From Pseudomonadota bacterium (lineage in GTDB: Bacteria > Bdellovibrionota_G > JALEGL01 > DATDPG01): a DNA stretch of 64,000 nucleotides. The stretch is from the NCBI GenBank assembly GCA_043809315.1, contig JAZDDX010000024.1, forward strand, positions 32,001 through 96,000, read 5' to 3'. Positions 1 to 64,000 of this stretch are shown here, one piece after another. The notes under the pieces are model-generated. The model made no database searches. It was not told the origin of the DNA and saw only the letters and a program-made list of their open reading frames with translations. The first letter of the stretch is position 1, and each line of letters opens with the position of its first letter. The position numbers and the translations under genes are program-made.

Positions 1-151
1 TCAGCCCTTTGGCCACCGCTTCCACGTCGGAGGCGAGATCGACATAGGAAAGTTCGTTCCAGGTCTCCCCCTCTTTCCAGCGCACCGCCACCTGATCCGC
101 GTGACGCGTAAACGCCGAGGCGAGGAGATCCACGAGAGTCACGGAACCCAT
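1..151 (-). CDS. Long-chain fatty acid-CoA ligase / AMP-dependent synthetase, N-terminal part (runs off window)
   Basis: Hand translation from ATG at 151: MGSVTLVDLLASAFTRHADQVAVRWKEGETWNELSYVDLASDVEAVAKGL, typical FadD-like N-terminus; not in ORF track. Confidence 0.7.
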   Translation of the reverse strand, partial: MGSVTLVDLLASAFTRHADQVAVRWKEGETWNELSYVDLASDVEAVAKGL

Positions 152-219
152 CTTACGGATCCCGGTCGACAGCGGAAGACAATTGAATTTTGGGTCATCC
201 CCCGCTATCGATACCCATC

Positions 220-2397
220 ATGCGTGGTTTTCTGGGTACGGCGGTCGGAGTGTTCCTCCTCTTCTCGGTCGCCTACGGCGCCCCGGTCGCCCGAGAACCG
301 CGACAACCGGAGCGGTTCGTCGACGTGAACGGTCAGCGGGTGGGGGTGTTCTCTCATCCCCGACTCTGGCTGGATCCCGCGAGGATCGCAAGACTCAAGA
401 CGAAGGCGGTTTTTTCCAACCCGATCTGGGTGGCGCTCGAGAACACGAATGCAAGTCAAATCCAGAATGGAGCCTACCAAAAGGCCGCCTACTCCACGCT
501 TCTCTTGAACTTCGCGGTCGGGTACCTGGCCTCCGGCCGCGGCGCATACCTTCGCGCGGCCAAAGCGCTGCTGGCCAACTTCCCCGTTCGGTTCGATCTC
601 ACGTGTGACGGGTCGGAGTACTGCGGAAACGCCAACCTCGACTACGGATCGGAAACGTTGATGCACATCGCCGTGGCCTACGACTGGTTGTCATCCGACC
701 TGACCGACGCGGAGAAGGGATCGATCCGCGGCTGGGTTTTCACCCGCCTGATCCCGTTTCTCCGGAAGCATCCATATTATGGTGACCCGACGCACAACCT
801 GGGGCACACGAAGTGGATCGGGGAGTTCCTGTGGTCGCTGGCCACGTTGGGGGAGGACGGCCGCGCCGAAGCGATCTTTAAGGAGCAATACGCCTTCTGG
901 AACGATCGCGTCGCCCCGCTCTTCGATCAGTATTATCCCGGCGGCCACACGTTCGGCGGGAGCGGGTACGGGTACAACCGGAGTTTCAAGTTCGCGCTGT
1001 ACGGAATGGAAGCTATGACGACGGCGACCACGATCGACGGGTACCGCGGGCATCCCTGGGCGTTGCAGGAACTGCTCTACCGGATTCACTCCGTTCTCCC
1101 GAGCCGGGACTCCTTTCACGCCGATTGGGAATCGGCGGAGGCGCTCTTCAACCTGGGTCGGCAGACCGAGAACGAGGCTCTCCTGGTGCGCCGGTTTCAA
1201 GGGACACGGGAAGCCAAGATCGGCCAGTATTTCCTGAACCAGGTCTTCCGTCCGCAGGCTTACGCGAACCGGGGTGGAAACCGGGTCCATCCGTACTACA
1301 GTGGGCTCTGGTTCCTCTGGTACGACCCTGCGGACCCGGAGCTTCCGTACCTGGACGACCCGACGGCCTACGTGGCTCCGGGCCTCGGAGTCGGTTTCAC
1401 GCGGACGAGTTGGAGTGACAGGAAATCGGCATGGGCGAGCCTTTCCTCTTCGTCGTACGTCGGGGACCACCAACTTCATAACGAGGGGAGCTTCAAGATC
1501 TGGAAGAACGGGCAATACCTCGTGATCGAAAACGGCCGCTGCTATGCCGCCAACTCCGGCGATGGAACACCGACCGACGCGAACATCCTGTTTCTCGGTG
1601 ACGGCGATGTGGGACGATGGCGTTCGGCCGTCACCGGCGGGCTCCCTCGTCGCGGGGACACGAGTCAGGCCGAGATCTCCCATTTCTCCCAGCAGAGTTC
1701 GTACGCGTACTTCGAGGGGGACCTTTCGAAAGCGTATGTTCCGTCAAAATTCCCGCTCCGTTTTTTTCACCGGATCTTCACGCACTTCCGTGCCCCCTCC
1801 GGGAGCCCGAACGATTATTTTGTTGTCGCGGATCGGATCGACTCAGCCAAAACGATGACGAAACGATCGTTCATTCATCTTCCGAAGCGGCCCCAACTGT
1901 CGGGACGGGACGCGACGCTGATCCTTGGGGAGGCCCGGCTGAACCTGCGGAGTCTTCTCCCGGAGAACGCCACGGTCTCACGCGACCCTGTCGTCAAGAA
2001 GAGCGGAGGTTGTCTGCCGCAGGAGGAGGGGGACCAGCCGTCGCGAGTGACCGTCTCCGCGCCCGCCGGGAAGGAGGATTTCCATCTGACGGTTTTCCAG
2101 GCTGGATCGGCCGCTTCCGCGATGCCGGAGACGGAGACGATCTCCTCCGGAAAACTGATAGGGGTTCTCATCAAAGATCCGGTGCTCAATCGGGTCCTGG
2201 TGGTGAGTGTCGACGCAGCGGAACTTTCCGGCGCGCTCACGTTTACGTGTCACCCGACCGGGAAGACCGAATTTGTCGTGGCGGATCTCCCCCCAGGTAC
2301 GAAATATGACGTGACGATCGCCGGCTCGTCGGTGACGCTCACCCCTTCCTCCCCCGGGCAGGTCCGCGCGGACGATAAAGGGGTTCTCCATTTCTAG
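220..2397 (+). CDS. Secreted heparinase II/III-like polysaccharide lyase
   Basis: Signal peptide (MRGFLG...VAYGA); HPRLWL start, AVAYDWL, HN motif in helical domain, then RTSW...DHQLHNEGSFKIWK beta-sandwich pattern of heparinase II/III-like proteins; start moved to ATG 220. Confidence 0.65.
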   Translation: MRGFLGTAVGVFLLFSVAYGAPVAREPRQPERFVDVNGQRVGVFSHPRLWLDPARIARLKTKAVFSNPIWVALENTNASQIQNGAYQKAAYSTLLLNFAVGYLASGRGAYLRAAKALLANFPVRFDLTCDGSEYCGNANLDYGSETLMHIAVAYDWLSSDLTDAEKGSIRGWVFTRLIPFLRKHPYYGDPTHNLGHTKWIGEFLWSLATLGEDGRAEAIFKEQYAFWNDRVAPLFDQYYPGGHTFGGSGYGYNRSFKFALYGMEAMTTATTIDGYRGHPWALQELLYRIHSVLPSRDSFHADWESAEALFNLGRQTENEALLVRRFQGTREAKIGQYFLNQVFRPQAYANRGGNRVHPYYSGLWFLWYDPADPELPYLDDPTAYVAPGLGVGFTRTSWSDRKSAWASLSSSSYVGDHQLHNEGSFKIWKNGQYLVIENGRCYAANSGDGTPTDANILFLGDGDVGRWRSAVTGGLPRRGDTSQAEISHFSQQSSYAYFEGDLSKAYVPSKFPLRFFHRIFTHFRAPSGSPNDYFVVADRIDSAKTMTKRSFIHLPKRPQLSGRDATLILGEARLNLRSLLPENATVSRDPVVKKSGGCLPQEEGDQPSRVTVSAPAGKEDFHLTVFQAGSAASAMPETETISSGKLIGVLIKDPVLNRVLVVSVDAAELSGALTFTCHPTGKTEFVVADLPPGTKYDVTIAGSSVTLTPSSPGQVRADDKGVLHF

Positions 2398-2413
2398 TCG
2401 TCCCAATGGTAGG

Positions 2414-3022
2414 ATGAGAAAACCTATGTGGAATGTCCGATCATTGAGCCTCACCGCCGTTGTCCTGTTCCTGGCCGCGGGGTGCGCGGCGCGGTCCTCC
2501 CCGGTGGCAAAGCCCGAAGCCGAAAAAGAAGCGCCGCCGGAAACGACCGCCATCGGCCCCGACGACGTGCTCCAGGTGGATGTCTGGAGACATCCCGAAT
2601 TGTCGAAGGAGGTCACGGTGCGTCCGGACGGATTCATTTCCCTTCCGCTCGTGAAGGACGTCGCCACCAACGGGCTTTCGGCCACTTCTCTGGCGCAGGT
2701 TCTGCGCGAGAAGTTCACGGAGTTCGTGGATGATCCGGAAGTGACGGTGATCGCCAAGGCCGTGAACAGCTACAAAGTTTACGTGTTGGGAAAGGTCACG
2801 ACTTCAGGAATGTTCACCGCGAAGTCGCCGGTGTCGGTGGTTCAAGTGATCGCGATGGCGGGGGGATTCACCCCGTTCGCTAAAACCAGTCGTGTCGTCG
2901 TTCTCCGAAGGTCGCAGGGAAAAGATATCCGGATCGTGGTCGATTACGACGACATCGTCCGGGGTCGGCATCCCGAGCGGAACGTCATGTTAAAACCGGG
3001 CGATACGGTCATCGTTCCCTAG
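2414..3022 (+). CDS. wza: Polysaccharide export OPX lipoprotein, short form (Poly_export + SLBB)
   Basis: Lipobox LAAGC; IGPDDVLQVDVW, VRPDGFISLPLV, AMAGGFTPFA, LKPGDTVIVP; ends without C-terminal membrane helix domain. Confidence 0.9.
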   Translation: MRKPMWNVRSLSLTAVVLFLAAGCAARSSPVAKPEAEKEAPPETTAIGPDDVLQVDVWRHPELSKEVTVRPDGFISLPLVKDVATNGLSATSLAQVLREKFTEFVDDPEVTVIAKAVNSYKVYVLGKVTTSGMFTAKSPVSVVQVIAMAGGFTPFAKTSRVVVLRRSQGKDIRIVVDYDDIVRGRHPERNVMLKPGDTVIVP

Positions 3023-3028
3023 ATCCTC

Positions 3029-4216
3029 ATGAACGCGCGGACCATCGTCCTCGCCGGCTCGGTGCTCTCGGCTTCGGCTTTCGCCCAACAGGGGGCTCCC
3101 AACGTCCCTCCGCAGGGGTTTCAGTTCATCCCCTCGCTGGCCATCACCGAAACCTATGATGACAATGCCCTGGGGACGCAGAGCGGAGAATCGGTCGATT
3201 CAGCGATGATCCTCGAGCCTTCGGTCCAGTTTCTCAACACGTCGGACAGGTCCAATCAGGAGCTCGATTACACGTTGTCGTACGAAAAATTCTGGGGGGG
3301 TACGTTGCGGCGCTCGTTTTCCCACCAGGGGCGCTATCGGGGATTGTTTGACGTTTCTCCACGCGTCACCCTGACGGTCGAGCAGCGGATTTCATACAGT
3401 CCTCTGATCTCCCTCCTGTATTCCCCGGACTTGAATACGACACCTCAGTTCGTCCGATTGAAGACATTCCGGAACGCCACGGAGTTCTCGCCGATGGTCC
3501 GATTGAGTGAGCGCTCGAATCTCGAACTCAAGGGGGCGTTTTATCTGACGCTGAGCCGAGAGGCCCAGATGTTTGCGACGACGCCCGTGAACACGAGACC
3601 CATTTACCAGGCGAAGGGGGGGATGACTCTCGTCCATCGCCTCAACGAGAGGGATTCGATCCGACCGAGCCTCACGACCGACTATTTCTGGTTCCCCGGA
3701 TCGAACGACGTGGTCAATCTGAGCGCGAACGTCGGTTGGTCCCGAAGGTGGAACCCTTCCTTGGAGACCGTGCTCGGGGGAGGGATCCTGGAAACGGTGC
3801 CGAGAGGGGGGGGGGATTCTTTGACGAACCTTGCCGGCAAGGTTTCCGCTTCCTACCGGGAGGATCCCTGGGAGTTTCACATGACCTATGCCCGAAGCTC
3901 ATCGACCTTGGCGGGGTTCAGCGCGACGTTCATTCAGGATACGGTCACGGCGGGGACCTCCGTCTTGTTCGCTCAAACCTGGGTCTTTCGCCTCGACCCG
4001 GCCTACTCCCGATCTGTCAGTGCGGAAACCGGAGCGGTCCTGGCGGGTCTCTTCGTGGACACGGGAATTCAGGGGATGATCCGCCCCGGGCTCCAGCTCT
4101 CGATCCATTATCGGTACCGGGTCCAGGGTTCCGACAATCCAGCTTGGGAGGGGTACACACGGAACCTCGCCGCGGCGACGCTAAACATCGTAAACTTCCG
4201 GGATTTAAAGATTTAA
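3029..4216 (+). CDS. Outer-membrane beta-barrel protein of polysaccharide export locus
   Basis: Signal peptide; PSLAITETYDDN start motif; alternating amphipathic strands; YTRN near C-terminus; lies between OPX and co-polymerase genes. Confidence 0.75.
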   Translation: MNARTIVLAGSVLSASAFAQQGAPNVPPQGFQFIPSLAITETYDDNALGTQSGESVDSAMILEPSVQFLNTSDRSNQELDYTLSYEKFWGGTLRRSFSHQGRYRGLFDVSPRVTLTVEQRISYSPLISLLYSPDLNTTPQFVRLKTFRNATEFSPMVRLSERSNLELKGAFYLTLSREAQMFATTPVNTRPIYQAKGGMTLVHRLNERDSIRPSLTTDYFWFPGSNDVVNLSANVGWSRRWNPSLETVLGGGILETVPRGGGDSLTNLAGKVSASYREDPWEFHMTYARSSSTLAGFSATFIQDTVTAGTSVLFAQTWVFRLDPAYSRSVSAETGAVLAGLFVDTGIQGMIRPGLQLSIHYRYRVQGSDNPAWEGYTRNLAAATLNIVNFRDLKI

Positions 4217-4323
4217 TCATGTCCGAAACCGATCCACGTGGCCAACTTCGTGGAGAGAAGCAATTAGTGCATTGCATTAATATTCGGACTCTGATAGGAA
4301 GGCCCATTGAATAATTTCGCGCA

Positions 4324-5790
4324 GTGTGGCAAGAGAGGAACGATTTGTCCCCCGAATCGGAAAATCTGAGACAGAATCTGGCTTCCTACCTTGAGTTTGC
4401 GATCGCGCTCAAGAAACGAACGAAATTGATCCTCTGGGTGGCGTTGGCCGGGAGCGTTCTGACCGTTCTGGGTGCGACGCTGATGTCCCCGGTCTACACC
4501 TCCAGCACCCTCATTCTGATCCAGCCTCAGCGGCTCCCCTCGAGCTACGTACAATCGGCGATCTCGGTCGACCTGAACGACCGTCTGCGAACCCTGACGC
4601 CTCAAATCATGAGCCGGTCGCGCCTCGAACAGATCATCAACAAGTTCGATCTCTACGGCCCGACCCAGGATCCGAAGCAGATGGAGAGCAAGGTCGATCG
4701 GATGCGGAAGTCGATCAAAGTCCAGGTGAAGGGGGAGGACACCTTCCGGATCTATTTCTCGCACCGGTCGCCCCGGGTCGCCAGGGAGACTACGCAGGAG
4801 TTGGCGCACCTCTTCATCGAGGACAATCTTCGCGACCGAGCCAATCAGGCCGAGAGCACGTCGGAGTTTCTCGACAGCGAATTGAACAACCTGAAAGGAC
4901 AGCTCGAGTCGCAGGAGGAGGCGCTGCGGCGGTTCAAAGAGGGCCACCTCGGGGTCCTGCCGGAACAACAGTCCGCCAATCTCCGTGCTTTGGACCGATT
5001 CCAAAACGCATATCAGACCAACACGGAGGCCCTGCAAGCCGCGCGGGACCGGAAAACCGCGATCGAGGAGCAGATCTCCAAAGCAAACGAGGAGGGGACC
5101 GCGATGGTCCTTTCCGACTCGCAGCTCGACTCGCTGAAGGCGCAGCTCGGGGAGAAACGCGCCCAACTGACTGACAAACATCCGGATGTGCGGTTTCTGG
5201 AACGGAAAGTCCACGAGATGGAAGAGAAGCTTGCTGCGCTGAAACAACGGGGTGATCCCCGGGCCGTCGCGAACACCGATCCGTACACGCGGAGTGTGCT
5301 CGGAAAGCTGGAACGTGCGAATCACGATGTCGCCCAACTGGAGGTGACGCAGGAGAGGCTGGAGAAAGATATCGCGGATTATCAGCGGCGGATCGAGAGA
5401 CTTCCGTCGGTGGAGACCCAGCTGATTCTTTTGACGCGCGATTACGACACCACGCGGACCAACTATCAGGCTCTTCTCAACAAAAAGTTCGAGGCCCGCC
5501 TCTCCATCAATCTGGAAAAAAAGCAGAAGGACGCCGCGTTCAAAGTGCTCGATCCGGCGTATCTGCCGGCGTCGCCGGACAGCCCCAGCAGGGGCCTCGT
5601 GGTTCTGATGGGGATTCTGATCTCCGGCGTTCTGGGGTTGGCGGTTGCGTTTGCGGCGGAGGCGCTCGATACGACCATCCGTTCCGAGAGGGACCTCAGG
5701 GATTTCGGGCCGGCGCCGGTCATCGCGATGATCCCCCGTCTGCGGAAGTCCCGGGATGAAACAGCGGAACCCAAGCAGGCGGCGGGCTGA
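4324..5790 (+). CDS. Polysaccharide co-polymerase / chain length determinant (GumC/Wzc N-terminal type)
   Basis: Two TM segments flanking long coiled coil; PVYTSSTLILI, YT-like DKHPDV, FKVLDPAYLPASP motifs; exact start uncertain. Confidence 0.9.
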   Translation: MWQERNDLSPESENLRQNLASYLEFAIALKKRTKLILWVALAGSVLTVLGATLMSPVYTSSTLILIQPQRLPSSYVQSAISVDLNDRLRTLTPQIMSRSRLEQIINKFDLYGPTQDPKQMESKVDRMRKSIKVQVKGEDTFRIYFSHRSPRVARETTQELAHLFIEDNLRDRANQAESTSEFLDSELNNLKGQLESQEEALRRFKEGHLGVLPEQQSANLRALDRFQNAYQTNTEALQAARDRKTAIEEQISKANEEGTAMVLSDSQLDSLKAQLGEKRAQLTDKHPDVRFLERKVHEMEEKLAALKQRGDPRAVANTDPYTRSVLGKLERANHDVAQLEVTQERLEKDIADYQRRIERLPSVETQLILLTRDYDTTRTNYQALLNKKFEARLSINLEKKQKDAAFKVLDPAYLPASPDSPSRGLVVLMGILISGVLGLAVAFAAEALDTTIRSERDLRDFGPAPVIAMIPRLRKSRDETAEPKQAAG

Positions 5791-5802
5791 GGACGGTAAC
5801 CG

Positions 5803-6564
5803 ATGACATTCCCCTCGAAAGACAGAACGAACCTGGAAGTGGTCACTCCGTCCTTGGAAGAGCCGATCCGCCAGGCGCCCATCCTTCTTCTCTCGGCGGC
5901 GCAGGTTCCGCCGGAGCTGGTGATGGTGAGCGAGTCCGGATCCGATGCGGCCGAGCAATATCGCTTGCTGGCCCATGCGTTGGAGAAAGATCACGGGGGA
6001 CAGACCGGGCGCACGATCGCGGTTTCGAGCGCGGTCGCGGGAGAGGGAAAGACGCTCACCGCATTGAACTTGGCATACGCCTTGTCGGAGACGAAAACCC
6101 GGCAGATCCTCCTCTGTGATGTCGACTTCTGCGGGGGCTCGATCACCCGAACCCTCGGCCTGGGAGACCCCCCGGGAATCACGGATCTGTTCCAGGAATC
6201 GAAGCCTCTGAACGAAATCCTCCGGAGGCTGGACAACAATCTCATGTTGCTTCCTGCCGGGACACCGCTTACCCATCCCCTCGGCCTGCTGAGGTCCGCC
6301 ATCTGGCATCAGCTCATGGATTCGCTCCGAGCCCACTTTCATTTCATCATCATGGATTGCCCTCCGATTCTAGGAAACGAGCAGATGTCGGTGATCGACG
6401 ACGTGATCGATCGGGTTCTGTTGGTGGTCCGGGCCGGTTATAGCCGTCAGGAGACGCTGAAAGACGCCCTGGCCTGCGTGACGCCCGAGAAGCTGGCTGG
6501 CTTTGCGTTGAACGACGTGACGGACCGGGGTCGAGTGTACCGTTCGTACAAAAGAGAGACCTGA
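5803..6564 (+). CDS. CpsD/CapB family bacterial tyrosine kinase
   Basis: AEQYRLL, Walker A SAVAGEGKT, DVD, IIMDCPP; C-terminal tyrosines. Confidence 0.9.
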   Translation: MTFPSKDRTNLEVVTPSLEEPIRQAPILLLSAAQVPPELVMVSESGSDAAEQYRLLAHALEKDHGGQTGRTIAVSSAVAGEGKTLTALNLAYALSETKTRQILLCDVDFCGGSITRTLGLGDPPGITDLFQESKPLNEILRRLDNNLMLLPAGTPLTHPLGLLRSAIWHQLMDSLRAHFHFIIMDCPPILGNEQMSVIDDVIDRVLLVVRAGYSRQETLKDALACVTPEKLAGFALNDVTDRGRVYRSYKRET

Positions 6565-7949
6565 TGGCTTGGACCTGGGCTCATTCGAAATACAAGAACC
6601 TGTTTCTTCTCGAAATGCTGTTCTTCGTGCTGGCGGCGACGGCGGCGTTTCTGCTTCGGTTCTACCTGTCCACCTGGGATGTCCGCGCGTACCCCTACTT
6701 GGTTCCGAAGATGATTCTGGCCGTCTTCATGACCCAGCTCTCGCTCTATTACAACGGGCTCTACGAGTTCGGGGTTGTTCGCCGGGCGCATAACCTCGTC
6801 CTCACTTTACTGCAGGCCTTCGCAGGGGCGACGCTTTCGCTGCTGGCTCTATACTACGCATTTCCGTTCCTGTTGATCGGACGCGGTGTTTTCTTTCTCA
6901 TGATGTCCCTGTTCTTCGTGGTCGCGATCCTGTTCCGTTCCGTCCTTCATCTGCTGTTTCTCCGGGGGTATCTGGCGCAGCGGGTCTTGGTATTGGGATC
7001 CGGGAAAGGCGCGGTGTCGATCATCAAGTACTTGAACGACCCGAACCCCCACTCGTACAAGTTGGTCGGTTTCTTGAAAGAGGATCTGGTCCATCTGGGT
7101 CCGTTCCAGGCCCTCGGAGCGGCGGTCGGTTCCTACGGAGAGTTGTTTGCGACTGCGCTCCGTGAGCAGGTTCAGATGATCGTCGTGGCGCTGGATGACC
7201 GGCGCGGGCGCCTTCCGCTCGGTGACCTGGTCGAATGCAAGCTGCGCGGCATCGAGGTCATGGACAGCGCCCGGTTCTGGGAGGTCGAGCGCGGGATCAT
7301 CTCCGTTCCGGATCTCCCGCCGAGTTGGCTCATTTTTTCCGACGGGTTCCGGCAGTCGACCGTTACCTTGGTCCTGAAAGGGATCAGCGAGTTCTTGATC
7401 GCGTTAACCGCACTGATCGTGCTCGCGCCGTTCGCCCTGTTGGCCGCCGCCGCGATCCGGATCGACAGCCCGGGGCCGATCCTGTACCGCCAGCTCCGGG
7501 TGGGGGCGCGGGGGGGGGCCTTCACGCTTCTCAAATTCCGTTCGATGCGGGCCGATGCGGAGGGGGACGGAGCCGCCCAGTGGGCCGCAGAAGAGGATCC
7601 GAGAGTGACGCGCGCGGGGCGTTTTCTCCGGAAGTACCGTCTGGACGAGATTCCCCAGCTGATCAATGTGATCCGGGGCGAGATGAGCTTGGTGGGGCCG
7701 CGGCCGGAGCGTCCCGAATTCGTCAACGAATTGATCAAGAAAGTACCGTGTTATGCACAGCGTCTGGCGGTCAAGCCGGGCGTGACGGGGCTGGCTCAGG
7801 TTCGTATGAAGTATGCCGCCTCGGTCGAGGACGCGGCGGAAAAGCTGAAGTACGACCTTTTCTACGTGAAGAACGTCTCCTTCATTCTCGACCTGGCGAT
7901 TCTGGTCGATACCTTCAAAGTAGTTCTGCTGGGCAAAGGCGCGAGATAG
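6564..7949 (+). CDS. Polyprenyl-phosphate glycosylphosphotransferase (priming sugar transferase)
   Basis: N-terminal TMs, Rossmann-like middle, KFRSM, DPRVT, RLDEIPQL, GEMSLVGPRPERP, KPGVTGLAQV. Confidence 0.95.
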   Translation: MAWTWAHSKYKNLFLLEMLFFVLAATAAFLLRFYLSTWDVRAYPYLVPKMILAVFMTQLSLYYNGLYEFGVVRRAHNLVLTLLQAFAGATLSLLALYYAFPFLLIGRGVFFLMMSLFFVVAILFRSVLHLLFLRGYLAQRVLVLGSGKGAVSIIKYLNDPNPHSYKLVGFLKEDLVHLGPFQALGAAVGSYGELFATALREQVQMIVVALDDRRGRLPLGDLVECKLRGIEVMDSARFWEVERGIISVPDLPPSWLIFSDGFRQSTVTLVLKGISEFLIALTALIVLAPFALLAAAAIRIDSPGPILYRQLRVGARGGAFTLLKFRSMRADAEGDGAAQWAAEEDPRVTRAGRFLRKYRLDEIPQLINVIRGEMSLVGPRPERPEFVNELIKKVPCYAQRLAVKPGVTGLAQVRMKYAASVEDAAEKLKYDLFYVKNVSFILDLAILVDTFKVVLLGKGAR

Positions 7950-7959
7950 GATCGCGGTC

Positions 7960-9228
7960 ATGGCGTATCTTTTCTTGTGCGCAATCCTGCTCACGGTCTA
8001 CCTCCGTCCGGCGGATGTATGGTCGTCCCTTGAGAAGGTCCCGTTTCTCTACGTCTTGAGCGGTCTCCTGGCCGTGGCGACGGTTCTCTCCTGGATGGTG
8101 CGCGCGACCCGTCCCCGATGGGTTCCGCACCTGACCTGGATTCTGGGCGTCTGGTTCGCCTTCGTTTTTTCTCACATCGCGCACGGCTTTCTGGCGATGA
8201 CCCTTTCGACGTTCACGGGGTTCCTCACGAACGTGTTTCTGGTCTTTGCAGCGACGTTTGTCCTGGTTTCCCCGGGCCGGCTCCGGGGTTTCGCCACGCT
8301 TTGGATCCTCCTCTCCCTTTTTCTGGCGATCGACGGGATCGTTCAGAATGCCACCGGCGCGGGGTTCTGGGGGCAACCGATGGTGAAGGGGAGAATCCAA
8401 GGGGTCGGCTCCTTCGCCGACCCGAACGACCTCTGTCTGACGTTTCTCATCACGGTTCCGCTTGCGCATGCACGCTTCTATGCGAAAGGGCACGGGGGAA
8501 GGTTTCTTTTTGCTCTGATCGCCGGAGTGTTTACGTACGCCACGTTTCTCACGAACTCCCGCGGAGGGATCGTGAGCCTCTTCTTGGTGTTCTTCGCTCT
8601 TGCCGCCCACCGGTTCGGACGCAAGCTGGGCTTGGTTCTGGGTGGGATTCTGGTGCTGGTGTTTCTGGCGTTCGGTCCTTCCCGTGTGGACGAGATCGGG
8701 TCGACCGACGCTTCCTCTCAGGGGCGGATCGGCGCTTGGTCCGAGGGTCTGCAGATGTTCAAGCGGAACCCGGTGGCCGGGGTGGGAGTCGGTCTTTTCA
8801 CCGACCATTTCGAATTGACGGCGCATAACTCGTTCGTTCTCTGCTTCGCGGAAACCGGGTTTCTAGGCGCTTTCTTCTGGCTCGGTCTTCTGTACGTGTC
8901 GATCTTAAGCCTTCGGAGGGTGGCCACCGTGGCGCGGTCCGATCCGGACGGCCGGGAGACCTTGGCGTGGTTGAAGGGGACTCAAATCGCTTTCTTGGGA
9001 TTCCTGGCGGGGGCCTTCTTCCTCTCGCGCACGTACAACATCCTTCTGTACTTGCTGATCGGGTTTTCGGCGGCGCTGTATGTCGAAGCCATGCAACGCT
9101 ATCCGAGCGTGCGCTTTGAAATGAGGGGGAAAGATCGCTGGAAGGTAGCCGGTCTCGTTGTCGGCGGGATCGTTCTGATCTACATCTTGGTGAAAACGTT
9201 GGCGATATGGCAAGGGAACTTCTATTGA
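7960..9228 (+). CDS. O-antigen ligase / Wzy-like polymerase family membrane protein
   Basis: Multi-TM; DPNDL, TNSRGG, AHNSFV...ETGFLG motifs. Confidence 0.85.
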   Translation: MAYLFLCAILLTVYLRPADVWSSLEKVPFLYVLSGLLAVATVLSWMVRATRPRWVPHLTWILGVWFAFVFSHIAHGFLAMTLSTFTGFLTNVFLVFAATFVLVSPGRLRGFATLWILLSLFLAIDGIVQNATGAGFWGQPMVKGRIQGVGSFADPNDLCLTFLITVPLAHARFYAKGHGGRFLFALIAGVFTYATFLTNSRGGIVSLFLVFFALAAHRFGRKLGLVLGGILVLVFLAFGPSRVDEIGSTDASSQGRIGAWSEGLQMFKRNPVAGVGVGLFTDHFELTAHNSFVLCFAETGFLGAFFWLGLLYVSILSLRRVATVARSDPDGRETLAWLKGTQIAFLGFLAGAFFLSRTYNILLYLLIGFSAALYVEAMQRYPSVRFEMRGKDRWKVAGLVVGGIVLIYILVKTLAIWQGNFY

Positions 9229-9238
9229 GAGGCAGCGG

Positions 9239-10336
9239 GTGAAGCGACCCGGAGTCCTCCATCTGGTCTGGACCCTCCATCTGGCCGGCGCGGAGCGTGT
9301 GGCTCAGGCCGTCCTTTCCTCCTGTCGCGCAGCAGGCTTCGAGCCCCATGTCTGCGCGCTCTCTCCCTCCGATCCCTCCCATCGGAACGACTGGGAGAGG
9401 AAGGGGATCCGGGTTTCCGAGATCTGGAAACGACCGGGGATCGATCTTCTTCTCCCGTTCCGGTTGCGGAAGCTCCTCCGCGACGCCCGGATTTCGATTT
9501 TGCACACCCACAACGCCGTCGGAGCTTTCTACGGGGGGATTTCCGCCGGCGCGGACGTTCTCAAGGTCCACACCGAACACAGCAACATCGCGCGGGAGAA
9601 ACGTATGCTTCGCCGGTTCACGGCGTGGCAACTCCGTTCCGCATCGGTCGTGGCCGATTCACAGAAAGTCGCCGTGATGTTGAAGCGGAGAGACGGTTTT
9701 CCCAAAGAGAAGATTCGCCTGATCTACAACGGCGTAGCGACCGAGTTCGGCGGAATCATGGACCGAAATGCGGCCAAGAGTTCGTTGGGAATTCCGGCTT
9801 CAGCACGCGTGGTGGGGACGGTCGGGAATCTCCGCCCCGTGAAAGACCAGATGGCTCTTCTGTCGGCGTTTGGTTCGCTGGCGAAGGAGGACTCGGATCT
9901 CTTCCTGGTGATCGTGGGCGAGGGGGAAATGAGGTCGGCTCTGGAAGCGGAGGCCCGGCGAGTCGGGTTGGAAGGGAGAGTGAAGCTTCCGGGGTATCGA
10001 AGCGACGCCCCTCGGCTGTTTTCCGCGTTCGATCTCTTCGTTCTCTCCTCCAAGAGCGAGGGGCTTCCGCTCGCGCTCCTGGAAGCGATGGCGGCGGGTC
10101 GTCCCTGCGTCGCGACCGCCGTGGGGGGGATTCCCGAGGTGATTACCGACGGGGAGAACGGCCGCCTGGTCCCTCCGGAGAGTCCGGTCGGTTTCGCGCG
10201 GGTGATGCGGCAGCTCTTGGCCGATCCGGAGAATGCCGGGCGGATGGGAGAACGAGGCCGGTGGACGGTTGCCGAGCGTTTTAGTGAAAAACAGATGGTC
10301 GAAAAATACCTGGAATTGTACCGGGAGTTATCGTGA
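9239..10336 (+). CDS. Glycosyltransferase family 4
   Basis: GAER, HTEH, IYNGV, SKSEGLPLALLEAMAAG. Confidence 0.93.
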   Translation: MKRPGVLHLVWTLHLAGAERVAQAVLSSCRAAGFEPHVCALSPSDPSHRNDWERKGIRVSEIWKRPGIDLLLPFRLRKLLRDARISILHTHNAVGAFYGGISAGADVLKVHTEHSNIAREKRMLRRFTAWQLRSASVVADSQKVAVMLKRRDGFPKEKIRLIYNGVATEFGGIMDRNAAKSSLGIPASARVVGTVGNLRPVKDQMALLSAFGSLAKEDSDLFLVIVGEGEMRSALEAEARRVGLEGRVKLPGYRSDAPRLFSAFDLFVLSSKSEGLPLALLEAMAAGRPCVATAVGGIPEVITDGENGRLVPPESPVGFARVMRQLLADPENAGRMGERGRWTVAERFSEKQMVEKYLELYRELS

Positions 10337-11463
10337 ACGTGCTCGCGATCACCTCCCTGTTCCCCACCCCGATCGATCCGCAGGCGGGGCGTTTCAATCT
10401 CGCTCAACTGAGCGAAGTCGCCGCGTCGGACGGTGTGTCGGTGCTGGTTGCGATCCGGTGGCCCCTGTTCCTCAAACGCGGGGGGAAGAACCGCGAAACG
10501 GTGTCCGGAGGAACGTTGAAGATCGTTCCGACTCCCTATCTTTACCCTCCAGGGCTCGCGTACGGCTGGCACGGGCATTTCTTTTGGGCGTCGATCCGCG
10601 GCCAGGTCCGAAAGCTGGCGCGGGAAACGCGCTTCGACGTGGTCTACGGAATGTTCGCCTACCCCGACGGGTGGGCGGCGGCGCAGGCCGCGCAGGAACT
10701 GGGTGTGCCGCTGGTTCTCAAGGTCCACGGGAGTGACATCCATCGTCTGCGCCACGACCGAAGTCGCCGGTACCGTCTTTCGGAGGCGCTCGGGAGGGCG
10801 AAGAGGATCGTCGCGGTCTCGGAACAGCTCGCAGGCGAGGTTCGGGAGATCGCGCCCGGGATCACGGTCCGCGTCGTGCGGAACGGAGTGGATCACTCCG
10901 CCTTCCCGGTCGGGTCGAAGGAAGAGGCGCGGGAAAAGCTCGGGTTCCCCCGGGATCAGCCGGTGGTTCTTTTTGTCGGCCGGATGGAACCGGTGAAGGG
11001 GGCCGACCTCCTTCCCGAGATCGCCGGGAGCGTGAAGCATCCGGTCCGCTGGGTGTTGATCGGCCTCGGATCGGAAGCTTCCAGAATCGTGTCGAGGATG
11101 CCGGATGGGTTCACGCGGTGGATCCCGGGCGTTCCGCACGATAGGATCGGCGATTACTACCGGGCGGCGGATCTCGTTCTGATCCCGAGTCGGCGGGAGG
11201 GGATTCCGAACTCCCTTCTGGAAGCGTTGGCGTCCGACCGGCCGGTGGTGGCGAGTGCGGTGGGGGGAATCCCCGAGATCCTGACCGATGCTGGGGGGGG
11301 ACGGCTCGTGGCGTCCATGGAACCCGATTCGTTCGCGCATGCGATCGACGACCTCCTCACTCATCCCCCCGAAAAGGGGAGGGCCGCCGGGATGGTTTCG
11401 ATGGTACGTTGGGAGACGAGCGGCCGCGAACTGCGGTCCGTGTTAGCGGAGGCGATCCAATGA
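10333..11463 (+). CDS. Glycosyltransferase family 4 (TuaC-like)
   Basis: YPDG, HGSDI, NGVD, SRREGIPNSLLEALA. Confidence 0.92.
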   Translation: MNVLAITSLFPTPIDPQAGRFNLAQLSEVAASDGVSVLVAIRWPLFLKRGGKNRETVSGGTLKIVPTPYLYPPGLAYGWHGHFFWASIRGQVRKLARETRFDVVYGMFAYPDGWAAAQAAQELGVPLVLKVHGSDIHRLRHDRSRRYRLSEALGRAKRIVAVSEQLAGEVREIAPGITVRVVRNGVDHSAFPVGSKEEAREKLGFPRDQPVVLFVGRMEPVKGADLLPEIAGSVKHPVRWVLIGLGSEASRIVSRMPDGFTRWIPGVPHDRIGDYYRAADLVLIPSRREGIPNSLLEALASDRPVVASAVGGIPEILTDAGGGRLVASMEPDSFAHAIDDLLTHPPEKGRAAGMVSMVRWETSGRELRSVLAEAIQ

Positions 11464-11981
11464 TCCGATTCTTACCGGAAGATTTTCGACAGAAAGCTCG
11501 ATGGAACTACGGAAACACGAGCTTCCGATCCGTTTTGAAGGCGCTGGTGACCGACGGTTCGTTCACAATGGTGGCGTACCGAGTGGCTCAGACCTGCTAC
11601 CGCCTGCACATCGGCTGGCTGGGAGCGGTTCTACTGAAGTTCTCGAGCGTGCTCACGCAGGCGCTGATCGGACGGGGTGCGGAGTTCGGCCCCGGGTTCG
11701 TCGTCCTGCATTCGACGGGGCTGGTGATCAACGGGAGAACGCGCGGAGGACGGAACGTCTTTCTCGAGCACGGGGTGACGATCGGCGAAGAGAAGGGGGG
11801 AGTTCCCGTTCTCGGCAGCGACATCTTCGTCGGCGCGGGGGCCAAGATCTTCGGCCGAGTGAGGATCGGGGACGGGGCCCGGATCGGTGCCAACGCGGTG
11901 GTCGTTCACGACGTGCCGGACCACTCGACGGCGGTCGGAGTTCCGGCGCGGATTCTCCCACCCAAGCGGTCGAAACCATGA
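11460..11981 (+). CDS. Serine-acetyltransferase-like hexapeptide O-acetyltransferase
   Basis: VGAGAKIFGRVRIGDGARIGANAVVVHDVP...VGVPA; start at ATG 11460 overlapping previous stop. Confidence 0.9.
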   Translation: MIRFLPEDFRQKARWNYGNTSFRSVLKALVTDGSFTMVAYRVAQTCYRLHIGWLGAVLLKFSSVLTQALIGRGAEFGPGFVVLHSTGLVINGRTRGGRNVFLEHGVTIGEEKGGVPVLGSDIFVGAGAKIFGRVRIGDGARIGANAVVVHDVPDHSTAVGVPARILPPKRSKP

Positions 11982-13204
11982 GCCACGTTTGGTCCTGGCT
12001 TTTCTGGGGCTCTGTCGGGACCGTTGCGTACACGTACCTCGTCTATCCGGCGCTCTTGTTCCTCTTCCATCTCGTGGCGGGAGGCTGGGACGATCTCGAA
12101 TACCTGATCCGTCGCAAGAAACGGAGGGTTTCGGACCAAGAGGGGTTTTCCCCGGACCGTCTCCCGCACGTTTCGTTCGTGACCGCCGCGCACAACGAGG
12201 AAGGGGTTCTTACGAAAAAGATCGAGAACACCCTCGGACTCGATTACCCGTCCGACCGGATGGAACTCCTGATCGGGTCGGATGCCTCGGGGGATCGGAC
12301 CGTGGAGATCGTCCGCCAGTCAAGCGATTCACGCGTGCGGGTCTTCGATTACACGGAACGAAGCGGAAAGATCGGCGTCTTGAAGAAATTGGTCCCCGAG
12401 GCGAAAGGGGAGATTCTGGTCTTCAGCGACGCGAACACCTTCTTCGAGAACGATTCGCTCAAGAAGCTGATCCGGCATTTCTGCGATCCGGAGGTGGGGG
12501 TGGTCTGCGGGGAGTTGCGCCTCACGGCGTCCGACGGAACCCTTCAGAACGAAGGGGCCTACTGGAGATTTGAAACGATCTTGAAGATGCTGGAGAGTCG
12601 TTTCGGAGCGGTTCTGGGTGCGAACGGTGGGATCTACGCTGTCCGCAGGAAGCTGTTCCCGGAAATCCCGGGCGACACGATCATCGAAGATTTCGTGATC
12701 CCTCTTCTCATCCGGGGAAAAGGGTATAGGACCTCGTTCGATCCGGAGGCCGTCGCGTTGGAGCGGAATCCGGTCGATCCCCGGGGCGAGTTCCGGAGAA
12801 GGGTCCGGATCGGCACCGGGTGCGCGCAGGCCATGCCCCTGATCCGGCATCTCCTTTCCCCCCGTTTCGGGATGCTCGCGTTCTCCCTCTGGTCTCACAA
12901 GGTGGTTCGGTGGGCGGTCCCGTTCACCCTGCTTCTGGCCATGGGCGCGAACTTGGCGCTCCTGTCCGAGGCCGGCCGATGCCCGTGCCATCCGTATGTC
13001 GTGACGTTGTCCCTGCAGATTTTATTCTATGCGCTGGCGGTCATGGGGTGGCTGCGCAACCGGTGGAACAAACCACTTTGGATCTTCGGTCTGCCGTTTC
13101 TGTTCGTGGCGATGAACGCGGCGCTTCTCACCGGCTTCCTCCGGTTCTGGCTCGGCCTGCATCAGGTGGCCTGGAAGCCGACCGCACGAACGGTGGATGG
13201 ATGA
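11978..13204 (+). CDS. Glycosyltransferase family 2 (cellulose-synthase-like, membrane anchored)
   Basis: AAHNEE, SDAS.D, FSDAN, GANGGIYA, EDF, RRRVRIG; start at ATG 11978. Confidence 0.9.
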   Translation: MSHVWSWLFWGSVGTVAYTYLVYPALLFLFHLVAGGWDDLEYLIRRKKRRVSDQEGFSPDRLPHVSFVTAAHNEEGVLTKKIENTLGLDYPSDRMELLIGSDASGDRTVEIVRQSSDSRVRVFDYTERSGKIGVLKKLVPEAKGEILVFSDANTFFENDSLKKLIRHFCDPEVGVVCGELRLTASDGTLQNEGAYWRFETILKMLESRFGAVLGANGGIYAVRRKLFPEIPGDTIIEDFVIPLLIRGKGYRTSFDPEAVALERNPVDPRGEFRRRVRIGTGCAQAMPLIRHLLSPRFGMLAFSLWSHKVVRWAVPFTLLLAMGANLALLSEAGRCPCHPYVVTLSLQILFYALAVMGWLRNRWNKPLWIFGLPFLFVAMNAALLTGFLRFWLGLHQVAWKPTARTVDG

Positions 13205-14304
13205 TTCGGCACGTTCACCTCTGGCTGGGGAGTTACGTTCGGGATGAATTCCGGTTCCGCGGCGTGCTCCCGAAGGGGAAGATCATCGACCTGCTCTTCT
13301 GCGTGGCCGATCACTACGAACCGCTGTGGCAAACCGATTCGGAGACGGTGGGGGATCGGCGCGTCGATATCTGGTCGGACCGATTCCCCAAGTTGGCGGC
13401 CCGGCACCGGGATGCCGACGGGAGAGGACCGGTTCACTCGTTCTTCTTCGCGGCGGAACAGTTCCGTCCGAAGTGGATCGAAGCACTGGCCGGTTTCGCG
13501 GACAATGGGTTGGGAGAGGTCGAGATCCACCTTCACCACGGCCACGACACGCGCGAAGGGTTGAAAGCGAAGCTCCTCGCGTTTCAGGAGTCCCTGAGCG
13601 GTTGGAGGCTCTTGAGCTCGGAGCGTGGGTCGCGACAGGCGCGGTACGGGTTCATTCACGGCGATTGGGCGCTCGCGAATTCAGGCCCCGGGGACGACAC
13701 GTGCGGAGTGGACGACGAACTCGAGGTGCTGATCGAGACCGGCTGTTACGGCGATTTCACGTTCCCCTCGGCCCCTTCGGAGACACAGATCCCGACGATC
13801 AACCGGATCTTCTTCGCGGACCCGAAGAAGAAAGGTCCGAAACCGCACGCGCGTGGGATCGAGGCATCGGTCGGAAGGTTCCGGCCGGACGATTTCATGC
13901 TGTTTGCAGGGCCGCTCGGTCTGGATTGGGAGCGCCGGAAGTTCGGACTCCTGCCGCGGATCGAGAACGGCGACCTCTCGGCGGGGAACCCGCCCCATCC
14001 GAGGCGGATCCCGTTGTGGCTGAAGCACTCAGCCCGTGTGGCCGGCAGGCCGGAGTGGCGGTTCATCAAGCTCTACACGCACGGCTGTGCCGAGCGGAAC
14101 CACGAGGCTCTGTTGGGCGGAGCGATGGACTCGCTTCTGGATGAATTGGAGGGACGGTACAACGACGGGAAACGGTTCCGCCTTCATTATGTGAGTGCCC
14201 GCGAGATGCACAACATTGCGCGCGCCGCGATGGACGGCAAGGGGGGGGACGCCGGGGAGTACCGCGACTACCAGCTCGTCCCCCGATGGAGGAAGCCGGC
14301 ATGA
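13201..14304 (+). CDS. Conserved hypothetical protein, possible metal-dependent polysaccharide-modifying hydrolase
   Basis: Translationally coupled on both sides; DHYEP, EIHLHH, FIHGDWAL, KLYTHG, LHYVSAREM motifs. Confidence 0.6.
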   Translation: MIRHVHLWLGSYVRDEFRFRGVLPKGKIIDLLFCVADHYEPLWQTDSETVGDRRVDIWSDRFPKLAARHRDADGRGPVHSFFFAAEQFRPKWIEALAGFADNGLGEVEIHLHHGHDTREGLKAKLLAFQESLSGWRLLSSERGSRQARYGFIHGDWALANSGPGDDTCGVDDELEVLIETGCYGDFTFPSAPSETQIPTINRIFFADPKKKGPKPHARGIEASVGRFRPDDFMLFAGPLGLDWERRKFGLLPRIENGDLSAGNPPHPRRIPLWLKHSARVAGRPEWRFIKLYTHGCAERNHEALLGGAMDSLLDELEGRYNDGKRFRLHYVSAREMHNIARAAMDGKGGDAGEYRDYQLVPRWRKPA

Positions 14305-15248
14305 GTCTCCGCGGCAGGATCGCTCCGGCCTTTGATCTTCTCGGGGCGCTGGATCCGTTGGCTAAGATCATTCACAAACGGAGTCTCGCGATTCTGACGT
14401 ACCACCGCGTGGCCGTGCCGGGAACGCACAAGCACTTGAATGACCGCGTGATCAGCACGACCCCGGAAGAGTTCGACGAACAGATGCGGTGGATCTCGCG
14501 TATCGCATCTCCCATCGGTTTTGACGATCTGGCGCGGATCGAGAACGAAAAGGGGGAGATCCCCCCGCGCGCCGTCCTCGTCACGTTCGACGACGGGTAT
14601 TTGGACAACTACCTTCACGCCTTTCCGACGCTCCGCCGCTACCGGATTCCCGCCACGATTTTCCTGGTGACCGGTCTGGTCGGCTCCCAGGAACCGTTCT
14701 GGTGGGATCTCGTGACGTTCGTTCTCGAAAGATCAGGGGTTCAGGAAGTGGAGGCGCAGGGGGAGCTGGAACGTCTGAAGCACATGCGCGATGAAGAGCG
14801 GAAAGAGGCGGTTCGAAAATTATGTTCCGTGGCCGGCCTGGATGTCCGATCGCTTTCCCGTTCGATCCTGAACTGGGAGGAGATCTCGGAGATGGCTTCC
14901 GAGGGGGTGAGCTTCGGAGGTCACAGCGTGAATCACCCGATTCTCTCGAAACTGAATCAGGGAGAAGTGCGGAGCGAAGTCACGGAGTGCAAGCGGACGT
15001 TGGAAGAGAGGTTGGGACGACCGGTCCTAGCGTTCGCCTACCCAGTGGGGCGTGCGTTCTCGTTGAACGACGAGGTGGTGAAAGAGGTTCGAGAAGCGGG
15101 GTACCGCTACGCCGTGACAACCGAGGTGGGGGTGAACCGGAAGGGGGGATGGGATCCGTATCGGCTCCGGCGGATCGGAATCACGCTTCACGATTCGATC
15201 CCTCGTTTCAAAGCCAAGTTCGCCGCCCCCTGGTTTTTCGCGCGATAA
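14301..15248 (+). CDS. Polysaccharide deacetylase (NodB/CE4)
   Basis: LTYHRV, VTFDDGY, GGHSVNHPIL, FAYPVG. Confidence 0.93.
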   Translation: MSLRGRIAPAFDLLGALDPLAKIIHKRSLAILTYHRVAVPGTHKHLNDRVISTTPEEFDEQMRWISRIASPIGFDDLARIENEKGEIPPRAVLVTFDDGYLDNYLHAFPTLRRYRIPATIFLVTGLVGSQEPFWWDLVTFVLERSGVQEVEAQGELERLKHMRDEERKEAVRKLCSVAGLDVRSLSRSILNWEEISEMASEGVSFGGHSVNHPILSKLNQGEVRSEVTECKRTLEERLGRPVLAFAYPVGRAFSLNDEVVKEVREAGYRYAVTTEVGVNRKGGWDPYRLRRIGITLHDSIPRFKAKFAAPWFFAR

Positions 15249-15257
15249 ACCCGGTCC

Positions 15258-15287
15258 AGAGGCGCCTTTCCGGGGGTCTTTTTTTTT
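15258..15287 (+). terminator. Probable intrinsic terminator of EPS operon
   Basis: Imperfect GC stem (aggcgcc / ggggtct) followed by a run of 9 T just after the last gene. Confidence 0.55.
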
Positions 15288-15387
15288 GGCCGGAGGCATG
15301 CCTAAAGAGGCCACGGACGGGTCAAAAAAGATGCATTTATTAGCGCACTGTGCTATAAAAAGTCCGGCGAGTGGTAGGGGTTGAAGA

Positions 15388-16626
15388 ATGAATCATAAGG
15401 CATTAATAACATTGGCATTTGTTCTCTTACTAGCTTCGAATTGCTCCATCAGTTCAAGAACGAAATCGAGCGCTTCCAGTCAAGGGGGAACCTCCTCAAC
15501 CGAGGATTCGACGACCCCAACGCCGTTGCCGCCCGAGACACCGACGCCGTCCGAGACACCGACGCCGCCCGAGACACCGACGCCGCCCGAGACACCGACG
15601 CCGCTCCCGGCCGAAGTGGGAACCCCCGTGGCGGACGGTCCGTACACGCAGACAGAGCAGCCGACCGAGGGAAAGGTGGATGCTCTGTTCGTGTTGGATA
15701 GCTCGAGTTCGATGGTGCCGGCTCGGGAAAAGCTCTCCCAGGCTTTTTCCACGTTTGTCGGGGAGTTCTTGAATATCGGCAGCGTGAATGTGGCTTTCAT
15801 TCTGGCGTGGGGATCTTCAGCTCCGAACGGCGGGTACGAAGGGTCGGGACACCTCTACCGAATCGGAACGAATCCGTACGTCCTGAGTGCTCAGCTATCC
15901 AATTTGACAGAAATGGCGGACCTTCAGACCCAACTCGCCGCGACGCTGGCCTTGCCCCCTCCCGATCAGCCTGCGCCCAATCCGCAGGATAGCGGGGAGC
16001 TGGGGATGTACTCGGTGAAGCGTTTTTTCACGGATCCCTTGGTCACCGAAGCAAAGGGTCGCGGCTTCCTGAACGCAGGGGCGGCGTTGGTGGTGATCTT
16101 CTTGACCGATGAAAACGACATCTGCGCGATCTATCCCTCGGAGAGTTCCAAACCGCCCTGGATTCCCTCGGCCGAGAGGATTCTCCACGATACGTACTGC
16201 CCGGACGGGATTGCCGGCTCGGATCTGTTCGCCGCGGCGAAGGGGGTCAAAGGGGACGACCCGGTCCAGTTCGATGGTCTGGTCTATACCTCTCCCGTCT
16301 CGACCAATCTGTACGATTCGTGGGAGTGGGAAATGGGGTACGGATACCTGGACGTGATTGCAGCATCCAACGGGGTTTCCATGGATTTCGGTGCCGCAGA
16401 CTACCGGCCGGGTCTTCGGAACTTCGGGAATGCCATCAACTCGGCGGTCGCGAAGCTCCAGCGGAAATTCTTTTTGACCCGGAGCTTCGTCAACCCGCTC
16501 AGCATCAAAGTGAAGGTGGACGGCGTCGCCGTGACGTTCCAGTATCTGTCCGGGGAAAATGCGGTCCTGCTGGACTACGCGGGGCAAAACGGTTCGATCA
16601 TCGATATCGACTACCGGGTGTTGTAG
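15388..16626 (+). CDS. Lipoprotein with Pro/Thr linker and VWA (MIDAS) domain
   Basis: Signal with LASNC; DALFVLDSSSSM MIDAS motif; VIFLTDEND; C-terminal small beta domain. Confidence 0.7.
   Translation: MNHKALITLAFVLLLASNCSISSRTKSSASSQGGTSSTEDSTTPTPLPPETPTPSETPTPPETPTPPETPTPLPAEVGTPVADGPYTQTEQPTEGKVDALFVLDSSSSMVPAREKLSQAFSTFVGEFLNIGSVNVAFILAWGSSAPNGGYEGSGHLYRIGTNPYVLSAQLSNLTEMADLQTQLAATLALPPPDQPAPNPQDSGELGMYSVKRFFTDPLVTEAKGRGFLNAGAALVVIFLTDENDICAIYPSESSKPPWIPSAERILHDTYCPDGIAGSDLFAAAKGVKGDDPVQFDGLVYTSPVSTNLYDSWEWEMGYGYLDVIAASNGVSMDFGAADYRPGLRNFGNAINSAVAKLQRKFFLTRSFVNPLSIKVKVDGVAVTFQYLSGENAVLLDYAGQNGSIIDIDYRVL
15528..15604 (+). repeat. Coding 18-bp tandem repeat (PPETPT units)
   Basis: About four copies of gccgcccgagacaccgac with minor variation. 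Confidence 0.9.
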
Positions 16627-17205
16627 ATTCGAAAAAACTCTCCATCGTGGTTCGTCTACATGATCGAGACCGATCGCCGGTTCCTGTACACCGGAATCAC
16701 CTCCGATCTCGAACGAAGACTCGCCCAGCACCGGAACGGGGAGGGGGCGAAGTTCTTTCGGACGCAGGCCCCCATGAAGATCGTCTACGTGGAGCGGTGT
16801 CCCTCCAAGGGGAACGCGTTACGGCGCGAGGCGGAAATCAAGCGGCTCTCACGGCAGGAAAAACAGAAGCTCACGAATGTTCGTGCTCCAAGATCCGTGT
16901 CGGACCTCGTTTACGCCTGGGTGAAACGGATTCCGCGAGGGCGCGTGATGACGTACGGTCAGATCTCAAACCTTTTGCACAAGAGGCTGTCGGCGCGGGC
17001 CGTCGGGTGGGCCATGCGCAACTCCCCGAAAGGGGTCCATTGGCATCGGGTCGTGAATGCATCGGGAGGCTGTTCCACCGACCGTCTTCCGGATGCGCCC
17101 GCAGGGCTTCAACGACACCTCCTGGAATCGGAGAGAATTGTGTTTCGGAGCGACGGGACGATCGACCTCGGAAAGTATCGTTGGGTTCCCAGAAAATTGG
17201 TATAG
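16627..17205 (+). CDS. GIY-YIG nuclease fused to alkyltransferase-like (ATL/MGMT-family) domain
   Basis: WFVYM...LYTGIT.DLERRLAQH...ALRREAEIK (YhbQ-like GIY-YIG), then RIPRGRVMTYGQI...ARAVGWAM...WHRVVNASG (ATL, Trp replaces catalytic Cys); first ATG is 16660, true start uncertain. Confidence 0.85.
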   Translation: MRKNSPSWFVYMIETDRRFLYTGITSDLERRLAQHRNGEGAKFFRTQAPMKIVYVERCPSKGNALRREAEIKRLSRQEKQKLTNVRAPRSVSDLVYAWVKRIPRGRVMTYGQISNLLHKRLSARAVGWAMRNSPKGVHWHRVVNASGGCSTDRLPDAPAGLQRHLLESERIVFRSDGTIDLGKYRWVPRKLV

Positions 17206-17233
17206 AAGCACCCGATTTTCACGGGAGGTTCGG

Positions 17234-17456
17234 ATGAAACGGTTCCGTCGGTTTCTTGCACTCGGTCTCGCGCTTCTGTCCGTCGCGCCGAACCTTCTCG
17301 GTGCCGAGCTGGGTTGGCTCAAGCCGGATGCTATCTCGATCAAAACTTACCTCCATTGAAGCCGGGAAGAAGCTGGGGGACGAGATCGCACGTCGGCTCC
17401 TGGCCGACGAGAAGTTCCAGAAGGAGCTCGCGAACTTTCGACCGGGTTCCAGGTAG
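17234..17456 (+). pseudogene. Probable internally deleted secreted acid phosphatase (PAP2/class A) remnant
   Basis: RBS GGGAGG + signal peptide ORF 17234-17359, then in another frame IEAGKKLGDEIARRLLADEKFQKEL, resembling the C-terminal helix after the HxxSD motif of class A phosphatases; catalytic middle absent. Confidence 0.45.
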
Positions 17457-17471
17457 GCCCCTCCTGTTCTT

Positions 17472-18512
17472 CTACCAAATCTCGTCTTTGAGGCGGAGAT
17501 ATTCGGCCCAGGCGGTGGACTCAAAATCAAAGAGGTTCTTTTGTTTTGAAAATGCGGTTTCGGCCTCCCGAAGCAAGACCTCCAGCCCGATCCGGTTGGG
17601 GGTACGCGGGGCGAGATATCGCCCAAAAAGAGTCGGATTCGAATGTCGGAGGTCGACGACGTATCTCGCCGTGTGGCGAAGAAAAAGTGGAAGGAGAATC
17701 ATCGGTCGATCTTTGGGGAACACCAGCTTCTCCCCGTACCGAGAAACGAGAGCACGCATCGTTTTGAGGTCGTTCGTATAGGCGTTCAGTTCATCCAAGA
17801 GGGAGAGAAGATTGATTTTCGGGTTGGAGAAATACATCTCCTGGGTCTCTTGGAGCTTTCTCGCGTGGATCGGATCGTTTGCGGCAAGGGGGGGGAGGGT
17901 TGGGATCGAAGCGGAAGGGAGGTCGGCTCCAAGATCGAAGCAAAGCGTGTTGCGATGGGGTGCGAAGAAGAGGCAGGAGTTTCGGCGAAGGGCGTGTGTC
18001 AGTTCGTGAACGGCGTAGGGAAGGAATTCCAGGTCGAGATCTCCCTTGGGTTTTCGGCAGCGGATCCAGCGGAGGGGGCCGATGTCGAGATCGTTCCAGG
18101 CCCAGGGGCGGGTTTTTCGAAATTCTTCGAAGACCGTCTTTGCTGTGGGTTCGGCCAGGGTGTGGATTGTTTTCGTAGCTTCCAGGAGGCAGGGGCCATC
18201 GTCTGCCGACGGCTGTACCCGGTCGCCGATCATGAACGCGGACGGTGCGCTCGCATGGAGGGGGTCGCGATAGATGACCACCTCCATTGTCTGGTTCAGG
18301 AGAAAGACGGCTTTCCAGCAGTGGTTTTCTTGAAGCAAGGCCGGAGCCTCTTTCATTCCTTCCGAAAAGTGGGTGAGAAAGTCGCGGACGGCCGCAAGCT
18401 CGTGGTCGATTTCTTGTTGGGAGAGACAGTGTTGTGCGGACGGTGGTGGCGCGGGACGAGACGGAACGCAGGCGGAGAGCAAGCAGGCGACCAGAATGGA
18501 TTCGCGCTTCAT
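17472..18512 (-). CDS. Lipoprotein with HExxH zincin-like motif
   Basis: Lipobox LSAC; VHELTHAL plus downstream DELNAY; starts 16 bp after last RHS core gene. Confidence 0.55.
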   Translation of the reverse strand: MKRESILVACLLSACVPSRPAPPPSAQHCLSQQEIDHELAAVRDFLTHFSEGMKEAPALLQENHCWKAVFLLNQTMEVVIYRDPLHASAPSAFMIGDRVQPSADDGPCLLEATKTIHTLAEPTAKTVFEEFRKTRPWAWNDLDIGPLRWIRCRKPKGDLDLEFLPYAVHELTHALRRNSCLFFAPHRNTLCFDLGADLPSASIPTLPPLAANDPIHARKLQETQEMYFSNPKINLLSLLDELNAYTNDLKTMRALVSRYGEKLVFPKDRPMILLPLFLRHTARYVVDLRHSNPTLFGRYLAPRTPNRIGLEVLLREAETAFSKQKNLFDFESTAWAEYLRLKDEIW

Positions 18513-18528
18513 TCTCGATTGTCCACGA

Positions 18529-19773
18529 CTACGGGTAATATTTCTTGATGAATTCCTGGGGTGACAGGGGCTTGCCGACTTGCATCCACATGTGTTCGCC
18601 TCCGCCGAAAAACGTGTTCAAGGAGGCTTTGACGGCGTCGAGATTTCCAGCCGTGAGCGGTGCGGAATAAAATGGCTTCCCCCTGTAGATCTGCACTCCC
18701 ACGGGGGCGATGATCGGTGTGTTGTTAAGCGCCTTATCAAAGAACTCCGTCTCGTGGGTCATCATCATAGGGAGTACTTTAACCTCCCTCTTCCACGTTC
18801 CCATTCTTTCGACCGCGCCCTTCATCTCGGCGACTTTCTCCAGCACATCCTGTTTTGCTCCGACCCAATTGATCGGCGTCTTCTCGACGATCGACGCTTC
18901 CCTCACTCCAGCCCTTTCGAAATGACTCAGGATCCTGCTAGCCGCTTGCCCGGTGGCACCATAAAGAGGATTCGTAGCGCCCATGGCCAGGTTCATGTTC
19001 GCGCGGAACTTCGGATCCACGGCCATGCGTGTGGCAAAATCGACCGACATCTCTTCTACGATGGTCGGTGCCTTTGCTTCAACCGTCACGCCCGGGAGTT
19101 CGATCGGGTTACAATCCGTGCCTTTCGGACATGGTTGAGCGACATACGTCGACGCGGCGGCGGTTGAGAACGACCACGTCGGGTCGCTCTGCATCCCGCT
19201 CACATCCGTGTTGTTGATTGGATCGTTGTCGGCGTAGGCGTAGTGATTGAGCTTTACAATCTCCTTTCCTGGCGTGATCGGATCGGGGGAGATGAAGCGC
19301 GAAAGCGCAGGATCGTAATACCTTGCGTGGAGATAAAAAAGACCGGTCGACGAATCTTGCCTCTGTCCCGTGTAGCTCAGCGATTCGGCATAGCTTCCCG
19401 TTTTGGAAAGTGGTTCGCCATACGGCTTGTAAGTCGTCGTTAGCGCTGGCGATCCATCGGGTTTAGAGACGAGATGGATTGAGTCTTGGTAATCGGGATG
19501 GAGCCAAACCTTGTCGTACGTCGCGACGGTTTGTTGAGTACAAGTGGTCTGTGTGCCGCCGGGAGCCGCGGCTTTGGTTGTCCACTTCCTGCTGATCGTG
19601 CCGGGGGTCGTTGTGGATGTGGAGCAGACGGTCTGGGTGGTGGTGTTGGCGACGACCTCTTGAAGAGGTCCGGTCGGCCCCATCACGTAGATCGTGGCGG
19701 CGGCGTAAGCAGCCGAAGCGGAAAACGTCAGTCCCATCAGAAACGAAAAAAGGATTCTTGATTTCATGGCCAT
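18529..19773 (-). CDS. Signal peptide + RHS-associated core + unknown C-terminal payload (cartridge 3)
   Basis: SP ending ASAAYA; HPDYQDS, YKPYGE, YTGQRQD..TGLFYLHARYYDPALSRFISPDP, YAYADNDPINNTDVSGM; 220-aa unique tail. Confidence 0.9.
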   Translation of the reverse strand: MAMKSRILFSFLMGLTFSASAAYAAATIYVMGPTGPLQEVVANTTTQTVCSTSTTTPGTISRKWTTKAAAPGGTQTTCTQQTVATYDKVWLHPDYQDSIHLVSKPDGSPALTTTYKPYGEPLSKTGSYAESLSYTGQRQDSSTGLFYLHARYYDPALSRFISPDPITPGKEIVKLNHYAYADNDPINNTDVSGMQSDPTWSFSTAAASTYVAQPCPKGTDCNPIELPGVTVEAKAPTIVEEMSVDFATRMAVDPKFRANMNLAMGATNPLYGATGQAASRILSHFERAGVREASIVEKTPINWVGAKQDVLEKVAEMKGAVERMGTWKREVKVLPMMMTHETEFFDKALNNTPIIAPVGVQIYRGKPFYSAPLTAGNLDAVKASLNTFFGGGEHMWMQVGKPLSPQEFIKKYYP

Positions 19774-22340
19774 TCTTTTTGAATTCGTATTATGTCCCCG
19801 GCAGCAGCATCACCATTTGCCAAGCTTGGAACGCTCCCCTACTTTCAAGACGTCCGACCAAAAGGGTGCCACCGGGTATTCCGCCTGGACACCTCCCGGA
19901 ACCTTCAGACTGAATATGGCCTCTTTCACCTCCTGCCCTCCAATACGTACGTTGGTCCAATCCATCCAGTATGTGTTCCCCGTTTTGGAGGACCAGAGCT
20001 CAAGAATGGCGTGCCCTATCTCTTTCTCAGTATTTGCTGCTGCGTGGACGGTAGGGAGATATCCTTTCGTAGCAGCTCTGGCGCCGGCCTTTATGCAAAA
20101 ATGGCGACATACGCCGCCCGCCTCCTTCACCTCCCTTGTAGCTCGGGCGGCAATCTTGCTCAGTTCGTTCACTTCCGGCAATGCTTTACTCAGATAAACG
20201 GCCCCTTCTCCCTCCGGCAGAACGGCCAACGAAGCAATCGTTCCGATTACCTCGAATTTGGTCCACTGCCTGGCGTTCATCTCTCTTTCGTAGAGATTCT
20301 TTGCATCGAAAGGACCGGGAGCTTGCGGCGCCGCACCCTGTTTCAGTTCAGGCGTTATCGAGCTCCTTGCAAGATAACCCATCCCTCCTGCGGCCTTTAT
20401 CTCCAACAACTGCTGTGGAGTTAACCCGCCAACACCGGTAGACGAGGCAACAGCCGTCGATTGCATCCCGTTTACGTCTGTGTTGTTGACCGGATCGTTG
20501 TCGGCGTAGGCGTAGTGGTTCAGTTTGACGATCTCTTTTCCCGGCGTGATCGGGTCGGGAGAGATGAATCTCGAAAGCGCGGGATCGTAATACCTTGCGT
20601 GAAGATAAAAGAGGCCGGTCGAGGAATCTTGCCTCTGTCCGGTGTAGCTCAGCGACTCTATATGGCTTCCTGTTTTCGAAAGTGGTTCGCCATACGGCTT
20701 GTAAATCGTCGTTAGCGCTGGCGATCCATCGGGTTTGGTAACGAGATGGATGGAGCCTTGATAGTCGGGATGGAGCCAAACCTTGTCGTACGTCGTGACG
20801 GTTTGCTGGGTGCAGGTTTGGGTGCCCGTGGTGCCGCCCGCAGATGCAGCCGCTTTGGTCTTTATCTTATTGAGCGCGATCGTTCCGGACGCGGTCCCGG
20901 AACTCGTGCAGACGGTTTGAGTCGTGGCGTTGGCGACGACCTCTTGAAGAGGTCCCGTCGGTCCCATCACGTAGATCGTTGCAGCAGCATGGGAAAGGGT
21001 GTGGAAGAAGAGAATTGCGGCCCAAACAGGAAACTTGTTTCGATAATTCGTTTTCATAAATTACGGATGGTGTCCCCCGAAATCATTTTCTCGCCATCGC
21101 ACAGTAAAAGAGGCAGCCGATTCCAAAATTCAAAGCGGTTCCGGCGGTCGTGAGAATGTTCTTGTCGATTCCAGTGTTTTGGGAGATGCGAGCAATGTCG
21201 CTCGTCGAACCCTGTGAATTGATCACGTAGTTCAGGAGGGATGCCCCCACGGACAGACCGGCCAACGCTCCCATCGCGTTACCAAATGTCGTATTCTTGG
21301 AGCCAAAATCCAACGATCCGCTTCGAGCGAGGGCAGTCAGCCCCAGGAGTTTTCCGGTGTCGACTGCATAGGGAGCGGCGAGCATGGCTGTGTGTTTCCA
21401 CCCCTCGAGGGCTTTCTCGCCGGTGAACATTCCGGCGGCGCCGGACTCGGGATTGAACTCGATCTTCTCGTACCCGCCCCCCAAAACGAGGCTGGCCAGA
21501 GCGTGGGACCCCTCGTGAACCGCCGTGTCCAGATACTCGAGCCCGGGGGTTTCATTCATTATTACGTACGGCACCGCCGGAGCCGTGGCTAAAGGTGTCA
21601 TGAGATTCCCTAGAGCAGCGACAGTGGGTCCGGGGAACAGCGGGCTCGTAAAAAGAGCTTTCGGGCTGTCGAAGGTGAGCTGAATTCCCAGGACTACCCC
21701 TCGTTCTCGGTTCGTGCCGACAGAAAAGTCCAACGTCGTCCGGCCTAGGTCTGAGGAGGGATCCTTCTTCTCTTCCCCTTGCATTCCGCTCACGTCCGTC
21801 TTGTTGACCGGATCGTTGTCGGCGTAGGCGTAGTGGTTGAGTTTGACGATCTCTTTTCCCGGCGTGATCGGATCGGGAGAGATGAATCTCGAAAGCGCAG
21901 GATCGTAGTATCTCGCGTGGAGATAAAAGAGCCCAGTGGACGAATCTTGCCTCTGTCCCGTGTAGCTCAGAGATTCGGCATAGCCTCCCGTTTTGGAGAG
22001 CGGTTCGCCATACGGCTTGTAAGTCGTCGTTAGCGCAGGCGATCCATCGGGTTTGGTAACGAGATGGACCGAGCCTTGGTAGTCGGGATGGAGCCAGACC
22101 TTGTCGTACGTCGTGGTGGTTTGTTGGGTGCAGGTCTGGGTGCTCGTGGTGCCGCCCGCCGATGCAACCGCTTTGGCTTTCATCTTATTGAGAGCGAGCG
22201 TTCCGGACGCGGTCCCGGAACTCGTGCAGACGGTTTGAGTCGTGGCGTTGGCGAAGACCTCTTGCAGAGGTCCCGTGGGCCCCATGACGTAGATCGTTGG
22301 CGAGGCGTAAGCAGCCGAAGCTGAAAACGTCAGCCCGACC
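19192..22340 (-). repeat. Three dispersed ~0.5-kb near-identical RHS core segments (approx. 19192-19740, 20464-20985, 21782-22340)
   Basis: Shared DNA such as ggatcgttgtcggcgtaggcgtagtg, gaatcttgcctctgtcc, ggttcgccatacggcttgtaa and ccttgtcgtacgtcg in all three; similarity ends at the GM codons. Confidence 0.92.
19810..21057 (-). CDS. Signal peptide + RHS-associated core + transglutaminase/papain-like payload (cartridge 2)
   Basis: SP ending LSHAAA; same core ending DPVNNTDVNGM; 217-aa tail with GVCRH...GHA...YWMD. Confidence 0.88.
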   Translation of the reverse strand: MKTNYRNKFPVWAAILFFHTLSHAAATIYVMGPTGPLQEVVANATTQTVCTSSGTASGTIALNKIKTKAAASAGGTTGTQTCTQQTVTTYDKVWLHPDYQGSIHLVTKPDGSPALTTIYKPYGEPLSKTGSHIESLSYTGQRQDSSTGLFYLHARYYDPALSRFISPDPITPGKEIVKLNHYAYADNDPVNNTDVNGMQSTAVASSTGVGGLTPQQLLEIKAAGGMGYLARSSITPELKQGAAPQAPGPFDAKNLYEREMNARQWTKFEVIGTIASLAVLPEGEGAVYLSKALPEVNELSKIAARATREVKEAGGVCRHFCIKAGARAATKGYLPTVHAAANTEKEIGHAILELWSSKTGNTYWMDWTNVRIGGQEVKEAIFSLKVPGGVQAEYPVAPFWSDVLKVGERSKLGKW

Positions 22341-22375
22341 AGGAACGGAAGAAAGGTTCTCGGTTTCTTGGCCAT
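21083..22375 (-). CDS. Signal peptide + RHS-associated core + M50-like metallopeptidase payload (cartridge 1)
   Basis: RBS GAGGGAG before ATG 22375; SP ending ASAAYA; core ending DPVNKTDVSGM; 232-aa tail with VHEGSHAL, AAPY, SD and hydrophobic helices. Confidence 0.88.
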   Translation of the reverse strand: MAKKPRTFLPFLVGLTFSASAAYASPTIYVMGPTGPLQEVFANATTQTVCTSSGTASGTLALNKMKAKAVASAGGTTSTQTCTQQTTTTYDKVWLHPDYQGSVHLVTKPDGSPALTTTYKPYGEPLSKTGGYAESLSYTGQRQDSSTGLFYLHARYYDPALSRFISPDPITPGKEIVKLNHYAYADNDPVNKTDVSGMQGEEKKDPSSDLGRTTLDFSVGTNRERGVVLGIQLTFDSPKALFTSPLFPGPTVAALGNLMTPLATAPAVPYVIMNETPGLEYLDTAVHEGSHALASLVLGGGYEKIEFNPESGAAGMFTGEKALEGWKHTAMLAAPYAVDTGKLLGLTALARSGSLDFGSKNTTFGNAMGALAGLSVGASLLNYVINSQGSTSDIARISQNTGIDKNILTTAGTALNFGIGCLFYCAMARK

Positions 22376-22383
22376 TCTCCCTC

Positions 22384-25300
22384 TCACTGTGGAATCTCGA
22401 CGAGACCTCCTTCTAGATACAACGTTGTTTTGGTCGGGGTGGAGAGCTTGAGCCGCTGACTGTTCCCGTCATACGTGAACGTCGTGCCCAAGCCTGCGGG
22501 GCAGGCCTCGCCGGTCCCCAAGAGCGCCTTGCAGTGCTCCACCGGGTAGTTCTCGACGTCGTATCGGATCGTGGCGGGACTGTTCTTGGCGACGTCCCAG
22601 TGGGTTGTCATGTTTCCGTTCAAGTCGTAGCCGTAAGTCCCGCTCACTCCTGAAACCGTTTTCACCGCGTGAGGGATCGCCGAACCGGACGACGGATACG
22701 TCATCGTTCGGGTCAGGCTACCCACTTTCTTCTCGGTCAGGTTTCCGATCGAATCGTACTTGTAATACTCCGTGTTCGGATCGCCGGTGTTGCCGTTGTA
22801 AACCGCATCGGTCAGGCGGTGGAGCGAGTCGTACGTGAAGCGCCAGGGACCCCGGACGGTCAACATCCCCTCCTTGTTGCGGTTGGGACGGCCGTAGTCG
22901 AGGTTCTGCACCGAGCAGGTGTTCTTGGCCTCCGTCTTTTTCTGTGTGCAGATCTTGGTCAGCCATCCACGCGCGTTGTCGTACTCATACGTGGTCTTGT
23001 TGGGGTTCGGGCTCGCGTACACCTGTTCCTTGATCTGCCCGTCGGCATAGTAATCCGCCGACTCCATCGCCCCTGAGACGTAGTTCATGCGACCCAGAGG
23101 ATCGTAGCCGTAGCTGTAGTTGAACGGGATGTTTCCCAGATAGTAGTCCTTCAGCACCACCCGCCCGCTTTTATCGTACGCCTGGGAGAAGGCGTACCAG
23201 GTCAACCCCACTTTCCGATTCGTGGTCCGGAGTCTTCCCAGGGCGTCGTAGTTGTAAAGCTCCTCCCCATGCGGATCGACCATTTGAGTCAAGCGCCCGA
23301 GATTGAAATACCCCGATCGCTGCTGGTCGTAGGCCCATCGGCTTCCCGTGTACGAAGAGCTGTTCTTGTCAGGGAAAAGTTTCTTTTCAACCTTCCTTCC
23401 GATCGGGTCGTAGCCATATTCGACTTTCTGATTTTGATTGTCTTCCGCACGCGTTAGCTGTCCTCGGTTGTCGTATGTAAAGTTGGTTTCTCCCCGGTCG
23501 GGATCGAGCTCTCTCGTCAACAAGCCGCGCGAGTCGAACCAGGTCTCGGTGACGTTCTTTTCCGTCGGGTCGGTGATCTTCTTCAGATTTCCCAGCGAAT
23601 CGAACTCGTACTTCACGGGGAGAGCGGTCGTTCCCAGATTTTCCGTGTGCGTGACGATCTTTCCCCGCGCGTCGTAGATGTCGCTGGTTTCATGACTTTC
23701 CTCATCCCAGTACGTTGTCTTCAAAAACGCCAGGCTTGAAGAACTCTGGGGTTGGTACTCATAATCGGCCCGAACATTGGCGTTGTCGGGATAGAGGAGT
23801 TTGATCGGACGGTTCAGGGTGTCGTACAGAACGAAGCTGTAGACCGGAGACTCTCCGGACTCGTAAGGTCTCGACTTCGCTCGTGCGAGTCCCCGCGAGT
23901 CGTAGGCGGTCTGTGAAACGATAATCTTGCTGCCGGAAGCACTGCTCCCACTTTCGGTCCAATAATTTCTTCCAAAACCGTCCATGTATGCTTTGGTCCA
24001 AGTTCTGCCGTTGGTTTTTCCCGGGGCGGCTTGAGGAATCGGTCCGGTGGTTTTTGTGTGTTGAATCGCCGGGTTTCCGAAGTTTAGGTAAGAGGTCTGT
24101 TGGTACTCGCCGAACGGATCGGTCACCTTCGTTTCTCGGCAGAAACCGTCATAGTCGGTTTTGGTTTCTTGGCCGTTCGGATCTTTGACCGACGAGGGTG
24201 CTCCACAAAGATCCTTGTAGATCGTTGTCGCAACGATGTTTCCACGGTTCGTAGCCCCTTCCTTAGTGAAATTGGAAAGAGGGTTCGGTCGATATAGATC
24301 GCAATCTCCCGGATCCATCGCCGGCGTCAGCGACGACAGCAAGTTGTAGGCATTCTGAACGGAGCAGGTCAGGAAGAGATGGTACGTCTTGTCGTACGCA
24401 TGGAACGTCGGGAAGCCGAGTTCGTTCACCTCCTTGGTCAGGTTGCCGTAGACATCGTAGTCGAAGGATCTTGTCGTATCTTTGACAACAGACCAGGCGT
24501 CCCCGTTCCGTTCGTAGACATAAGTCTTCTGGCTTTTTATATTTCCGACTTTTCCGTCCCCTTCACCCTCCTGAAAATAGGCGTTTTCCGCCTTCGAAAT
24601 CGGTCCCACGAGAGTTGTCGTCCCCTTCATGACCTCTGTTTTGATGGCGCGATCCACGCGATAGGTAGTCGCGTTGTTCTTCGTCTCGTACGTATAGACT
24701 GTGGTTTGATCGTCCGCGGGATTGTCTAAGCTTTGGGACCAAAGACCGTAGTCCTTCTGGCGGAGGACGTTGCCGAAGTTTCCGGCGTTACTGCATACGT
24801 CGTAGATCGTCTCCGTCCGGGTCATGGTTAGTGGGTTGGAAGAGGCGCTTGCCTCCTTTCCGAAATACCATTGCCGGACATCGGACGGCACGAAAAGAGA
24901 CCAGTAAGGATCGCTGTAACGGACCGTGGTCCCGCCTCCACCGCCGCTCCCCCCTCCGCTGCCGGGAGCCGTAGCGCTCTGAATGAATCCACCCCCTCCG
25001 CCGGTGGTCCAGGTGTAGATCCCCCACAGCTCGCAATATCCGTACACGGTCTCTTGGAGGGGAGTCCCTCTCGGATATCCTTGCCAGTACGTGGTTGCGA
25101 TCGGCCGGCCGGCACTGTGGAAGCCCTGGTGGTATTCGGTCTCGACATATGTCGGGAGTTCTTCAGTACTTGCCAGTTCCTGTTGGGTCTGGGGAAGGCG
25201 AACGATCACTTTTTGGAAACCCAACGACTTCTTCCGAACAAAATCGTACTTTCCCCCTTCGTAGCTGTACTCGGTTACCGACGGATAATTACAGGCGCCT

Positions 25301-27897
25301 CCATACACACAGTTTCTCCCGTCAAAGACCGATACTGTCTGGACCGTCTGGACCACCGGTAACCCGACCTGATTCCCGGGCCACGCGGTGGACGGCGTGT
25401 ACGAAATCTCCGTTTTTCCCCCGAGCGGTGTTGTGATGAGATGAATTACGTCCTTGGAGGCGTTGGATTGGAGAAGATACGTCTTGGACTGGGTAGAGCT
25501 ATGCACAGCTCGCCCGACCAGATCGGTCGTGCCTCTCCCTAGGAAGTCTCCCGCGCTGATCCGTTTGTAGTTGCTCGAAAAACTGTCGCCAGAGAGGGTT
25601 TGAATCTCGTTGCTGCCGATCACGCGGACGATATGGATCCAGGGATCGCCCACATCGGTGTTGGGAGCTTGGAGAATCGCCTCCGCTTTTCCGTCGCCGT
25701 TGACATCTCCCACCTGAATCGCCCGCTCGTGCCAGTAGATGTCGTTTGAAGAAAGAAGATCGACACTCGGAAGATTATTATTGCTCCCTTCGAAGACACC
25801 CCCCCCTTGGTTGGTCAGGAGATAGTTCCCGGATGAGAGAGTACTGGGAGTTTTCTGAACCAAGAGATCCAGAAGACCGTCTCCATTGAAGTCGCCCGGA
25901 ATTAAGTTGTGGTATTTCGGATTGGAACTCCCGAGCGGGTTCTCCAACACCTTCGAGCCGATCCCGCGAACGCCGATCAAAATTAGGTAACTGTCCGAGG
26001 CGCTTAAATTGTCCCAATCGCTTTCCTCTTTCAAGAGGATGTCGGTAACCCCGTCCGCGTTAAAGTCACCGGGGATCCATGCATGGGTCCTCCACGCTCC
26101 GTTCAACGAGGATCCCAGCAGGCCCGATCCGCTACCCACCTGAAAAAGTTTGTCACGGAACGTGTTCGACGGTCCGTTCAGAGCGAGAAAAACCGTGCCC
26201 GACCCACTCAGTCGCCCGAAAGACCTGTTTCGCACCAGGAGGTCGGTCCGGCGGTCGCCGTTGAAATCCCCCGTCACAATCTCCCAATTGAAAGCGTCCC
26301 AGTTCTCCACGTTGTTCGTGCACCAGAACGACGTGTTTAGCGGCTGCTGATTACAAATCCAGGCATCCCCATAACTGAATTGATCTCCCAGGTTCCAAAT
26401 GCTTCGGCTCGCGTCCTCCGCAGGCAGGAAAATGGTGTTGTCGCCCGAGGAGAGGAGAAGCCAGGGGCGAAAATCGGGCCCTCCGTCACAGTTCGGAATT
26501 ACATTTGCACCATCTATTGTCGATCGTGCCGGTTGGAGAAGGATGTCGGTCCGGCGGTCGCCGTTGAAATCTCCCGTAAGAATCTGCCCCGTCACTCCCG
26601 CCATCCATTTGCACCTGTTCATTCTTCCATCTTTGCAGGTGGGACAGGGATGCTCCGTGATGTCTCTCAATGTGAATCCGCCGTCGGGGGTCCCAAGGGC
26701 CAGGTAGGTCTTATCGAAGATCGAACTCTTGAGCAGAAGATCACTCCGGCCGTCGCCGTTGAAATCCCCCGTCGCCACTTGGCGGTACTCTCCTGCCCAG
26801 GTTCCTGGGGAACCGCCCGTGACATCCGTTAGAGACATCGCGCCGGTCTGATCGTTCTCGTACCACTCGAACGTCGTTGGCGGGAGCGTCGATCCGTCCG
26901 ACCCAACCTGGGTCACGGTTTTTAAAAGGGAGCGGCCGCTGACTTTGCTCGGGTCGTAGGTAAGATTGTACGTGGAAGCCGTGATTCCGTTGATCTTCAC
27001 GGTAACAGTGGAGAGTCTCCCCGCAGTGGTTAAAACCTGTGTTGCGTCGGTGAAATAGACAGGATCGGGACGGCTTGGATAATCACTTGGATAATCAAAA
27101 GAGACTTTGATCTTTGCGGATGGGAGCGCAAGGGTGGGCTGGGATACCCACTCCAACGGGATTCCATCGTATCCGACCTTCTGCAGTCCTTCCGTACAGT
27201 CGGCCTGATATACAACAATCGCGCCGTTCGGATGCTCGACCCGCTCCAGTCCCCACCGGAACGTCTGGCCGTTCTTTGCTCTACAAATGCTGTCGTAAAC
27301 AGCTTTGGTCCCATCCTTCCGCCAGACGATCCAGGTTCCGTAATCCTCATTCTTTTCCACGCGCTGAAACGATTCGTTCAGCGGGGAGTAATGCTTTTCG
27401 GAATTTCCTCCGAACGCATCTACGTTCTTGCAGGTCGGGCTTTTTGCCAGCTGGTCTTTGCAGCGGGAGAGGACTTCACCATCCAGATAGTAGACATCCG
27501 TAGCGTCGTACTGTGGCAGCGTATGCCACGGCCCTTTCCGTTCGATCGTGCTGTAGCCCGACAAAGACCAGCCGACGCCGACCGGACCGTTTCCGCCGGC
27601 GGAGTTATACGAAAGCGCCAGGCTCGGTTGAATGCCGTAATACGAAGGGACGGAGATCGGAACCGAGTACGAAAACGTTCCGCTGGAACCCGAGACGTTC
27701 TGAGCCACTTCGGGGAGTTTGTTCGGCATGTCCTTTGGGAACGTGTCTGGATCAACCCCCGTGGTTCCTGTCGTTCCCGTCGTCCCTGCTGTCTGTGGTG
27801 GGGGAGGAGAAGTTTCGGTGTTCGCTGGCACGGTTGCGGCATTCGAAACCGCAAAAGAGAAAAGAACGGCGACGGCGCAGATCGCAAGGGAATTCAT
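22384..27897 (-). CDS. Secreted SpvB / FG-GAP / TcdB-mid / YD-repeat (RHS shell) protein lacking the RHS-associated core
   Basis: RBS AGGAG before ATG 27897; signal peptide; SpvB-like PSLALSYNS.GGNG..GVGWSL; seven GDFNGDG-like repeats; many YD repeats; ends YDGNSQRLK...TTLYLEGGLVEIPQ-stop with no RYYDP or DPxG. Confidence 0.9.
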   Translation of the reverse strand: MNSLAICAVAVLFSFAVSNAATVPANTETSPPPPQTAGTTGTTGTTGVDPDTFPKDMPNKLPEVAQNVSGSSGTFSYSVPISVPSYYGIQPSLALSYNSAGGNGPVGVGWSLSGYSTIERKGPWHTLPQYDATDVYYLDGEVLSRCKDQLAKSPTCKNVDAFGGNSEKHYSPLNESFQRVEKNEDYGTWIVWRKDGTKAVYDSICRAKNGQTFRWGLERVEHPNGAIVVYQADCTEGLQKVGYDGIPLEWVSQPTLALPSAKIKVSFDYPSDYPSRPDPVYFTDATQVLTTAGRLSTVTVKINGITASTYNLTYDPSKVSGRSLLKTVTQVGSDGSTLPPTTFEWYENDQTGAMSLTDVTGGSPGTWAGEYRQVATGDFNGDGRSDLLLKSSIFDKTYLALGTPDGGFTLRDITEHPCPTCKDGRMNRCKWMAGVTGQILTGDFNGDRRTDILLQPARSTIDGANVIPNCDGGPDFRPWLLLSSGDNTIFLPAEDASRSIWNLGDQFSYGDAWICNQQPLNTSFWCTNNVENWDAFNWEIVTGDFNGDRRTDLLVRNRSFGRLSGSGTVFLALNGPSNTFRDKLFQVGSGSGLLGSSLNGAWRTHAWIPGDFNADGVTDILLKEESDWDNLSASDSYLILIGVRGIGSKVLENPLGSSNPKYHNLIPGDFNGDGLLDLLVQKTPSTLSSGNYLLTNQGGGVFEGSNNNLPSVDLLSSNDIYWHERAIQVGDVNGDGKAEAILQAPNTDVGDPWIHIVRVIGSNEIQTLSGDSFSSNYKRISAGDFLGRGTTDLVGRAVHSSTQSKTYLLQSNASKDVIHLITTPLGGKTEISYTPSTAWPGNQVGLPVVQTVQTVSVFDGRNCVYGGACNYPSVTEYSYEGGKYDFVRKKSLGFQKVIVRLPQTQQELASTEELPTYVETEYHQGFHSAGRPIATTYWQGYPRGTPLQETVYGYCELWGIYTWTTGGGGGFIQSATAPGSGGGSGGGGGTTVRYSDPYWSLFVPSDVRQWYFGKEASASSNPLTMTRTETIYDVCSNAGNFGNVLRQKDYGLWSQSLDNPADDQTTVYTYETKNNATTYRVDRAIKTEVMKGTTTLVGPISKAENAYFQEGEGDGKVGNIKSQKTYVYERNGDAWSVVKDTTRSFDYDVYGNLTKEVNELGFPTFHAYDKTYHLFLTCSVQNAYNLLSSLTPAMDPGDCDLYRPNPLSNFTKEGATNRGNIVATTIYKDLCGAPSSVKDPNGQETKTDYDGFCRETKVTDPFGEYQQTSYLNFGNPAIQHTKTTGPIPQAAPGKTNGRTWTKAYMDGFGRNYWTESGSSASGSKIIVSQTAYDSRGLARAKSRPYESGESPVYSFVLYDTLNRPIKLLYPDNANVRADYEYQPQSSSSLAFLKTTYWDEESHETSDIYDARGKIVTHTENLGTTALPVKYEFDSLGNLKKITDPTEKNVTETWFDSRGLLTRELDPDRGETNFTYDNRGQLTRAEDNQNQKVEYGYDPIGRKVEKKLFPDKNSSSYTGSRWAYDQQRSGYFNLGRLTQMVDPHGEELYNYDALGRLRTTNRKVGLTWYAFSQAYDKSGRVVLKDYYLGNIPFNYSYGYDPLGRMNYVSGAMESADYYADGQIKEQVYASPNPNKTTYEYDNARGWLTKICTQKKTEAKNTCSVQNLDYGRPNRNKEGMLTVRGPWRFTYDSLHRLTDAVYNGNTGDPNTEYYKYDSIGNLTEKKVGSLTRTMTYPSSGSAIPHAVKTVSGVSGTYGYDLNGNMTTHWDVAKNSPATIRYDVENYPVEHCKALLGTGEACPAGLGTTFTYDGNSQRLKLSTPTKTTLYLEGGLVEIPQ

Positions 27898-28033
27898 ACA
27901 GACTCCTTCTGTAGCTGGGAAAAATCTGAGACGTTCGAAACTTTCTTTCACGCAAGAGCTCGTTTCAGTTCGAACGGAGAAAGCGAACTGGATTATAGGA
28001 TGGTTCTGCTTCGACGCAAGGCGGAACTTGAGC

Positions 28034-28333
28034 CTAGATTTGGCTGCCGGTCGTCAGGCAGTTGACGGTGCAGCGATTCATGCAGGGGTCAAAGCGATTG
28101 TAATCATTGGCGCCCGCTGCACCCCCACAGGTATTGAAGCAAAGGGTGTCGCATCCCACCGCCGCCACGGGATCGGTAAGGAGGTTCTGGGGGAGAACTG
28201 CGGCCGGGGCGGATCCGCCCTCGAGAGAGTTGGGGGAAGGTGTGTTTATTTGGCTGCCACAGGCAAAGAGGCCAAGGGTCAAAGTTAGGGTCAACATCAG
28301 GAGCAGGATTTTTATGTTGGTTGCCTGTTTCAT
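28034..28333 (-). CDS. Small Cys-rich lipoprotein (CX3CX3C...CX3CX3C)
   Basis: Lipobox LFAC; CDTLCFNTC and CMNRCTVNC; purine-rich RBS; co-oriented upstream of RHS shell gene. Confidence 0.7.
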   Translation of the reverse strand: MKQATNIKILLLMLTLTLTLGLFACGSQINTPSPNSLEGGSAPAAVLPQNLLTDPVAAVGCDTLCFNTCGGAAGANDYNRFDPCMNRCTVNCLTTGSQI

Positions 28334-28353
28334 CTGTTCTTCCTGATGATAAA

Positions 28354-28370
28354 AGCAGGAACCATGCCAA
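28354..28370 (-). promoter_or_regulatory. Candidate sigma-54 (-24/-12) promoter for the RHS locus
   Basis: Minus strand TTGGCATGGTTCCTGCT = GG-N10-GC, about 20 nt upstream of ATG 28333, with AT-rich upstream DNA. Confidence 0.45.
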
Positions 28371-28610
28371 GTTAAAATTCATTAAAATCAAGCGGTTATG
28401 CGAGTTTCGAGCGAAAGCGACTGAACAAAAGTTTGCTCTTTATGAACTTCTTGCGCATCTCGGAATCTGTCCAGAATAAGCTGGTAGGCCAGCTCAGACG
28501 GTTCAAGAGCGACGGGAGTGTCCCATCTATTTGTCCGGAGAGTTAACGGTTGTCATATAAATGACCGATATCAAACGAAAAACTAAGTATCCATCCCGCT
28601 TGGGCGGGGT

Positions 28611-29396
28611 ATGGATCTTGCGACGCTACCTTTCGTGGTTCTTCGCGCGATCCGAGCACTTTTTGCCGTTTTCATCCTGGTGTTTTCATCTTCTGTCGGC
28701 GCCCAAGAAGTGCAGTACATGTTCGATTGTCACGTCTCTTTCCTGTCGCAATTCGCGGATCCGTTCACGACCGGTCGGCCGGTCTCCAACTACGTGCTCT
28801 ATCCCTCTCACTCGATTTGCATGACGTCGGGGAGGAGTTGGTGTCGCACGTTCGGGCGGTCCCAAATCACGGAGACCATTGCCGAGCATGAGGGTGTAAC
28901 GGTTCAAGTTTTGAAACAGGAGATGACTTGGGATGAGTATGCCCCGTTCATCTTCGTCGACTGCTATCCGGCCGCCGACCCGTCGAAGAAGTTAGTCGTT
29001 CCACCTCTCGGTGAGAAACCGTGGGAAGAGGTTCTTGAAAAACGGAGCAACGATCGTCAGACGCTCAAGCCACCGATCTTCGTTCCGCTTCCGTTTGGAC
29101 CGAACTACACGCCGGTTCTCGTTCCGGTCGATCGGAACAGCCCGACCGGTCGATTTCTTGTCGAATTGGAAGATGTGATGAACCGTGCTCCCAAGCCGGC
29201 TCTCGCACTGATCGCGTCGGCACTGATCGTCGGAGGGGTTGTTGCCGCCGTCGGGGTGGCCGGTGCGCCCGAAAGCGGGGGGACGTCGGTCGCCATCTCC
29301 GCCGCCTCCCTTGCAGCGACGGGCGCAGCAATTCTCGCGATCTGCGATATCTGGAAGATCCAGGTTCGCCATCGGGCTGCGTTCCAGCCTCTCTAG
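28611..29396 (+). CDS. Hypothetical exported protein with C-terminal hydrophobic hairpin
   Basis: Signal-like N-terminus (SSVGAQE), four Cys in N-domain, Ala/Gly-rich helices around GAPESGGTS. Confidence 0.55.
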   Translation: MDLATLPFVVLRAIRALFAVFILVFSSSVGAQEVQYMFDCHVSFLSQFADPFTTGRPVSNYVLYPSHSICMTSGRSWCRTFGRSQITETIAEHEGVTVQVLKQEMTWDEYAPFIFVDCYPAADPSKKLVVPPLGEKPWEEVLEKRSNDRQTLKPPIFVPLPFGPNYTPVLVPVDRNSPTGRFLVELEDVMNRAPKPALALIASALIVGGVVAAVGVAGAPESGGTSVAISAASLAATGAAILAICDIWKIQVRHRAAFQPL

Positions 29397-29433
29397 AATC
29401 GACGTTCGGATCACCCCGTGCTAGATCGAGGTC

Positions 29434-30009
29434 ATGCCGACCATTAAAGGAACCAAGACCGAGAAGAACCTACTCAAAGCGTTCGCCGGGGAATCGCAGG
29501 CGAGGAACCGCTACACCTATTTCGCAAGTGCCGCGCGGAAGGAGGGGTACGTCCAGATCGCCGACATCTTCGAGGAGACCGCCAACCAAGAGAAGGAGCA
29601 TGCCAAACGGTTCTTCAACTATCTCGAAGGGGGGATGACGGAGATCATGGCAACGTTCCCGGCGGGGAAGATCGGAAGCACCGCTGAAAATTTAAAGGCA
29701 GCTGCCGGCGGGGAGCACGAGGAATGGACGGAGCTTTACCCCGAGTTCGCGCGGATCGCGAAAGAAGAGGGGTTCCCGGGGGTGGCCAAGATGTTCGAGT
29801 TCATCTCGGTCGCTGAGAAGCAACACGAGAAACGGTACCTGGGGTTGCTCAAGAACGTCGAGAACGGGACGGTCTTCAAGCGCTCGACGAAGACCACGTG
29901 GCGTTGCCGGAATTGCGGCTACATCCACGAGGGTCCGGAGGCTCCGGGGGCCTGCCCGGCCTGCGCCCATCCGCAGGCGCATTTCGAGACGCTGGCCGAG
30001 AATTGGTGA
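29434..30009 (+). CDS. rbr: Rubrerythrin
   Basis: AFAGESQARNRY, EKEHA, EHEE...YP, EKQHE, WRCRNCGY...CPACAHP. Confidence 0.97.
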   Translation: MPTIKGTKTEKNLLKAFAGESQARNRYTYFASAARKEGYVQIADIFEETANQEKEHAKRFFNYLEGGMTEIMATFPAGKIGSTAENLKAAAGGEHEEWTELYPEFARIAKEEGFPGVAKMFEFISVAEKQHEKRYLGLLKNVENGTVFKRSTKTTWRCRNCGYIHEGPEAPGACPACAHPQAHFETLAENW

Positions 30010-30410
30010 AGAAGCTCTCCAACGTCCGGCTCCCCCTCTGTTCCTCGAGTGTTGCGGCCGGTTTTCCCTCCCCGGCGGAGGATTACATCGAAGGGAAGCT
30101 CGATTTAAACGAGCACCTGATCAAACACCCGGCCGCCACCTTCTTCGTCAAGGTCGCAGGCGATTCGATGACCGGAGCGGGGATCTTCGACGGCGATCTT
30201 CTGGTGGTGGACCGTTCCCTGGAAGCCGAGAACGGAAGCGTCGTGCTCGCGGTCGTGGGGGGGGAGTTCACGGTCAAGCGGTTGAAGAAAGGGAAGGGAG
30301 GGATCCTCCTGCTGCCGGAAAACCCCAAGCACCGCCCGATCGAGGTGAGGGAAGGGATGGAGTTTTCCATCTGGGGGGTCGTGGTTCATGTCATCCACCG
30401 CCTCGCATAG
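30006..30410 (+). CDS. umuD: DNA polymerase V subunit UmuD (S24 peptidase)
   Basis: VAAGFPSPAEDY, GDSM, FTVKRL; GTG start overlaps rbr stop (GTGA). Confidence 0.95.
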   Translation: MKKLSNVRLPLCSSSVAAGFPSPAEDYIEGKLDLNEHLIKHPAATFFVKVAGDSMTGAGIFDGDLLVVDRSLEAENGSVVLAVVGGEFTVKRLKKGKGGILLLPENPKHRPIEVREGMEFSIWGVVVHVIHRLA

Positions 30411-31665
30411 AACGGTTCTCGCCCTCGTCGATTGTAATTCGTTCTATTGCTCCTGCGAGAGACTCTTCGCGCCGCACCTGGAGAAAAAGCCCATCGTCGT
30501 TCTCTCGAACAACGACGGATGCGTCGTCTCACGCACCGAGGAGGCCAAAGAGCTCGGGATCCCGATGGGGGTTCCGTTCTTCGAGATCCGGGCGCTCGTG
30601 AAACGGCACGGCGTTCATGTCTTTTCCTCCAACTACTCCCTGTACGGTGAGATCTCTTCCCGGGTCATGAGAACGCTCTCGCAATTCACCCCGGAGATCG
30701 AGGTCTACTCGATCGACGAGGCGTTCCTCGACCTGACCGGGTTCCGGAACGTCGGTTCGTACGGCCACGAGATTCGCGAAACGGTTCGGAGACACGTGGG
30801 GATCCCGGTCTCGGTCGGGCTCGGTCCGACGAAGGTACTGGCGAAGGTCGCCAACAAGATTGCGAAGAAAAGGAAGGAACACGGCGGGGTTTTCGATTTG
30901 TGCGACGCCGCGAGCCGAGACGTGCTTCTCGGAACGGTTGCGGTCGGGGAGATCTGGGGGGTCGGTGCCCGAAGCCGGGAAAAGCTTACGAGGAACGGAA
31001 TCCGGACGGCGCGGGATCTGCGCGACGCCGATCCGCATATCGTCGGGAAACTCCTGACGGTCGTCGGCCGCCGGATCGCGAGCGAGCTTCGCGGGGAGAC
31101 CTGTCTCCCCCTGGAGACCGTCCGTAAGAACCGGAAAGAGATCTGCTGCGCCCGCGGGTTCGGACGACCGGTCCGTGAACTCGGGGAGTTGAAAGAGGCG
31201 ATGGCCAACTACGTCACGTCGGCAGCGGAACGGTTGCGGAAACAAGGATCCTCCTGCGAGCTGGTCACCGTCTTCCTCCAAACCGACCCGCACAAGGAGA
31301 CCGGCCGGTATTTCAATCAACGATCGACCGCCCTGTTGGCCGGCACTTCGGCCACCCACACCCTGATCACCGTGGCGGGGGACGCGTTGAAAAATATTTT
31401 CAAACCGGGGTTCGCGTACAAACGGACCGGCGTGATCCTCTCCGGCCTCGTTCCCGAGAAGAACGCCCAGTTGAGCCTTCTCAAGGAAGGGGAGGGGAAG
31501 AACCGTCCGGAGGTCATGAGGGTAGTCGATCGGCTGAACGAGCGGATGGGATCGCACACCGTCCGGTTCGGGACCTGCGGCGTCCGGCAGGAGTGGAAGA
31601 TGCTCTCCCGGATGAGATCCCCCTCCTACACGACCCGCTGGTCGGATCTGCCGGTCGCCGGTTAG
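30388..31665 (+). CDS. umuC: Y-family DNA polymerase V subunit UmuC
   Basis: LVDCNSFYCSCE, VLSNNDGC, YSIDEAF, SPSYTTRWSDLP. Confidence 0.96.
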   Translation: MSSTASHRTVLALVDCNSFYCSCERLFAPHLEKKPIVVLSNNDGCVVSRTEEAKELGIPMGVPFFEIRALVKRHGVHVFSSNYSLYGEISSRVMRTLSQFTPEIEVYSIDEAFLDLTGFRNVGSYGHEIRETVRRHVGIPVSVGLGPTKVLAKVANKIAKKRKEHGGVFDLCDAASRDVLLGTVAVGEIWGVGARSREKLTRNGIRTARDLRDADPHIVGKLLTVVGRRIASELRGETCLPLETVRKNRKEICCARGFGRPVRELGELKEAMANYVTSAAERLRKQGSSCELVTVFLQTDPHKETGRYFNQRSTALLAGTSATHTLITVAGDALKNIFKPGFAYKRTGVILSGLVPEKNAQLSLLKEGEGKNRPEVMRVVDRLNERMGSHTVRFGTCGVRQEWKMLSRMRSPSYTTRWSDLPVAG

Positions 31666-31681
31666 GGGGAAAACGGACCGA

Positions 31682-32977
31682 TCACTCGCTTCGTTCTTCG
31701 AACGCCCCCGCGACGCGGATGAAGATCAGGATCGCCACGATGGCGAGGAGCATGTGGACCCCCAGGACATACCAGACATATTCCGGGTGGCCTCCGTTCC
31801 GAAAATATCCGGATAGCGTCGTGTAGATGACGCCGCTCGTGAGGCCGCCGATCGCGGTTCCCAGGAAGTTCGATCCCATATAAAGTCCCGCCTTCTCCTT
31901 CGGGGCGATCCAGGTGATGTACTCCTGGATCCGCGGGGAGGCGGTCATCTCGCCGAAAGCAAAGAGGGCGATCCCGAGAATCGCGAGACCCACGCCCGCA
32001 TCTCGGGCGAATCCGATGACGAAGAACCCGATCCCCATCATCGCGAGGCCGGACAGGAAGGTCGGCAGCGCGCGGAACTTCTCGATCGTTTTCGAAACGG
32101 GGACTTGAAGAACCATGATGATCCAGCCGGTGTGCGCGATCGTCTCGCCGAGGATCCGACGAACCCCGTTTTCATCAGTGTGGGAGAGGAAGTCGGCGAC
32201 CGGAGCCCCGACCCACGTGCGGATGAAGTCGTAGAGGGCTGCGCTGTTGAGATCGCTGTCGAGATAGACCGCGCAAAGGTTGAAGAAGGCCCAGAACGGA
32301 AGCCAGAAAAAGACGCCGAGCATCCCGAGAAAGACGGCGAATTTAACATCGGTCAGCGTGCTCCCGATATCCCGGAGCTTTTGACCGAGCGTGGTCCCCT
32401 CCCGTTCCCGCGGAGGCTCTTTATAGAAGAAGATCGTGACCAGCAGCATGAAGAGGATCGCGACCGCCGCGGAATAGAAGGCGTAGTCCCAGGAGATGGC
32501 GCGCAGTTTGCCTGCCACGAGCGGGCCGAACGAGGCGCCGAGGTTGACCATCGCGTAGAAGATCCCGAACCCGAGCGTCTTGTTGGTCCCGTCGGTGACG
32601 CTCCGGACGGTCCCGGCGATGAGCGGTTTGAACATCCCGGCCGCGAACCCGATCGAGAGCATCGTGAGCGCGATCCCGGAGAACGATTTCGCGAGGATCA
32701 GAAAGAGAATCGTCGGGAGATAGGCGAGGTACGAAATGATCAACATCTTCTTGAACCCGAACCGGTCGGCGAACGATCCGGACAAAACCGGCACGGTGTA
32801 GGAGACTAAAAGGAAGATGCTCTGGATGATCCCCAGGCGGTCGCGGGAGAAGCCAAGCTGCTGCATGTAGATCCCGAAACCGAAGTAGATGCCGTAGTAG
32901 GCGAATCGCTCCAGAACCTCGATGGAGTTGGCAACCCAAAATACTCGTGGAAACGGTGTGCGCTTGGACGTCGACAT
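31682..32977 (-). CDS. MFS transporter, proton-dependent oligopeptide (POT) type
   Basis: EVLERFAYYG (ExxERFxYY), FYAMVNLGA, multi-TM. Confidence 0.88.
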   Translation of the reverse strand: MSTSKRTPFPRVFWVANSIEVLERFAYYGIYFGFGIYMQQLGFSRDRLGIIQSIFLLVSYTVPVLSGSFADRFGFKKMLIISYLAYLPTILFLILAKSFSGIALTMLSIGFAAGMFKPLIAGTVRSVTDGTNKTLGFGIFYAMVNLGASFGPLVAGKLRAISWDYAFYSAAVAILFMLLVTIFFYKEPPREREGTTLGQKLRDIGSTLTDVKFAVFLGMLGVFFWLPFWAFFNLCAVYLDSDLNSAALYDFIRTWVGAPVADFLSHTDENGVRRILGETIAHTGWIIMVLQVPVSKTIEKFRALPTFLSGLAMMGIGFFVIGFARDAGVGLAILGIALFAFGEMTASPRIQEYITWIAPKEKAGLYMGSNFLGTAIGGLTSGVIYTTLSGYFRNGGHPEYVWYVLGVHMLLAIVAILIFIRVAGAFEERSE

Positions 32978-33090
32978 AAGCCCCTTTCGTTTGATACGAC
33001 AAGAGTTAACAAGGGCACGGAAAGAAAGGAAGAAAAACCGGAATCCCCGAAAACTGGACAGCCATTCGGACCGGGCGTAGCCAACGCAAA

Positions 33091-34311
33091 ATGCGCCGCA
33101 GATCGTGGTCTCTCGGGTTGTCTCTTCTTTTCGTCTCGATTCCCATTTTCGCTCTTGCCGAAGAACAGCCGAAACCGGAGCCGGACCCGTTCGAGTTCCG
33201 GTTTTCGAACGGCGCGACGATGAAGCTTTTCGGCCGGTTCGAGATGCTCACCTATTACGATTCGACGACAACGGCGATCAGCGACTGGCTGGCGTACGTC
33301 TATCCCAAGGGGACGATTGCCGGGGACGAGGACTCGTTCAGCATGTCGGTCCGCGGTTCGCCGATCGGGTTCACTTTCGCGAAACCCGGATTTCTAAACG
33401 GAGCGGAACTCAAAGGACGCCTGGAAGTCGATTTCGTCGGTGGCTTCTCGACCGGAGCCAGCGGGGCTTACTCCCCGTTGATGCGCTTGAAACAGGCCTG
33501 GTTTTCGATCAACGGCGAACATCACTCGGTCCTTTTTGGGCAGGCGTTCGGTGTTTTCGGTCCGCTGTTCCCCGACGTCGGGAGCTGGATCGCGCTCGGG
33601 ACTTCGGGGAATCCATGGATCCGCCTTCCGCAGATCCGCTACACAGCTGATTATGCGCCGATCAAGTTCGAAGTGAGTCTGAACCGGCCGATGGGGGCGA
33701 ACGACGTCCGGGCGAACTCGCTCGACGACATCATCAGCGACGGGGAGCAGTCGAACCTGCCGTTCACGATGGCGAGGCTCGGGTTCTCAAGGAAGTTCTC
33801 CTCGGTCAGCTTGGATACCGGCATTGCCGGTGTCTACGGCCGGGAGAAGATTCGCCGGTCGGACGCGACCGCCGGGATCTCGGTCGACACGACGCTGCCG
33901 GTCTGGATGACGGTGTACGACCTTCTCGTCGGCTCGAAGTTCGTCGATTTCAAGGGGGAATTATTCATCGGATCGAACCTGAACACGTTCTACGCCGGCA
34001 TCTTGCAGGGGGTGAACGTCGGGAAGAGTTCGGCAAACGCCATCCACGCGTACGGCGGTTGGGCTCAAGTGACGGTGAAGCCGACGACTTCGTTCTACTT
34101 CAATCTCGGCGCCGGGATCGATAACCCACGGGACTCGAACCTGACCGGGGCCGCAAGATCGTTCAACCTGACCGGGTACGCAAACGCGAACTACAAAATG
34201 ACGCCGTCGCTGGTGGTGACGCTGGAGCCTTCGTACACGCGGACGGGGTACCTGGACGGGAACACGAACGGTAACGTTCGCGGCTTGGTTAAGACGGTCC
34301 TTTCGTTCTAA
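33091..34311 (+). CDS. Outer-membrane porin (DcaP-like)
   Basis: Signal peptide; EVDF.GG, MRLKQAW, R.PQIRY, GGWAQ, C-terminal Phe. Confidence 0.7.
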   Translation: MRRRSWSLGLSLLFVSIPIFALAEEQPKPEPDPFEFRFSNGATMKLFGRFEMLTYYDSTTTAISDWLAYVYPKGTIAGDEDSFSMSVRGSPIGFTFAKPGFLNGAELKGRLEVDFVGGFSTGASGAYSPLMRLKQAWFSINGEHHSVLFGQAFGVFGPLFPDVGSWIALGTSGNPWIRLPQIRYTADYAPIKFEVSLNRPMGANDVRANSLDDIISDGEQSNLPFTMARLGFSRKFSSVSLDTGIAGVYGREKIRRSDATAGISVDTTLPVWMTVYDLLVGSKFVDFKGELFIGSNLNTFYAGILQGVNVGKSSANAIHAYGGWAQVTVKPTTSFYFNLGAGIDNPRDSNLTGAARSFNLTGYANANYKMTPSLVVTLEPSYTRTGYLDGNTNGNVRGLVKTVLSF

Positions 34312-34322
34312 GACCGGTCCCG

Positions 34323-36044
34323 TTACTTCGTCGAAATCGAGCCGAGGTTAAAATAATACGCGGCCGAGAACTCGAGCACGTTGGGATTCTGTTGCGTGTA
34401 CGACCAACCCGGCGCCGTCCGGTAATTTGTTCCCTGTGTCACGACGTATCCAAGCTCCGCACTGAGGTTCTTAAGCCACGGCGGTGAGGCCTGCCATCGG
34501 GACGGGTCAAATTCGAGTCCGTATCGAACTCCTGGGGTGTTCTCCCCGTTCAGGTTCTCCTGGTCGGCGTAATACGAATTCTGGCTGACGTAGTTCGTGA
34601 ACGGATTCTGATAGGCCACGGTCAAGCAGACCATTTCCAATACCTCCCAGGCATTTCTCAGGTTAATGCTCAGGGTGATGTCGAAGGGACGCACGACCGG
34701 GCCCCGGCTTTCCGGATATCCGGGAACCTGAAAACGACATCGTAACCCCCAATCTTCCCAGGTCGCTTTGACGCCGACGAACGGAAAGGCGATGGTCTTG
34801 GATCCGGATTGTTGCTTGTCGAAACCCTCCACCCGAGCCACACCGACGGTAGCTTGAAACTGGACGAAGTCATTTCCGGTGTCGCGCTTTTGTGTTCTCG
34901 ACGAGCCCGTTCCGCGGCTCGGCGCTTTCTCCAGCCAGACCAACTCCATCGAGAGAGGCTCTCCTTTCGGAAGATGAATGTCGTCCTGAAAACTGACGCG
35001 GTCCAATTGATCCTCCGGAAGACCCGCGTCCGCCAGGTACTTCTCGAGATCTTTGTCCTCCAACACGACTCCCTTTGGCCACGCGATATAGGCGATCACG
35101 CCGCTTTCAGGGTTGTCTTTGAGCGAACTGAGAAGCTTGTCGAAAGCGTCCTGGTCACTGACGACCGGCTTATTCTCCGGATCGATCGTGATCGACGGCA
35201 GGAGTTCGGGCTCCGTGTCGGCCCATTTTCCCGCGATCGGCGTCAGCACCATGTATACCAGTCCCCATTTCGGATCGTATCCGTACGGTTGGGCGTCGAT
35301 CACGAGTCGGTTCGTGACGCTGTTTTCCGCCAAGGTTTTTTTCATAACCTTACAGGCAAACGTACTGTTCCCGGAAATTCTCACCCCCAGTTCCGGTTGC
35401 TTCTTCACCGCATCCAGGAAGGCTGGGACCGATTTATCATCTGGCTCGACGCCCTCGATCGTCCCGTCTCGTTTTACGTTCACCAGCACGGATGCCTGGA
35501 CGGCACCCGACCCCTCTTTTTTGAGCTCCGCCCTCAGCGTCTCGAGGATGTAGTTGATGGCCTGTTTGTAGTCGTCGAAGAGAAGCACCTTGGCGTACGG
35601 TTTTCCCTTGTCCTTCCCCTCTTCCATGATCTGTCGGCGGAGATTCAGTTGGCTGATCCGTCCACTCTCGAGTTCGGCCTCCGTCAGGCCGGCCTTTTCC
35701 ATGGCGTCGATCAGGTCGGTCGATCGAAGCACCGAGAGTGAACCCTCCTTAAAGTTCTCTTGGCCCGGCTTGATTCCATGGAAGCGTTTGTTCGAGTGCG
35801 TTCCGATCACGAGGAGGCGGCCCCCCTTCGTCTGGTGAAACTTGTCCACGATATCTTTGACCGCCACGGCGTCTTCGCCCTCGTATGTCTTCAAGTGCCC
35901 CTGTTCGATGAAGAAACGGTATTCGGCGACAGATTTCAGTTCGGGGAAAACGGGGGAGTCGTCCTGGGCCCGAGCAGCGAGCGGAACAAGCGCGATCGCC
36001 GTGACGAGGAAGGTGAATTTCTGGAAGAGGTTTCGCATGGTCAT
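34323..36044 (-). CDS. Hypothetical exported protein with C-terminal beta-barrel-like region
   Basis: RBS AGGAAGG before ATG 36044; signal peptide ending AARA; last ~180 aa amphipathic strands. Confidence 0.6.
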   Translation of the reverse strand: MTMRNLFQKFTFLVTAIALVPLAARAQDDSPVFPELKSVAEYRFFIEQGHLKTYEGEDAVAVKDIVDKFHQTKGGRLLVIGTHSNKRFHGIKPGQENFKEGSLSVLRSTDLIDAMEKAGLTEAELESGRISQLNLRRQIMEEGKDKGKPYAKVLLFDDYKQAINYILETLRAELKKEGSGAVQASVLVNVKRDGTIEGVEPDDKSVPAFLDAVKKQPELGVRISGNSTFACKVMKKTLAENSVTNRLVIDAQPYGYDPKWGLVYMVLTPIAGKWADTEPELLPSITIDPENKPVVSDQDAFDKLLSSLKDNPESGVIAYIAWPKGVVLEDKDLEKYLADAGLPEDQLDRVSFQDDIHLPKGEPLSMELVWLEKAPSRGTGSSRTQKRDTGNDFVQFQATVGVARVEGFDKQQSGSKTIAFPFVGVKATWEDWGLRCRFQVPGYPESRGPVVRPFDITLSINLRNAWEVLEMVCLTVAYQNPFTNYVSQNSYYADQENLNGENTPGVRYGLEFDPSRWQASPPWLKNLSAELGYVVTQGTNYRTAPGWSYTQQNPNVLEFSAAYYFNLGSISTK

Positions 36045-36052
36045 GTCCTTCC

Positions 36053-36829
36053 TTACGGGGTTACCGTGTAGGTGTAGTTGAAGACGAACCAGTAGGGGCT
36101 CCAGTTCGGATCGGAGTCGTTGATGATGATGTGGTTCGATCCGTTGAGCGTGACGGAGTTGCGTCCACTCATCAGATAGTTCGCCGGGAAGGAGATCGTC
36201 CCGGCGCTGCTCGCGCCGAAGTCTGGAAGAGCCAGGCTCGCGGGGGCACCATTCCACGGCTGAACCGTGTTGATGGGCGTTCCATTCAAATAGGTGATGA
36301 TCCACGAGTGGGTCGCATTTTGAGAAATCGGTGAGCCGTCAACGATCCTCTGGTTCAAATTCCCGTTCTCGACCCAAAGCTCGACGGTTTGGTCGACTCC
36401 GTAGTTGACATCGATCACCACCGTTTTTGTCCCCCCGCCGATCGGTGTCGGGGTGGGGGTCGCTCCGCCGGTTCCCGAGATCGTGTAGACCGCCTGGGCG
36501 ATGTTGCTCGGCACGAGATCGCTCCGGAAGGCACGGCAACGGAGTGTCAGCGAGCTGGGGATCGAGATCGAGCCGGTGTAGAGGGGGGAGTTTTCGTTCG
36601 GTTCGATTCCGTTCCGGGTGCAGTAGATGATAGCGTTGGCGGTCGCTGTCTTGACCGTCACCGTGACCGGGGAGGAGAAAGTCCCCCCCGCCGGGTCGAA
36701 CGTCAGAGCGCCGACCTGGGAGGTCGAGCTTCCGCTCCCCGTACGGGTTCCGTCGGTGGTCCGTTCCACGCTGGTCCCGCAGGAAAACAGGGATATGACA
36801 AGGATCGCTGGGGTCAGATAACGGTACAT
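36053..36829 (-). CDS. Lipoprotein with chitobiase/beta-hexosaminidase C-terminal (Fn3-associated) domain
   Basis: Lipobox LFSC; FDPAGGTF...IYCTRNGIEP...YTGSI...AVYTI; TPTPTP linker. Confidence 0.75.
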   Translation of the reverse strand: MYRYLTPAILVISLFSCGTSVERTTDGTRTGSGSSTSQVGALTFDPAGGTFSSPVTVTVKTATANAIIYCTRNGIEPNENSPLYTGSISIPSSLTLRCRAFRSDLVPSNIAQAVYTISGTGGATPTPTPIGGGTKTVVIDVNYGVDQTVELWVENGNLNQRIVDGSPISQNATHSWIITYLNGTPINTVQPWNGAPASLALPDFGASSAGTISFPANYLMSGRNSVTLNGSNHIIINDSDPNWSPYWFVFNYTYTVTP

Positions 36830-36929
36830 GGGCGCTCCATTTCTTTGCGCGCGTATAAAACCACCTTTGCCGCGTTACGTCAAGTAGACACTTGACGCAT
36901 TAGCCCATCAATGGTACTGGCGGCACGCT

Positions 36930-38066
36930 ATGAGTAGATTTGTGCTTCGATTCTCGTCTCTTGGCTTTGTGGCAGCCCTTCTGCTGGTCCCAGTTTCAGG
37001 GGGGGTGGAGGCGGGGGAAAAAGGGAACCCCAAGACCGACCCGTTCGTCCAACGCCTCATCCTCTGGGGCGGCCTGGAAGGGGGGTATACGCGGATTTCG
37101 AGCAACGACCCGGCGGAACTCACCAAGCAGGGCCTTCAAGGGGATGTCAAAGCGGGGCTCTCTTACTCCTGGTCCGATTGGACCCTCGATGGCGGCGGTG
37201 GGTGGCTCTACAACGTCGTGACCGCGAACATCACCGGGAACAGCGTTTCTCACGACAAAGTTACGACGAGAGCCGCGCTGGCGTATCTCGGCGGCCGGTA
37301 TCGTCTTACCCCGACGTGGGAGCTCGGCCTTCAGAACCACATTTTGTTCGATGCCGACACACGGTTCCAGACGGCGCACACGAAGGAAAAGAACGTCAAC
37401 TGGCTCGCGGGTCCGGAGCTGGTCTATCGTCTACCGTACGAATTTCCCCTTCAGTTGATGGGGACGTTCCTGACCGATCTCACGATCTCGGGTCGTCAGG
37501 TCTACCAGATCCTGGTCGGCGTCCAGATCGGCTTCCCGGTCTGGGAGAACTTCTCGACTGCGACTCCCACCCCGACTCCAGCGTCGACGGCGACGCCGGA
37601 ACCGGCGGCCACCCCGACCCCCGGACCCACGCCGACGCCGCATATCATTCTGGTGCCGACCCGAACCTACCGGTTCGATCTCAAACGGATCGAGTTCGAT
37701 TTCAACAAGGCGACGCTCCGTCCCGGCTCGAAGGAGATGCTCGACGATCTCGGGACGTTCCTCGCGAAACATCCCGGTGCGTGGGATCGCCTGATTGTGG
37801 AGGGACATACCGACAACCGCGGGACACAGGCTTACAATCAGCGCCTCTCCGAGCGGAGAGCGGAGTCGGTGAAGAACGTTCTCGTCAGTCATGGGGTGCC
37901 CGCCTCCTCGATCCAGACGATCGGGTACGGCTACTCGCGTCCCCGCATCGATCAGAGCACGAAGGGCGCCTGGCAGAAGAACCGGCGGGTCGAGTTCCGG
38001 TTCGAGCGGATCCACCAGCCGGATCTGCTCGACGATTACTTCCGGAAGGTAAACCAGGAATATTGA
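36930..38066 (+). CDS. OmpA family protein
   Basis: N-terminal barrel, Pro/Thr linker, FDFNKA, VEGHTD, NQRLSERRA, NRRVEF. Confidence 0.93.
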   Translation: MSRFVLRFSSLGFVAALLLVPVSGGVEAGEKGNPKTDPFVQRLILWGGLEGGYTRISSNDPAELTKQGLQGDVKAGLSYSWSDWTLDGGGGWLYNVVTANITGNSVSHDKVTTRAALAYLGGRYRLTPTWELGLQNHILFDADTRFQTAHTKEKNVNWLAGPELVYRLPYEFPLQLMGTFLTDLTISGRQVYQILVGVQIGFPVWENFSTATPTPTPASTATPEPAATPTPGPTPTPHIILVPTRTYRFDLKRIEFDFNKATLRPGSKEMLDDLGTFLAKHPGAWDRLIVEGHTDNRGTQAYNQRLSERRAESVKNVLVSHGVPASSIQTIGYGYSRPRIDQSTKGAWQKNRRVEFRFERIHQPDLLDDYFRKVNQEY

Positions 38067-38099
38067 TTCGCGCTCCGGTCGTCGTACCATCCCAGGAAG

Positions 38100-38933
38100 G
38101 TGCTGAATCTCCTCACGCCGAACATGAGGGTTCGGGAACTCTTGCGGGCGAAAGAATTGCGAAGCCCGACGGTCGTTTCCACGATCGTGGCGAACCTGTT
38201 CCCGTTGCTCGGTGTCGCGTTTCTCCAGTGGGACATCTTCATCGTCCTGCTTCTCTACTTGTTTGAGAGCGTCGTGATCGCCCTTTTCAGCATCGTGAAG
38301 CTGGTGATGGTGACGAAGTGGCGGGCGCTCTACCGGATCCCCGGATTTCTGCTTGTGTTCGCGCTCGCGATGCTGGTCCCGGTCGCGGCGGTGGGGGGAC
38401 TCTGGGACAGCGAACGCCGCGTCCGGATGTCGTCCGGGGAACTCCTGACCGAGCTTTCCGGAGGGGCGATCCTGTTCGCGATCAGCCACGGTCTCTCGTT
38501 CGTTCTGAACTACATCGGAAAACGGGAGTACCGGAATCTCTCGGACGAGGAGCAGTTCTTCGCGCCGTTCAAACGGGGGATCTCGATCCTGATCGCTGCG
38601 ATCACCGGCGTCTTCCTGATCTTGATCCGGGAGGACCCGCTCGGCTGGTTCGTGGCACTCGGCTTTCTTTCGTCGCCGTTTCTGGTCGGGAAGCTCGTGG
38701 CCATGATTGCGGAGGCGCATCGCACGAAGATCCCGATCCGCACACGACTTGAGGAACCGGTTTCAAAGGTCTGGCGTCGCGTCGAGTACCAGCATCTCCG
38801 GTACCTTTTCCTCGTCCCGGCATTCCTCGCTGTCTGGTTCATTTCGCCGGTCGCAGCGATCGTCGTTGTCATCGTGATCCCGAAGACGATCCTCGACGTC
38901 CGCGCCCATCTCCTCGAACGGCAAATCGTTTAG
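38100..38933 (+). CDS. Membrane protein (DUF6498-like)
   Basis: ANLFPLLGV...W....LLLY..E; SHGLSFVLNYIGKREY; multi-TM. Confidence 0.6.
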   Translation: MLNLLTPNMRVRELLRAKELRSPTVVSTIVANLFPLLGVAFLQWDIFIVLLLYLFESVVIALFSIVKLVMVTKWRALYRIPGFLLVFALAMLVPVAAVGGLWDSERRVRMSSGELLTELSGGAILFAISHGLSFVLNYIGKREYRNLSDEEQFFAPFKRGISILIAAITGVFLILIREDPLGWFVALGFLSSPFLVGKLVAMIAEAHRTKIPIRTRLEEPVSKVWRRVEYQHLRYLFLVPAFLAVWFISPVAAIVVVIVIPKTILDVRAHLLERQIV

Positions 38934-38993
38934 GTGCTCCGCTCGTTTTTTCTGGGGGGGGCGGTCGCGGAATGTTAGAAAGACGGCACCGAT

Positions 38994-39089
38994 ATGCATC
39001 TCCAGCTGGTCGACTGGATCATCGTCATCGCGTCCCTCATTCTCTGCTTTTTCCCGGCGCTCTACTTTGGAAAACGGGCGGGGAAATAA
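38994..39089 (+). pseudogene. Truncated N-terminus of a sodium:solute symporter
   Basis: MHLQLVDWIIVIASLILCFFPALYFGKRAGK-stop resembles the first TM helix of SSS transporters; rest absent. Confidence 0.55.
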
Positions 39090-39103
39090 CGAAAGAGGTT
39101 CGC

Positions 39104-39508
39104 ATGTCTGTGAAAATGCATGGGACGTACATCGGGAAAACACGTGTGAAGCTCACGCACGAGTCGGGGGCGGAGATCACGACCTGCGCGCCGAAAGACA
39201 ACGGCGGGGACGGGAGCTTATTCTCTCCGACCGATCTGGTCGCCGCGTCGGCGGGAGCCTGCATTCTGACCGTCATGGGGCTGGTCGCGGAGCGGCACGG
39301 GATCCCGTTCGAAGGGGCGAGCTTCCGGGCGGAGAAGACGATGTCGGCCAACCCCAGGCGGATCGGGAAGTTGGAGGTCGAAGTGACGATTTCGGCGAAG
39401 TTGACCGACGAACAGAAAAAGAAGCTCGAAGCCGCTGCTTACACCTGTCCGGTCAAGAAGAGCCTCGATCCCGCGGTCGAGGTGAACCTCCGGTTCATCT
39501 ATAGCTGA
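39104..39508 (+). CDS. OsmC family protein
   Basis: [15 protein letters not shown].....GAC, CPVKKSL; RBS GAGG before ATG 39104. Confidence 0.92.
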
Positions 39509-40919
39509 TCACGATCGTCGCGAGTGCCTGCGGAATCGTCTCGAAGCAGACCTGATTCCCGGCCGCAACGTAACTGAGTTGCCCGGCGTCGACCGGCTGG
39601 CCGTTGATCGTCGCGGAAATCGAAGTCAGATCGGTCGGCGTCTGGGATAGCGTGAAGCACTTGTCCAATCCGCTCGCCTGCAGACCAAGGGCGTCCATCG
39701 CGGTGGTCCAGTTTCCACAGATATCGGACGTCGTTCCTCCCAGGAGCGAAGCAACCGCTTCGTATCGGTTTCCCACCTCTTCGGAATCCATCCTTGTGTG
39801 ACAGTCGTCTGATTTCAGGAGGTTCGTCGTAACGACGGCATGGGCACGGACCTTCCCGTTCTTCCCGGCTTTCAGCCCCTGGAAGAACGCTGCATGGTTG
39901 GCGATGAGTGGCATGTAGGCGTATTTCCCGTCAAAGGAGTGGTCGATGTCGCCGGTACTAACCGGAGCAAGATGAGGATACGTGCCGTCGGTTGCCGGAT
40001 CCCCGCTCAATTCTAATTTCAATTGGGCGATGTCGGCTGCACTGACAGGGGTCCCACGGACTGTTTTACCGATCCAGCTATCCGCATCGGGTTGGTCCTC
40101 CTCGTCGCTGACGAAGACGATCTGAAGGTCGGCGTCGTCACGAAGGAAGGTTCCGTTCATCTGGCCGTCGATGAAAGTCGAATCCAGCGCTCTGCGCGCG
40201 GCTTCCAGCCCTTCCTCCGCGTTCCGGCTGGCCGGCCCGCTGGTTCCAATGACGGCGCATGTTGAAAAGAGTCCGGGATTCGCCCCCGTCAGATAGGGGG
40301 TGTTTACATCTGTTTTACAGAGGCTTCGGAGACGGGAGTTGTCCGCCGGATCGGTTGCGATCGCGATCAGTCGGAAGTCGACCCTGGCAAGCGCCAGTTG
40401 ATTCATAAACACCCCGGCGTTTCGGCCAATCTCCGTCTGGTTGTCTCCCATGCTTCCCGAGTTGTCGATCACCCACATAATATCGGTCATTGCGGCCTTG
40501 TTCTGGTGGAACGTGTCGGACTGCATCCCCGGGGTCGCGGTCGGAGTTTCGGTCGGGGTGGCCGTCGGAGTTTCGGTCGGGGTGGCCGTCGGAGTCTCCG
40601 TCGGGGTGGCCGTCGGGGTCTCCGTCGAGGTGGCCGTCGGGGTGGCGGTCGGACCTTCGGTCGGGGTCTCCGTCGGGGTGGCCGTCGGGCCTTCCGTCGG
40701 GACCTCGGTCGGAGTAGCGGTCGGGACCTCGGTCGGGATTTCAGTCGGGGTTGCGGTCGGTCCTTCGATCAAGATCTCGGTTGGAGTGGCCGTCGGTTCG
40801 GCAGGCACGACTCCGGAGTTGACGCTACCCTCCAGCATTCCAAACCCCTGGGAGCCGCAGCTGAGCGTGCCGAAGCCGCAAAGGAAGAGAAGAAGGCTAA
40901 CCCGGAATCCGTATTTCAT
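39495..40919 (-). CDS. Lipoprotein with long Pro/Thr linker and VWA (MIDAS) domain
   Basis: Lipobox [36 protein letters not shown]; start 40919 or 40928. Confidence 0.75.
40528..40800 (-). repeat. Coding tandem repeats (TPTATPTE / PTEGPTAT units)
   Basis: Repeated gtcggggtggccgtcgga-type 24-36 bp units. Confidence 0.9.
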
Positions 40920-41081
40920 CTGGACCATTCCCCCACAGGAGCAGGGTAATGCAAAAAGCAAACCTCCGGGTTGCGCTTTAAGATATTTAAATTATTATAC
41001 AAAAATTGATAGATTGCGATCTGTGGCTGGATCGGTTGCCTAATTTCGGCCCTATCTACGAACTAATTTCAGGGGGATACG

Positions 41082-41708
41082 TTAGAATTGGGCCAGCTCG
41101 GTCTCCAGCATCGCGACGTGCTCTTCTTCCTCGGCCGCCAGCTCTCGATAGATCTCTTTCTCCGGACCGTTTGAAAGCGACTTGGCCCGTTTCTGAAAAT
41201 GATCCCGAGTCTCCTTCTCCATCTCGATCGCTCTCGCGTAGAGCTTTTTCACCTGTCCGGTCACATCGTTAAAGTCGATCCCTTTAAAAAGATCGGCCAC
41301 GAGAACCGCGTCGACATTCGGCGGGAGTTTCAAAACCTCTTTCTCCAAGTGAACGTGATACTTCTTTTCGAGCTCTTCCAGGTGATCCTGCTCGGAGAGG
41401 AACATCTGCTCGAAGATCGCCTTGACCTTCGGGTGGGTCGCGCGGCTCCAACCGAGGCGGTAGAAGTGGTAGGCGTTGATCTCGAACTGTACCGCTTCCT
41501 GGATCGCCTTCATCGAGAGAAGATCTTTTGTTTCATACCCCTTCACAACCTCGATCGCTCCGCCGCATAAGTAGCAGCGGCCGTACGGGACGGCGAAGCC
41601 GGTGGTAAGTTTCGCGCAGCTCTTGCATTTCCAGGTGGAGCGGATGGCCGCGCAACAGATCGAGTCGTCGTCCAGTCCCTGGTGACATTTCGGGCATTGA
41701 GAAGCCAT
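41082..41708 (-). CDS. Ferritin/rubrerythrin-family protein with N-terminal Cys-rich zinc-ribbon region
   Basis: CPKC, CC, CKSC, CYLC; then EINAYHFY, EQDH, EKETRDHF, EEEH diiron motifs. Confidence 0.8.
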   Translation of the reverse strand: MASQCPKCHQGLDDDSICCAAIRSTWKCKSCAKLTTGFAVPYGRCYLCGGAIEVVKGYETKDLLSMKAIQEAVQFEINAYHFYRLGWSRATHPKVKAIFEQMFLSEQDHLEELEKKYHVHLEKEVLKLPPNVDAVLVADLFKGIDFNDVTGQVKKLYARAIEMEKETRDHFQKRAKSLSNGPEKEIYRELAAEEEEHVAMLETELAQF

Positions 41709-41718
41709 CGGTCCCTCC

Positions 41719-44079
41719 TTACTGAATCCCCATGAACCCGAGCATTGCGCGGGCCGCTTTTCTCCCGGCCCCCATCGCGAGGATGACGGTCGCCGATCCG
41801 GTCACGATGTCACCGCCGGCGTAGACGCCGGGAATGTTCGTGGCGCCGGTCGCCTCGTCGATCACGAGGTACCCCCATTTGTTCGTTGCGATCCCGGGCG
41901 TCGTCTGTGCGATGACCGGGTTGGCGGAAGTCCCCAGGGCGCAGATGATGGTGTCGACGTCGATGTCGTACTCGGAGCCTGTGATCGGCACCGGGCGTCG
42001 CCGCCCCGAATCGTCCGGCTCGCCGAGCTCCATCTTCTGAACGGTCATGTTCTTCACCCATCCGTTCCCGTTGTCGTTCACCTTAACCGGGGCGGTGAGC
42101 CACCGGAAGATGATCCCTTCCTCCATCGCGTGATGGAGTTCCTCCACGCGGGCGGGGGATTCCGCCTCCGTCCGGCGGTAGACGACTTCCACGGCCTCGG
42201 CCCCCATCCGTTTCGAAACGCGCGCGGCATCCATCGCCGTGTTTCCCGCCCCGACGACGGCGATCCGTTTCCCCATCCCGACCGGCGTGTCGTAAAGAGG
42301 CTGTCGAAACCCCTGCATCAGGTTGACTCGGGTTAAGAATTCGTTCGCGGAGAAGACGCCGTTGAGTGACTCGCCGGGGACTCCGATGAACTTCGGCGAT
42401 CCGGCACCGGTCGCGACGAAGACGGACGAGTACCCCATCTGCCGCATCAACTGCGGGATCGTGAAGAGCTTTCCGATGATCGTGTCGAGCTCGATCTTCA
42501 CCCCGAGTTTTTTCAGGTTGTCGATCTCAACGTCGATGATGTCGTTCGGGAGACGGAACTCCGGGATTCCGTATTTCAAAACGCCGCCGGCGACGTGGAG
42601 CGCTTCGTAGATCGTGACGTCGATCCCTTTCTTCGCGAGATCTCCCGCACAGGCCAGGCCGGCCGGTCCGCTTCCGATGATCGCCGCTTTCTTCCCTGCC
42701 GGTTTCGTCGGGGTGATTTCGTCCCATCCCCGCCCGACCGCGAAGTCGGCCACGAAACGTTCGAGGCGTCCGATCGCAACCGATTCCAGCTTGACCCCGA
42801 CGACACAGGTCGCTTCGCACTGGGTCTCCTGCGGGCAGACGCGTCCGCATACCGCCGGGAGCGCGTTGGCGTTCTTCAAGATCCGGTACGATTCGCGGAG
42901 ATCTTTCCGCGCGAGCGCCATGACGAACCCGGGGATGTCGATTTCAACCGGGCAACCGGGGACGCATCGTGGTTTCTTGCAGTTGAGACAACGTTGCGCT
43001 TCCCCGATCGCCATCTCGAGCGTGTATCCGAGGTTCACCTCTTCGAAATTTCGGGCGCGGACTTCCGGTTTCTGTTCCGGGACCGGGGTTTTTTTCGGGG
43101 CGACCGTCCGGATCGTCTTGACCGGGATCGGTTCACCTGGGGTAGGAGGCGGGTCGGCTTGCGGAACGGGACAGAGGGACTGCGGGCTGGCTCGCAACCG
43201 ATTCGATACGATCGCTGGATCGGATCCGCCGGCGCCGATCGCAGCGAGATTCTCCTTTTCCCGCTTATACCGGGCCATCGCCTCCTTCTCCTCGAACTCG
43301 AACCGCTTCTGCCGGAGCATCAGCTCGTCGAAATCGACCGCGTGGCCGTCGAAGTCGGGGCCGTCGACGCAGGCGAACTTCATCTTCCCGCCGATCGTGA
43401 CCCTGCACGATCCGCACATGCCGGTTCCGTCGACCATGATCGAGTTAAGCGAGACCATCGTTTTGATCCCCAAGGGCCGAGTGACATGCGTGCAGGCCTT
43501 CATCATGACGAGCGGGCCGATCGCGATCACTTCCTTCACGTCGGGGTTTTTCGCGAGAACTTCCTTGAGGGCATCGGTGACGAACCCTTTCATCCCGAAC
43601 GAACCGTCGTCGGTCGTGACGACCAGCTCGTCGGAATATTTTTTGAACTTGTCCTGCCAGAACATGAGGTCGTGGTTCCTAAAGCCGATAATCGAGATGG
43701 TGTGATTCCCGGCTTCTTTGTGGGCGCGGAGCTGCGGGAAGACCGGCGCGACGCCCAAGCCTCCGCCGATGAGGACAACTTTTCCGACCGGATGAGCTTC
43801 GCTGGCGACCCCCAAGGGTCCGATGAAGTCGAGGATCTCCCCCCCTTCGGGGAGGTCCATCATCTGGAACGTCGTTTTTCCGACCGCCCGGATGACGACG
43901 GTCACGGTTCCCCGTTTCCGGTCGTAGTCGGCGACGGTGAGCGGGATCCGCTCGCCCGTCTCGTCGAGGCGGACCATCAGGAAATGCCCCGCCTCTGCCG
44001 CCGCCGCGACGTAAGGGGCTTCGACTTCCCAGAGATAGGTGACAGGTCCGAACTGCTCCCGCTTGCGGATCCGGTACAT
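41719..44079 (-). CDS. Fused NfnAB/SudBA-type NAD(P)H:ferredoxin oxidoreductase (PyrK-like + GltD-like)
   Basis: ERIPLT, GGGLG, MVDGTGMCGSCRV...CVDGPDF; then RCLNC...CP, CGRVCPQE.QCE, GSGPAG, GAGNTAMDAAR, AGGDIVTG; start ATG 44079. Confidence 0.92.
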   Translation of the reverse strand: MYRIRKREQFGPVTYLWEVEAPYVAAAAEAGHFLMVRLDETGERIPLTVADYDRKRGTVTVVIRAVGKTTFQMMDLPEGGEILDFIGPLGVASEAHPVGKVVLIGGGLGVAPVFPQLRAHKEAGNHTISIIGFRNHDLMFWQDKFKKYSDELVVTTDDGSFGMKGFVTDALKEVLAKNPDVKEVIAIGPLVMMKACTHVTRPLGIKTMVSLNSIMVDGTGMCGSCRVTIGGKMKFACVDGPDFDGHAVDFDELMLRQKRFEFEEKEAMARYKREKENLAAIGAGGSDPAIVSNRLRASPQSLCPVPQADPPPTPGEPIPVKTIRTVAPKKTPVPEQKPEVRARNFEEVNLGYTLEMAIGEAQRCLNCKKPRCVPGCPVEIDIPGFVMALARKDLRESYRILKNANALPAVCGRVCPQETQCEATCVVGVKLESVAIGRLERFVADFAVGRGWDEITPTKPAGKKAAIIGSGPAGLACAGDLAKKGIDVTIYEALHVAGGVLKYGIPEFRLPNDIIDVEIDNLKKLGVKIELDTIIGKLFTIPQLMRQMGYSSVFVATGAGSPKFIGVPGESLNGVFSANEFLTRVNLMQGFRQPLYDTPVGMGKRIAVVGAGNTAMDAARVSKRMGAEAVEVVYRRTEAESPARVEELHHAMEEGIIFRWLTAPVKVNDNGNGWVKNMTVQKMELGEPDDSGRRRPVPITGSEYDIDVDTIICALGTSANPVIAQTTPGIATNKWGYLVIDEATGATNIPGVYAGGDIVTGSATVILAMGAGRKAARAMLGFMGIQ

Positions 44080-44128
44080 AAACGGCGGATACGTAACAAG
44101 ATTGTTTGAAAAAGGGAACTTCCCCCGT

Positions 44129-45085
44129 TTAGGCGAGGCGGCCCTTGTCCTCGAAACGACAGCGCCCAGAGCCGGCGTACTTGAGGCCGAGCGATCGGTA
44201 CTTGGAATACCCGTCGGCGAAGATGGTGACGACCGTCGGGAACCGTCTCCGGAGGCTTTGGGCCGCCACAAAGTTCGCTCCGGACGACATCCCGATACAG
44301 AAACCGAACCTCTCCTCGATGTAGACCGCCGTTTTCTTCGAATCTTCGCTCGAAACCGGGATCACCTCGTCGATCATCTCATGAAGCCCGTTTTTCTCCC
44401 CTTGGGCGATCTTCGGCACGAAGCCATCCCCGATCCCGAAGATCGTGTGAAGCCCCGGGGCCTTCCCCGCCATGACCTGGGATTCGGCCGGCTCGACGGC
44501 GGCCAGATGAATGTTGGGAAACCGTTCACGGAGGGCCTTCCCGACACCGATCAACGTGCCACCGGTCCCGATTCCGGCAACGAAGGCGTCGATCGGCTTG
44601 CCGATCTCGTTCATCTGGTCGAGGATCTCGCGTCCGGTCGTCCGGTAGTGACATTCAACGTTCAACGGGTTCGAAAACTGATCCGGGTTGAAGTAGGTCG
44701 GATCGTTCGCCATCTCATCCCGGACGCGGGCCGCCTCGGCGAAATCCCCGGCACGGACCAGGATCAGCTCCGCCCCCAGCTCGCGGATCAACTGTTTCCG
44801 TTCGGCCGACATGTTCTCCGGCATCACGATCGTGATCGGATACCCCAACCGCTTCGCGTAAAATGAGAACGAGATCCCGGTGTTCCCGCTCGTCGCCTCG
44901 ACGATCTTCATCCCGGGGCGGAGGAGCCCCCGTTTTTCGCTTTTTTCGAGGATGAATTTTGCGATCCGATCTTTGATGCTGCCGCAGGGGTTCGTGCACT
45001 CCAGCTTGGCGTGGATCCCGTCAACTTCGATGAGAGGGGTGTTCCCCGGCTCCTGATTGAGCGCACATCCCGGGTCGTTCGCCAT
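44129..45085 (-). CDS. PLP-dependent cysteine synthase family protein
   Basis: GNTPL, KLE..NP.GSIKDR, EATSGNTG, GTGGT, SSGAN; start ATG 45085. Confidence 0.92.
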   Translation of the reverse strand: MANDPGCALNQEPGNTPLIEVDGIHAKLECTNPCGSIKDRIAKFILEKSEKRGLLRPGMKIVEATSGNTGISFSFYAKRLGYPITIVMPENMSAERKQLIRELGAELILVRAGDFAEAARVRDEMANDPTYFNPDQFSNPLNVECHYRTTGREILDQMNEIGKPIDAFVAGIGTGGTLIGVGKALRERFPNIHLAAVEPAESQVMAGKAPGLHTIFGIGDGFVPKIAQGEKNGLHEMIDEVIPVSSEDSKKTAVYIEERFGFCIGMSSGANFVAAQSLRRRFPTVVTIFADGYSKYRSLGLKYAGSGRCRFEDKGRLA

Positions 45086-45095
45086 GGCGCGGACT

Positions 45096-46529
45096 TTACC
45101 AGAGGTTGTTCGGGTATCCAGGAAGATATCGGTAGTTCCCGGCGTGGCACTCTTGGCACTTTCCGTGATCCCAGAAGCTGACCGGGCCGGGGTCGGTCGG
45201 GAGGATGTAACTCCGCAGGAGATGGGAGTCATCGTTCCCGTGCGGGTCGTGGCATGAGAGGCACGACGCCCCCGTGATCGCGAGGTGGTACCAGTGGAGG
45301 TTCTCGACCGTCGTCGTCCCCGTCTTCACGAACTGCGTCGGAAGGGAAGAGGAGGGGCGGGCGATCGTCGCCGGTCGTTTGAACGACGGGGCGGTGACGT
45401 ACGTTGCGTAATCGTGGCAGCGGAAACAGGAGTAGTTTTGGGTGTTCCCGGAGAGCCAGAACATCGCATCTTCCGTCTCGAGGAGATGGGTGTGCTCCGA
45501 GCCGTGCGGCGCGTGGCACGCGGTGCAATTCCCTTTTTGGAACGGGTCATGGAGGTTCCGGCTGTTGTTCAAAATCGCCTGCATGTTCCGTGTCGTTCCG
45601 TACTGCGTGGAGGTGAGTTCGGCATTGTGGCAGTTGAAGCAGAGTTGCGGCTCTGAGGCGGTCAGAAGATGCGGCAGCGTTCCGTTGTGTGGCCGGTGGC
45701 AGCGGAGGCACGAATCACCGGTCTGGGCGACGGAATGTTTGTACGTCGTGACCTTGCCGAGATCGATGTGGCACTTCGTGCAGAGAACCGGCGGAGCGGC
45801 GGCAAGAAGGTGAGGGCCGGCCGCCTTGTTGACGTCCGTCACGTGACACGCCGTGCAGGGGCCGTTCTTGGCTGGCTCATGCTGGACGGCGATCGAAGGG
45901 TCGGGAAGATCGTCGTGGCAGGTGACGCAATTGGGTGTGAGGCCAGGACTTGCCCGAAAGATTCCGTGGCAGTTCGAGCATTCCGGAAGACCGGTCGCGA
46001 ATTGGCCGAGCGCTCGTGCCCCATGGGCGCCGGCGTTCTTCCAGCCCGGGTCGTGGGGGTACTGCGAGTGACATCTCCGGCAACTGACGGAGGAGAGCCC
46101 CCCCTGTAGGCCGGCGCCGTGGCAGGAGGTGGCGCAGTTCGTCCGAATCGCACCCGACATCGCATTCGAAGTGGAGGCGATCGTCGTGATATGGACGTTG
46201 GTCGCACCCCAACCGTCCGGATGAGGGAAGTTCGTATGGCAACTCTTGCATCCGGGAGGACCGTCGGTTCCGTTGCCGGTTCCGTTCAGGTCGTGGCATT
46301 CGTTGCATCGGTCGACGGCCAGCTTGCCGCTTGGATCGATGGCAGCAACACCGTGCGCATTCGGTTCGGCCCAACCCATGAGATGCGGAAATACGACGTA
46401 GTTTCCGTTCCCGTAGGCGGTGGCGGCGTTTCCATTTCCCCGTTTGTGGGTAGCGTTTTCCGCGCACCCACCCGCGAAGATCAGGAGCGTGGCAGCCGCT
46501 ACGGTCCGAATTGACAGCAAATGACGCAT
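45096..46529 (-). CDS. Multiheme cytochrome c lipoprotein (13 CxxCH + 1 CxxxCH)
   Basis: Lipobox AGGC; motifs counted by eye, including atypical CATSCH; start ATG 46529. Confidence 0.9.
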   Translation of the reverse strand: MRHLLSIRTVAAATLLIFAGGCAENATHKRGNGNAATAYGNGNYVVFPHLMGWAEPNAHGVAAIDPSGKLAVDRCNECHDLNGTGNGTDGPPGCKSCHTNFPHPDGWGATNVHITTIASTSNAMSGAIRTNCATSCHGAGLQGGLSSVSCRRCHSQYPHDPGWKNAGAHGARALGQFATGLPECSNCHGIFRASPGLTPNCVTCHDDLPDPSIAVQHEPAKNGPCTACHVTDVNKAAGPHLLAAAPPVLCTKCHIDLGKVTTYKHSVAQTGDSCLRCHRPHNGTLPHLLTASEPQLCFNCHNAELTSTQYGTTRNMQAILNNSRNLHDPFQKGNCTACHAPHGSEHTHLLETEDAMFWLSGNTQNYSCFRCHDYATYVTAPSFKRPATIARPSSSLPTQFVKTGTTTVENLHWYHLAITGASCLSCHDPHGNDDSHLLRSYILPTDPGPVSFWDHGKCQECHAGNYRYLPGYPNNLW

Positions 46530-46578
46530 CGTGTAGAAACGCCTATTATCCGAACTCGCTTCGGAGTGCAACGCAAAG

Positions 46579-47463
46579 ATGAAACCGGCCCTTCGATGGA
46601 TCTGTTGGTTGACCGTGACCACCCTGCCCGTGGGGGATGCCCTCTTTGCACAGCAAGCAGGCGAGTCTCCGTATCAGGGGAGCGCGGCCTGTTTGGTCTG
46701 TCACGACGCGAAGTTGCAACTCTTCCCCCACAACAACATGACCGAGACCGCCGCTTCGGCGGCAAAGATCCGAAAAAACCCGGCCTGCGAGAGCTGCCAT
46801 GGACCGGGGACGGAGCACGTCAACGCAGACGACGCCGACAAACCGGCGAAGATCTACGGTCCCAAGAACATCAAGGAGATCGAAAAGTTCGAGGAGCAGT
46901 GCCTTGGTTGCCACAAGGATAGCCCGGAAAAGGTCGGGGAGTTTCCGTTTAGTGCGCACAAGAGCCACGACATCACCTGCTCGAACTGTCATCAGGTTCA
47001 CGTCCCAGGAACTTTCAAGCCTTCACAGCCGGAGATCTGCTTTACCTGTCACCGCGACGTTCGTGCTCAATTCAACAAAATCTACGTTCACCCATCCGTA
47101 GCACGCGATCCAAATGGACCGTATGAGGACGGGAAACTGTACTGGTGCCAAGCTTGCCACAATCCCCACGAGCGTTCCTTGCGGTCCGAATTGAAGAAAG
47201 AACGCTGCCTTGAGTGTCATCAGGACAAAGGGGGCGGGGGGACCTTCGAGCATGCCGGGAACAACGAAGACGGCTGTCTGACCTGCCACGATCCACATGG
47301 CGCTGGCCGTCGATTCCTACTCAAAGCGGAAGTACGGATGGTCTGCCTCGATTGTCATTCCGACAAGTACAGGAAGCATCACGAAGCTTCTGGCAAGACC
47401 TGTCTCGCCTGCCACGCGAACGCGTTCCACGGCGACGGCCTTGCTCCCCGGAGTGTTAAATGA
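46579..47463 (+). CDS. Periplasmic decaheme cytochrome c (MtrA/DmsE-like)
   Basis: Signal peptide; ten CxxCH; Y.GS..CLVCH, CESCHGPG.EH, CLTCHDPHG. Confidence 0.88.
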   Translation: MKPALRWICWLTVTTLPVGDALFAQQAGESPYQGSAACLVCHDAKLQLFPHNNMTETAASAAKIRKNPACESCHGPGTEHVNADDADKPAKIYGPKNIKEIEKFEEQCLGCHKDSPEKVGEFPFSAHKSHDITCSNCHQVHVPGTFKPSQPEICFTCHRDVRAQFNKIYVHPSVARDPNGPYEDGKLYWCQACHNPHERSLRSELKKERCLECHQDKGGGGTFEHAGNNEDGCLTCHDPHGAGRRFLLKAEVRMVCLDCHSDKYRKHHEASGKTCLACHANAFHGDGLAPRSVK

Positions 47464-49382
47464 ACCGGCATGGGTTCCATCTGGGGCTGTTGCTTCTTCT
47501 CGTGACGATGCCCGTGGAGGCTCAATCCGATAGCACCGCGGTCGCTTCCGACACGTCCCACGTTGCCGTGGCTCAGGAGCCTCAAAAACCATTCGATCCT
47601 TCTGCACCGGTGACAACCGTGAAGGTGGAGTTCCGCCCGATCCAGACGCTTTCTGGGGAGAACGACATGTACCGGTCGCAGCACAATCCCAACATGCGTC
47701 TGCTTGATCTGACGCTCCGAATGCAGCGGCCGACCGGCGTCTACGACGAGATGCGCTTCGAGCTCTCGGGGCTCCGGAACCCCAACACGTTCGACGATAT
47801 CGACGTGACGCTCCGGAAGATCCGCAAATACCAGCTGAACCTCTATCACCGACGGCAAAAGACGTTCTTCTCCGACGAGGGGGGGGACCTTCAGGGGAGC
47901 GGGTTCGACATCGAAACGCGCGAAACCGGAGGAAAGCTCGCGCTTTCGCCACTGCGCAACTTCGCGGTGAACTTCGGGTATGCCCGGCGCGAGTCGGACG
48001 GCCAGCTTGGATCCTCATATCATTCCCCGTGGGACGAGTTTCCTCTCACATCCATCCGGAACTGGTTGTCCGATCGTTACTCGGGCGGGATGACACTGAA
48101 CACCGGGAACTTCATGATCGGTGTCGATCAGAGCTATCGCCAACTTCACGTGAACGAGAACATCGTTCTGCGGGACGGGGGGAGCGAAGGGGCCGACGGA
48201 TCGGACCAGGCACAACTCCTCTCGTACGGCATCAACAAACCGAGGGACGGGGAGTTCTACAAAACGAACGCCAAGCTCCAGTGGCACAAGGGGCCCATTC
48301 AGATCCTGGCTCGCTACGTGGCGATCCGCGACGAGATCTCTTTGAACGCCCTCGGATCCCTTTCACAGACGAACCCGGTCGGGACGCTCGCGACCGAAAG
48401 CGATACCTGGAAGAGCTCTGTAAAGAGGTTCACCGATCGCGGCGAGGTGGTCGCGCGCTGGAAGGTCGCTCGTCCAGCTGTTTTAGCCCTGCGGATCGAG
48501 ACCGAGCAGTATGCGATGGACGGGACCACACGACAGAAAGTCTCGGGCCTTAACTTCGGAATCCCGGTGGAACTCGATCAGGTTTACAAGCGATCCACGG
48601 CGATCGGCACGAACTCCGTGAACGCCTCAGCCGAATTCGGCCCGTTCGGGCCGCTGACGATCGATCTCGGTACCTCCGCCTTCGGGCGCAAGGTCGAGAC
48701 GAAGAACACCGACGCCGACGTCGTGACCTCGAGCACCGTCGAGCAGGGAGGGATCTCGTTCAACGCGGGGGCTCGTCTCTCCTGGCCCTGGTGTAAGATC
48801 GAAGGAAAATATCAGGGTGGGAAGATCGATAATGCTCTTACCGCATTGACTCCGTTGACCGGCTCGAAGTCGGAAGGAAGCATTCACCTCATTCCCAAGG
48901 AGGGGTTCGACCTTTACGGGAAGGTCGTCTCCCGCAAGCGGACGAACGACCATACGCTGGTTGGAATCGGCCCGGTCTTTGATTCCAATTGGCTCACGAT
49001 GACAATGGGGGCGTCTATCGACGTAAAGCCGTTTCACCTCGATTTCACCCACGCGCTCTTCAACACGACGACCGGAGCAGTTGTATTGGATCAGGCCGAT
49101 GGCGCGATGGTCGGCCGGATCTTGACCGACGATCTGAACGACGCCTCCAACAGTGTCAATGCATCGGTCGACCTCGGTTTCTGCCGGGCGGAGTTCAAGG
49201 CGTTTCAAAGCGACGTATCGGGGAGCTATCCGTACACCACCTCAAGGATCGAGCCGAAGCTCTTCTTCCAGCTTCCCTACGGTTTCGGCGTCGGTGTCGG
49301 CGGGTTCCGGTACAGATTCGATAATCCGACGACGAACTACGACGTCAGCGGCGCGGTCGTTTCGATTCAGATCAACCAGTAA
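47460..49382 (+). CDS. Large outer-membrane beta-barrel (MtrB/PioB-like partner)
   Basis: Signal peptide; 640 aa of amphipathic strands; overlaps decaheme gene stop. Confidence 0.7.
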   Translation: MNRHGFHLGLLLLLVTMPVEAQSDSTAVASDTSHVAVAQEPQKPFDPSAPVTTVKVEFRPIQTLSGENDMYRSQHNPNMRLLDLTLRMQRPTGVYDEMRFELSGLRNPNTFDDIDVTLRKIRKYQLNLYHRRQKTFFSDEGGDLQGSGFDIETRETGGKLALSPLRNFAVNFGYARRESDGQLGSSYHSPWDEFPLTSIRNWLSDRYSGGMTLNTGNFMIGVDQSYRQLHVNENIVLRDGGSEGADGSDQAQLLSYGINKPRDGEFYKTNAKLQWHKGPIQILARYVAIRDEISLNALGSLSQTNPVGTLATESDTWKSSVKRFTDRGEVVARWKVARPAVLALRIETEQYAMDGTTRQKVSGLNFGIPVELDQVYKRSTAIGTNSVNASAEFGPFGPLTIDLGTSAFGRKVETKNTDADVVTSSTVEQGGISFNAGARLSWPWCKIEGKYQGGKIDNALTALTPLTGSKSEGSIHLIPKEGFDLYGKVVSRKRTNDHTLVGIGPVFDSNWLTMTMGASIDVKPFHLDFTHALFNTTTGAVVLDQADGAMVGRILTDDLNDASNSVNASVDLGFCRAEFKAFQSDVSGSYPYTTSRIEPKLFFQLPYGFGVGVGGFRYRFDNPTTNYDVSGAVVSIQINQ

Positions 49383-49386
49383 AAAA

Positions 49387-49839
49387 CTACGGAAGGGTCG
49401 TGTGGCAGGTGGAGCAGGCAGGGGATTTTCCCGGACTCGTTCCGCCGGTCGCATGGCACGACGTACACCCCGAGTATCCGCTGTTGGCCGTCTCTTTCGC
49501 TTCCGTCCCGTGTCGATAAGCCGCAACCCATTGATCCCGGTGCGGGTAGCCGGCGTGACAGCTGCGGCATCCAGGAGGGCCGTCCGTTCTTCTCCCATCG
49601 ATGTCGTGACATCCGTTGCATCGTTCGACGGCTAGCTTCCCGTCCGTACCCAGCGCTAGTGGTCCATGAGCGGCCATCGCGGCGAATCCGGAAGGATGTG
49701 GGAAGGTGATGGCGATCCCCTGGCCGTCGGAGGTGAAGATTTCAGCCGTCGTGCCGGTCCGGACCGAGGTTCCACCGCAAGCACCAACCAGAAAACCGAT
49801 CAAGACGAGGAGAGCGGGGGGGGGAAATCGGCGGCGCAT
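49387..49839 (-). CDS. Tetraheme cytochrome c lipoprotein
   Basis: Lipobox VGAC; CNGCH, CRSCH, CTSCH, CSTCH; start 49839 or 49860. Confidence 0.85.
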   Translation of the reverse strand: MRRRFPPPALLVLIGFLVGACGGTSVRTGTTAEIFTSDGQGIAITFPHPSGFAAMAAHGPLALGTDGKLAVERCNGCHDIDGRRTDGPPGCRSCHAGYPHRDQWVAAYRHGTEAKETANSGYSGCTSCHATGGTSPGKSPACSTCHTTLP

Positions 49840-49863
49840 TTGAGTGATGCCCCGCGTCATATC

Positions 49864-51057
49864 TCAGTTCGACGAACTTTTCAAGGGGGAATTGGAAGGG
49901 GAAAGAAAGGGGATCAGCAGCAGAGCAAGGACGGCGACCGCGCTTCCGAAATAGAACGGTGCGGCCGGCGAAATCTTGTCCCACAGGAGTCCGGCGACGA
50001 CGCTCGAAACAACCGTGGTGAGTCCCGTCGACATCTGAAAAAGTCCCATCGCCGTTCCCCGGCGGTCGGCCGGAGCGTTCTCGGCGATCAGCGCCTTCCC
50101 GACCCCATGGACGAGGCCGATGTAACAACCGTATAGGGCGAAGAGGGGGAATACGGTGATCATCGTCGCCTTGGCAAAACCGAAATAGACGGCCGCGTAA
50201 ATCCCCCAGCCGAGAGCGATCACCCGCCAGCGTCCGAGACGGTCGCTTACGATTCCAGCCGGGTAGGAGATGGCGGCGTACGTGAGGTTGTAAATGGCAT
50301 AAGCGAGGATCACCGTCGAATCTGCGAGGCCGACGCTTTTCGCCCGGAGAAGGAGGAGCGTGTCGCTGCTGTTGGCAAGAGCGAAGAGAAGAAACAGAGC
50401 GAGAGTGCGCCAGTACGACGCCGGGAAATCAAACCATTCCCGGAGCGAGGGTCGGGGGAGGGTTGCAGCAGGTCGGGGAGCGGCTTCCCGGAGCCGAAAC
50501 GCGAGCCAGACGGCGGCTATGCCGGGGAGAACGGCCAAGACGAAGATCATCCGATAGCTCTGGGGCAGGAAGCGGAGGAGAAGGGCCGAGAGGAGTACGC
50601 CGGTCAACGCCCCGGCGGTGTCCATGGCGCGGTGAAACCCGAACCCGCGGCCGAGGTTTTCTTTCGTGCTTCCATCCGCGATCAGCGCGTCCCGGGCGGA
50701 ACTCCGGAGCCCTTTTCCGACCCGGTCCAACGAGCGGGCGAACAGAACAACCGGCCAGTGGAACGCAAGCGCCAGGAGGGGCTTCGAAGCGGCCGCCAGG
50801 CCGTATCCCCAGCGAATGAGCGGGAGCCTTCGTCCTGAACGATCGCTCTGCCAGCCGGAGAGGCCGTTCATGACGTTGACGATCCCCTCGGCGACTCCCT
50901 CGATCGAGCCAAGGACGACGACGGGCAGTCCCAGAACGCCGACGACGAAGAGGGGGATGACGGGGTAGACCATCTCCGATGCGACGTCGGTCAGAAAGCT
51001 GATCCAGCCGAGCTTACGTACGGTCGGCGACAGCCTGGGCGGTTTCGTTGGATTCAT
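49864..51057 (-). CDS. MFS transporter
   Basis: SFLTDVASEM, DRVGKGLRSSARDALI, FGFHRAMD. Confidence 0.92.
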   Translation of the reverse strand: MNPTKPPRLSPTVRKLGWISFLTDVASEMVYPVIPLFVVGVLGLPVVVLGSIEGVAEGIVNVMNGLSGWQSDRSGRRLPLIRWGYGLAAASKPLLALAFHWPVVLFARSLDRVGKGLRSSARDALIADGSTKENLGRGFGFHRAMDTAGALTGVLLSALLLRFLPQSYRMIFVLAVLPGIAAVWLAFRLREAAPRPAATLPRPSLREWFDFPASYWRTLALFLLFALANSSDTLLLLRAKSVGLADSTVILAYAIYNLTYAAISYPAGIVSDRLGRWRVIALGWGIYAAVYFGFAKATMITVFPLFALYGCYIGLVHGVGKALIAENAPADRRGTAMGLFQMSTGLTTVVSSVVAGLLWDKISPAAPFYFGSAVAVLALLLIPFLSPSNSPLKSSSN

Positions 51058-52267
51058 GGCTCAGAAGTTTGGAGTTGAAGAAAGCGATGCCAAGCCAGAG
51101 GCCGGCTGCGGCAAGCGCGATCCACGAATAGAACGTCGACATCGCGAGCCCGGCCCGTTGCAGAAGAACCACGACGACCGAGGTCCCCCCTTTTGCGAAT
51201 CGGTATCCGAACGTGTCGATCATCTCCTTGGCGCGGTAGCGGGCGTCGAAAGAGAGCGGGATGTAGAGCGTCTCCTTGGCGGCTCCGAAGAGGGAGTAAT
51301 CGAACGCCTTGAAGGCGAAGAAGCAGAGTCCAGCCGTCCAAAGGGACGGGGAGGCGGAGAGAATCCCGGCGGTGATCACGTTGACCGCGGCGACCCCCCC
51401 CAGGATCCAGAAGGCCGGGATCCTCCTCATCAGGAGGGGGGCGATCAGGAACTGAAGAAAGAGACCGACCGCATTGAGTCCGGTGAAGAACCTCCCGGAA
51501 AACGCGGTCTGCCGGTTGACGTCGGGGATCGCGTCCTGCAGTAACCCCTCGTATCGAAAATTCGCCGTAGCGGAAACGATCTGACTTAAAAGGACGAGCC
51601 CGAGGACCACGGCTAAAACCGGAACGGATCGAAAGAGGTGCAGACCGAGCTGGCCCCGTTTCCCTTTCTCCTCGCCAGTGGTCGGCACCGGCTCGCCGCA
51701 GAGGCGATAGGCGATGTCGGAGCAAAGAGCCGCCGGGACGAACGATATCGTCCCCAGAAGAAGGAGCGTGTGGGCTCCGAGTCGCACCGCAAGAGTGGAG
51801 GTCAGGAGTCCGCCGGCGATCGCCCCGAGGGAGGAGATCCCGATGACCGGCCCGTTCCAGCTCCGGGCGTTCCCGATCCGGAGCGTCGAGTTCAGGAACG
51901 ACCAGTACTGGGCGATGATCAGGATCACGTACGCTTCCTTGAGGATCCACATCGCGCCGGTGGCGGCTCGCGAGCCGCTCTCGATCCCCGCGATGCAGGC
52001 GAGAGCGAGGAGCCCGGAAAAGAGCGTCGTGACGAGGAGGGCCCGGCGGGGTCCCAGCCAAGAGAGGAATCGAGCGTAGAAGTAGATCATGGCGAGGAGG
52101 CCGAACGGCATCAGCGCGGTCACCGCGGGGAGCGCGTCGGCGCCGTACGCCGCTTTGAAGAGGGAGTTCGAGGAACTTCGGAACAGCTCGTAGCCGCAGA
52201 GAAGGAATGCGGCCGCCATTCCCATCGGGATCACCGCCCGAAGATGTTGCCGGGGGGGTCGATTCAC
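51014..52267 (-). CDS. NTT/TLC (Npt1-like) nucleotide transporter family protein
   Basis: KAFDYSLFGAAKETLYIPL...RYRAKEMIDTFGYRFAKG; about 12 TM; start uncertain (GTG 52267). Confidence 0.75.
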   Translation of the reverse strand: MNRPPRQHLRAVIPMGMAAAFLLCGYELFRSSSNSLFKAAYGADALPAVTALMPFGLLAMIYFYARFLSWLGPRRALLVTTLFSGLLALACIAGIESGSRAATGAMWILKEAYVILIIAQYWSFLNSTLRIGNARSWNGPVIGISSLGAIAGGLLTSTLAVRLGAHTLLLLGTISFVPAALCSDIAYRLCGEPVPTTGEEKGKRGQLGLHLFRSVPVLAVVLGLVLLSQIVSATANFRYEGLLQDAIPDVNRQTAFSGRFFTGLNAVGLFLQFLIAPLLMRRIPAFWILGGVAAVNVITAGILSASPSLWTAGLCFFAFKAFDYSLFGAAKETLYIPLSFDARYRAKEMIDTFGYRFAKGGTSVVVVLLQRAGLAMSTFYSWIALAAAGLWLGIAFFNSKLLSHESNETAQAVADRT

Positions 52268-52326
52268 GGCGTAACAATATGCGGTGATTCCGTTTCGTGG
52301 CAAGGTTCGTTATAAGAGTTCGCTTC

Positions 52327-54045
52327 ATGAAACGGTCTACGTGGCTCACCCTGGCTCTTCTCGCGACGGCGTTCGCCGTCTACGGGATCTCGCTCCGGAA
52401 CCCCCTCTATTTTGACGATCTGACGATTCTCCTGGGGAACACGTGGCTCTACAAAGGATCGTTCTTGAACTGGTTCGTCTCCCCGTTCCTCGACTTCTCC
52501 CAGAACTTCCCGGGGTATCGACCGCTTTTAATGATGAGTTTCGCGGCGAATGTACGTCTTCTCGGGGATTCGGCCGCCGCGATCCGGATCGTCAACCTCC
52601 TGCTTCACGCGTTCAACGCACTCCTCCTGGCCCGGATCCTGTCGCGCTTGATCCGCGATGAGTCGATGAAGTGGATGGCATGGGGAGCCGCGTTCCTCTT
52701 TCTTCTGCATCCGATTCAAACCCTGGGCGTCAATTTTCTCTGGAAGAGGAGCACGCTCCTCTCGGTCTTTTTCATCCTGGCCGGAGTGTTCTGGCACGTT
52801 CGAGAGCGGCAGCGGTTCGCGGCCTACCGGTGGAGATCGGTCCTCGCCCAGGGTCTGATTCTGGTCGTTGCCTTCTTCTGCAAGGAGGATGCGCTTGTTC
52901 TCGGTCCGCTCCTTCTTCTGGTCGACCTCTGTTTTTTCCGGGAGCGGAAGACATGGTTGGGACTCTCTTCTCTGGCGCTCTATCTCCTGTTGGCGGCTCT
53001 GAGTCTGCTGCTCTTGTGGTTCCGGCTTTCCGTTGTGAATTCGTGGATCGTGGTCCTGAAACAATCGAAGGCGGTCGACCGCCGTGGCACGGACCGGTTT
53101 ACGTATCTGCTTTTCTCCGCCGATGTCGTCCGAAGGTACCTCTTGCTTTGGCTCGTTCCGAAACCTCTTCTTCTGGATGATCCGTCTCCCCTCAAGAGCT
53201 TTCCTTGGGCCGGTCTGGTGGCCTACGTCTTGTCGGTCGTAGGAACGGTTCTTCTCGTGATCCGTTTCCGTGCGAAACCGATCGTGTGGTTCGCGTTGGG
53301 GATGTTCTGGATCGGCCTCGCCCCCACGACCGGGCCGCTTCCGATCTATCTCGTGATGGACCAGATCCGAATGTACCTCCCTCTCGCGGGACTCTGTTTT
53401 CTGCTGGTGTTCGGGTTGGACGCGGCGGCCAGAAAGGTTCGCGCAGCGCCGCTCCTGCTGGTTTGCGCGGTGGGGGTCGCCTACGGAGCGGAAAGTTTCC
53501 TTCAGAACCTCCGGTACCGTCATCCGATCGCGATCTGGGGGGATGTGCTCGAGGAGTATCCGGAGAGCGGGATGGCGTGGGAGTACATGGCCGCCTCTAT
53601 GGATATGGCCGGCCTGGAGGAAGAGAAGGCGTTCGCCTGGGATATGGCCGGACGGGTCGAATCCGGCGCCCCGATCTATCGTGTGTTTCAGAAGTTGATG
53701 AAGCTCGAGAAGGTGTCGTCGAAGGAACGGAAAAAAGGGCTCGACGCGATCAACTTCAGCGATTTCAATCCGCGACAGCTGGTGAACATCGCGACCTGGG
53801 AGGCGAAGCACGGGGAGGAGAAACGTGCGGAAGCCCATTTTCTCGAGGCGATCGGGCGCAACCCTTGGAGCTTCACGGCCCACTTCAATCTGGGAATCTT
53901 GTCGGAGAAACTCGGGAAGCTCGATCAGGCACGGCGAGCTTTTTCCAACGCGCTTTTCCTGGCGCCGCAGGATCCCCGTGCGCAGGCGGCCGTCAAGCGT
54001 CTCGGCCGTCCGGCCGGACCTCCCGAAATCGTCCTACCGCACTGA
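52327..54045 (+). CDS. TMTC-like GT-C membrane protein with C-terminal TPRs
   Basis: FDD, YRPL, NLLLHAFN, LHPIQT, KE, RMYLP, then TPR helices. Confidence 0.75.
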   Translation: MKRSTWLTLALLATAFAVYGISLRNPLYFDDLTILLGNTWLYKGSFLNWFVSPFLDFSQNFPGYRPLLMMSFAANVRLLGDSAAAIRIVNLLLHAFNALLLARILSRLIRDESMKWMAWGAAFLFLLHPIQTLGVNFLWKRSTLLSVFFILAGVFWHVRERQRFAAYRWRSVLAQGLILVVAFFCKEDALVLGPLLLLVDLCFFRERKTWLGLSSLALYLLLAALSLLLLWFRLSVVNSWIVVLKQSKAVDRRGTDRFTYLLFSADVVRRYLLLWLVPKPLLLDDPSPLKSFPWAGLVAYVLSVVGTVLLVIRFRAKPIVWFALGMFWIGLAPTTGPLPIYLVMDQIRMYLPLAGLCFLLVFGLDAAARKVRAAPLLLVCAVGVAYGAESFLQNLRYRHPIAIWGDVLEEYPESGMAWEYMAASMDMAGLEEEKAFAWDMAGRVESGAPIYRVFQKLMKLEKVSSKERKKGLDAINFSDFNPRQLVNIATWEAKHGEEKRAEAHFLEAIGRNPWSFTAHFNLGILSEKLGKLDQARRAFSNALFLAPQDPRAQAAVKRLGRPAGPPEIVLPH

Positions 54046-54052
54046 ATTCGGA

Positions 54053-54637
54053 TCAACCGCCGTGGGAATAGTACGGGTTTTGCCCTCCCGCGTGGTCCGT
54101 TACATCGACCACTTCCTCGATCCCCGGGACTTCCTCTTTGATCCGGGTCTCGATGCCGTGGCGTAAGGTGACCTTCGCCATCCCGCATCCCTGGCAACCG
54201 CCGCTCAATGTTACGAGAACCTTATTTCCTTGGATGTCGATCAACTCGACACGTCCGCCGTGCGAGGCGAGGTTCGGATTGATCTCGCTGTCGAGCAACG
54301 CCTGAATCTTCTGTGCCCGCGGATCGCTCAGGTTGTTCTGCGGCTTGTTCGGGTTTTCGACCTTAAACCCGGAACCGTACGAACTGTCGGCCCAGTCGAC
54401 GCGGGCCCCTTTCAGATTCTTCGCGCTCTCCGCATCGATGTGGGTCACGAAACCGCCGATCTCGACGACCGAGTCGTCCTCTTTCTTGTTCTTCTCGTCG
54501 TCCAAGAAGAACTGATAGTTGAATGTCGAAGCGGTCCGCCCCGAGATCGAGATCCGCAACACCTGTCCCTTTCGGGCGGCGTTCGTCTTGAGGAACGATA
54601 GAACTTTTTCTTTTGCAGTATCCGTGAATGTAATCAT
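54053..54637 (-). CDS. nfuA: Fe-S biogenesis protein NfuA
   Basis: Degenerate A-type carrier domain + INPNLASHGG, GGCQGC, DVTDHAGGQNPYY. Confidence 0.93.
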   Translation of the reverse strand: MITFTDTAKEKVLSFLKTNAARKGQVLRISISGRTASTFNYQFFLDDEKNKKEDDSVVEIGGFVTHIDAESAKNLKGARVDWADSSYGSGFKVENPNKPQNNLSDPRAQKIQALLDSEINPNLASHGGRVELIDIQGNKVLVTLSGGCQGCGMAKVTLRHGIETRIKEEVPGIEEVVDVTDHAGGQNPYYSHGG

Positions 54638-54681
54638 TTTGTTGTACTCCGGCCCGGATGGTAGACTATTTCAGTCGATCA

Positions 54682-55938
54682 TTACAAATCCGAAAAATTC
54701 ATTGCCTGTTGAATATCTTGGAGCAGATCCTCCCAGGCCTCGACTCCGATCGAGAACCGGATCAGACCGTCCGTAATCCCTGCAGCCACGAGTCCTTCCG
54801 GGGTCATTTCGGAGTGTGTGGTCGTGCCGGGATGACAAACGAGCGATTCAACTCCGCCTAAGCTTACGGCGTTCTTGAAGATTTCAAGCGCGCGCAGGGT
54901 TTCGAACGCAGCCCGTTTTCCCCCCTTCAAGTCGATCGAAATGAGCGCCCCGGGGAAATCGCACTGAGCGTCGCGGATCCGGATCTGTTCGGGGTCGGTG
55001 AAAAGAGAAGGGTAGTGAATCGTTCCGATCTTCGGGTGTCCTTGAAGCGACTCGGCGATCCGCTGTGCGTTCTTGCTCTGCCGGTTCATCCGATGGTTTA
55101 CCATTGGGAGGCGACTCGAGAGCATCCAGCACTCGTCCGGTTGGAGGATGTTCCCCAACACCGCGCGCGTCCCCTGGAGTTGCGCGATCAATTCCGGGTT
55201 CTTGGCGAGGATCACGCCGCCGGTCATGTCGCTGTACCCCGAGAGATACTTGGTCGCCGAGTAGATCGAAAGATCGGCGCCGAGCTTGATCGGGTGCTGG
55301 AACGCCGGTCCCATGAACGTGTTGTCGACGGCGACGAGGGGATGCTCCGCGTGTTTCCGCGCCTCCTCAACCGCCGCATCGATGTCCGACATTGTGAGCG
55401 TCGGGTTCGCCGGCGTCTCGACGAAGACCATTCTAAGGTTCTTCGTCTTCCGGATCGCGGTGCGAAGCCCCTGGGTGTCGCCGGCCGCCACCGGCAGCGC
55501 ATGGATCCCCAGCGGTATCAGAATCTGGTGGATGAGGTGATGCGTGCCGCCGTAGACCGGGTTCGTGTAGACGAACGACGATCCGGGGGGGCAGTAGGTG
55601 AGAAATGCCGTCGAAATCGCGGCCATTCCGGTGTTGAAGACTGCCGCCTTCTGCGCCTCCGGTTCGAGCGGGACAACCTGGTCCTCGAAGATCTCGCTGT
55701 TCGGGTGCGAGAGGCGGGAGTAGATGAGATCGACGTCCTCCCCCGCTTCCGGCTTCACTTTTCCCAACGCGATCTGGAAAGCGCGCTCTGCGCTCTCGGG
55801 GGTACGAAAGACGTAGGTCGAGGAGCGGAAGACGGCGGGTCGGACCGATCCGACGGAGAGCCGTGGGTCAAAGCCACGGGTTAAGACGGCGGTGTCGGGT
55901 CGGACGACGTAGGAAGGCTTCTTGGTAGGAGTGGGCAC
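54682..55938 (-). CDS. Trans-sulfuration PLP enzyme (methionine gamma-lyase / cystathionine gamma-synthase family)
   Basis: YSRLSHP, TGMAAI, ETPANPT, VDNTF, SATKYLSG, AVSLGGVESL; probable GTG start 55938. Confidence 0.9.
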   Translation of the reverse strand: MPTPTKKPSYVVRPDTAVLTRGFDPRLSVGSVRPAVFRSSTYVFRTPESAERAFQIALGKVKPEAGEDVDLIYSRLSHPNSEIFEDQVVPLEPEAQKAAVFNTGMAAISTAFLTYCPPGSSFVYTNPVYGGTHHLIHQILIPLGIHALPVAAGDTQGLRTAIRKTKNLRMVFVETPANPTLTMSDIDAAVEEARKHAEHPLVAVDNTFMGPAFQHPIKLGADLSIYSATKYLSGYSDMTGGVILAKNPELIAQLQGTRAVLGNILQPDECWMLSSRLPMVNHRMNRQSKNAQRIAESLQGHPKIGTIHYPSLFTDPEQIRIRDAQCDFPGALISIDLKGGKRAAFETLRALEIFKNAVSLGGVESLVCHPGTTTHSEMTPEGLVAAGITDGLIRFSIGVEAWEDLLQDIQQAMNFSDL

Positions 55939-55978
55939 GTCGGCTGTTATAATGGAGAGGCCCGGCGAGCACAAAGAT

Positions 55979-56305
55979 ATGCGAATCCCCAATACCGACG
56001 TGGCAATCGAGTTCCTGCGTCGATCCGGCCCCGGCGGCCAGCACCGGAACAAACGGTCGACCGGCGTACGGATCGTTCATCTGCCGACCGGGATCATCGT
56101 GATGGCGACGGAGCGGAGATCGCAGGCGCAGAATCTCGAGGTTGCGGTCGAGCGGCTCGCGGCGATTCTTGAAAAGCGGGCGCGCAAACCGAAACCGCGC
56201 GTGAAGACGAAGGCGACGAGAGGGTCGAAGGAAGAGCGATTGCGGTCGAAAAAGGCGCGTGCCCGTACGAAGCAGGCCCGCAGAAAAGCAGTCGAGTTCG
56301 AATAG
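55979..56305 (+). CDS. ArfB-like peptidyl-tRNA hydrolase (release-factor GGQ domain + basic tail)
   Basis: RSGPGGQHRNK, ERRSQAQN, basic tail RLRSKKARARTKQARR. Confidence 0.85.
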   Translation: MRIPNTDVAIEFLRRSGPGGQHRNKRSTGVRIVHLPTGIIVMATERRSQAQNLEVAVERLAAILEKRARKPKPRVKTKATRGSKEERLRSKKARARTKQARRKAVEFE

Positions 56306-56433
56306 GGGTGTCCGAATCCCGGACGAGGGACGGGAAACCGGACCTTCCTGCCTGACGCTCTCGAACCTATTGCATTAGAGGCTGGCTCGTTTTGTGCCAG
56401 CGCAATGGAGTTGTGGCCCTTCAGCGGACCCCC

Positions 56434-56462
56434 TTGCAAAGGCAACCTATAGGTTGCATAAT
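56434..56462 (+). promoter_or_regulatory. hicAB sigma-70 promoter with palindromic operator
   Basis: TTGCAA-17 nt-CATAAT; perfect 16-bp palindrome GCAACCTATAGGTTGC at 56442-56457. Confidence 0.75.
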
Positions 56463-56477
56463 ATGAAGGTCCCCTCG

Positions 56478-56672
56478 ATGAAACCCCGCGACCTGAGGAG
56501 GGTGGCGGAAAAACATGGCTGGTTTCATGCAAGAACATCGGGAGGACATTGGATAATGACCAAAGCAGGATATCGATCGGTGCCGATCTCCTCCCATGTG
56601 ACGGAGTTTCCTCCCTCGTTTGTGAAGGTGATCTTGAAACAGCTGGGAATCTCTCCGAAGGGGGTCCGGTAA
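56478..56672 (+). CDS. hicA: HicA family toxin
   Basis: GWFHARTSGGH, VPISSH, ILKQLGI; alternative start 56463. Confidence 0.88.
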   Translation: MKPRDLRRVAEKHGWFHARTSGGHWIMTKAGYRSVPISSHVTEFPPSFVKVILKQLGISPKGVR

Positions 56673-57106
56673 TGTATTTCGAAGCGAAGATTCGGAAAGA
56701 GGGGAACGGTTATCGGGTCACCTTCCCAGGCTTGGAGAACGTGTTGACCTACGCCGAGACGAGGGAGAAGGCGGTGAGCTCGGCGAGTGAAGCGTTGGTG
56801 GGGTGTTTGTTGGAGGATCTGGATCGGGGGCTCGATCTTCCAACGCCGGTGATGATGGGACCGAAGAAGGGGACCGTTTTGATTCCGATTCCGGCTTCTA
56901 TCGGGGTTGCACTCCTTCTTCGAAAGTTTCGCCGAGAACAGGGCCGAACGACGCTTCAGGTGGCGAAACGACTCGGAATTACGCGGCAGGCGTACGAAAA
57001 GTTGGAACGAGGCAGGGGAAATCCGTCCCTTCAGACGCTGGATAAAACGTTCGCCGCGTTCGGGGTGACCTTCGATCTGATCACTCGTCGGAAGGAAGCC
57101 GCGTAG
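56672..57106 (+). CDS. hicB: HicB family antitoxin with XRE HTH
   Basis: YRVTFPGL....TYAET.E.A...ASEAL; HTH VAKRLGITRQAYEKLERG..NPSL. Confidence 0.9.
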   Translation: MYFEAKIRKEGNGYRVTFPGLENVLTYAETREKAVSSASEALVGCLLEDLDRGLDLPTPVMMGPKKGTVLIPIPASIGVALLLRKFRREQGRTTLQVAKRLGITRQAYEKLERGRGNPSLQTLDKTFAAFGVTFDLITRRKEAA

Positions 57107-57109
57107 ACG

Positions 57110-59281
57110 TCACAACCACGCGTGAACGACGACCTTGAAGATCAGGCCGCGGAGATGCGTCGAGAAGTTTGAAGCGGTCCTCTCTTCGCTGTAGACCGCG
57201 AAGAATTCACTCAACGGCGCGAACCGCCACCGGAAACGGTACTGCAGCTCCAGGATGTCATCGGTCCGGTTCCACCCGGAGTTCGTCTCCAGGGCCAGCC
57301 CAGGGCGGAACGAATACGATCCGGAAAAGTTCAGAGTGTTCGAGACGTAGTCGGCGGAGAGGTCGGGGAGGCGGATCCAGTTGATCTGTGCCCCCGTTTT
57401 GAAGATCAGGCCGGGGAACGGTTTCCCGTAGATCGTGGGGCTCCACTGGTGAATCGTCCCGCCAAAGAAGCCGGCGTATTTGTACGTGAGATCCAGCGTG
57501 ATCGGATTCTGGTACGGCGTCGTGACCTGAGTGAATAACTGCGGGTGGGTATATCGGCCGACGGGGATCGTTACTCCCGGCTTGAGGTCGAACGACGTCA
57601 GCACATCCTGGGACATGAGATATCCGGCAGCGAGAAATGTGTAGCCGGAGACCGTTTCGACCAGGCCGTCTACGATCGCCGTCCAATCACGAAGGGCGTT
57701 AAACTCATCCGACGAGAAAACGTTCCCGGCGGTTTCGAGCGTGAGCCGTTTGATCCCGCGTTCCGGCAGGAGAATGGCGCGGTCCACACTCAAGGTCCCT
57801 CGGAAGATCCCTGTGCGTTCGAAATACCCGACGGCCGGATTGAATCGGTCGGAGACGTAGATGTTCGACTGGCGGATCTCCCACAGTCCCGGTGTCCAGA
57901 CGGTTCGAAGGTAGGCCGCGCCGCCGTTCCCTTCCATCTCGCCGGCCGAGTTGGGATTGGAATGCGTCCCGGACGCGAAGCTCGTGACCGTTACCCGCCC
58001 GTCTTCGGAGCGAAACGTCCCGTCGACCCCTCCCGCGGTATTTCCGCCGTCCGGGCCGGAGGTATCCTGCCGGTGGACGATCATCGTGCCGATGTCCGAC
58101 CGGGAACCGATATCCTGTCGGACGCGCAGAACCGAGAAATTCCGGTCCGGAACGGCAGAGGTGTTCTCGGTCTGGATATTGAGGACTCCGTAGTCGGCTC
58201 CGCCGATTTTCCCGTAGGACCGGACCCCGGCAACGACCGGCACCTCGTTTCCCCCCTCCAGGCCGATCCGCCGGGAATAGAACAGTTGAGCGAACTCGGA
58301 GATCCCGAATTCGAAGGAGTGAAGTCCTTCCAGGAAGAACGGGCGTTTTTCCGGAAAGAACAATTCAAAGCGGTTTAAGTTCACCTGCTGATCGTCGATG
58401 TCGACCTGGGAGAAGTCGGTTTTGACGGTGATTTGCGCGATCGCGTTCCTCCGGAGCGGGTACTTGAAATCGATCCCCGGTTTGAAGACGAACTCTCGGT
58501 TGCCGGCGATCCGATCCTCGCGGAAGCCGGTCGAGAGGTACGGGAGGAGGCTTAAGTTCCGCCAGCCGCGCGTCGGGATCTCAATCCCCTCCAGGCAGCC
58601 GTATTGGGTCGCATGAAACGATTGAAACGGCGGAACGAGCGGTGCCCAGTCGGAAAGCTCGGAGCAGCGTGGAAGGCCGCGGACGACGTCGAGTCCCATC
58701 GTCGAGTTGCGGGCCGGGTCGTATTCGAGCGACGCGAACGGGATCCGGATCTCCGCGACCCAGCCGTCCGAATTGACCCGCGTCTTTGCCTCCCAGACGG
58801 TGTCCCAGGTGGTGATGAACTGCTCGCCGTTGTTCACCCCTTTCCCGTCGAGCATCGCGCCGAGGGGGGTAACGGTGAAACCGTACACCGACCGGTAATC
58901 GTGCTGAGGATCGAGATTGACCGAGACGAGATCATCCTTCCAGATCTGGCTCGAGTCGGGGGCCTTGGCTCGGGCAAGGATCTTCCCCGGTTCCCGATCG
59001 TACAATGTGATGCCGAAGTAGAGGTTCTCGTCGTCGTAGAGGACGCGGAACTCCGTTCTTTCCGATTCCGGTTGTCCGACGAACGGTTCCCGTTGAATGA
59101 AATTGCTCCCGATCGGGGCGGTTCCCCAGGCCGCTTCGTCCAGAACCCCGTCGATCCGGATCGGCTCGGCCGTTCGGATCGTACGGATCGAAGGGCGGTC
59201 GGTCGGGATCAGGTTCGGCTCCTGCGCCAGAGTAAAGAGGGGCCAGAGACAGATCGGCGGCAATGCCAAGATCTTTCGCAC
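57110..59281 (-). CDS. CBM9-like + DUF5916-type outer-membrane protein
   Basis: IDGVLDEAAW, W.AEIRIPF, TDFSQVDIDD, LFFPEKRPFFLEG, LFYSRRIG; probable GTG start 59281. Confidence 0.8.
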   Translation of the reverse strand: MRKILALPPICLWPLFTLAQEPNLIPTDRPSIRTIRTAEPIRIDGVLDEAAWGTAPIGSNFIQREPFVGQPESERTEFRVLYDDENLYFGITLYDREPGKILARAKAPDSSQIWKDDLVSVNLDPQHDYRSVYGFTVTPLGAMLDGKGVNNGEQFITTWDTVWEAKTRVNSDGWVAEIRIPFASLEYDPARNSTMGLDVVRGLPRCSELSDWAPLVPPFQSFHATQYGCLEGIEIPTRGWRNLSLLPYLSTGFREDRIAGNREFVFKPGIDFKYPLRRNAIAQITVKTDFSQVDIDDQQVNLNRFELFFPEKRPFFLEGLHSFEFGISEFAQLFYSRRIGLEGGNEVPVVAGVRSYGKIGGADYGVLNIQTENTSAVPDRNFSVLRVRQDIGSRSDIGTMIVHRQDTSGPDGGNTAGGVDGTFRSEDGRVTVTSFASGTHSNPNSAGEMEGNGGAAYLRTVWTPGLWEIRQSNIYVSDRFNPAVGYFERTGIFRGTLSVDRAILLPERGIKRLTLETAGNVFSSDEFNALRDWTAIVDGLVETVSGYTFLAAGYLMSQDVLTSFDLKPGVTIPVGRYTHPQLFTQVTTPYQNPITLDLTYKYAGFFGGTIHQWSPTIYGKPFPGLIFKTGAQINWIRLPDLSADYVSNTLNFSGSYSFRPGLALETNSGWNRTDDILELQYRFRWRFAPLSEFFAVYSEERTASNFSTHLRGLIFKVVVHAWL

Positions 59282-59346
59282 TTCCCCCAGATTAGATGTG
59301 GGTCCGCTTTTCGGGAACGTTATTCGTTTTTTCGAATGCTGTTGAG

Positions 59347-59502
59347 TCAGGCTGTCTTCGCAGGTCGTTTGACCTTCCGAAACAACTGAATCATCTGAAA
59401 AAGCCATTCCAGGCGTTCTGCAGGCGTGAGACTTAGGCCCAGAACGGCCTGTCGCTGCCGCACCCCTTCGAACCCTTTGTCCCACCCGATCTGTTTCTTC
59501 AT
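59347..59502 (-). CDS. Small 51-aa partner of nucleotidyltransferase
   Basis: Hand translation MKKQIGWDKGFEGVRQRQAVLGLSLTPAERLEWLFQMIQLFRKVKRPAKTA; ATGA overlap with upstream gene; below ORF-track cutoff. Confidence 0.65.
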   Translation of the reverse strand: MKKQIGWDKGFEGVRQRQAVLGLSLTPAERLEWLFQMIQLFRKVKRPAKTA

Positions 59503-60005
59503 ACTTCTTTCTTCTCGGCCTTGATCAATTCTAGCACGCGTATGTCCGCCAAATCGATCGGTCGGCCCACCTTCTTTTTCATCTCGATCAGGTCATCGAG
59601 AGAGACAACGGTTACGACGGTCTTGTCCACTTCGACCCGCTCAGCTCTGGAATAAACAGCCGTGAAATCAAAAGGTTCGGAAACAAACAGGTCGACCTCA
59701 ATTCCGGGAAAACGGGAACTGTAAGTCGAGAAAACGGTTAATCCTTTCTCGCGGATCCATTCCAAACGCTTCTCATCGTCGGCAAACTCTTCGAACGGAA
59801 CCGGAGGCCTCGGTCGGTAGCCAAGGGCCTTGAACGCCCGTACAGCAGCCAGGACATTGTCACGGTCCAAAGCAACGACGAGGTCGATGTCCGCCGTTGT
59901 ACGCAAGTGCCCGTGCAAGACGACGGCCAGGCCGCCCACGACCACATATTTCACCTTCTGCTGGTTTAGGCCTTGAAAGATCTCTTCAAACGGGGTGGGC
60001 GGCAT
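59499..60005 (-). CDS. Nucleotidyltransferase (DUF6036-like)
   Basis: VVVGGLAVVLHG..RTTADIDL, VDLF, LIEMKKKVGRPIDLADI. Confidence 0.85.
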   Translation of the reverse strand: MPPTPFEEIFQGLNQQKVKYVVVGGLAVVLHGHLRTTADIDLVVALDRDNVLAAVRAFKALGYRPRPPVPFEEFADDEKRLEWIREKGLTVFSTYSSRFPGIEVDLFVSEPFDFTAVYSRAERVEVDKTVVTVVSLDDLIEMKKKVGRPIDLADIRVLELIKAEKKEV

Positions 60006-60011
60006 TTCCGT

Positions 60012-60587
60012 TTAGCTATCCTTCGCTTGCGGTGGGACCGTGTGGCACCGGCGGCAGCGGGCTTCGTAGCTGTCTGATGCCCCGACGACGATCCGCTCGG
60101 TTTGAGCGCTGATCCGCTGCGTCCGGTTGGCCGGGTTCCCGCAGACGACGCAGATCGCGAGGTCTTTGGTGATGTACTCCGCAATGGCGAGCAACGCCGG
60201 CATCGGGTCGAACGGCGCTCCGCGATAGTCCTGATCCAGCCCCGCGACGATCACCCGCTTCCCGCGGTTCGCGAGCTTGTTGCAGACCTCGGCCAGGTTG
60301 TTCTTGAAGAACTGCGCCTCGTCGATCCCGATGACGTGGTACTCCTCGGCCTTCTCGAGGATTTCGCTCGCGTCGGCCACCTGGATCGCCTCCGCCTTTT
60401 GCTGGTCGTGGCTCACGACATGCTCGGCCGAGTAGCGGATGTCGATCTGCGGCTTGAAGATGATCGTTTTCTGCTTCGCGATCCGCGCGCGCTTGATCCG
60501 GCGGATCAGCTCTTCCGTCTTGCCGGAGAACATGCTCCCGCAGATCACTTCAATCCAGCCGGTATCTCGGGGGGTGTTTTGAATCAT
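60012..60587 (-). CDS. tdk: Thymidine kinase
   Basis: [37 protein letters not shown]. Confidence 0.97.
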
Positions 60588-60618
60588 CGTTTGGCCTTTT
60601 AATCATTTTTGAAGGAGG

Positions 60619-61380
60619 ATGTCAGCCATCACGCGAAGTTCAGAAATAAATTATTGGCTCTGTTTCCTGCTTCTCTGGATCGTTGGGGGGATCGCCGGCC
60701 CGGCGTATGCTGGCGGACGGACCCCCATGGACGAACAGGCGTTTCAAAACCGGCGGCTCGAGATGGTCGCGACACAGATCGCGAACCGGGATGTTTCCGA
60801 TCCGACGGTTTTGACCGCCATGCGGAAGGTTCCGAGACATCGTTTCATGGCGGAAAAATACTGGTCGGAGGCGTACGACGATCATCCACTACCGATCGGG
60901 GAGGGGCAGACGATCTCGCAGCCGTACATCGTCGCGAAAATGACGGAGCTGGCGGGGGTAAAGAAGAATTCCAAGGTCCTCGAGATCGGGACCGGCTCCG
61001 GGTATCAGGCCGCCGTTCTCGCGGAGCTGGGAGCCGAGGTTTATTCAATTGAGATTATCGAGAGCCTTTCGAAGCAGGCGGGGAAGAGCCTGGAGTCGGC
61101 CGGATACAAGAGGGTCCACTTGCGCGTTGGCGACGGCTTTGGCGGCTGGCCGGAGATGGCCCCCTTCGACGCCATCGTGGCGACGGCAGCGCCGGAGGAG
61201 GTCCCGCAGCCGCTCGTCGATCAGCTGAAGGTCGGGGGGAAGCTTGTGATCCCGGTCGGGAAATCGGGCGGTTTTTGGTACGGGCGCCAGGATCTCGTGG
61301 TGGTCGAGAGGAATGAGAAGGGAACGACCCGGAAAAACATCTTCCCGGTCGTGTTTGTTCCGATGACCCGGGGAAAGTGA
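60619..61380 (+). CDS. pcm: Protein-L-isoaspartate O-methyltransferase
   Basis: VPRHRF, GQTISQPY, VLEIGTGSGYQAA, PFDAI, FVPM; start uncertain. Confidence 0.95.
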   Translation: MSAITRSSEINYWLCFLLLWIVGGIAGPAYAGGRTPMDEQAFQNRRLEMVATQIANRDVSDPTVLTAMRKVPRHRFMAEKYWSEAYDDHPLPIGEGQTISQPYIVAKMTELAGVKKNSKVLEIGTGSGYQAAVLAELGAEVYSIEIIESLSKQAGKSLESAGYKRVHLRVGDGFGGWPEMAPFDAIVATAAPEEVPQPLVDQLKVGGKLVIPVGKSGGFWYGRQDLVVVERNEKGTTRKNIFPVVFVPMTRGK

Positions 61381-61384
61381 GGGA

Positions 61385-62245
61385 TTATGCGGCGACGCGG
61401 CCGTGCGCCAACGCTTCAAGGCGCGCGATGCGGTCTTCCGTCGCAGGGTGCGTCCGAAAGAGATTGACGAACCCTCCTCCGGTTAATGGATTAACGATGA
61501 ACATGTGCGCCGTCGCCGGTTTAACCTCCATCGGCATGTATCGAGCCCCCGCTTCCAGCTTCTGAAGAGCACTTGCGAGTGAAAGTGGGTTTCCGCAGAG
61601 CTTCGCCCCACCGGCGTCCGCCGCATACTCACGTGAGCGTGAAACCGCCATCTGGATCAACATCGCGGCGAGCGGTGCCAGGATCAGCATGAGAAGCATC
61701 CCGATCGGATTTCCCCTCCGGTCGTCGTTCGAGCCCCGGCCGCCGCCGAAGATCATCGCCCACTGCGCCATGTGTGCCAGCATGCTGATCGCGCCCGCGA
61801 ATGTCGCGGCGATCGTTGAGATCAAGATATCGCGATGGAGGACGTGGCACAGCTCGTGGCCGAGGACCCCGGTCAGCTCGTCGCGGTTCATGATCTTGAG
61901 AAGCCCCTGGGTCACAGCGACCGCCGCGTGACTCGGATTCCGCCCGGTCGCAAAGGCGTTCGGGGTTTCGACCGGGAGGATGTAGACCTTCGGCATCGGA
62001 ATCCCGGCGCGGGTGGCGAGGTTCCGGACGATCGAGTGAAGCTCCGGAGCCTCTCCTTCGGTCACCGGCTGGGCGTGATACATCGCCAGGACGATCTTGT
62101 CGGAAAACCAGTAGCTGAAGAAGTTCATCACGATCGCGAGGCCGAACGCCATCACCATCCCTTGCTGCCCGCCGAGCGCTTGCCCGGCGAAGACGAACAG
62201 AACGGTCAACAACGCCATCAGAAACGTGGTTTTGAGCATGTTCAT
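61385..62245 (-). CDS. htpX: Zinc metalloprotease HtpX
   Basis: [34 protein letters not shown]. Confidence 0.96.
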
Positions 62246-62294
62246 GGATACGCTTCTCCTGTCGGAACCAACGTAGGCACGATTTGGGGCGTGT

Positions 62295-63044
62295 CTAGGC
62301 TTTGTCCTTCATGAAGAACTTAAGGAAGTCGATCGGCACGGGGAAGATGGTTGTCGAGTTGTTCTCGGTGGCGATCTCGGCCAGCGTCTGCAGATAACGG
62401 AGCTGCAGCGTGATCGGCTGTTGCGCCATGATGTCGGCCGCCTCACGGAGCTTCGCGACCGCCTGCGCTTCCCCTTCCGCCGCGATGATCTTCGCGCGCC
62501 GTTCCCGCTCCGCTTCCGCCTGCCGCGCCATCGCCCGGCGCATCTCCTCGGGGAGGTCGATGTGCTTCACCTCCACCAGGGTCACCTTGATCCCCCACGG
62601 GTCGGTGTGGTTGTCGAGGATCGTCTGAAGCTCCTGATTGATCTTATCGCGCGCCGAGAGGAGTTGGTCGAGTTCGTGTTGACCGAGAATCGACCGCAGC
62701 GTGGTCTGGGCCAGCTGGCTCGTGGCGTACATGTAATCCTCGACCTGGACCAACGCCTTGTCCGGGTTCATCACTTTGAAATAGACGACGGCGTTCACTT
62801 TCAAGGAAACGTTGTCTTTCGTAATGACGTCCTGCGGAGGGACGTCGAAGGCGATCGTCCGGAGCGAGATCTTCACCATCCGGTCGACCATCGGGATGAT
62901 CCAGTTGATCCCGGCGGTCTTCATCGTCCGGATCCGGCCGAGGCGGAAGATAACCCCCCGCTCGTACTCCATGACGACCCGGAAGCCGCTGAAGACGAAG
63001 ATGCCGAGGATGATGACTATCGTTGTGATGTTGAAACCGATCAT
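62295..63044 (-). CDS. SPFH/stomatin (slipin) family protein
   Basis: [45 protein letters not shown]. Confidence 0.95.
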
Positions 63045-63054
63045 TCGAACCTCC

Positions 63055-64000
63055 CTAGATTTTTTTCACTTGGGCCGTGAGACCGTCCAGCGCCACGATC
63101 TCGACCTTGGCACCGGTTTCGATCGTTTCGGCCGATGTGGCGCGCCAATATTCTCCATTTACATAGATCCGTCCACCTGAATTGACGTTGATCGTTTTAT
63201 CTACGACCGCTTTCGTCCCGATCAACGCTTCCATTCCGGCGGTCTGCTTGGCTTTGAGCGTCCGACCGATTGCGACGCCGATGATCACCGCGATCGCCCC
63301 GATCGCAGCGGCGGCCCCCCAAATCATCCCGCGCGGCACGCGAAGGTCGCTCTTTTCCGGATCAAACAAGAGATACGCCCCGATCACGAACGCCGTCACT
63401 CCCCCCAAAGCCATCAAGCCGAACGAGGAGACGTAGACCTCGCCGATCAGGAGCCCGAACGCGAGAAGGATCAGTCCGATCCCGACGATCGAGAGCGGGA
63501 TCACGCTGTTCGCGATCAGAAGTAACAGGACCGCGATCCCCGCCGCGACCGCCGGGAAGATCAACCCGGGGTGCGACATCTCCATGTAAACCCCCATCCC
63601 CGCGATCAGAAGAAGGACGAACATTACCGCCGGGTTCGCCAGCCCGTTCTTCACCTTTGTGCCGAACGCGACTTTGAGCGGCACGAGCGTCGCGCCCGCC
63701 GTCTTGAGAACTCTCTCGCCGGAGGAAGTCTGGATCTTCCGTCCGTTCGCCTTCACCAGGAACTCCGTCGTATCTTTCGCGATGAAATCGACGACGTGAA
63801 GCTCGACCGCTTTCATCTCGTCGATCACGGCGCTCTCGAGAACCGCTTTCTTCGCCCACTCGGGATTCCGCTTCCGGCGGGTCGCGACCCCCTCGATCCA
63901 GGCGATCGTGTCGTTCTCGATCTTCTTCGCGAGATGCTTTCCCCCATCCTTCTCCGGATCGCTCCCGGTCGCCGAGATCGGGTGAGCCGCCCCGATGTTC
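63055..64000 (-). CDS. nfeD: NfeD membrane-bound serine protease, C-terminal part (starts beyond window)
   Basis: NIGAAHPI...[22 protein letters not shown]-fold; upstream of stomatin gene. Confidence 0.92.

Follow-up and report, generated by a model that had tools for sequence, protein, structure and literature searches.

A core-less RHS shell gene and three leader-bearing core genes that may encode a toxin cocoon completed after export

The BC subcomplex of Tc toxins resembles the locus that we analyze here: one protein has SpvB, FG-GAP propeller, TcdB-mid, and RHS regions, and a separate protein bears the core and autoprotease along with a hypervariable toxin. To our knowledge, Tc subunits have no signal peptides, while all of the parts here have Sec-type leaders. 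One TcB takes alternative TcC subunits, as stated in parts of PMC11067744 and PMC7861908, and Tc toxins are released by lysis (from a portion of PMC10847048). Tc cargo is limited to ~40 kDa in the section of PMC7861908 that deals with it; the toxin tails here have 199–231 amino acids, which is below the limit. The same source, in part, gives 851–1050 amino acids for 97.2% of TcC proteins, which include a large share of the shell, while the corresponding proteins here, which we will call cartridges, have 414–430 amino acids. They have ~95 mature residues before the core, which starts at residue ~115–119, and the split is ~600 residues later than the split between TcB and TcC. Also unlike in Tc, three cartridges lie in tandem in one operon-like row.

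Several RHS toxins with Sec signals are known as contiguous proteins. The SpvB-propeller-RHS toxins described in 2012 (in part of PMC3482391) have the same domain order as the proteins here and a Sec signal peptide. RHS toxins that have signal sequences and act without a type VI secretion system (T6SS) include Bcn-A from Xanthomonas perforans (PMC7259588), Rhs4/5 from Myxococcus xanthus (PMC10433427), and WapA; all of these are contiguous, and the relevant portions of PMC7259588 and PMC10433427 do not describe a separate core-bearing cartridge. The relatives that are nearest to our shell by sequence (~30% identity; P0155–P0163) are contiguous as well. In these relatives, the core and the toxin are attached, whereas our shell stops short of the last hairpin, and three copies of the distal part follow, each with a leader. 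In canonical one-polypeptide RHS systems, the core is on the repeat chain and an immunity gene lies directly downstream, and neither is the case here.

Orphan rhs-CT/rhsI modules were reportedly the subject of work by Koskiniemi in 2014. In Enterobacteria, as presented in part of PMC3150448, orphan modules resemble this locus in that core pieces with variable C-terminal toxins lie in tandem downstream of rhs. But orphan modules lack their own start and export signal, come with immunity genes, and share their core with the main gene, and none of this holds here.

The locus (C24) lies within a window of 64,000 nucleotides, by which we mean the whole stretch of DNA that was analyzed. The source genome is a draft of 44 contigs and is 96% complete. 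The shell and the three cartridges are all encoded on the minus strand. The features are:

22384–27897, minus strand: shell gene, 1837 amino acids plus stop, with SpvB, FG-GAP beta-propeller repeats, TcdB_toxin_midN, RHS/YD repeats, and a signal-peptide-like N-terminus
27838–27897, minus strand: shell leader MNSLAICAVAVLFSFAVSNA, then ATVP; hydrophobic h-region and putative cleavage site SNA/A
22387–22428, minus strand: last strands of the shell, ..TTLYLEGGLVEIPQ, from the alignment to the contiguous relative G001:C114; the edge pairs with the first strand of the cartridge in the structural model
22373–22386, minus strand: junction of the shell and cartridge 1, with TGA (22384–22386), the 8-nt spacer GAGGGAGA, and the ATG of cartridge 1 (22373–22375)
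21083–22375, minus strand: cartridge 1, 430 amino acids; residues 1–24 are the leader
21059–21077, minus strand: half-site GGGGACACCATCCGTAATT of a palindromic motif that occurs genome-wide; 1 nt upstream of the ATG of cartridge 2
19810–21057, minus strand: cartridge 2, 415 amino acids; a different leader and the same conserved block (20461–21057)
19782–19799, minus strand: second copy of the half-site, GGGGACATAATACGAATT; 8 nt upstream of the ATG of cartridge 3
18529–19773, minus strand: cartridge 3, 414 amino acids; a leader, then the conserved block (19189–19773)
17472–18512, minus strand: lipoprotein-like ORF, MKRESILVACLLSAC.., 346 amino acids with an HELTH motif; follows cartridge 3 after a gap of 16 nt

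The first-pass annotation of this DNA described a core-less shell followed by three leader-bearing core genes with unrelated tails, and the ORFs, Pfam, and NCBIfam bear this out. The shell's ORF spans 22384–27951. Translation probably starts from the ATG at 27897, so that the protein begins with MNSLAICAV; an alternative GTG start is at 27951. The shell matches SpvB (PF03534), FG-GAP and FG-GAP_3 (PF01839 and PF13517), TcdB_toxin_midN (PF12256), and RHS_repeat (PF05593, E = 2.7e-29) in Pfam, as well as YD_repeat_2x in NCBIfam (TIGR01643, E = 1.9e-16) for its RHS/YD repeats. It ends with ...FTYDGNSQRLKLSTPTKTTLYLEGGLVEIPQ and the TGA at 22384–22386. The RHS-associated core (TIGR03696) was not found in the shell at E ≤ 0.01, and a local HMM for the core did not match it either.

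Each of the three cartridges does match TIGR03696 (E ~ 1e-24, residues ~115–198). In cartridge 1, residues 25–199 (21779–22303) comprise the complementing hairpin, a Thr/Ser-rich insert with Cys, and the RHS core up to GMQ. The three cartridges are near-identical over their first ~199 residues, and their tails are unrelated immediately past DVxGMQ. The motif ..NxxDVxGMQ is kept in all seven of the genome's cartridges, and similarity stops there. We take NxxDVxGMQ to be a variant of the DPxGL-type RHS cleavage motif, at which cleavage is putative.

We judged the split point against the contiguous relative G001:C114. The end of the shell aligns with ...FFYDGDGVRIKK..TTVYFGDG of the relative, the start of the mature cartridge (PTIYVMGPTGPLQEV) aligns with the relative's next strand (TKKYISFNGIPVAEK), and YDKVWLHPDYQGS of the cartridge aligns with TRFLHADRLGT. 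Because of this alignment, the break can be placed between two adjacent strands, exactly as had been noticed from the sequence at first. At the junction, a GTG (22385–22387) overlaps the shell's stop codon, and at the paralogous loci the two genes overlap as TGATG (C28) or ATGA (C5). So at all three loci, the shell's stop codon and the start of the first cartridge are either 8 nt apart or overlapping. This proximity might suggest that frameshifting or read-through joins the shell and cartridge 1 in a single polypeptide. However, a fusion would bury a hydrophobic leader of 24 residues, which is missing from that position in the contiguous relatives, and it would leave cartridges 2 and 3 unaccounted for. 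Also, the ATGA and TGATG overlaps are ordinary coupling signals, and in one related genome a cartridge lies ahead of the shell. We consider a fusion to be very improbable.

We judged the leaders with our own crude test, which asks for a basic n-region, a hydrophobic h-region, and small residues at −3 and −1. All seven cartridges of the genome and two of its three shells pass, as compared to 394 of 1,658 crude gene calls (24%). The leaders of the seven cartridges are of the n/h/c type and end with AYA, SHA, AFG, SSA, or AFA. In sequence they differ widely (17–71% identity within a locus), yet the leader is retained as a feature. Signal-peptide-like leaders had been reported for all four proteins of the window, and we agree, although the window's shell fails our test on the charge of the n-region only (the shells of C28 and C5 pass). 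In the relatives G002–G004, 10/10 cartridges and 2/2 shells pass, with start codons that were chosen to pass. These leaders suggest that the shell and the cartridges are exported via Sec and that the leaders are cleaved.

Similar loci recur, both in this genome and in its relatives. Seven of the genome's eight core domains are in short ORFs behind three core-less shells (C24, C28, and C5). The three shells are 36–37% identical across their last 800 amino acids and share a final strand, ..YDGNxQRL..(T/S)(L/I)YL(D/E)GG..E. G003 and G004, which are from sister genera in the same family, have only core-less shells and leader-bearing core proteins. The genome of G004 is complete, as a single contig, and its one SpvB shell (1963 amino acids) has no core; its only three cores belong to neighboring proteins with leaders (488, 519, and 565 amino acids), one of which stands before the shell. 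In G003, a core-less shell of 1674 amino acids is followed 8 nt later by a leader-bearing core protein of 734 amino acids, and there is a second such protein of 740 amino acids. Since the shells of G003 and G004 have no core, the core can come only in trans. Core-less SpvB/YD genes beside leader-bearing TIGR03696 genes had been proposed as something to look for in other genomes, and we found them at C28 and C5 in this genome as well as in G003 and G004, so homologous loci are not always contiguous.

The source genome is a draft with 44 contigs, so we also considered that the split might be an artefact of assembly or sequencing. But the same split is found at three diverged paralogous loci (36–61% identity) on three different contigs, which argues against an assembly error, and split systems are also present in the complete genome of G004. 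We give an artefact almost no weight.

We also noticed a fourth locus in the same genome (C38), which is cut after the SpvB domain and has a leader on each piece.

For a model of the complex, we used residues 1038–1837 of the shell and residues 25–200 of the cartridge as two chains, in three runs and with three controls. The ipSAE was 0.90 in all three runs, and the best control scored 0.00. (Of 80 solved complexes, 58 reach the ipSAE mark, as do 2 of 110 mismatched pairs; since the alignments were our own, these counts apply only roughly.) The runs share at least 96% of their contacts, and the partner's pLDDT is 79–80. The beta-strand completion that the first-pass annotation predicted appears in the model: residues 1829–1836 of the shell pair with residues 25–34 of the cartridge, including contacts of shell residues 1832 and 1833 with cartridge residue 29. 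A 45-residue insert that is rich in Thr and Ser has no confident contact in the model. Contiguous relatives (RHS and TcB-TcC) have solved structures, so this result may reflect memory of the fold instead of binding by separate chains. With that reading of the score in mind, the model suggests that the shell and the cartridge may bind.

We propose that these genes encode a Sec-dependent two-part RHS cocoon, similar to TcB/TcC, with alternative cartridges, that is completed after export (roughly 60% probable). The shell would be exported through Sec and would fold outside the cytoplasm, as a cocoon without its last hairpin and closing plug. Each downstream gene would encode a cartridge that carries a cleavable signal peptide. 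Once mature, the cartridge would have the missing strand first, then the RHS-associated core (the plug and a putative aspartyl autoprotease), and a toxin tail of ~215–230 amino acids last. After export, the cartridge's first strand would pair with the shell's last strand and the core would close the cocoon, with the tail inside. The core would then cut after ..DVxGM, before Q. Assembly would be periplasmic or extracellular. Because the mature cartridge begins with the missing strand, one type of shell could be completed by any of the three cartridges. The nearest homologues of the shell, other than itself, are contiguous proteins of ~1900–2000 amino acids (signal peptide, SpvB, propeller, RHS, core, and tail), and among the matches listed, a local HMM finds the core in 108 of 120 shell homologues. 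If the parent form was a contiguous Sec substrate, then a cartridge that acts in trans could not do without a separate signal peptide. Separate export and assembly in trans had already been suggested for this locus; the leaders, the model, and the recurrence support the idea, with export and binding as its inferred steps. That one shell can have alternative cargo subunits is already known from Tc toxins. The novelty would lie in the use of Sec, in how late the split comes, and in a signal peptide on each cartridge. We found no description of a Sec-exported split RHS system with a shell and cartridges in the literature that we searched.

Alternatively, the cartridges might be self-sufficient small toxins that are secreted via Sec. 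The hairpin and core (~175 amino acids) would be an autoprocessing pro-domain, and the shell would have a separate role (such as adhesion) or none. Short leader-bearing core proteins do occur with no visible shell: there are eight in JGI metagenomes (432–502 amino acids; P0039, P0050, P0053, P0064, P0077, P0081, P0089, and P0102) and an array of six on contig C13 of G002. The lack of immunity genes would also fit, as would the searches for delivery components, which gave no match (their controls were silent too). But a shell may lie next to the JGI proteins, outside the visible sequence. Furthermore, the shells are intact in the three paralogues and in G003 and G004, and they are always adjacent to and coupled with the cartridges. 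The mature cartridge begins at exactly the strand that is missing from the shell, the model buries this strand against the shell, and a core on its own has no cocoon to close. We think that self-sufficient toxins are unlikely.

The gaps between the cartridges (25 and 36 nt) contain no ORF and hence no immunity-like gene. If the presumed targets are bacteria, then the lack of immunity-like genes between the cartridges is unusual. The lipoprotein-like ORF downstream has no match in Pfam and no paralogue in the genome, and we are uncertain whether it is part of the system. We rejected it as a conserved immunity gene, as it is dissimilar to the gene after the C5 locus. In scans for promoters and terminators, the counts were the same as in shuffled sequences (5 vs. 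4.4 and 16 vs. 15.9).

The tail of cartridge 1 (231 amino acids) has an HEGSH motif and is similar to Peptidase_M50B-like proteins, which is the sole match for any of the tails in Pfam at E ≤ 1. The tail of cartridge 2 has a conserved C-R-H...G-H pattern and is homologous to the tail of the first cartridge of C5 (35% identity, E = 2e-19). The tail of cartridge 3 is homologous to the tail of C5's second cartridge (37% identity, E = 9e-39); database searches with it returned only itself and no family. Comparing the tails' sequences to PDB gave no matches or non-significant ones. Structural comparisons to the Atlas gave leads that were all below 0.5 TM, among them a weak, transglutaminase-like one for cartridge 2. 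(AlphaFold2 models of two of the tails had mean pLDDT of 30.8 and 35.8.) Because the homologies between the tails are kept in the same order across loci (cartridge 2 with C5's first and cartridge 3 with C5's second), we regard the cartridges as long-lived genes. Their N-termini and cores are under purifying selection: between cartridges from the same locus, dN is 0.05–0.19 and dS is 0.21–0.83 for residues 25–118, and dN is 0.01–0.12 and dS is 0.23–1.68 for the core.

These data bear on another reading, in which the cartridges would be orphan rhs-CT modules of the classical kind, a silent reservoir for recombination, or decaying remnants of an RHS gene. As in the arrays that are described in part of PMC3150448, a conserved core block with a variable tail is repeated in tandem downstream of a large rhs gene, and the first 480–600 nt of the cartridges are direct repeats with 66–89% identity. 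However, D1 and D2, as we call these repeats, occur only in the cartridges, and the shell offers no core sequence for recombination. Every cartridge opens with a start codon and a leader, and the start codon is uniformly where the repeats end on the 5' side. Immunity genes are lacking, dN/dS is far less than 1, and tails are 35–37% identical between loci.

Short frames in other genomes also argue against orphan modules or remnants, which we consider to be improbable. A scan of genome contigs with the alignment A2 found mostly contiguous RHS proteins or ragged orphan fragments, from Alphaproteobacteria and Myxococcota. True orphan fragments in the other taxa that we examined start at ragged positions, and a leader is absent from 33 of the 35 short frames on genome contigs (the remaining pair, L096 and L098, are short RHS proteins that stand alone and have leaders, and are not fragments). 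In metagenomes, a scan with A4 (an alignment of eight leader-bearing short core proteins) gave 79 loci, of which 34 are contiguous, 31 are cut by the end of the contig, and 14 are short frames. We found a hydrophobic leader upstream at none of the 79, and so at none of the 14 short frames. A phylum-wide search with P0064, which was centered on a Myxococcota MAG, matched at least 5 of 301 genomes at E ≤ 1e-20. Of its at least seven matches, five are in long frames, and frames of 453 and 754 amino acids each lie at the end of a contig. The whole profile of the cartridge is covered by just six proteins among 1.84 billion representatives, and these are the genome's own (as judged by protein length, and for three of them by sequence as well). 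Such rarity of the exact variant counts against our proposal.

How would the complex of shell and cartridge leave the cell? A type II secretion system (T2SS) may carry it across the outer membrane. A complete, co-directional operon, gspC-D-E-F-G-(pseudopilins)-J-K, begins 86 nt after the C5 locus, and gsp genes adjoin just this one of the three loci. A folded cocoon may exceed the size of the T2SS secretin. The T6SS sheath protein TssC/VipB was not found in the genome, in a search whose control was positive in E. coli. The TcA families PF18276 and PF03538 had no match in the 96%-complete genome, with the same searches being silent in 14 of 14 control genomes as well. There is a precedent for T2SS: the activity of Bcn-A, which is an RHS bacteriocin, was lost in an xpsD mutant (as given in part of PMC7259588).

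We also put forward a wider view, more tentatively and at a little less than even odds. Two molecules would complete and load an RHS cocoon once Sec had exported them: an open shell, exported beforehand, would capture a separately exported hairpin-plus-plug module of ~175 residues and draw the unfolded tail inside. This would be the lineage's cartridge system, with several payloads per shell, matching of plug and shell at each locus, and possibly a handover to a dedicated T2SS. The C38 locus suggests that extracytoplasmic assembly from separately exported parts might be a general habit of the lineage.

The loading of toxins into RHS or Tc cocoons is understood only for folding in the cytoplasm, from one chain or from two large half-shells. 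If our proposal is correct, then encapsulation can involve two molecules and come after translocation, with a small plug closing a near-complete shell in trans once both are past the inner membrane, and the shell and cartridge would be two tractable proteins with which to study how the cocoon closes. The signal peptides of these short "RHS core" ORFs would be explained too, so that there would be no need to annotate the ORFs as fragments. For bacteria without T6SS, the proposal would suggest that RHS toxins can take a Sec/T2SS route.

As the first-pass annotation had claimed, the RHS system in the window consists of a core-less shell followed by three short ORFs ("cartridges") that each contain the RHS-associated core (TIGR03696) and an unrelated tail. 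All four genes are on the minus strand, and their neighbors in the window are unrelated housekeeping genes.

Features of the split locus (positions in the window)
22384-27951, minus strand: shell ORF; likely ATG at 27897, giving 1837 aa with the N-terminus MNSLAICAVAVLFSFAVSNA/ATVP
21083-22375, minus strand: cartridge 1, 430 aa, after an 8-nt spacer
22116-22243: Thr/Ser/Gly/Ala-rich insert (cartridge 1 residues ~45-87), with a counterpart at this position in each of the genome's 7 cartridges
19810-21057, minus strand: cartridge 2, 415 aa, after a 25-nt spacer
18529-19773, minus strand: cartridge 3, 414 aa, after a 36-nt spacer
21059-21077 and 19782-19799: half-sites of a dispersed motif, just upstream of the starts of cartridges 2 and 3

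The shell matches SpvB (E = 4e-17), FG-GAP and FG-GAP_3 (~1e-19), TcdB_toxin_midN (3e-13), and RHS repeats (3e-29), in the domain order of TcB, and a domain search of this protein found no TIGR03696 core. Its TGA (22384-22386) comes directly after ...FTYDGNSQRLKLSTPTKTTLYLEGGLVEIPQ. Each cartridge has the core (E ~1e-24). The cartridges are near-identical over the first ~199 residues, and immediately beyond DVxGMQ they diverge into unrelated tails. The corresponding DNA repeats (66–89% identity) start at the start codons, and none extends into the shell gene. (Nearby, a lipoprotein-like ORF of 346 aa with a HELTH (HExxH) motif, at 17472-18512 on the minus strand, lies 16 nt 3' of cartridge 3; it matches no Pfam family and has no paralog in the source genome. 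A 181-aa ORF at 16660-17205 on the plus strand has a GIY-YIG nuclease domain and an O6-methylguanine methyltransferase DNA-binding domain.)

Of the 8 core domains in the source genome (2.42 Mb, 96% complete, in 44 contigs), 7 are encoded by short ORFs that follow three SpvB shells without a core: the one in the window (contig C24), and one each on contigs C28 and C5, with 2 cartridges each. The three shells are 36–37% identical over their last 800 residues, yet all have the same terminal strand. The shell's stop codon and the first cartridge's start codon are 8 nt apart on C24 and overlap on C28 (TGATG) and C5 (ATGA); such closeness or overlap is the usual mark of translational coupling. Because the split recurs at three loci, it is neither an artefact nor a one-off occurrence. 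The remaining core belongs to a 2025-aa protein on contig C38, whose locus is cut at another place: a 293-aa SpvB protein with a leader comes first, and its reading frame overlaps the GTG start of the larger protein by 4 nt. The larger protein has FG-GAP, TcdB-midN, RHS, and core domains and a lipoprotein-like leader at its N-terminus.

Other RHS loci in the source genome
C5:22323-40777 (L108, L111): shell and 2 cartridges, then a row of gsp genes
C38:22083-29047 (L109 2084-9039), minus strand: 293-aa SpvB protein and 2025-aa protein

The dispersed motif, GGGGACAC(A/C)ATAC.NATTT, has 16 pattern matches in the source genome, several of them as inverted pairs that give perfect hairpins. Single half-sites lie just 5' of the start codons of second or third cartridges (C24 and C5) and also in the C28 spacer. 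Further sites are at C5:29104, C16:94919/94943, C5:18144/18177, and C22:14818/14854.

We mapped the split by aligning the shell and cartridge separately to a contiguous RHS protein from the same family (G001:C114). The shell's C-terminal end aligns to ..FFYDGDGVRIKK..TTVYFGDG, the start of the mature cartridge (PTIYVMGPTGPLQEV) aligns to the immediately following strand (TKKYISFNGIPVAEK), and the cartridge's YDKVWLHPDYQGS aligns to TRFLHADRLGT. Since the two ends align to consecutive strands, the cut lies between adjacent strands, just where it had been placed before. Compared to the contiguous form, the cartridges have gained a leader of ~24 residues ahead of this strand and a Thr/Ser/Gly/Ala-rich insert of ~45 residues in the turn after it. 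The insert, which is absent from the contiguous relative, has conserved cysteines, two of them in the C24 cartridges and a CxxxxC...CxxC pattern in those of C28 and C5.

We also modeled shell residues 1038–1837 and cartridge 1 residues 25–200 as two chains, in three runs with an alignment supplied for each chain. The ipSAE was 0.90 in all three runs, versus 0.00 for the best of 3 controls; 58 of 80 solved complexes attain the pass mark, compared with 2 of 110 mismatched pairs (rough counts, since own alignments were used). The runs share at least 96% of contacts, with a partner pLDDT of 79–80. The confident contacts pair shell 1829–1836 with cartridge 25–34 (1832/1833 with 29), which is the β-strand completion that the first-pass annotation expected, and place the core against the inner wall. 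The insert (cartridge residues 45–87) has no confident contact in this model. Because the family has solved contiguous and TcB-TcC structures, the model shows that the parts fit the known RHS/TcB-TcC fold, rather than that separate chains bind.

Each of the 7 cartridges has an N-terminal leader made up of a basic n-region, a hydrophobic stretch, and an AxA-like site; the leaders end with ..AAYA/S, ..LSHA/A, ..AAYA/A, ..LAFG/A, ..SSSA/I, and ..SAFA/Q (twice). Signal peptides had been predicted for the shell and cartridges alike, and leaders are seen on all parts: our crude test of the n-, h-, and c-regions was passed by 7/7 cartridges and 2/3 shells from the source genome, against a background of 394/1658 crude gene calls. 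(The window's shell fails on n-region charge only.) No leader has a twin-arginine motif. Within a locus, the leaders have diverged almost wholly: those of cartridges 1 and 2 are identical at 5 of 24 residues, against 88% identity over the 94 residues that follow, and the conserved block begins exactly at the predicted cleavage site. Strong divergence of the leader beside a conserved mature part is typical of signal peptide evolution. That the leaders are probably functional, not incidental, is best supported by the cut itself. The parent form would be a single Sec substrate, with the shell emerging first, then the core, and then the tail. A cut before the last hairpin would keep this order but would require a second export signal, and every cartridge has a predicted one.

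Among 40 related genomes, all four from the same family have cores. G001 has six contiguous RHS proteins (2080–2595 aa), and G002 has contiguous forms as well as an array of six short ORFs (each with leader, YD, and core) on a short contig. In G003, a single SpvB match exceeds the family cut-off, and this 1674-aa shell lacks the core; a 734-aa protein that has a leader, and its core at 380–465, starts 8 nt after the shell, and a second such protein (740 aa) is 1.6 kb further on. G004, which is complete in one contig, has one SpvB shell (1963 aa, no core) and just three cores, all in adjacent proteins that carry leaders (488, 519, and 565 aa); the 565-aa protein ends 10 nt ahead of the shell's ATG. 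So the proposed search for core-less shells beside leader-bearing core genes found them at C28, at C5, in G003, and in G004. The crude test finds leaders on 10/10 cartridges and 2/2 shells from G002–G004, but leniently, as start codons were picked to pass. The cut point varies by genus (~95, 150–200, or ~380 residues ahead of the core).

The shell's closest non-self homologs are contiguous proteins of ~1900–2000 aa (signal peptide, SpvB, propeller, RHS, core, and tail). By a local HMM, 108 of the 120 shell homologs listed have the core; of the 12 without it, 3 are the shells of the source genome, and at least 2 of the other 9 are named partial. When a profile built from the N-termini of the 7 cartridges was searched against 1.84 billion representatives, only 6 proteins covered all of it (312–359 bits), and these are the source genome's own, as judged by length and, for three, also by sequence. 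The next match (164 bits) covers only the core. The leader test was passed by 12 of 56 short matches inspected, and 8 of the 12 (432–502 aa, from JGI metagenomes, on contigs of 7.7–43.7 kb) form a second class, whose leader is followed by the strand SFxYDxxGxRIK, so that the cut is one hairpin earlier. Two different leader-bearing short core proteins from a JGI metagenome, P0050 and P0102, both give a longest contig of 13,876 nt, so a single contig may carry both as cartridges. P0250 (1736 aa, leader-bearing) ends with ..YDGEGVRLSSSTGGSTTGYL, near the same split point, but this protein may be truncated at a contig end.

For within-locus pairs of cartridges, dN is 0.05–0.19 and dS is 0.21–0.83 across residues 25–118, and dN is 0.01–0.12 and dS is 0.23–1.68 across the core. 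The plug-side region tracks the locus (72–90% identity within loci, 41–47% between), and the tail tracks toxin type. Homologous tails occur at different loci with their order preserved: cartridge 2 with the first C5 cartridge (35%, E = 2e-19) and cartridge 3 with the second (37%, E = 9e-39). A HExxH patch is the sole likeness between the tails of cartridge 1 and the first C28 cartridge. This pattern fits duplication of the whole locus and long retention, together with either gene conversion or a match of plug to shell at each locus.

The source genome has no match to TssC/VipB (the same search was positive in an E. coli control) or to TcA families (these searches were silent in the controls too). 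It does have four secretins. On C5, the end of the split locus is followed after 86 nt by a type II secretion operon in the same direction, with T2SSC/PDZ (gspC), the GspD secretin, GspE, GspF, GspG, three N-methyl pseudopilins (one T2SSJ-like), and GspK; a second GspD-type secretin is upstream (C5:14838-17243). The 488-aa core protein of G004 (L030 11996-13459, minus strand) has a TseH-like tail (PF25218, E = 2.6e-14), which hints at bacterial targets; here a T6SS-effector-type domain is carried by a Sec-type cartridge. The lack of immunity genes suggests that kin are not the targets, or that self-protection comes from the toxin never folding in the cytoplasm.

The split RHS system is confirmed as an observation, and its assembly in trans, as first proposed, is supported in silico. 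We propose that the shell and cartridges are exported separately by Sec and that a cartridge docks on the shell via edge-strand pairing. The core would then close the shell with the tail inside, and autoproteolysis would follow at GM/Q. Any of the three cartridges could complete the shell.

Tc toxins are known to combine one shell subunit with alternative cargo subunits (PMC11067744; PMC7861908), and TcC has 851–1050 aa (PMC7861908). The contiguous signal peptide-SpvB-propeller-RHS class appears in Table 1 of Zhang et al. 2012 (PMC3482391), Sec-dependent large Rhs proteins have been reviewed (PMC10433427), and the activity of Bcn-A, an RHS bacteriocin, is T2SS-dependent (PMC7259588). Full-text searches, with most subscription journals outside their scope, turned up no account of a secreted shell that lacks the core and is accompanied by core cartridges bearing signal peptides, and no paper they matched uses the term "split Rhs," "bipartite Rhs," or "two-component Rhs." The system is alike in kind to TcB/TcC and RHS, which were already known; what is new is the predicted Sec route, the very late split, and the multiple cartridges.
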